Positions 1 through 19,182 of a stretch of 19,182 nucleotides of DNA are shown in pieces; within the stretch, counting starts at the first letter, position 1, and each line of letters opens with the position of its first letter. The position numbers were made by a program, and so were the translations under genes. Source of the DNA: a virus (taxonomy: Duplodnaviria > Heunggongvirae > Uroviricota > Caudoviricetes); the IMG/VR virus record IMGVR_UViG_2706794676_000003. One strand, written 5' to 3'. The notes beneath the pieces are model-generated. The model made no database searches. It was not told where the DNA came from and saw only the letters and a list, made by a program, of their open reading frames with translations.

Positions 1-8707: not shown

Positions 8708-9685
8708 GTGAGTTCAGGTGCAAAGGTTATCTCGGCATTTATCCGGGAGACGGTTGCAGGCACTACGCCAGCAAGTGGTGACTGGAGTTTATTAAAACGC
8801 ACAAGCTGGGGAGTAAAACCCACCNNNNNNNNNNNNNNNNNNNNNNNNNNNNNNNNNNNNNNNNNNNNNNNNNNNNNNNNNNNNNNNNNNNNNNNNNNNN
8901 NNNNNNNNNNNNNNNNNNNNNNNNNNNNNNNNNNNNNNNNNNNNNNNNNNNNNNNNNNNNNNNNNNNNNNNNNNNNNNNNNNNNNNNNNNNNNNNNNNNN
9001 NNNNNNNNNNNNNNNNNNNNNNNNNNNNNNNNNNNNNNNNNNNNNNNNNNNNNNNNNNNNNNNNNNNNNNNNNNNNNNNNNAGCGCAGGTTGGCTCATGG
9101 AAAATGCAGATCCCTAACGACGGCGATATTACAGCGACCGTAACCTTTGCCGGACTGGACTGGGAATCAAAGGCCGATGATACGAATTTTATCAAAGGCG
9201 AACCTGTGGATAGTGCAGGAAAGCTACGTTATTCGTTTAAGGAGGTTTCAGCAGTAAGCCTGAATGGTGTTGCCGGAGGTAACGGTTTTTGTATCGACAG
9301 TTTTGATATTCAGTTCGATAACAAACTCCAGACACAGCGTTGTATCGGGACTGGCTCGCCTTATGCAGGAGCAAATATTCCGACTACTTTTACACCGTCC
9401 GGTACGGTGACGCTTTCATGGTCTAAAGCCGCGTGGGAAATCTGGAGTAAAACACTGACTGGAGAAACAGTTCCGTTCAGCTTCACGCTTTCGAATGGAG
9501 AGGGGGCATACACTTTCAGTTTCCCGAAGGTTCAGGTGTCAGGTGAATGGCCTGATGGGGGTAATAGCGACATTATCCAGGTTCAATTGAGCATTACCGC
9601 AGCAGATGAAGCACCTACGATAACCAGAAAAAAAAATTCCCCGGCTGCCGTGATCGCAAAAGCCAGTGCTGAGGCGATTAGTTGA
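8708..9685 (+). CDS. major tail (tube) protein (spans masked block 8825-9081)
   Basis: GTG 8708 with a perfect AGGAGG 6 nt upstream; 325-aa ORF continuous in frame through the N-run; position between the tail terminator and the G/GT chaperone genes. Confidence 0.7.
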   Translation: MSSGAKVISAFIRETVAGTTPASGDWSLLKRTSWGVKPTXXXXXXXXXXXXXXXXXXXXXXXXXXXXXXXXXXXXXXXXXXXXXXXXXXXXXXXXXXXXXXXXXXXXXXXXXXXXXXXXXXXXXXAQVGSWKMQIPNDGDITATVTFAGLDWESKADDTNFIKGEPVDSAGKLRYSFKEVSAVSLNGVAGGNGFCIDSFDIQFDNKLQTQRCIGTGSPYAGANIPTTFTPSGTVTLSWSKAAWEIWSKTLTGETVPFSFTLSNGEGAYTFSFPKVQVSGEWPDGGNSDIIQVQLSITAADEAPTITRKKNSPAAVIAKASAEAIS

Positions 9686-9733
9686 TTTTCCGTTATTCCT
9701 CCTGTGGTACTGCCCTACAGGGGGACGCATTGA

Positions 9734-10195
9734 ATGAGGTTATGGATGTTTATTCTTAATCAGAAAATTATCATTGGTGGAGAACGCTGGTTTACGCCAA
9801 TGAAGGACTTAAAACCTGTAGACGGGTTAAAACTGTTGGTGGCAAGCAGCGATAACGATCAGTATCGCTCCCGTAATGCATTAATCCGTCGCCACATTGA
9901 GAAAATGGATGCCAGTTTGCACGTCGGAACGAAGGAGTTTGATATTTCAAAGGTTTCCGAGGTGGATTCTGTTGATGATTTACTCATTGATAATGCCGCT
10001 CGTTATCTGCTGAAAGACTGGAAAGGGGTTGGTGAACTGGTTAATGGTGTTGAGGTTGCACTGGAATATACGGCAGAACGAGGGATCGCGCTGCTTAAGC
10101 AGAATCCAGAGTTGTACTGGCAGATCCTTGCAGAAGCAGCCAGCATCGCCCAGGGTAAAGAGCAGCAGAAGCAGGATACGATAAAAAAGCCATAG
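9734..10195 (+). CDS. tail assembly chaperone (lambda G analogue)
   Basis: 153-aa ORF between the major tail and tape measure genes, ending 7 nt after a slippery heptamer; G-run SD at ~9720-9724. ATG 9800 is an alternative start. Confidence 0.7.
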   Translation: MRLWMFILNQKIIIGGERWFTPMKDLKPVDGLKLLVASSDNDQYRSRNALIRRHIEKMDASLHVGTKEFDISKVSEVDSVDDLLIDNAARYLLKDWKGVGELVNGVEVALEYTAERGIALLKQNPELYWQILAEAASIAQGKEQQKQDTIKKP

Positions 10196-10503
10196 CTGCC
10201 CAGCGGTGGTTATCGGAGTTCGGGGGAGAAAGGGGGGAAAAGGCAAGATGGAAGCGAGAAAAACTCAGGTTGCCACCGATACCGGAACCAGAAATAGACC
10301 CGGTGCTTAAGGAGTTGTTGTACGCCTATTCGGTAATATCCCGTGCCCGACGTTATGCTGGAATGGCTGGGGTGCCTTTGCCTTTATCTCTGACAGAGAT
10401 AAATGAATATTTAGCCACTCATCCGGTATTGATTGAGCGCGATGAATTTGAAGCAGTGATCTTTGCACTGGATGACCAGTATTTTCAGGAGCAGTGTGTG
10501 TAG
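9734..10503 (+). CDS. tail assembly chaperone GT fusion made by programmed -1 ribosomal frameshift at 10183-10189
   Basis: The -1 frame is open from 10159 to 10503 and overlaps the end of G; a slip at A_AAA_AAG places ribosomes in that frame (..QDTIKK-AIAAQRWLSEFGGERGEK...LPPIPEPEIDPVLKELL...FQEQCV). The stand-alone T ORF in the track has only a TTG start at 10270. Confidence 0.6.
10183..10189 (+). promoter_or_regulatory. slippery heptanucleotide A_AAA_AAG for -1 frameshifting (G to GT)
   Basis: Heptamer in the X_XXY_YYZ register of the G frame (codons AUA-AAA-AAG), identical in sequence to the E. coli dnaX shift site; located 4 nt before the G stop, as in the conserved G/GT arrangement of lambda-like tails. 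Confidence 0.6.
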
Positions 10504-10623
10504 TTGTTAATTACGTACACTCTGTTACAGAGATGTGATGGTGTCTTTAATTAAATCGATGATGCTCCTGGAGAAAAGCATTGCGTGGCCTCGTAATCGC
10601 TATATCTACTATTATGTCGCCTG

Positions 10624-10648
10624 AAACCCACTTCGCGGTGGGTTTTTT
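10624..10648 (+). terminator. rho-independent terminator-like hairpin immediately upstream of the tape measure gene
   Basis: AAACCCAC (10624-10631) / TTCGCG loop / GTGGGTTT (10638-10645), a perfect 8-bp stem running into a TTTTTT tract (10643-10648); 20 nt upstream of the tape measure start codon. Confidence 0.5.
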
Positions 10649-10668
10649 GTTGTCAGGAGTTTTAATAA

Positions 10669-13600
10669 ATGGCAGAGCAAACCTCGCGTCTCGCAATAAT
10701 TATTGATAGCACTGGAGCGAAAAATAATGCTGACAATCTGACCTCCTCATTAGTCAAAATGACGCAGGCTGGGGAAACTGCTGCAAATAGCGCAGGGAAA
10801 GTGACTAAGGCAACAGAAGATGAGAAGAACGCGCTCGCAAAATTAAAAGCAGCTATTGATCCAGTTGGTGCCGCAATTGATACTGTCGGTCGACGCTATT
10901 CTGAATTAAAGAAATTTTTCGATAAAGGGCTTATTGATAAAGAAGAATATGAATTTCTTGTCCGTAAACTTAATGAAACCACAGAGGAATTGAGCGGGGT
11001 TGCGCAAGCGCAGAGAGAAGCCGAGAAGGCCGGAAAACTTGCTGCCGCCCAGCAGGAAGCGCAGGCTCAGGCCTTTCAAAGAATGCTGGACAAGATCGAC
11101 CCTCTGGCTGCGGCGCTAAGAAATCTTGAACAACAGCATGATGAACTTAATGCTGCGTTTGCATCCGGGAAAATAAATGGTTCTCAGTTTGAGAATTATA
11201 GCCGAAAAATACAGGAAACACGGCGAGAGCTTACCGGAGAGGCTCAGGCAGAGCGAGAAGCAGCAAAAGCGCATGATGAACAGGTTGTTGCTTTGCAACG
11301 TCTGATTGCTCAACTTGATCCTGTCGGAACTGCTTTTAATCGTCTGGTAGAACAACAGAAACAGCTCAATGAAGCAAAAGCTAAGGGGATGCTTTCTCCT
11401 GAAATGTATGAGGAGCTTTCTGGAAAACTTCGTGCTATGCGGAGTGAGCTTGAGGTTACTCAATCACAATTAAGCAAAACCGGAATGTCGGCAAAACAAA
11501 CGGCTTTTGCTATGCGCATGTTGCCTGTACAAATGACGGATATTGTTGTTGGGTTGTCCACTGGTCAGTCGCCATTTATGGTGTTAATGCAGCAGGGCGG
11601 CCAGCTAAAAGATATGTTCGGTGGGATTGGCCCGGCGATCAAAGGTGTAGGTTCTTATGTGCTGGGATTAATTAATCCTTTTACCCTGGCCGCAGCAGCC
11701 GTTGGGGTCTTAGGACTGGCTTACTATAAAGGCTCTCAGGAGCAGGACGAATTTAATAAATCTCTTATTCTTACCGGAAATCAGTTGGGGACAACCAGCG
11801 GGCAATTGGGCGATATAGCTCAACGTGCCGGGAATGCGGCTGATTCGACAACTGGTGCTGCGGCGGCAGTATTAAATCAGCTTGTGCGTTCGGGAAAGGT
11901 AGCGAGCAGTTCGCTGGAGCAAGTGACGACAGCGATAGTAAAAACGAGCGAAGTAACAGGAATATCAACCGAACAACTGGTTAATGACTTCAATGAAATT
12001 GCAAAGGATCCTGTCAGTGCCATATCAAAACTTAATGATCAGTACCATTTTCTGACACTTGCGACTTATAACCAGATTAAGGCGCTACAGGATGAAGGGA
12101 ACCAGCAGGAGGCCGCCCGCATTGCGACAGAAGAATACTCATCCTCAATGATCCAGCGCACCAACCAGATTAAAGAAAATCTTGGTTATCTTGAGACTGC
12201 ATGGAAAGCTGTCGCAGACTCCGCAAAATGGGCATGGGATTCCATGCTGGATATTGGCCGTGAGGCCTCCCTTGATCAAAAAATCTCAGATGTTCTCCGT
12301 CAAATTGATGAAATAGAAAAAAATACCCGACCCGGAGTTTTCGGGTTAGGTGGCATTGGAGATGGCGGAGCTCAAAATAAAAGGCTGGCACGATTAAAGC
12401 AGCAATTGGGCGTACTTCAAGCAGAAAAAATTGCTCAGGACGTACTAAATTCATCAATAAACGATTACAACAAGCGACAACAGGAAGGAATTGAACTCAG
12501 ACAGAGAGCAGATGCCTTTTCAAAACAATATCAGACCCGGGAGCAGCAGAGAGCTAGTGAACTTGCAAAACTGGAAAAGCTAAAGAATCAGTATTCAAAG
12601 GAAGAATATAATAATCTTATCGCTCAAATAAATGAGCGTTATAAAGATCCAAAGCAACCAAAGGCGAAAGGTTATTCTGATGATGCAGCCCAACGAATGA
12701 TTGATCATCTGAATCAACAGAATGCGTTACTAAGTTCACAAGCTGAGTTGACCGTTAAATTAAGTTCCTCTGAACAGGAACTGGTTAAGTGGCGTCAGCG
12801 GATTGCCGACCTAGAGTCACGACCATCATCGAAATTAACCCAGGATCAGAAATCGCTTCTCTTACACCGGGAAGAAATAACCACGTTGATGGAGAAAAAT
12901 GTTGCGATTGAAAAAAATAACAGGCTAATCAAGGAATCCGCCGAAATAACAGCATGGCGTGATTCATTGCAGGCTTCGATTGATAATCGTCAGCAGGGGT
13001 ATGATATTCAGATTGCTGGTTATGGGGTTGGCGATAAAAATCAGCAACGCCAGCAGGAATTACTGCGGATTGAACATGGATATAACAATCAGCGTCTGCA
13101 ACTTGAACGTGACTATGCAGATAAATCCCGTGGAATGTCAGATCATGTTTTTCAAGAGAAAATGCAGGCTCTGAATGATGCTCTGGAACGGGAAAAAGAA
13201 ATTGTCAGACAGAAAAACGAGCAGCTCGATATTCAGGCAGGAGACTGGGTTAGTGGTGCCTCCCAGGGATTCAATAACTGGCTGGATGACACTAAGGATA
13301 TCAGTGAGCAGATAAAATCAACCACGACTCAGATGTTTGATGGGATGACCGATGCGCTGGGTGATTTTGTCACGACAGGCAAGGCAAATTTTCGTTCTTT
13401 CGCTACTTCCGTGATTTCGGATCTTAGTCGAATAGCATTAAAGGCTTCAATTACTGGGATTTTCGACAGCATTAGTAACAGTTCTTCTGGGGGGATTTTA
13501 GGAACTATCGGGAGTGCTATTAGTAAATTTATTCCGAATGCAAAGGGCGGTGTTTATGAGTCTCCGTCATTGAGCACGTATTCGAACGGTATTTATGATT

Positions 13601-13902
13601 CCCCGCAATTTTTTGCTTTTGCAAAAGGGGCTGGTGTTTTTGGTGAGGCTGGACCGGAAGCCATTATGCCATTAACACGAACTTCCGATGGTTCTCTTGG
13701 TGTCAGAGCTATTAATAGTAAAAGTGGTAATGGAGGCGGAGATATTACCTATGCCCCTGTATACCAAATCACTATTCAAAATGACGGCCAGAATGGAGAG
13801 ATTGGCCCTCAGGCAATAAAAGCACTTATGGGGATGGTTGATCAGCGGGTGCAGGGCAATCTGTTAAATATGCGACGTGATGGGGGAATGTTAAGTGGCT
13901 AA
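10669..13902 (+). CDS. tail length tape measure protein (lambda H homologue, 1077 aa)
   Basis: Long ORF with CAGGAG SD; contains a conserved core resembling lambda H ([38 protein letters not shown]) and a lambda H-like C-terminus (..[17 protein letters not shown]...[10 protein letters not shown]); lies between G/GT and M. Confidence 0.9.
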
Positions 13903-14233
13903 TACGGAAGAATTTCACTGGTTACCAGAGGATGGAATGAAAACAGAAAATAAACCATCGATAAAAACTGTAAGATTTGGTGATGGTTATGAGCAACGAA
14001 GTCCAAATGGACTTAATCATTCTCTGCGCGTTTTCACCTGTGATTTCAAAGTTGAGGCGAATGAACGTGATTCATTTGAAAAATTTTTAGCCCGGCATGA
14101 AGGCTATAAATCTTTTTTTTGGCGCCCGCCGGGTATTAACAGAAAAATCAGAGTGGTGTGTCGAACGTGGTCAGCGACAGAACATATCACCTATACCGAT
14201 TTTTCGTGTCAGTTTGACGAAGTGGTGATCTGA
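13895..14233 (+). CDS. M: minor tail protein M (divergent lambda M homologue)
   Basis: Contains the [16 protein letters not shown] motif of lambda M; homology to the lambda M N-terminus (F-x-W...GM) extends upstream of the internal ATG 13937, favouring GTG 13895 with GGGGGA SD 7 nt upstream; stop overlaps the L start (TGATG). Confidence 0.8.
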
Positions 14234-14931
14234 TGCAGGACATACAACAGGAAACGCTGAATGAATGCATTCGTGCGGAGCAGTCGGCCAGCGTGGTGCT
14301 CTGGGAAATCGACCTGACCGAGGTAGGCGGGGATCGCTACTTTTTCTGCAATGAGCAGAACGAGAAAGGAGAGTCTGTCACCTGGCAGAGTCGGCAGTAT
14401 CAGGCCTATCCCATTCAGGGGAGTGGATTTGAGATGAACGGCAAAGGTGCCAGTGCAAGGCCAACGCTGAAAGTCTCTAATCTGCACGGCATGGTCACCG
14501 GGATGGCGGAAGACCTGCAGAGTCTGGTCGGCGGAACGGTGGTCAGGCGTAAGGTTTACGCCCGTTTTCTGGATGCGGTGAACTTCGTCAACGGAAACAG
14601 TGACGCCGATCCGGAGCAGGAGGTGATCAGCCGCTGGCGTATTGAGCAGTGCAGCGAACTGAGCGCGGTCAGTGCCTCCTTTGTACTGTCCACGCCGACG
14701 GAAACGGACGGCGCTGTTTTTCCGGGGCGCATCATGCTTGCTAATACCTGCACCTGGACCTATCGCGGTGATGAGTGCGGTTATCACGGTCCGGCTGTCG
14801 CGGATGAATATGACCAGCNNNNNNNNNNNNNNNNNNNNNNNNNNNNNNNNNNNNNNNNNNNNNNNNNNNNNNNNNNNNNNNNNNNNNNNNNNNNNNNNNN
14901 NNNNNNNNNNNNNNNNNNNNNNNNNNNNNNN
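14233..14931 (+). CDS. L: minor tail protein L (3' end lies inside masked block 14819-15069; end inferred from a 232-aa lambda L)
   Basis: Translation [47 protein letters not shown]... matches lambda gpL almost residue for residue (from memory); the stop codon is hidden in the N-run. Confidence 0.85.
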
Positions 14932-15087
14932 NNNNNNNNNNNNNNNNNNNNNNNNNNNNNNNNNNNNNNNNNNNNNNNNNNNNNNNNNNNNNNNNNNNNN
15001 NNNNNNNNNNNNNNNNNNNNNNNNNNNNNNNNNNNNNNNNNNNNNNNNNNNNNNNNNNNNNNNNNNNNNCCGGAGGAGTATTTCCGG

Positions 15088-15687
15088 ATGGCTCCGGAGG
15101 ACTGGCTGCAGGCAGAGATGCAGGGTGAGATTGTGGCGCTGGTCCACAGCCACCCCGGTGGTCTGCCCTGGCTGAGTGAGGCCGACCGGCGGCTGCAGGT
15201 GCAGAGTGATTTGTCGTGGTGGCTGGTCTGCCGCGGGGCGATTCACAAGTTCCGCTGTGTGCCGCATCTCACCGGGCGGCGCTTTGAGCACGGGGTGACG
15301 GACTGTTACACGCTGTTCCGGGACGCTTACCATCTGGCGGGAATTGAGATGCCAGATTTTCATCGTGAGGACGACTGGTGGCGTAATGGTCAGAATCTCT
15401 ATCTGGATAATCTGGAGGCTACAGGGCTGTATCAGGTGCCGTTGTCAACGGCGCAGCCGGGCGATGTGCTGCTGTGCTGTTTTGGTTCATCGGTGCCGAA
15501 TCATGCCGCCATTTACTGTGGTGACGGCGAGCTGCTGCACCATATTCCTGAACAACTGAGCAAACGAGAGAGGTATACCGACAAATGGCAGCGACGCACA
15601 CACTCCCTCTGGCGTCACCGGGCATGGCACGCATCTGCCTTTACGGGGATTTGCAGCGATTTGGCCGCCGCATCGACCTTCGTGTGA
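15088..15687 (+). CDS. K: tail tip assembly protein K (JAMM/MPN plus NlpC/P60-like)
   Basis: ATG 15088 with GGAGGA SD gives a 199-aa product (MAPEDWLQAEMQGEIVALVHSHPGG...AASTFV), the same length and near-identical sequence as lambda gpK; HSHP motif visible; 3' end overlaps I by 103 nt as in lambda. Confidence 0.85.
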   Translation: MAPEDWLQAEMQGEIVALVHSHPGGLPWLSEADRRLQVQSDLSWWLVCRGAIHKFRCVPHLTGRRFEHGVTDCYTLFRDAYHLAGIEMPDFHREDDWWRNGQNLYLDNLEATGLYQVPLSTAQPGDVLLCCFGSSVPNHAAIYCGDGELLHHIPEQLSKRERYTDKWQRRTHSLWRHRAWHASAFTGICSDLAAASTFV

Positions 15688-16232
15688 AAACGGGGGCCGA
15701 AGCCATCCGGGCACTGGCCACACAGCTCCCGGCATTTCGTCAGAAACTGAGCGACGGCTGGTATCAGGTGCGCATTGCCGGGCGTGATGCAGGCGAAAAT
15801 GAATTATCTGCCCGTCTTAATGAACCGCTGGCAAATGGTGCCGTGATCCACATCGTTCCGCGTCTGGCGGGTGCCAAAAGTGGCGGTGTGTTTCAGGCGG
15901 TGCTGGGTGCGGCGCTGATTGCGGTGGCATGGTGGAACCCTGTGGGCTGGCTGGGGGCCGCGGCTGTATCGGGTATGTATGCAGCAGGGGCCAGTATGAT
16001 CCTGGGTGGTGTGGCGCAGATGCTGGCACCGAAAGCCAGGACGCCCACGGCAGCCAGTACAGATAACGGCAAACAGAACACGTATTTCTCGTCACTGGAT
16101 AACATGGTTGCCCAGGGTAATGTTCTGCCTGTTCTGTACGGGGAAATGCGCGTGGGGTCACGTGTGGTTTCTCAGGAGATCAGCACGGCAGACGAAGGGG
16201 ATGGTGGTCAGGTTGTGGTGATTGGTCGCTGA
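15585..16232 (+). CDS. I: tail tip assembly protein I
   Basis: MAATHTLPLASPGMARICLYGDLQRFGRRIDLRVKTGAEAIRALATQLPAFRQKLSDGWYQVRIAGRD... and the C-terminus ..NVLPVLYGEMRVGSRVVSQEISTADEGDGGQVVVIGR match lambda gpI (from memory); the middle portion differs and the product is 215 aa. Confidence 0.9.
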   Translation: MAATHTLPLASPGMARICLYGDLQRFGRRIDLRVKTGAEAIRALATQLPAFRQKLSDGWYQVRIAGRDAGENELSARLNEPLANGAVIHIVPRLAGAKSGGVFQAVLGAALIAVAWWNPVGWLGAAAVSGMYAAGASMILGGVAQMLAPKARTPTAASTDNGKQNTYFSSLDNMVAQGNVLPVLYGEMRVGSRVVSQEISTADEGDGGQVVVIGR

Positions 16233-16250
16233 TGCAAAATGTTTTATGAG

Positions 16251-16277
16251 AAACCGCCTGCGGGCGGTTTTGTCGTT
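16251..16277 (+). terminator. terminator-like hairpin between I and J
   Basis: AAACCGCC (16251-16258) / TGCG loop / GGCGGTTT (16263-16270), a perfect 8-bp stem followed by TGTCGTTT (interrupted U-tract); sits in the 60-nt I-J spacer. Confidence 0.45.
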
Positions 16278-16292
16278 TATGGAGCGTGAGGA

Positions 16293-19182
16293 ATGGGTAA
16301 AGGCAGCAGTAAGGGGCATACCCCGCGCGAAGCGAAGGACAACCTGAAGTCCACGCAGCTGCTGAGTGTGATCGATGCCATCAGTGAAGGGCCGGTTGAA
16401 GGTCCGGTGGATGGATTAAAAAGCGTGCTGCTGAACAGTACGCCGGTGCTGGACAATGAGGGGAATACCAACATCTCCGGCGTCACGGTGGTGTTCCGGG
16501 CAGGTGAGCAGGAGCAGTCACCGCCGGAGGGGTTTGAATCCTCCGGCTCCGAGACGGTGCTGGGTACGGAAGTGAAATATGACACGCCGATCACCCGGAC
16601 CATCACGTCGGCAAACATCGACCGTCTGCGCTTTACCTTCGGTGTACAGGCACTGGTGGAAACCACCTCAAAGGGAGACAGGAATCCGTCGGAAGTCCGC
16701 CTGCTGGTTCAGATACAGCGTAACGGTGGCTGGGTGACGGAAAAAGACATCACCATTAAGGGCAAAACCACCTCGCAGTATCTGGTCTCGGNNNNNNNNN
16801 NNNNNNNNNNNNNNNNNNNNNNNNNNNNNNNNNNNNNNNNNNNNNNNNNNNNNNNNNNNNNNNNNNNNNNNNNNNNNNNNNNNNNNNNNNNNNNNNNNNN
16901 NNNNNNNNNNNNNNNNNNNNNNNNNNNNNNNNNNNNNNNNNNNNNNNNNNNNNNNNNNNNNNNNNNNNNNNNNNNNNNNNNNNNNNNNNNNNNNNNNNNN
17001 NNNNNNNNNNNNNNNNNNNNNNNNNNNNNNNNNNNNNNNNNNNNNNNNNNNNNNNNNNNNATACAGCGGTATCTGGGACGGAACGTTAAAACCAGCATAC
17101 AGCAACAACATGGCCTGGTGTCTGTGGGATATGCTGACCCACCCGCGCTACGGCATGGGGAAACGTCTTGGTGCGGCGGATGTGGACAAATGGGCGCTGT
17201 ATGTCATCGGCCAGTACTGCGACCAGTCAGTGCCGGACGGCTTTGGCGGCACGGAGCCGCGCATCACCTGTAATGCGTACCTGACCACACAGCGCAAGGC
17301 GTGGGATGTGCTCAGTGATTTCTGCTCGGCGATGCGCTGTATGCCGGTATGGAACGGGCAGACGCTGACGTTCGTGCAGGACCGACCGTCGGATAAGGTG
17401 TGGACCTATAACCGCAGTAATGTGGTGATGCCGGATGATGGCGCGCCGTTCCGCTACAGCTTCAGCGCCCTGAAAGACCGCCATAATGCCGTTGAGGTGA
17501 ACTGGATTGACCCGGATAACGGCTGGGAGACGGCGACAGAGCTTGTGGAGGATACGCAGGCCATTGCCCGTTACGGTCGTAACGTCACGAAGATGGATGC
17601 TTTTGGCTGTACCAGCCGGGGGCAGGCACACCGCGCCGGGCTGTGGCTGATTAAAACAGAACTGCTGGAAACGCAGACCGTGGACTTCAGCGTGGGCGCA
17701 GAAGGGCTTCGCCATGTGCCGGGCGATGTCATTGAAATCTGTGATGATGACTATGCGGGTATCAGCATCGGCGGGCGCGTGCTGGCGGTAAACAGCCAGA
17801 CCCGGACGCTGACGCTCGACCGTGAAATCACGCTGCCATCCTCCGGTACCATGCTGATAAGCCTGGTTGACGGAAGTGGCAATCCGGTCAGCGTGGAGGT
17901 TCAGTCCGTCACCGACGGCGTGAAGGTGAAAGTGAGCCGTGTTCCTGACGGCGTTGCTGAATACAGCGTGTGGGGGCTGAAGCTGCCGACGTTGCGCCAG
18001 CGCCTGTTCCGCTGTGNNNNNNNNNNNNNNNNNNNNNNNNNNNNNNNNNNNNNNNNNNNNNNNNNNNNNNNNNNNNNNNNNNNNNNNNNNNNGCTGACAG
18101 TCCGGGCGGTAAATGCCTGGGGACAGCAGGGCGATCCGGCGTCGGTATCGTTCAGGATTGCCGCACCGGTAGCACCGTCGCGGATTGAGCTGACGCCGGG
18201 CTATTTTCAGATAACTGCCACGCCGCATCTTGCGGTTTATGATCCGACGGTACAGTTTGAGTTCTGGTTCTCGGAAACGCGGATTACCGATATCAGGCAG
18301 GTTGAAACCACAGCCCGCTACCTTGGCGCGGGGCTGTACTGGATAGCCGCCAGTATCAATATCAAACCGGGCCATGATTATTACTTTTATATCCGCAGTG
18401 TGAACACCGTTGGCAAATCGGCATTCGTGGAGGCCGTCGGTCGGGCGAGCGATGATGCGGAAGGTTACCTGGATTTTTTCAAAGGCAAGATAACCGAATC
18501 CCATCTCGGTAAAGAGCTGCTGGAAAAAGTTGATCTGACGGAGGATAACGCCAGCAGACTGGATGAGTTTTCGAAAGAGTGGAAGGACGCTAACGATAAA
18601 TGGAATGCGATGTGGGGCGTCAAAATTGAGCAGACCAAAGACGGCAAACATTATGTCGCGGGTATTGGCCTCAGCATGGAGGACACGGAGGAAGGCAAGC
18701 TGAGCCAGTTTCTGGTTGCCGCCAATCGTATCGCGTTTATTGACCCGGCAAACGGGAATGAAACGCCGATGTTTGTGGCGCAGGGCAACCAGATATTCAT
18801 GAACGACGTGTTCCTGAAGCGCCTGACAGCCCCCGCCATTACCAGCGGTGGCAGTCCTCCGGTATTTTCCCTGACATCAGACGGAAAGCTGACCGCTAAA
18901 AATGCGGATATCAGTGGTAGTGTGAATGCGAACTCAGGAACGCTCAACAATGTCACGATTAACCAGAACTGTACGATTAAGGGCATGCTGGAGGCGACCC
19001 AGGTCAGAGGGGATTTCGTTAAAGCTGTATCAAAAGCCTTCCCGAAAAAAGTCGGTACGTGGGGTAACACGGAAACACCAGACGGTACGGTTACAGTCAC
19101 CATCAGCGATGATCATAACTTTGACCGCCAGATTATTATTCCGCCCATTATTTTTAACGGTATAGCGTATGACGATCCGGGG
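16293..19182 (+). CDS. J: tail tip / central tail fibre protein J (host specificity protein), 5' ~960 codons; runs off the window end; interrupted by masked blocks 16792-17060 and 18017-18092
   Basis: Starts [34 protein letters not shown]... as lambda gpJ; after the first N-run the J sequence continues in frame 1 ([44 protein letters not shown]...) and stays open to the end of the window. Not a single entry in the ORF track because no stop codon is present and the frame changes across the first N-run. Confidence 0.9.

Follow-up and report, generated by a model that had tools for sequence, protein, structure and literature searches.

A probable lambda-type G/GT frameshift between the tail tube and tape measure genes of a Rac-type prophage family

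Described frameshift systems and the position of the locus

The tail assembly chaperones gpG and gpGT of lambda (Levin, Hendrix and Casjens 1993; Xu, Hendrix and Duda 2004, 2013, 2014, as these works are cited in PMC5009743) are encoded in the gene order tube, G, T, tape measure. T lies in the -1 frame without a start of its own, and an in-register heptamer ending in A_AAG is found near the 3' end of G with no evident RNA stimulator. In the lambda layout as we re-derived it, G has 140 aa, the heptamer G_GGA_AAG comes 15 nt before its stop, the two frames overlap by 64 nt, the T part has 144 aa, and T overlaps H. The G:GT ratio is about 30:1, and the roles of the G and T parts have been described (PMC5009743). 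The E. coli dnaX tau/gamma frameshift has A_AAA_AAG as its heptamer and works on the basis that a single tRNA-Lys, weakly paired with AAG, re-pairs on AAA (PMC5009743). The dnaX cassette relies on two stimulators, one Shine-Dalgarno-like and upstream, the other a stem-loop downstream, and the shifted frame hits a stop almost at once. Among other phages, the tail assembly chaperone of Loki is a proposed frameshift fusion (PMC5313236), and the HK97 chaperone and the 'spiral' TAC fold have been described (Pell et al. 2013, as cited in PMC5313236). In Acinetobacter phage vB_AbaS_TRS1 (NC_031098), TRS1_18/TRS1_19 are annotated as a tail assembly chaperone pair, and RefSeq has a joined CDS of two pieces for the fusion.

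The window, as we call the whole 19,182-nt stretch of DNA analyzed here (IMGVR_UViG_2706794676_000003), is 100% identical to Salmonella phage SPF_0923 (ON032529) over 9600-10700 and 93-99.9% identical elsewhere. It has 5 masked N runs, none of them within the G/T region. A tail completion protein gene (7912-8292, PHROG 169) and a tail terminator gene (8289-8681; PF13554, PHROG 179) are found ahead of the tail tube, or major tail, protein gene on the plus strand (8708..9685; PF18906 Phage_tube_2, E = 1.6e-14), which is the upstream neighbor of the G/T pair and which RefSeq relatives annotate as 'phage tail tube protein'. Its deposited start corresponds to window position 8723, and it holds a masked N run at 8825-9081. 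The downstream neighbor, also on the plus strand, is the gene for a 1077-aa tail tape measure protein (10669..13902; TMP_2, E = 3.9e-81; Tape_meas_lam_C, E = 3.9e-26). The G/T pair thus sits directly between tail tube and tape measure, which is the canonical G/T position. In lambda, T overlaps the gene that follows it, whereas here a spacer of 165 nt, with a small ORF and a terminator-like hairpin, separates T from the tape measure gene.

We read the pair as a lambda-type -1 frameshift at A_AAA_AAG that would make G and a GT fusion, and from the sequence and its relatives we put the probability of this at about 0.9. Most ribosomes would decode 9746-10195 normally into a 149-aa G, and a minority, probably a few percent if lambda is a guide, would slip back one nucleotide when two lysine tRNAs occupy AAA in the P site and AAG in the A site, both re-pairing on AAA AAA. 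The codon read next would be GCC at 10189, and the -1 frame would then be followed to 10503, giving a 252-aa GT (...DTIKK-AIAAQRW...). What would drive the slip is that E. coli has a single tRNA-Lys, which pairs weakly with AAG, and an RNA stimulator is apparently not needed. If the roles known from lambda carry over, the tape measure protein, whose gene is just downstream, would be coated by G and by the G part of GT, while the T part would recruit the tube protein, whose gene is just upstream; neither G nor GT would end in the virion. We infer the slippage itself, its efficiency and the binding partners.

The window proteins resemble lambda gpG and gpT in architecture and, it seems, in fold class, but not in sequence. 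An hhalign comparison with gpG and gpT gives probabilities of 0.1% and 0.3%, and for G and T alike, searches of NCBIfam, of PDB sequences and of the Pfam families for lambda G and T give no match. A Pfam search of G gives no match at E<=1, and the precomputed entries of the protein database assign PF27119.1 to all G homologs. The PHROG 313 profile ('tail assembly chaperone') matches G at E = 4.9e-46, with G residues 3-149 on positions 15-149 of 258, and T weakly matches positions 173-246 in the C-terminal half of the same family. Because PHROG 313 spans the matches to both G and T, it suggests, as something less than proof, that full-length fusions are among its members. The strongest match of T is elsewhere, to PHROG 1189 of unknown function (E = 1.4e-36), and its match to Pfam PF23812 Phage_TAC_18 (E = 4.7e-4, 20.7 bits) is below the cutoff of 27. 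In structure, the best match of the G model is the HK97 tail assembly chaperone (PDB 2ob9). The T model (pLDDT 80.9) has no informative match in PDB. Its best named Foldseek matches among viral predicted structures are all chaperones, with probabilities of ~1 and E-values of 4e-3 or weaker: the "pre-tape measure chaperone" of CcrColossus, the Loki tail assembly chaperone, and the tape measure chaperones of Sansa and T1-like phages.

Reading frames, slip site and the start of T

G, which RefSeq names 'YdaY', is encoded on the plus strand at 9746..10195 as a tail assembly chaperone ORF of 149 aa by standard decoding. An in-frame ATG at 9734 would extend it by MRLW, and the preliminary description had begun G there. 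We prefer the ATG at 9746 as the more likely start because the Shine-Dalgarno-like motif GAGG, read from the sequence at 9736..9739 (plus strand), is 6 nt upstream of it, because the deposited annotation uses it, and because the N-termini of homologs align there. The lengths of 149 aa for G and 252 aa for GT follow from this choice.

The slippery heptamer A_AAA_AAG is at 10183..10189 on the plus strand, followed by CC. The zero-frame codons around it are ATA AAA AAG CCA TAG, with the P-site AAA at 10184 and the A-site AAG at 10187, so the X_XXY_YYZ register given in the preliminary description is right. The stop of G, TAG at 10193..10195 (plus strand), is one codon (CCA) past the heptamer, a spacing of 3 nt where 4 nt had been given. 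On the 5' side, the region in which a shift is permitted is limited by a TAA in the -1 frame at 10156..10158 (plus strand). From there the -1 frame is open over 10159-10503, as had been described, and it closes with TAG at 10501-10503. The two ORFs overlap by 37 nt. The T segment after the slip has 104 codons (10189..10503, plus strand; AIAAQRWLSEFGG...QEQCV), which with G codons 1-148 makes the 252-aa GT. With GCC at 10189 as the first -1 codon, the predicted fusion reads ...QDTIKK/AIAAQRWLSEFGG... across the junction, so the junction peptide DTIKK/AIAAQRW proposed earlier is the correct prediction from the sequence. In its longer form, the predicted junction peptide of GT is ...QDTIKKAIAAQR..., and the predicted sequence across the G/T junction is QDTIKKAIAAQRWLSE. 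The layout is similar in size to that of lambda, with a G of 149 against 140 aa, 3 against 15 nt from heptamer to stop, an overlap of 37 against 64 nt, and a T part shorter at 104 aa. Against dnaX, a shift here opens a 104-codon extension instead of meeting a stop.

The heptamer taken as a bare motif says little. The window has 6 copies of AAAAAAG where 4.9 are expected, which is no enrichment, and we dropped motif enrichment as evidence. In-register X_XXY_YYZ heptamers are found at 21 of the 4038 codon positions in the plus-strand genes of the window, a rate that gives some heptamer in the 37-nt overlap a chance of roughly 5%; those of the high-efficiency kind ending in A_AAG are at only 2 of the 4038. 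With the motif count at the chance level, the significance of the site rests on comparative data. Another candidate slip site in the window, G_GGG_GGA at 7519, was rejected, as the long -1 frame there is the next gene with its own ATG, and the G run is most simply the Shine-Dalgarno sequence of that gene.

The preliminary description gave T no credible start and named TTG 10270 as the only candidate; the second part falls, since GTG 10303, TTG 10315, TTG 10318 and ATG 10363 are also in the -1 frame, and the first part holds in that none of these is conserved. It would be conceivable that T is translated independently from an internal start, the best being TTG 10318 behind AAGGAG, with GTG 10303 and ATG 10363 as others, and that the heptamer is incidental. 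Deposited records do annotate such ORFs, with the start at 10318 in SPF_0923 (10318-10503) and at the equivalent of 10303 in E. coli phages and RefSeq, and AAGGAG stands 3 nt 5' of TTG 10318. We consider this very improbable as the main route, first of all by the pattern of substitution in the 43 codons 3' of the junction, all of which lie 5' of every annotated T start. Counted at -1-frame codon positions 1/2/3 over these 43 codons, the substitutions are 11/10/25 for the window against its Klebsiella relative, 11/9/27 against a phage from bat faeces, 8/6/26 against the Erwinia phage, and 3/5/20 between the Klebsiella and bat-faeces relatives. The third-position excess has p values from 0.01 to 1e-4 and is the same pattern as in the G control. 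By this measure the first 43 codons past the junction evolve as -1-frame coding sequence, and the residues just past the junction include the invariant A4, Q5, W7 and G13.

Nor do relatives share a start. The candidates vary in position and kind between genera, the TTG is absent from the Klebsiella and Erwinia relatives, and the Acinetobacter phages have no ATG, GTG or TTG within 60 codons. As called in the databases, T starts at any of nine different alignment columns and is 60-138 aa long. Given coding selection in the -1 frame and no conserved start, entry from G is the simplest way to translate the T segment. A minor T-only product of 61 aa, independently initiated at TTG 10318, may exist beside GT.

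The junction column among relatives

A tblastn search with the predicted fusion found initial relatives, each matching in two pieces: a Klebsiella sequence at 65% identity, Erwinia phage Gungnir39 at 55%, a siphovirus from bat faeces, the Pseudomonas syringae phages phiPSA1, Aurca01 and Cruim01 (32%), and the Acinetobacter phages TCUAN1 and TRS1. Scanning collections of genomes and of viral contigs supplied 98 further loci, with hosts including Shigella, Citrobacter, Raoultella, Siccibacter, Pectobacterium, Serratia, Pantoea, Tatumella and others. The survey as a whole has 106 related loci, which reduce to 38 unique junction sequences from phages of Enterobacterales, Pseudomonas and Acinetobacter, that is, three bacterial orders; many of the 106 loci are closely related, so that the independent observations are fewer than these counts suggest. 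At 95 of the 98 newly fetched loci T is in the -1 frame, and the 3 exceptions are artefacts of an N or of a homopolymer indel elsewhere, with their heptamers intact. The sequence P0001, which spans the full fusion and might have passed for an annotated frameshift product, is actually a deletion variant.

The GT fusions of ten phages align unbroken through a single junction column. The TRS1 fusion in particular aligns with that of the window end to end through the same column and is a true homolog, 38.8% identical in the T part and 21% in the G half, although its heptamer, G_GGA_AAG, comes 78 nt ahead of the stop of G. The site at the junction is A_AAA_AAG at 92 of the 106 loci, and lambda's own heptamer G_GGA_AAG at 6 loci plus the Acinetobacter phages. 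Three loci, the group of Pseudomonas phages phiPSA1, Aurca01 and Cruim01, have G_GAA_AAG; Erwinia phage Gungnir39 has C_GCA_AAG with a TAA stop directly after it; and one Pectobacterium prophage has G_GGG_AAG. The GGGAAAG of the Pseudomonas phages was rejected as a lambda-type site, since its register is GGG_AAA_G and the homologous junction is the G_GAA_AAG upstream. The preliminary description had asked whether close relatives lose the heptamer with the frames still separate. A canonical heptamer is at the same column in 98 of the 106 loci, and the five loci with the non-canonical sites just listed still have the A-site AAG at that column.

What moves is the stop of G, which floats across lineages at 0, 3, 21, 75 or 105 nt past the slip site, so it is the slip site that is held in place and not the stop. 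In TCUAN1 (L008) just 4 codons of open -1 frame precede the junction, and in three lineages (L004, L025, L026) the G stop comes immediately after AAG. Taken together over the family, these confine the permissible shift to a stretch of ~13 nt that includes the heptamer.

The lysine codons at the junction are more constrained than the protein. Over 47 unique enterobacterial sequences, the two heptamer codons are fixed in their synonymous choice, K147 with AAA 40 and AAG 0, and K148 with AAA 0 and AAG 47. The other conserved lysine columns of G are mixtures of the two codons, unlike K147 and K148: AAA 16 and AAG 28 at K118, 42 and 5 at K138, and 3 and 37 at K142, with an overall lysine codon usage in G of 63% AAA. 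In the lineages where A_AAA_AAG has become G_GGA_AAG, Lys-Lys is replaced by Gly-Lys, so that the protein is altered and a top-ranked slippery heptamer is kept. These comparisons, in which 38 unique junctions carry a slippery site at the one column, establish that the site is under constraint, and they show it and the arrangement in two frames to be kept more strictly than the protein alone would demand. The fixed AAA-AAG synonymous codons would be left unexplained by an internal start of T.

A further route to GT, and one that we rate as even less probable, is transcriptional slippage on the A6 run, by which mRNAs with one A fewer, or two more, would be read normally as GT. The site is indeed a homopolymeric run of six A's, and polymerase slippage on runs of A or T is among the mechanisms known to produce fusions of this sort (reviewed in PMC5009743). 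Two features make it unlikely here, the run having only six A's, short for efficiency, and the sister lineages having only three or four. Efficient transcriptional slippage uses runs of about 8-9 or more. In GGGAAAG, GGAAAAG and CGCAAAG no stuttering is possible, yet the AAG is retained, and the G after the A run, which matters for tRNA-Lys slippage and not for polymerase stuttering, is invariant.

Least probable of all is that there is no recoding, the offset being a decay mutation in a defective prophage or T being reached by termination at TAG and downstream reinitiation, with the heptamer there by chance: the chance-level motif count, the prophage-borne state of many copies, including the clearly defective K-12 Rac with its 5'-truncated G, and the indel variants (L029, P0001) speak for it, but the same -1 offset is found in viable isolated phages of four host genera (SPF_0923, Gungnir39, phiPSA1/Aurca01/Cruim01, TRS1/TCUAN1) and in 95 of the 98 surveyed loci, inheritance of an identical indel across Enterobacterales, Pseudomonas and Acinetobacter is not expected, and reinitiation is contradicted by a G stop that floats 0-105 nt past a fixed junction and by the absence of nearby starts.

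For the ribosomal frameshift that we prefer, the remaining point is whether RNA stimulators assist it. The hairpin of the window at 10190-10216 begins 0 nt past the heptamer, and shuffled sequence folds at least as stably (z = +1.0). When 21 diverse junctions are folded as an alignment, no conserved downstream structure appears (-0.84 kcal/mol, no covarying pairs), and the conserved Ala and Trp-Leu codons account for an apparent AGCC/GGCU pairing. The Shine-Dalgarno-like AGGA 6 nt upstream of the heptamer is not conserved in relatives, and an Rfam scan of 9500-10800 returns only a sub-threshold, terminator-like match to sroH. With no conserved stimulator found, the site is of the stimulator-free lambda kind and not a dnaX-like cassette.

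These comparisons bear on how the locus had been characterized. The preliminary description saw a conserved lambda G/GT architecture with a dnaX-type slippery sequence in place of lambda's. The architecture is borne out by the position between tube and tape measure, the -1 frame, the absence of a conserved start, the in-register heptamer and its conservation in relatives. The heptamer is indeed A_AAA_AAG, as in dnaX, where lambda has G_GGA_AAG, but the contrast was overstated, because several sister lineages in this family use G_GGA_AAG at the identical, homologous column, and the dnaX label does not extend to the stimulators, the upstream Shine-Dalgarno-like sequence and the downstream stem-loop, neither of which is conserved in the family of the window.

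Non-canonical sites and the annotation of the family

The five non-canonical sites are the only part of the locus that might teach something new. In G_GAA_AAG (phiPSA1/Aurca01/Cruim01) and C_GCA_AAG (Gungnir39) the P-site tRNA cannot re-pair after a -1 shift, and these phages are viable. The A-site AAG is preceded by A in every lineage but the one Pectobacterium prophage. We therefore offer, tentatively and at somewhat less than even odds, the suggestion that the invariant element of the slip site is the A-site AAG and not the full heptamer, and that slippage of a single tRNA-Lys may suffice. The five sites would then be less efficient slip sites working through AAG alone or, as is possible for the Pectobacterium prophage, a site in decay; otherwise, these relatives may produce T in some other way. 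If the suggestion is true, tail-chaperone frameshifting in Gammaproteobacteria would run on single tRNA-Lys slippage, helped in Gungnir39 by the stop codon, and the family would offer a natural range of slip sites, graded in efficiency and set in surroundings that otherwise align.

In current annotation the pair is largely out of sight. The locus is present in 1,073 of 5,426 complete E. coli genomes (about 20%), including the Rac prophage of K-12. The SPF_0923 and vB_EcoS phage records have two separate hypothetical ORFs. In intact prophages RefSeq starts G ('YdaY') at an internal TTG (window 9836), as in the truncated K-12 gene, and leaves T unannotated or "hypothetical". Where T is annotated its starts are arbitrary, and these records have no CDS for the fusion. 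The Rac prophage of K-12 MG1655 has a 5'-truncated ydaY behind ynaK, along with the heptamer and the complete T frame, both unannotated and 100% identical to the window. The searchable literature, to which the table of phages in Xu et al. 2004 does not belong, has no paper linking ydaY to frameshifting, and a search of it for proteomic, reporter or genetic work on this family found none.

The mechanism itself is textbook, and one record of the protein family, that of TRS1 (NC_031098), already has a joined CDS. By its sequence features the enterobacterial branch, the Rac-type 'YdaY' prophage family, looks to be a genuine, unannotated case of the known G/GT mechanism. It leaves the understanding of the frameshift mechanism unchanged and adds one more well-supported family in which the G/GT frameshift is conserved, with an unusually clean comparative signal. 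Hence the main value of the finding is annotation correction. Recognized as G/GT, the pair would add a missing 252-aa protein to the proteomes of these phages, and ydaY would gain a function, as the remnant of a tail assembly chaperone.

Database models of G and frame-shifted variants

The tail assembly chaperone G is 149 aa at full length, versus 119 aa in the model that RefSeq gives under the name YdaY for intact prophages, with the start at an internal TTG corresponding to window position 9836. Examples are the RefSeq calls at 1637-1996 of related locus L110 and at 2493-2852 of L109. The shorter model is copied from the 5'-truncated ydaY of the K-12 Rac remnant, where that gene abuts ynaK. 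The same K-12 deletion junction is reflected in chimeric database proteins such as P0040, which has a ParB N-terminus and a YdaY C-terminus.

Two natural variants are also found in which the frame is changed at a place other than the slippery heptamer, itself retained in both cases. Related locus L029 (1975-1990) is missing one G from a G6 run located 40 nt downstream of the heptamer, and database protein P0001 is a 240-aa single-frame G-T fusion, the product of a deletion by which the -1 frame is entered 5 codons upstream of the heptamer. These variants may be sequencing errors or may come from decaying prophages.

Misleading sites and sequence runs

The phiPSA1 group of Pseudomonas phages (L005-L007) has the non-canonical G_GAA_AAG at the homologous junction. 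Some 20 nt farther downstream, still within the overlap, lies a GGGAAAG in the register GGG_AAA_G, which is unsuitable for a -1 shift, and there is an AAAAAAG upstream, likewise in the wrong register. The wrong site could easily be chosen here by automated frameshift finders.

Another in-register heptamer in the window is G_GGG_GGA at 7519-7525 (plus strand), directly before the stop of the ORF at 7133-7528, and the -1 frame there is open for 128 codons. It is rejected as a frameshift site because that open frame is the next gene, 7528-7911, with its own ATG overlapping the stop; most simply, the G run is the Shine-Dalgarno sequence of that gene.

Five masked N runs of 76-269 nt (2799-3064, 8825-9081, 14819-15069, 16792-17060, and 18017-18092) put spurious long ORFs, such as 14233-15687, into lists of ORFs made mechanically, and cause false matches in homopolymer and heptamer scans. 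The predicted G/T frameshift region is free of all five.

The tail tube gene has a run of nine A within its 3' end, at 9627-9635 (plus strand) and 48 nt before the stop. An extended tube product is impossible because both alternative frames stop earlier than the normal one, but the run could be a source of transcriptional or translational heterogeneity at the C-terminus of the tube protein.

The spacer between T and the tape measure gene

The 165-nt spacer from the T stop to the tape measure start holds, at 10538-10650 on the plus strand, a 28-aa ORF (product MVSLIKSMMLLEKSIAWPRNRYIYYYVA) with a strong terminator-like hairpin (10623-10646) at its end and then a T run. Rfam and literature searches gave no identification for this unit. 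ORF and hairpin co-occur in 44 of the 106 relatives, among them K-12 Rac, where both are without annotation. The Klebsiella, Erwinia, and Pseudomonas relatives are without them and have different small genes at that position. The spacer looks like a moron-type insertion site.

What the first reader, a model, noticed from the sequence alone, without database searches (positions are those of the whole stretch)
10834..11478. Tape measure protein carries a triplicated ~72-aa N-terminal module absent from lambda H
Three diverged tandem repeats (cores [34 protein letters not shown]..., [35 protein letters not shown]..., [35 protein letters not shown]...) precede the conserved MRMLPVQ core, which is at about residue 281 here versus about residue 65 in lambda H (from memory). 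This accounts for most of the 1077 versus 853 aa length difference. Because tail length scales with tape measure length (about 0.15 nm per residue), this predicts a tail roughly 30 nm longer than lambda's; repeat gain or loss would be a simple way to change tail length.
Basis: partly seen in the sequence, partly recalled or inferred. Interest (0 to 1): 0.5.

Follow-up and report, generated by a model that had tools for sequence, protein, structure and literature searches.

The report
Three-unit repeat lengthens prophage tape measure
The tail tape-measure protein of this Rac-like E. coli prophage really does carry three old, diverged copies of a ~73-residue helical unit ahead of its lambda-H-like core. 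Relatives carry 0 to 5 copies, so this is a natural but fairly ordinary way of setting tail length.

Summary
ORF 10669-13902 (1077 aa) is a lambda-H-type tape measure protein (TMP_2, TMP_4 and Tape_meas_lam_C). Residues 53-279 hold three tandem units of ~73 aa, with periods of 80 and 73 aa. Pairwise local alignments between units score z = 12-18 against shuffles. An HMM built only from other phages' units scores the three at 54-69 bits, against a maximum of 11 bits in shuffles. MRMLPVQ starts at residue 282 here and MRMLPAQ at residue 69 in lambda H. The N-terminal excess is therefore 213 of the 224-aa length difference.

The triplication is old. There is no repeat at the DNA level, and units are positionally orthologous with Klebsiella phage TMPs. 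The allele, whose N-terminus is K-12 ynaA, occurs in 1071 of 5426 complete E. coli genomes, almost always at full length.

Relatives with the same core carry 0 (lambda), 1, 2, 3, 4 or 5 units. Two Klebsiella phage TMPs that are about 90% identical over 838 aa differ by exactly 153 aa, which is two units. The unit matches 628 cluster representatives and no Pfam family covers it.

The ~30-35 nm longer tail is inferred from published ring counts for lambda and T1. It has not been measured. This is a new member of a known kind, of modest interest.

The parts
10669..13902 (+). Tape measure protein gene, 1077 aa
   Evidence: ORF. Pfam TMP_2 272 bits, TMP_4 84.7 bits, Tape_meas_lam_C 91.4 bits. phrog_24 'tail length tape measure protein'. 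Collinear with lambda H.
10669..10824 (+). N-terminal cap, aa 1-52 ([17 protein letters not shown]...)
   Evidence: Conserved in the aligned relatives that carry units; several invariant columns. Not detectably similar to lambda H 1-56. AlphaFold pLDDT below 50.
10825..11043 (+). Repeat unit 1, aa 53-125
   Evidence: HMM 53.7 bits from an independent profile. 79% identical to unit 1 of Klebsiella phage ST405-OXA48phi1.3. Sub-threshold SHOCT match at aa 79-101.
11044..11064 (+). 7-aa linker (AAQQEAQ) after unit 1. It makes the first period 80 aa.
   Evidence: Unit boundaries.
11065..11283 (+). Repeat unit 2, aa 133-205
   Evidence: HMM 69.4 bits. 79% identical to unit 2 of the Klebsiella phage. 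The extra unit in 4-copy relatives is of this type.
11284..11505 (+). Repeat unit 3, aa 206-279. Its tail (TGMSAKQTA) overlaps the start of the TMP_2 core.
   Evidence: HMM 67.5 bits. 61% identical to unit 3 of the Klebsiella phage.
11467..12081 (+). TMP_2 core, aa 267-471, beginning with MRMLPVQ at aa 282
   Evidence: Pfam PF06791, E 3.9e-81. Aligns with lambda H from residue 57.
12679..12912 (+). TMP_4 domain, aa 671-748
   Evidence: Pfam PF24622, E 4.8e-24.
13240..13464 (+). Lambda-type C-terminal tape measure domain, aa 858-932
   Evidence: Pfam PF09718, E 3.9e-26.
9734..10503 (+). Tail assembly chaperone pair (G-like ORF 9734-10195; -1 frame open to 10503). Slippery site A_AAA_AAG at 10183-10189.
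   Evidence: Sequence read directly. The T part has a weak Phage_TAC_18 match. Same gene order as lambda G/T/H.
13895..14233 (+). gpM-like minor tail protein immediately downstream
   Evidence: Pfam Phage_min_tail, E 1.2e-31.

Best explanation
The gene encodes the tail tape measure (ruler) of a Rac-like lambdoid prophage of E. coli. Its lambda-H-like core (TMP_2, TMP_4, lambda-type C-terminal domain) is preceded by a 52-residue cap and three old, diverged copies of a ~73-residue, mostly alpha-helical unit. The unit consensus is ..AL..L...IDPv.aAl..L..qq..L..a...G.i...e.d.ys.kl.etr.eLtG.aqAereA.kA, with D-P and one G invariant.

In lambda-type tails the C-terminus of the ruler is anchored in the tip and the tube polymerises along it until the N-terminal end is reached. 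This is established knowledge for lambda and was not tested here. On that model the units lengthen the head-proximal end of the ruler.

Published ring counts give ~0.15-0.156 nm of tube per TMP residue: lambda has 853 aa and 31 discs spanning 132.7 nm; T1 has 957 aa and ~34 rings of 4.2 nm. At that ratio the 1077-aa protein predicts a tube of about 161-168 nm, or 38-39 rings. That is roughly 30-35 nm, about 7-8 rings, longer than lambda's.

Shown: the repeat, its boundaries, its age, its absence from the lambda H N-terminus, and unit number varying from 0 to 5 on the same core.
Inferred: that the units lie extended in the tube lumen and count fully towards tail length.
For: - Repeat statistics.
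- Domain architecture.
- Collinearity with lambda H and the 213-aa N-terminal offset.
- Tail-gene context (G/GT frameshift site, gpM, L, K, I, J).
- Units per TMP: window 3, Klebsiella phage ST405phi1.3 3, Klebsiella phage 5 LV-2017 3, Gungnir39 2, HK639 2, Klebsiella phages ST11phi8.2 and ST846phi9.2 1 each, lambda H 0. P0009, P0020 and P0062 have 4, with one extra unit-2-type unit inserted exactly between units 1 and 2. P0068 has 5.
- ST405phi1.3 (1037 aa) and ST846phi9.2 (884 aa) match at 89.6% over 838 ungapped residues. They differ by 153 aa, which is unit 1 + linker + unit 2.
- Among 86 full-length TMP_2-core proteins, the core start rises with unit count (r = 0.63). Median total length rises 853, 997, 1078, 1088, 1128, 1279 aa for 0-5 units.
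- AlphaFold predicts the region as almost entirely helical.
- Ring counts come from PMC12617516 (lambda) and PMC11945409 (T1).
Against: - No tail-length measurement exists for any phage carrying this TMP.
- Invariant D-P and G, and predicted 4-5-residue turns at the G, suggest a defined fold rather than a featureless helical spacer. If the short helix packs back on the long one, each unit adds much less than 11 nm.
- The AlphaFold model has low global confidence (mean pLDDT 65, pTM 0.32). It cannot decide between an extended and a folded unit.
- Total length correlates only moderately with unit count (r = 0.50). The sample is biased, because it consists of the best 150 hits of the unit profile itself.
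- The central region of these TMPs also varies in length.
- It is unknown whether this prophage makes particles.
Confidence: 0.7

Rival explanations
1. Each unit is a folded module: a helix-turn-helix hairpin resembling SHOCT. It would serve mainly as an oligomerisation site, or as a repeated docking site for the G/GT tail assembly chaperone. It would contribute to length only by its folded size. A ~21-residue helix packed back on a ~50-residue helix advances about 4 nm, roughly one tube ring. Three units would then add about 13 nm, not about 34 nm.
For: - D12, P13 and G35 are invariant across 30 diverse units. A plain spacer would not need that.
- AlphaFold places a 4-5-residue turn at each invariant G, between a ~21-residue and a ~46-53-residue helix.
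- There are sub-threshold SHOCT, SHOCT_2 and DUF1707 matches centred on the G.
- Chaperone molecules are known to coat lambda gpH along its length (Xu, Hendrix and Duda 2014, cited from memory and from reference lists; the paper was not held).
Against: - SHOCT matches never reach the Pfam threshold for a single unit (21.2 against 27 bits). Only 5 of 30 units match at E <= 0.1.
- The structure search found nothing significant (best E 0.24).
- The whole-protein ratio of ~0.15 nm per residue holds for T1, whose TMP gives a weak one-unit match (E 0.006).
- No interaction data exist.
Confidence: 0.2
2. The units matter after assembly rather than for length. Lambda gpH* leaves the tail and forms the channel across the cell envelope. 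The extra N-terminal helical units could lengthen or adapt that channel, with the tail-length change as a by-product.
For: PMC12617516 reports that hexameric gpH* forms at least a major part of the periplasmic channel. It tentatively places the N-terminal segment (residues 1-319) at the outer membrane. The units lie directly upstream of the conserved hydrophobic segment of the TMP_2 core.
Against: Nothing in the sequence ties the units to membranes; they are hydrophilic and charged. Unit number varies between phages of the same host genus (Klebsiella phages with 1 and 3 units), and these hosts have similar envelopes. This idea does not exclude the ruler role.
Confidence: 0.07
3. The similarity between the three segments is a by-product of coiled-coil-like, low-complexity composition. 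It is not true duplication.
For: The region is rich in A, Q, E and K, and individual units give many weak hits to unrelated helical Pfam families.
Against: Composition-preserving shuffles never approach the observed scores. Alignments are in register and essentially ungapped, with invariant D-P and G at fixed spacing. Relatives differ by whole units at exact unit boundaries.
Confidence: 0.01

Closest known systems
Bacteriophage lambda gpH (tail length tape measure protein; Pfam TMP_2 + TMP_4 + Tape_meas_lam_C)
   Same: Same three Pfam domains in the same order. Collinear alignment over window 270-1077 and lambda 57-850 (28% identity, E 2e-76). Same gene neighbourhood, with G/GT upstream and M, L, K, I, J downstream.
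   Different: Lambda H has 68 residues ahead of MRMLPAQ and no unit there. This protein has 281 residues: a 52-aa cap plus three units. The caps are not detectably related. Lambda has only a weak unit-like stretch in its centre, at residues ~404-456.
E. coli K-12 ynaA (Rac prophage pseudogene)
   Same: 99.8% DNA identity over the first 900 nt. RefSeq annotates it as 'phage tail length tape measure family protein, incomplete, missing C-terminus'. It holds the cap and all three units.
   Different: K-12 keeps only the first 311 codons. The window has the intact 1077-codon gene of an undegraded Rac-like prophage. The same gene is 99.8% identical in GenBank record ON032529, which is flanked by trkG and sitABCD/uspF/ompN.
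TMPs of Klebsiella phages ST405-OXA48phi1.3, ST846-OXA48phi9.2 and ST11-VIM1phi8.2, Klebsiella phage 5 LV-2017, Escherichia phage HK639 and Erwinia phage Gungnir39
   Same: Same cap, same unit and the same TMP_2-type core. Units are positionally orthologous: unit 1 to unit 1 at 79%, unit 2 to unit 2 at 79%, unit 3 to unit 3 at 61% with ST405phi1.3.
   Different: Unit number is 1, 2 or 3. The downstream tail-tip genes differ (DUF1833-type rather than lambda M/L/K/I/J).
Tandem-repeat tape measures described by Belcaid, Bergeron and Poisson 2011 (PMC3271669), and the lambda and TP901-1 deletion and duplication experiments
   Same: Same principle. TMP length, and hence tail length, changes by gain and loss of internal repeat units (Katsura 1987 and Pedersen 2000 as cited).
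   Different: Those units are 11 aa long and recent enough to be seen in the DNA. Here the unit is ~73 aa, lies N-terminal to the core, is diverged to 29-37% identity within the protein, and is invisible at the DNA level.
SHOCT / DUF1707 (Pfam PF09851, PF08044)
   Same: The centre of the unit (L..a...G.I..eEyd....kL) resembles the SHOCT motif. Multi-unit relatives sum to above-threshold scores: P0075 SHOCT 41.9 bits, P0062 DUF1707 27.8 bits.
   Different: Single units do not reach the threshold. Only unit-1-type copies match (5 of 30 units). SHOCT is typically a short C-terminal domain, not an internal array.

Membership tests
Lambda-H-type tape measure protein (Pfam TMP_2 family) | TMP_2 domain (PF06791) above the gathering score | tested here: met
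   272.1 bits against a cut-off of 30.2; aa 267-471 cover profile positions 2-208 of 208.
Lambda-H-type tape measure protein (Pfam TMP_2 family) | Lambda-type C-terminal domain (PF09718) and TMP_4 (PF24622) in the lambda order | tested here: met
   91.4 bits (cut-off 23) at aa 858-932, and 84.7 bits (cut-off 27) at aa 671-748.
Lambda-H-type tape measure protein (Pfam TMP_2 family) | End-to-end collinear similarity with lambda gpH | tested here: met
   BLASTP: window 270-1077 against lambda H 57-850, 28% identity, E 2e-76.
Lambda-H-type tape measure protein (Pfam TMP_2 family) | Gene lies between a frameshifting tail assembly chaperone pair and the tail-tip genes | tested here: met
   A_AAA_AAG at 10183-10189, with the -1 frame open to 10503. 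gpM, L, K (NlpC/P60), I and J domains lie downstream.
Lambda-H-type tape measure protein (Pfam TMP_2 family) | Protein length sets tail length | not testable with these tools
   This needs electron microscopy of particles or engineered length variants. No published measurement was found.
Internal tandem repeat (true duplication) | Copies significantly similar beyond composition, in register, at unit boundaries | tested here: met
   z = 11.6-18.1. An independent HMM gives 54-69 bits against a shuffle maximum of 11.4. Relatives differ by exact units.
SHOCT domain (PF09851) | Score at or above the Pfam gathering threshold (27 bits) | tested here: not met
   Unit 1 alone scores 21.2 bits (E 2.3e-4). 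Only 5 of 30 units match at E <= 0.1. This is a resemblance only.
11-aa-unit tandem-repeat tape measures (Belcaid et al. 2011) | Variable number of an 11-aa repeat, also visible in the DNA | tested here: not met
   Tandem Repeats Finder reports nothing inside the gene. The longest direct DNA repeats are 12-24 nt at 75-92% identity. The period here is 73-80 aa.

The most novel reading that the evidence does not exclude
The ~73-aa unit with invariant D-P and G is a discrete, portable building block of tape measures that has no Pfam family. It matches 628 cluster representatives. It occurs mostly N-terminal to TMP_2 cores, and also as a 10-unit C-terminal array in a TMP with a PhageMin_Tail core. 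It may set tail length in quanta, or provide repeated docking sites for the tail assembly chaperone. The natural 0-5-unit series on one conserved core would then be a ready-made test. It would show whether the lambda-type ruler counts residues (about 11 nm per unit) or folded modules (about 4 nm, one tube ring, per unit).
Probability: 0.2. Interest if true: 0.5.

Novelty: new member of a known kind. Interest (0 to 1): 0.3.

Why it matters
Tape measure length is the textbook determinant of phage tail length, and internal repeats are a known source of its variation. This case adds no new principle.

What it does offer is practical. It defines a unit that Pfam does not cover and fixes its boundaries. 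It shows that the unit is present in about a fifth of complete E. coli genomes, and as the ynaA remnant in K-12. It also shows that close relatives form a natural series of 0-5 units on one conserved lambda-type core.

That series could be moved into lambda or a Rac-like phage. It would let one measure how much tube one unit buys, and whether the head-proximal part of the ruler is extended or folded. Current cryo-EM maps of lambda and T1 leave that part of the TMP unresolved.

Tried and rejected
1. DNA-level repeat. Tandem Repeats Finder and the repeat finder found nothing beyond chance inside 10669-11568. Recent duplication or slippage is rejected.
2. Copy-number polymorphism among near-identical E. 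coli alleles. 1063 of 1071 genomes keep at least 80% of the 900-nt query in one place. The few partial hits seen are truncations or IS insertions (H59 with IS1, H98 half-length). I did not inspect all eight partial records.
3. A conserved N-terminal cap shared with lambda H. No similarity was found (z = -0.4), so 'insertion into lambda H' is not the right description.
4. SHOCT membership. The matches are below threshold.
5. Fold comparison of the AlphaFold model with the PDB. The best E-value was 0.24, with generic helical matches only. The model (pLDDT 65, pTM 0.32) cannot settle the three-dimensional arrangement.
6. Profile search of solved structures. Only the T1 TMP (9l9p_B) matched, weakly (E 0.006). 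Only residues 921-956 of that chain were modelled, so no structure of a unit exists.
7. Published tail lengths for phages with this unit (HK639, Gungnir39, vB_EcoS-*, SPF_0923). None was found.
8. Xu, Hendrix and Duda 2014, on chaperone binding to gpH, was not held.
9. An apparent L-K fusion ORF (14233-15687) and a broken J gene. Both are artefacts of runs of N in the window.
Full report
**What is there**

The finding lies in ORF 10669-13902 (+), which encodes 1077 aa. Pfam places TMP_2 at aa 267-471 (272 bits), TMP_4 at aa 671-748 and the lambda-type C-terminal tape-measure domain at aa 858-932. Nothing above threshold covers aa 1-266. PHROGs agrees on 'tail length tape measure protein'.

Upstream lies a G-like chaperone ORF (9734-10195). 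It has a canonical A_AAA_AAG -1 slippery site at 10183-10189, and the -1 frame stays open to 10503. Downstream are gpM-, L-, K-, I- and J-like genes.

The gene is 99.8% identical to one in GenBank record ON032529. There the prophage is flanked by trkG on one side and by sitABCD, uspF and ompN on the other. Its first 900 nt are 99.8% identical to the K-12 Rac pseudogene ynaA. RefSeq annotates ynaA as a tape measure that lacks its C-terminus. The window is therefore an undegraded Rac-like prophage of E. coli.

**Checking the observation**

The I/LDP motifs are at residues 63, 143 and 216, and MRMLPVQ at residue 282. I place the units at aa 53-125, 133-205 and 206-279, which is nt 10825-11505. 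The periods are 80 and 73 aa.

- Pairwise local alignments are essentially ungapped over 54-67 residues, with z-scores of 18.1, 11.6 and 15.1 against 2000 shuffles each.
- As an independent test I built an HMM from units of five other phages, leaving out the window and its closest relative. It finds exactly three units in the window at 54-69 bits.
- The best of 500 shuffles scores 11.4 bits, and lambda H scores nothing.
- An alignment of 30 diverse units has D12, P13 and G35 invariant.

**Comparison with lambda H**

Lambda H, taken from NC_001416, is 853 aa with MRMLPAQ at residue 69. BLASTP aligns window 270-1077 with lambda 57-850 (28% identity, E 2e-76). The N-terminal offset is 213 residues out of a total difference of 224.

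Two corrections apply:
- The first 52 residues of this protein are not detectably similar to the first 56 of lambda H (z = -0.4). The N-terminus is replaced; nothing was simply inserted.
- Lambda H has a weak unit-like stretch in its centre, at residues ~404-456.

**Age and mode of change**

No repeat is visible in the DNA. Units within the protein are 29-37% identical. Each unit is much closer to the unit at the same position in Klebsiella phage ST405-OXA48phi1.3: 79%, 79% and 61%. The triplication therefore predates the split of these phages.

The allele occurs in 1071 of 5426 complete E. coli genomes. In 1063 of them, one place covers at least 80% of the 900-nt query. I see no copy-number polymorphism among close alleles.

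**Copy number in relatives**

With the unit HMM, phage TMPs carry the following numbers of units:

| TMP | Units |
|---|---|
| Window | 3 |
| Klebsiella phage ST405phi1.3 | 3 |
| Klebsiella phage 5 LV-2017 | 3 |
| HK639 | 2 |
| Erwinia phage Gungnir39 | 2 |
| Klebsiella phage ST11phi8.2 | 1 |
| Klebsiella phage ST846phi9.2 | 1 |
| Lambda H | 0 |

- Gungnir39's two units match units 1 and 3 of phage 5 LV-2017 (47% and 57%). The middle unit is what differs.
- P0009, P0020 and the full-length P0062 (1195 aa) have four units. One extra unit of the unit-2 type is inserted exactly between units 1 and 2.
- P0068 has five units.
- The clearest case is a Klebsiella pair. ST405phi1.3 (1037 aa) and ST846phi9.2 (884 aa) are 89.6% identical over 838 ungapped residues. 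They differ by 153 aa, which is exactly unit 1 + linker + unit 2.

An exhaustive profile search of 1.84 billion representatives found 628 proteins at E <= 0.001. Those I checked are tape measures. Most have the TMP_2, TMP_4 and lambda-C architecture with N-terminal arrays. One has a PhageMin_Tail core and ten units in its C-terminal half.

Among 86 full-length TMP_2-core proteins, the core start correlates with unit count (r = 0.63). Median length rises from 853 to 1279 aa over 0-5 units. The sample is biased towards unit-bearing proteins, and some long N-termini probably hide degenerate units.

**Structure**

AlphaFold2 on aa 1-300, with a 27-sequence alignment, gives mean pLDDT 65 and pTM 0.32. 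The cap is disordered and the units are almost wholly helical. Each unit reads as a ~21-residue helix from the D-P, a 4-5-residue turn at the invariant G, then a 46-53-residue helix running into the next D-P.

The three-dimensional arrangement is not reliable, and Foldseek against the PDB finds nothing significant. Unit 1 gives a sub-threshold SHOCT match (21.2 against 27 bits). Only 5 of 30 units match at E <= 0.1. I treat this as a resemblance, not as family membership.

The only solved chain that matches the unit profile is the T1 tape measure (9l9p_B, 957 aa, residues 67-136, E 0.006). Only residues 921-956 of that chain were modelled.

**How it most likely works**

In lambda the ruler's C-terminus sits in the tip, and the tube grows along it to the N-terminal end. 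This is established knowledge for lambda (Katsura 1987, as cited) and was not tested here.

Published counts are as follows:
- Lambda has 31 discs spanning 132.7 nm for 853 aa, which is 0.156 nm per residue (PMC12617516).
- T1 has ~34 rings of ~4.2 nm for 957 aa, which is 0.149 nm per residue (PMC11945409; length).

At these ratios 1077 aa predicts a tube of 161-168 nm, or 38-39 rings. This step is inference.

The main rival is that each unit folds as a hairpin. It would then add only about one ring, and might act as a chaperone docking or oligomerisation site. The invariant D-P and G and the predicted turn keep that open. Ring counting on a unit-number series would decide between the two.

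**Novelty and verdict**

Tape measures that vary in length through internal repeats are well known (PMC3271669; PMC13585406). This protein is already annotated as a tape measure in hundreds of genomes.

What appears undescribed is this particular ~73-aa unit, its boundaries, and the 0-5-unit series on a lambda-type core. Pfam has no family for it, and no paper in the searched library links SHOCT-like units to tape measures.

I rate it a new member of a known kind, of modest interest.

Noticed in passing
window 2799-3064, 8825-9081, 14819-15069, 16792-17060, 18017-18092: There are five runs of N (masked sequence). They create a false 484-aa 'L+K fusion' ORF (14233-15687) and an apparent frame break in the J gene near 17271. 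The minus-strand ORFs 17227-18651 and 18651-19103 have no family match, lie antisense to J, and are probably spurious.
   Followed up: yes
window 10183-10189: A canonical -1 slippery heptamer A_AAA_AAG lies four bases before the stop of the G-like chaperone ORF (9734-10195). The -1 frame stays open to 10503, giving a lambda-style G/GT pair. The 11-nt tandem repeat GGGGGAGAAAG at 10222-10243 lies in the T-frame part just downstream.
   Followed up: partly
window 10504-10668 (hairpin 10623-10646): A 165-nt non-coding gap separates the GT stop from the tape measure start. It holds a terminator-like hairpin plus a T-run 22 nt before the ATG. In lambda, T and H overlap. HK639 also has annotated terminators between tail genes. 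This may attenuate tape measure expression; it was not tested.
   Followed up: no
L009 3001-3933 (E. coli BW25113, ynaA): The K-12 Rac pseudogene ynaA is the first 311 codons of this tape measure: the cap, all three units and the first ~30 residues after MRMLPVQ. It is followed by Lom fragments and an IS5-like element.
   Followed up: partly
L008 4001-6898 against L004 4001-6655: Klebsiella phages ST11-VIM1phi8.2 (965 aa) and ST846-OXA48phi9.2 (884 aa) both have a single, 99% identical unit, yet differ by 81 aa. Their N-terminal ~480 residues are only 51% identical and their C-terminal ~520 residues 89% identical. There is therefore a second mosaic junction and a second length-variable stretch inside the TMP_2 and central region.
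   Followed up: partly
P0067 (1786 aa) residues 724-1604; P0078 (3481 aa): The same unit occurs as a ten-copy array in the C-terminal half of a tape measure with a PhageMin_Tail (PF10145) core. P0078 was reported with 24 partial matches, none of which passed my stricter filter. The unit is not tied to the TMP_2 core or to the N-terminus.
   Followed up: partly
L001 (lambda H) residues ~404-456; PDB 9l9p_B (T1 gp38) residues 67-136: There are weak single-unit matches in the centre of lambda H (AYERLQTPLEKYTARQEELNKALKDGKILQADYNTL...; iE 0.002-0.02) and near the N-terminus of the T1 tape measure (E 0.006). These may be degenerate copies of the same unit.
   Followed up: partly

Follow-up and report, generated by a model that had tools for sequence, protein, structure and literature searches.

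The comparison of HK97 and HK022 by Juhala and colleagues in 2000 reportedly describes the mosaic module junctions of lambdoid phages, and in Hendrix's model such mosaic joints lie at gene boundaries. The Rac prophage of Escherichia coli K-12 is heavily deleted, and only remnants of it persist (ydaY, tmpR/ynaA, and lomR). Lambdoid mosaicism is a cited framework (PMC2266997; PMC3945230), and experiments have shown that phages recombine with defective prophages, Rac among them, by relaxed homologous recombination (De Paepe et al., 2014; PMC3945230). For the part of the virion concerned here, the structure of the lambda tail shows that gpM is a hexameric distal tail protein binding the gpV tube with one face, that its E-loops stack electrostatically on a ring formed by the HDI domains of gpL and the HDII domains of gpJ, and that the C-terminal coiled coil of gpH sits on the gpI tripod in the lumen (PMC10721106). 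Our literature searches returned general treatments of mosaicism and no paper describing the particular M/L joint analyzed below, which is very probably a recombination joint, old and fixed, in a Rac-family prophage of Escherichia and Shigella.

The stretch of DNA analyzed here (the window, 19,182 nucleotides) corresponds to the late (structural) part of a lambdoid prophage, with its genes on the plus strand. It opens with an IS600 end, after which come what remains of a small terminase gene, a large terminase, a portal, head genes, a tail tube, a YdaY-like gene, a tape measure of 1,077 amino acids, and then M, L, K, I, and most of J (Table 1). The proteins of M, L, K, I, and J all score above the Pfam cut-offs (PF05939, PF05100, PF14464 plus PF00877, PF06805, PF24801, and PF13550) and stand in lambda gene order. 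M begins with a GTG that overlaps the stop of the tape measure gene, and the overlapping M stop and L start that the initial annotation had placed in a TGATG can be read directly in the sequence; at this place, CTGATGCAGGA is common to the window, lambda, PhiR49_2, and mEp460 in the alignment. Both genes flanking the joint are intact, M matching PF05939 over its full length and L matching PF05100 as far as the mask. Masking affects five N runs (2799-3064, 8825-9081, 14819-15069, 16792-17060, and 18017-18092), the third of which hides the 3' end of L and the 5' end of K. These runs do not preserve length: the first four exceed the sequence found in their place in the genome of E. coli E7 by 23, 15, 8, and 10 nt, and the last, of 76 Ns, stands for ∼346-348 nt of J in E7 and in lambda. 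An apparent 484-aa L-K fusion ORF and a frame change in J are artefacts of these runs. Two long minus-strand ORFs (14209-15363 and 17227-18651) lie antisense to full Pfam-supported genes of the plus strand and were likewise put down, as artefacts, to high-GC coding sequence and N runs.

Table 1. Features around the M/L joint, with their positions in the window and the evidence for them.
Feature	Position	Strand	Evidence
IS600 end, ∼104-107 nt	1-107		
Tail tape measure gene (lambda H analogue)	10669-13902	+	Pfam TMP_2, TMP_4, Tape_meas_lam_C
Gene M (distal tail protein)	13895-14233	+	Pfam PF05939, full length, 1.2e-31
Last 28 nt of M, weak lambda similarity	14205-14232	+	Binned pairwise identities, alignment
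TGATG: M stop TGA (14231-14233) and L start ATG (14233-14235); probable mosaic joint	14231-14235	+	Sequence, ORF list
Support interval of the GC change-point, best position 14272	14216-14287	.	Change-point analysis and shuffles
First 116 nt of L, allele fixed with the joint in most Rac-like copies	14233-14348	+	Segment identities, mismatch positions
Remaining readable part of L	14349-14818	+	Pfam PF05100, 3.7e-81
Gene K (JAB/MPN and NlpC/P60 peptidase), lambda-type block; 5' end masked	15070-15687	+	Pfam PF14464 and PF00877
Gene I (tail assembly / lumen plug)	15585-16232	+	Pfam PF06805
Gene J (central tail fibre), leaves the window at its end; two N runs inside	16293-19182	+	Pfam FNIII-A_GpJ, Phage-tail_3; PF24801, PF13550

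Similarity to lambda changes abruptly at this place. A blastn comparison of the window with lambda gives no match in the 14.2 kb left of 14211, and to the right of it gives matches of 90.0, 89.3, 96.3, and 93.0% identity. The sliding identity in a MAFFT alignment rises from ∼0.4-0.5, which amounts to unalignable sequence, to 0.82-0.95 between 14193 and 14253, the rise from ∼0.45 taking ∼40 nt, so that an abrupt step lies at M/L and identity is not uniform across the two genes. The proteins follow the same division, with 41.9% identity to lambda in M and 30% in the C-terminus of the tape measure protein, and 93% in L, 96% in K, 79% in I, and 98% in the N-terminus of J. The initial annotation was right to call M a diverged homologue of lambda M (it is a PF05939 member with 42% protein identity), and it overstated the case in calling L, K, I, and J near-identical to lambda, their nucleotide identity being 89-96% and the I protein reaching only the 79% just given. 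Gene K is 94-95% identical at the nucleotide level to lambda, PhiR49_2, and mEp460, and 92-99% to the Rac-like relatives introduced below; gene I, the most variable of the block, reaches 84-95% in comparisons inside the Rac-like lineage and 97% with mEp460, but 80% with lambda. J is 93-96% identical to lambda as far as 18996, and no sequence beyond this position was matched in lambda, which suggests that the receptor-binding end of J is of a non-lambda type and that a further mosaic boundary lies within J. Phage 434, mEp460, and PhiR63_1 match J through to the end of the window, and the GC content of J, high until ∼18016, falls to ∼52% after 18093. L-K-I-J is thus a mosaic itself, in places closer to mEp460, 434, or PhiR-type phages than to lambda.

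The step in similarity coincides with one in composition. About 42-43% GC in the tape measure and M genes versus about 57-60% in L and the core of J had been estimated from hand-counted samples, and the computed values bear this out. The raw profile shows five deep GC "holes", which we rejected as real composition since they are the masked N runs. With the Ns taken into account, GC is 44.9% in the tape measure gene and 40.7% in M, the lowest in the region, and right of the joint it is 57.2% in the unmasked part of L, 58.6% over K, I, and the start of J, and 59.7% in J between 17061 and 18016. The maximum-likelihood two-segment change-point in 10669-14818 falls at 14272 (log-likelihood ratio 18.3; 2-lnL support interval in Table 1), and this ratio was reached by none of the 1,000 shuffles made with each of 3-, 30-, and 90-nt blocks (3 x 1,000; largest value 13.8). 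The same position is the strongest change-point across the whole window (log-likelihood ratio 70.6), and a uniform composition was not seen. Third codon positions show a much larger step, the GC content (GC3) of the window there being 0.38 in the tape measure gene and 0.34 in M versus 0.67 in L, 0.69 in K, and 0.73 in the readable part of J. The step persists without masking, as the unmasked copy of E. coli E7 has 0.384 (tape measure) and 0.336 (M) versus 0.665, 0.669, and 0.661 (L, K, and J), and it is absent from lambda (M 0.655, L 0.661). Along the E7 prophage, the genes between lysis and M have GC3 values of 0.32-0.55; those of L through lom reach 0.53-0.67 (0.60-0.67 except for gene I with 0.53), and stfR (0.49) and tfaR (0.46) are low again. 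L-J(-lom) is an island of high GC3 with low-GC3 genes on both sides in a Rac-type prophage, which suggests that it is the tip block that was imported.

The affiliation of the element follows from E7, whose complete genome is 99.84-99.96% identical to positions 104-14818 of the window. The annotated order of its prophage is essD, rrrD, trkG, a ParB-like gene, terminases, portal, capsid, tube, ydaY, tape measure, M, L, K, I, J, lom, stfR, and tfaR, and the prophage adjoins sitDCBA/uspF/ompN. Rac synteny and neighbourhood are thus found in E7, and the gene order also in phage record 606R9; the window itself ends short of trkG and of the attachment site. From the synteny in E7, the element is a Rac-family prophage, M is the last gene of its Rac-type block, and the tape measure gene is part of the Rac-type backbone. 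The whole arrangement is carried at 98-99% identity by ∼10 phage records (the vB_EcoS-...R series such as 606R9, and Salmonella phage SPF_0923). A 1.2-kb probe laid across the joint finds it complete, at 93-100% identity, in 715 of 5,426 complete E. coli genomes, and ∼3,600 further E. coli genomes match the probe only rightward, from 14211, 14222, 14230, or 14281; these are the left ends of homology of different lambdoid groups, and more than 250 phage records match the window solely rightward from the same range (14211-14281). In 185,579 species-representative genomes, the joint was also found in Shigella flexneri and Escherichia ruysiae (M 99 and 97% identical), the next best M being that of Providencia with 43%; a tblastn search of 50,697 phage records with M returned ten that are at least 99% identical, with the next best at 49%. 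No phage record has an M between 99 and 49% identity, and the joint predates the spread of the Rac-like lineage. A left parent, with a related M and tape measure and a cognate low-GC L, was found neither among these phage records nor among these species-representative genomes, and we infer the state before recombination rather than observe it, the nearest M outside the lineage being 49-50% identical. On these comparisons, the joint is widespread and not specific to the window, and very probably old.

Several features of the individual copies concern their present condition. The tail tube gene is frameshifted in E7, the tape measure gene carries an IS5-like ISKpn26 in OW1E2 and an internal stop in MB07011, and it is split into two CDS in 606R9, all of which look like decaying prophage copies (coordinates of the loci: L034, 15125-16086; L036, 1-3303; L038, 70-3303; L002, 14850-18083). 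Even so, their L-K-I-J blocks have stayed whole and vary among the copies, as would be expected if defective prophages serve as reservoirs of tail-tip alleles. At the left edge of the window, positions 1-107 are 100% identical to copies annotated as "IS3-like element IS600 family transposase" (IS3-family), with up to 43 copies per genome, and all Rac-like relatives begin to match at position 104, which lies within the small terminase gene of E7. With its small terminase gene disrupted in this way, the prophage copy in the window is probably defective, and the abundance of IS600 hints at a Shigella-like host. The small terminase region (106-783) is 89-93% identical to Escherichia phage Rac-SA53. 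A record of an Actinobacillus pleuropneumoniae phage, vB_Apl-pPE4, is, unexpectedly, 93.2% identical over 193-783, a similarity that would stem either from exchange across families or from contamination or misassignment of the record.

The two sides of the joint have also fared differently within the lineage. Left of ∼14349, seven of eight Rac-like relatives match the tape measure gene and M of the window at 98-100% identity, the exception being Ceylon31, which is more divergent throughout (90-95%); for the tape measure gene alone, most relatives have 98-100% and Ceylon31 92.7-94.7%. Across the joint (14211-14330), six of them show 0-1 differences. The same conservation extends into the first 116 nt of L (99-100% in six of the eight, 97.4% in E. 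ruysiae, and 90.5% in Ceylon31), a segment that is 78-88% identical to lambda, PhiR49_2, and mEp460. Divergence then begins abruptly inside L at 14349: S. flexneri has one mismatch in the ∼1,600 nt before this position and 38 in the 470 nt after it, and over 14349-14818 S. flexneri, OW1E2, MB07011, and str190 diverge by 6-8%. Over the rest of L, K, and I, identity between the relatives and the window is mostly 84-96%, and unrelated lambdoids come equally close (80-98%). Replacements starting within L at ∼14349 look like exchanges by relaxed homologous recombination, with homology on both sides. Because other lambdoids offer homology on the right of the joint and none on its left, later homologous exchange can replace only the right side. 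Exchange with co-resident lambdoid prophages would thus keep reshuffling L-K-I-J on a backbone that would be inherited clonally; among the 5,426 complete E. coli genomes, those with a copy of L have a median of two copies and up to seven. The comparison with E7 gives a further case, with 99-100% identity through K and then 88.6% in gene I, a drop that suggests a recent exchange boundary near the K/I overlap. A second breakpoint between the window and E7 inside the N run 14819-15069 was also considered and is ruled out, as K is 99.2% identical and the drop falls in I and J.

The position of the joint is shared beyond the Rac-like lineage. We compared four M lineages (Rac-like, lambda, PhiR49_2/Stx-type, and mEp460/cdtI-type) in all six pairs. 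In each of them, identity is at most 0.60 through the 3' end of the tape measure gene and M, and 0.78-0.94 or more from 14233, or from 14281 where the pair includes mEp460. The left end of the mEp460-type homology lies 48 nt inside L, and the boundary is therefore not exactly the start codon in every lineage. Low identity on the left and high identity on the right in all pairs show that several unrelated tail-shaft lineages are joined to one L-K-I-J pool, within ∼50 nt of the start of L, and the M/L boundary is accordingly a family-wide seam used by at least four unrelated M lineages. We tentatively consider, as a possibility that falls somewhat short of an even chance, that this boundary is more than a single accident and gives the lambdoid siphophages of E. 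coli a "plug-and-socket" seam that is dictated by structure and used repeatedly, in which the gpM ring would serve as a generic adaptor through its invariant core and electrostatic E-loop docking. If so, at least four unrelated tube/tape-measure lineages would draw on one freely recombining L-K-I-J pool, host-range determinants would spread across prophage backbones that are unrelated in other respects, and the seam would predict sites for engineering chimeric tails.

Taken as a history, everything through M (packaging, head, tail tube, tape measure, and M) very probably stems from a low-GC Rac-type lineage without close lambdoid relatives, and the hub and receptor-binding genes L-K-I-J, beginning with the start codon of L, come from the high-GC pool of lambda, 434, mEp460, PhiR-type, and Stx-type phages, as does lom in the unmasked E7 relative. 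A joint lying exactly at the translationally coupled M stop and L start leaves both genes intact. In the DNA it coincides with the ring-on-ring interface between gpM and gpL-gpJ, and the joint may be tolerated for that reason. Overall identity among the M proteins of the four lineages and Providencia is only 40-50%, yet in the alignment all of them share an invariant FGDGYxQR..G.N core, together with a C-terminal F-[DE]-x-V motif that is encoded in 14205-14232. Some relatives (∼10) are deposited as phage records, which is consistent with a putative compatibility of a Rac-type M with a lambda-type hub; several chromosomal copies carry the disrupting mutations listed above.

How the founding crossover took place may be approached from this same stretch. 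Identity of a mosaic flank at least 10 points above background has been used as the criterion for a trace of homologous recombination (PMC3945230). Positions 14205-14232 are 64% identical to lambda versus a background of 43-45%, a value that concerns only 28 nt coding for a conserved protein motif, and they show no excess versus PhiR49_2 (54% versus 56-57%) or mEp460 (47% versus 43-45%). This patch is possibly a candidate for crossover microhomology and could also reflect conservation of the M C-terminus at the protein level; at 28 nt and 64%, the trace is too short to count as evidence of homologous recombination. The founding event may have been a relaxed homologous recombination in a short conserved stretch at the M 3' and L 5' ends, perhaps by Rad52-type recombinases (Rac RecT, lambda Beta), or else an illegitimate recombination followed by selection for a joint at the gene boundary. 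A Chi-stimulated hotspot was considered and ruled out, as the only Chi sites of the window lie at 2643 and 3134. Both (GCTGGTGG) are on the plus strand in the portal region, where they flank the first N run, and the tail genes have none in these 19 kb. Among repeats, structured RNAs and RNA families, promoters, and terminators, no other element was found at the joint, the signals being absent or at chance level.

A joint of this kind could in principle be mimicked without recombination, if M and the tape measure gene simply evolved much faster than L, K, I, and J, the latter being held by purifying selection, and in distant comparisons L is indeed somewhat more conserved than M. We therefore followed the coupling of M and L identity at 29 loci of other species with M relatives, and at phage loci. 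Where M is 29-44% identical to the window's M, the adjacent L is only 28-58% identical (for example, M 43% and L 53% in Providencia, M 33% and L 53% in Neisseria), and the GC difference between M and L is at most 0.08. In comparisons with lambda, mEp460, and PhiR49_2, by contrast, identity is 39-50% for M and 92-95% for L, and the GC difference between M and L in the window is 0.16. An M at ∼40% thus predicts an L at ∼45-58%, not the 92-95% observed. Moreover, the identity of L-J holds at the nucleotide level and includes synonymous sites (89-96%), whereas M is unalignable in nucleotides, and the jump of 0.33 in GC3 at the same place, absent from lambda, is of a sort that selection on proteins cannot yield. 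With this control, and with identity at the synonymous level on the right and none on the left, unequal rates are excluded as far as a small residual chance. An origin in the data themselves, as an assembly chimera or an effect of masking, has a still slighter, practically negligible chance: the five N runs that do not preserve length do distort the raw GC profile, yet the closest of them begins 586 nt downstream of the joint, which is reproduced base for base in independent assemblies (E7 and 606R9, each 100% over 14211-14330).

Recombination at the M stop/L start, as the initial annotation had proposed, is hence the reading we adopt, because the composition step coincides with the homology step, lambda has no such composition step, evolutionary rate fails in the control, and L-J(-lom) forms an island. 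Its direction deserves separate consideration. If L-K-I-J were ancestral, the left arm with packaging, head, tail shaft, and M would have been swapped in from a low-GC phage; one joint alone cannot distinguish donor from recipient, and starting from a lambda-like ancestor the left block (∼14 kb in the window) would be the larger replaced unit. We regard this reversed order as unlikely, given that in E7 low GC3 flanks L-J(-lom) on both sides (0.32-0.55 in lysis genes, trkG, and head and tail genes, and 0.46-0.49 in stfR/tfaR), and that the backbone of the lineage is clonal while L-J is variable. For the favored import of L-K-I-J into a Rac-type backbone, one correction applies to the earlier proposal that the tip module was acquired separately from the shaft: the different history of L-K-I-J stands, but M itself belongs to the tail tip. 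As gpM is a tail-tip protein, the seam runs within the tip complex and divides tube, tape measure, and M from the hub and receptor-binding genes L-K-I-J.

On its own, this joint is of little weight, and we see it rather as a worked example of how one joint parts a clonal backbone from a common gene pool of tail tips across unrelated lambdoids. For the typing of E. coli prophages, it means that similarity in L-J tells nothing about the remaining phage, and it may help in the design of chimeric siphophage tails with swapped host range.

Set against the known systems, the locus resembles the mosaic junctions of lambdoid phages in that unalignable sequence gives way abruptly to ∼90% identical sequence where one intact gene meets the next, in the different composition and history of the two sides, and in the exchange among phages and prophages of one host group. 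Nothing essential sets it apart from them, except that the contrast in composition at M/L is unusually large (GC3 0.34 versus 0.67), which makes the joint visible by eye. As in the study of De Paepe et al. (2014; PMC3945230), a Rac-type and often defective prophage trades tail genes with lambdoid phages, although the experimental exchange between lambda and Rac took place there in stf/tfa and not in L-K-I-J. The E7 copy is arranged like Rac of E. coli K-12 (lysis genes, trkG, ParB-like gene, ydaY, tape measure, lom, stfR, and tfaR) and lies in the same surroundings (uspF/ompN), whereas the window, unlike the K-12 prophage, has a full late region from head to J, with an IS600 end against a truncated small terminase gene. 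With the lambda tail tip complex (gpM, gpL, gpK, gpI, gpJ, and the C-terminus of gpH; PMC10721106), it has in common the six gene families in lambda order and 93-98% protein identity in L, K, and J; in contrast, M (42%) and the C-terminus of the tape measure protein (30%) come from a different lineage, and I stands at 79%. By sequence, the tip encoded in the window is thus a chimera across both the gpM/gpL-gpJ ring interface and the gpH/gpI lumen contact. The M/L joint is an ordinary instance of textbook lambdoid mosaicism in a prophage family that has been sequenced many hundreds of times, and what it adds is a mildly new angle only, namely that the seam is common to several lineages and matches a structural interface.

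Follow-up and report, generated by a model that had tools for sequence, protein, structure and literature searches.

Probable phage 434-type receptor-binding end on the lambda-like J protein of a lambdoid prophage or phage

Receptor-binding ends of described J proteins

Phage lambda gpJ, whose structures are available (PDB 8xcj, 8xck, 8iyk), forms a trimeric fibre and uses LamB as its receptor. Phage 434 uses OmpC, and lambda carrying the 434 J protein binds OmpC and not LamB (PMC3509688, PMC11101478; both citing Fuerst & Bingham 1978). The central fibre of 434 was again described as OmpC-targeting in a 2025 study, in which the lambda, 434, and phi330 receptor-binding domains were 35-40% identical in each pair (PMC12502783). 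That 434 uses OmpC is taken from reviews that cite genetics from 1978, and not from a 434 J-OmpC structure. The original assignment is reportedly that of Hantke in 1978. Literature on "h434" together with OmpC yielded nothing usable.

The part of J that determines specificity comprises residues 960-1132, and its phylogeny conflicts strongly with that of the full-length protein. This region recombines freely with the rest of J, and J lineages are told apart by indels at residues 1012 and 1107 (PMC6646904). J chimeras with natural ends are grafted at residue 964 (PMC11338833), and the Gifsy-1 study likewise notes ~964 conserved N-terminal J residues. Gifsy-1 J, the phi330 fibre, and the 1A2 chimera, all of which use OmpC, follow the same principle as the J protein analysed here, in which ~964 conserved N-terminal residues are followed by a swapped C-terminal receptor-binding module; however, their module sequences are different again from the one described below.

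The J gene of the window and its joint

The window, which is the whole stretch of DNA that was analysed (19,182 bases), is the late-gene region of a lambdoid prophage or phage. The tail-tip genes in the window are lambda-like, and J sits last in the M-L-K-I-J series, downstream of the tape measure gene (Table 1); the matching genes of relatives are annotated M, L, K, I, and J. The packaging and head genes are not lambda-like and comprise a small terminase, a T4-type large terminase, a MuF-like protein, DUF6651, and a P22-coat-like protein. The nearest backbone in the phage collection is that of Salmonella phage SPF_0923, which is 98.4% identical over positions 104-18983. Two J ends are known on this one backbone, the 434-type end in the window and the A8-type end in SPF_0923.

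There are five N runs in the window. Two of them lie inside J, and neither keeps length or frame. The first, at 16792-17060, replaces ~265 nt, and the second is much shorter than the sequence that it replaces (Table 1), so that the J coordinates downstream of it are compressed. The compression is seen from the E. coli matches, which extend over 2392 nt where the query has 2122 nt. In true numbering the window ends at J residue 1052 of 1137, or about residue 1043 of 1132 in lambda, and ~85 J codons fall beyond this point; the first-pass annotation was therefore right to place the remainder of J outside the window. An end at about J residue 963 was ruled out, since the N runs shorten J.

The three readable pieces of J have nucleotide identities to lambda J of 96.4%, 96.3%, and 93.0%. 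The readable sequence features all six Pfam domains, FNIII-A_GpJ, Phage-tail_3, Ig_J, Ig_J_second, Phage_Tail_Tip, and Ig_GpJ_C. The Ig_J match is partial owing to an N run, and the Ig_GpJ_C match is truncated by the window end; the complete six-domain series is found in a full-length J relative. The last 363 residues alone match the NCBIfam model lambda_TipJ with E = 6.6e-193 and 643 bits, against a cut-off of 1950 bits that was set for the full-length protein. A 150-aa antisense ORF at 18651-19103 on the minus strand was rejected as spurious, because no gene is annotated on the minus strand at this place in the curated 434 record, whose sequence equals that of the window over 18930-19182.

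Table 1. Coordinates of J, its domains and joint, and neighbouring tail genes in the window
Feature	Position	Strand	Details
Tape measure gene	10669-13902		product of 1,077 aa
Lambda_tail_I gene	15585-16232		
Gene J (central tail fibre / tip attachment protein), partial	16293-19182	+	ATG at 16293; runs off the window end
Masked N run inside J	18017-18092	.	76 N replacing ~346 nt
Conserved fibre-shaft domain, Pfam Phage_Tail_Tip (PF09327)	18562-18942	+	residues 157-283 of the last J piece; E = 3.1e-34; ~94-98% identity to lambda
Last conserved block, 22 residues	18880-18945	+	lambda residues 952-973; from alignment
First divergent stretch, between shaft and receptor-binding domain	18946-19026	+	residues 974-1000; 434-type; from alignments
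Start of C-terminal receptor-binding domain, Ig_GpJ_C (PF12421)	19027-19182	+	52 residues; 434-type; profile positions 1-47 of 135
13-residue loop at the S1012 site	19045-19083	+	2-residue insertion versus lambda (RQRES--SVDWPS); from alignment

The block of residues 952-973 is near-invariant in the J proteins of lambda, 434, the SPF_0923/A8 type, and E. coli 98206, with one S-to-A change, which is found in SPF_0923. The J types of lambda, 434, SPF_0923, and an E. coli prophage split directly past this block. Residue 964, encoded by 18916-18918, lies inside it. The block is the natural crossover joint and the known boundary of the specificity region. The Ig_GpJ_C domain that follows spans residues 1001-1136 in full-length 434-type J; the window holds 52 of the ~136 residues of this receptor-binding domain, and most of the tip loops lie beyond the window end.

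The first-pass annotation had noted that J tracks lambda to about position 18930 and diverges afterwards. Both its translation of J and the lambda J sequence that it gave are exact, the latter against the genuine lambda J (NC_001416), which is the reference for the comparison. The nucleotide identity to lambda J drops from 791/837 (94.5%) in 18093-18929 to 139/253 (54.9%) in 18930-19182 (Fisher p = 3e-46), and the protein identity drops from 263/279 (94%) to 42/84 (50%). The maximum chi-square breakpoint versus lambda is located after 18959, with a chi2 of 262 that was reached by 0 of 300 site permutations, and the breakpoint versus SPF_0923 is located after 18983, where the match of the window to SPF_0923 ends. 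Dense mismatches to lambda begin at 18936, and S974N (18946-18948) is the first amino acid change in the divergent stretch; sparse 434-like substitutions occur as early as 18849 (NPPAFSLTP to SPPVFSLTS).

The window's J is of the same family and architecture as the trimeric lambda fibre, and its C-terminal domain is homologous to that of lambda. The two proteins are 93-96% identical in nucleotides up to residue 973; however, from residue 974 they share 55% of nucleotides and 50% of amino acids, and, besides the 2-residue insertion in the S1012 loop, the window's J features an extra 6-residue insertion, IAYDDP, at the window end.

The DNA past about 18930 was also said to be AT-richer, and this holds, with a GC content of 0.478 in 18930-19182 compared with 0.536 in 18093-18929 and 0.57 in the whole of J. 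The GC content of 434-type and A8-type modules is ~0.47-0.48, while that of lambda's own end is 0.55-0.56. The low GC content common to the 434-type and A8-type modules indicates that the AT-rich composition is a property of the imported module. An assembly chimera is an unlikely source of the junction, because the same junction is present in thousands of independent genomes.

Identity of the divergent segment and of the end beyond the window

A megablast search with positions 18930-19182 against the phage collection returned 74 records. The best match is the central tail fibre gene of Escherichia phage 434 (OL657226), which is identical at 253/253 nucleotides and 84/84 amino acids. The corresponding segment of "Lambda h434 imm21" (OM418627) is 99.6% identical, and those of many Stx-converting and other lambdoid phages are ~99% identical. 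Residues 974-1052 of the window's J have the sequence of 434 J and are unlike lambda J, to which only 42 of the 84 amino acids compared are identical. The alignment of J with lambda and with homologues of known receptor, which the first-pass annotation had proposed as a check, determined that the C-terminal region is far less lambda-like than the remainder of the protein and that its match to 434 is 100%. A lambda-type LamB-binding module would be as similar to lambda J as the rest of the protein; at 54.9% of nucleotides and 50% of amino acids, plus indels, the C-terminal region is not.

The 434 J protein (UMO75286.1), which is the h434 determinant, features the same crossover position relative to lambda, the same domain layout, and the same module GC content of 0.478. 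However, ahead of 18930 the identity of the window's J to 434 J is just 95.8%, so that it represents another backbone allele, and the head and packaging genes of 434 are unlike those in the window. Judged from these alignments, J very probably consists of a lambda-like shaft and, from about residue 974, the phage 434 receptor-binding module of the classical h434 type.

The A8 gpJ chimera (PDB 9wca, 9wcb; PMC11338833) and the end of SPF_0923 share with the window's J the joint and a similar shaft; this type of end binds OmpC and has a GC content of 0.47. A search of the PDB identified "A8 gpJ 713" (9wca, 9wcb), an engineered OmpC-binding chimera, as carrying essentially the SPF_0923-type end, and the DNA in the supplement of PMC11338833 agrees with this. 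The A8/SPF_0923-type end is, however, distinct from that of the window, with 59.3% nucleotide identity over 18930-19182, ~64% protein identity, and different indels. The A8 module was thus ruled out as the window's module, since it is of the SPF_0923 type, and the 1A2 module was ruled out because the supplement DNA (PMC11338833) places it in a fourth type. OmpC is targeted by several unrelated-looking J ends, and the one in the window is the classical 434 one.

The complete 434-type end of 511 nt is carried whole by 74/74 phage records that contain the 253-nt segment; used as a query, it recovers phage records in the same number and of the same composition as that segment does. In E. coli, 2116 records match the 511-nt end, 2094 of them over at least 80% of its length, and 2091 of 5426 complete genomes (~39%) carry the module. 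An exact 44-mer spanning two SNPs private to the window was used to search IMG/VR, and eight contigs were found. One of these, L006, has a single mismatch to the window in 1090 nt (99.9%) and continues to the 434-type stop. Its end differs from that of 434 by three substitutions in one tip loop (KVFHKGNQR to KIFQKGNQG), and the KIFQKGNQG end is also found in L007, L008, L012, and E. coli 98206. The informative contigs with the private 44-mer all end in the 434 type (6/6). Contig L011, which matches the window to 19014 and then jumps within J past a masked base, was left out for the J end, as were L009 and L010, which feature collapsed masked stretches.

The co-occurrence of the two halves in phages and E. 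coli, together with the read-through in L006, indicates that the unseen last ~85 residues of J (1053-1137) are almost certainly 434-type. A second crossover in the receptor-binding domain just past the window would give the unseen end another type, for example that of A8 or lambda. Within the specificity region a putative breakpoint has been reported, with AIC support only (PMC6646904), and the closest backbone relative does carry an A8-type end. However, no such hybrid was seen, both halves staying together in all of the phage records and in 2094/2116 of the E. coli records given above, and each informative contig with the private 44-mer has the 434-type end. A second crossover is so improbable on these counts as to be nearly negligible, and a 434-type end throughout is the preferred reading.

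Receptor and variation within the 434 family

The first-pass annotation proposed that the phage recognises a receptor different from that of lambda, or else a LamB variant. The identity of 18930-19182 to 434 J supports the first of these proposals and narrows the predicted receptor to OmpC. Whereas lambda gpJ uses LamB, OmpC is the receptor expected for the window's J, based on the visible third of the domain, which is identical to that of 434, and on co-occurrence for the rest. By analogy with 434, OmpC is most likely the receptor of this phage. Usable receptor data for the nearest phage relatives (mEp332, the PhiR series, and mEp460) were not found in the literature.

The second proposal, that of a LamB variant, is not favoured, because the segment is identical to that of OmpC-using 434. 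More generally, J could have kept the binding of LamB or of a LamB variant if its divergence reflected neutral drift or antigenic variation, and the homology of its C-terminal domain to the LamB-binding domain of lambda is consistent with this. However, J shares 50% of its amino acids with lambda in this part and carries an indel in the 1012 loop, the breakpoint is abrupt and not a gradual decay, and the segment is identical to that of 434, whose J confers use of OmpC and loses use of LamB. Retention of LamB binding is accordingly considered highly improbable, and OmpC is kept as the predicted receptor.

An alignment with the C-terminus of the lambda gpJ structures (8xcj/8xck, E = 1.8e-44) covers the 434-type C-terminus from one end to the other, which indicates that the fold and the trimeric fibre context are shared and that the mechanism of lambda is the natural model. 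Homologous recombination in the block of residues 952-973 probably joined the 434 module to the present backbone, and it is at this joint that lambdoid phages in general exchange their J specificity regions. By analogy with the lambda structure, three C-terminal Ig-like domains would be located at the tip of the trimeric fibre, and their loops would insert into a trimeric outer-membrane porin. Binding of the porin would then trigger a rearrangement or twisting of the fibre, as is described for lambda, by which the tail would open. The porin for the 434-type module would be OmpC and not LamB. The available text of the structure paper does not assign loops L1-L4 of lambda, residue by residue, to positions 1012 and 1107.

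Inside the 434 family the protein varies at a few positions, which are grouped at the loops that correspond to residues 1007-1012 and 1099-1107 of lambda. The variants are KKV/KQA and D/N in the 1012 loop and VFHKGNQR, IFQKGNQG, and VFHKGNQW in the tip loop. The nearest full-length relatives differ from the 434 tip loop at 3 residues; this loop, which aligns to lambda residue 1107, would lie in the unseen end of the window's J. The module differences at the 1012 and 1107 loops could tune J to the OmpC allele that a given host lineage carries, although this is rather unlikely.

A related reading for the window itself is that its 434-like scaffold has been retuned by a tip-loop sub-variant (KIFQKGNQG, perhaps with others unseen) to a particular OmpC allele or to another general porin, and not to K-12 OmpC. 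In its favour, the sub-variant with three substitutions occurs in the 99.9%-identical L006 and in the four further sequences named with it, and the variation in the family sits at two spots that align to the lambda host-range positions 1012 and 1107. Other natural J ends also tell OmpC alleles apart; the 1A2 chimera delivers to cells with EDL933 OmpC but not to those with MG1655 OmpC (PMC11338833). However, the part of the module inside the window equals 434 itself, the loop at the 1012 site included, and the sub-variant proteins share at least 91% of their residues over the module. Retuning away from K-12 OmpC is therefore judged improbable, and OmpC use of the 434 kind is the reading that is retained.

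If allele tuning were true, the host range of the sub-variant in this lineage would differ from that of 434, and the J tips of prophages could read out the matching of OmpC alleles across E. coli. Published work already covers the module, its receptor, the joint, and the pattern of recombination, and no new question is opened by this locus. For annotation, J is best labelled a 434-type, probably OmpC-binding central tail fibre and not a LamB binder. The gene illustrates a textbook pattern, in which receptor-binding ends are exchanged as modules at a conserved joint.

Packaging, head and tape measure genes

The packaging and head module (235-6910) is not lambda-like, and its genes are listed in the table together with the tape measure gene. 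A NAD+-asparagine ADP-ribosyltransferase is annotated in the packaging and head module of related phages; no ADP-ribosyltransferase domain was detected by Pfam or NCBIfam on the MuF-like ORF.

Coordinates of genes, masked stretches and antisense ORFs in the window
Feature	Position	Strand	Remark
Terminase_2 and T4-type Terminase_6N/6C	within 235-6910		packaging and head module
MuF-like protein	3688-4803
DUF6651	4836-5672
P22-coat-like protein	5678-6910
Tape measure protein	10669-13902		1,077 aa vs 853 aa in lambda
N run	2799-3064
N run	8825-9081
N run	14819-15069
N run	16792-17060		inside J; ~265 nt replaced by 269 N
N run	18017-18092		inside J; ~346 nt replaced by 76 N
Antisense ORF	17227-18651	-	inside J; 474 aa; spans an N run
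Antisense ORF	18651-19103	-	inside J; 150 aa

Masked stretches and the reading of J

Two of the five N runs lie inside J and preserve neither length nor frame, therefore downstream gene lengths and residue numbers taken directly from the window are wrong. Some listed ORFs, such as 14233-15687, span masked stretches. Both antisense ORFs inside J are probably spurious, since the curated phage 434 record annotates no minus-strand gene there. The window's J sequence is also present in the IMG/VR loci L009, L010 and L011 (IMGVR_UViG_2693429679_000007, ~1510-1940), in which masked stretches have been collapsed or the sequence resumes elsewhere in J after a single N, and the J end of these three loci is not reliably readable.

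Exchange and variation of the receptor-binding modules

The closest relative of the backbone is Salmonella phage SPF_0923 (L003, ON032529), which is 98.4% identical over 104-18983 and has a J end (L003:23035-23586) that differs from that of the window. The SPF_0923 end is essentially the OmpC-binding module of "A8 gpJ" solved in PDB 9wca/9wcb, thus one backbone is found with either of two different OmpC-type receptor-binding modules, which are exchanged at the conserved joint. The 434-type (18930-19182) and A8-type (L003:23094-23589) modules have a GC content of ~0.47-0.48, the J end of lambda itself (L001:5408-5904) has 0.55-0.56, and the J shaft has ~0.57. This compositional contrast is consistent with an origin of the OmpC-type modules other than that of the shaft.

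The 434-type J tips of relatives (L002:4254-4511, L006:2602-2859 and L013-L016) were compared, and amino-acid variation within this family is restricted to a few positions. The variants are KAFP/KSFP, KKV/KQA, D/N, DDPG/SDPG and SGGG/SGRG, as well as VFHKGNQR/IFQKGNQG/VFHKGNQW/VFQKGNQG. Two variant clusters align with the lambda host-range residues 1012 and 1107. This variation may represent tuning to OmpC alleles.
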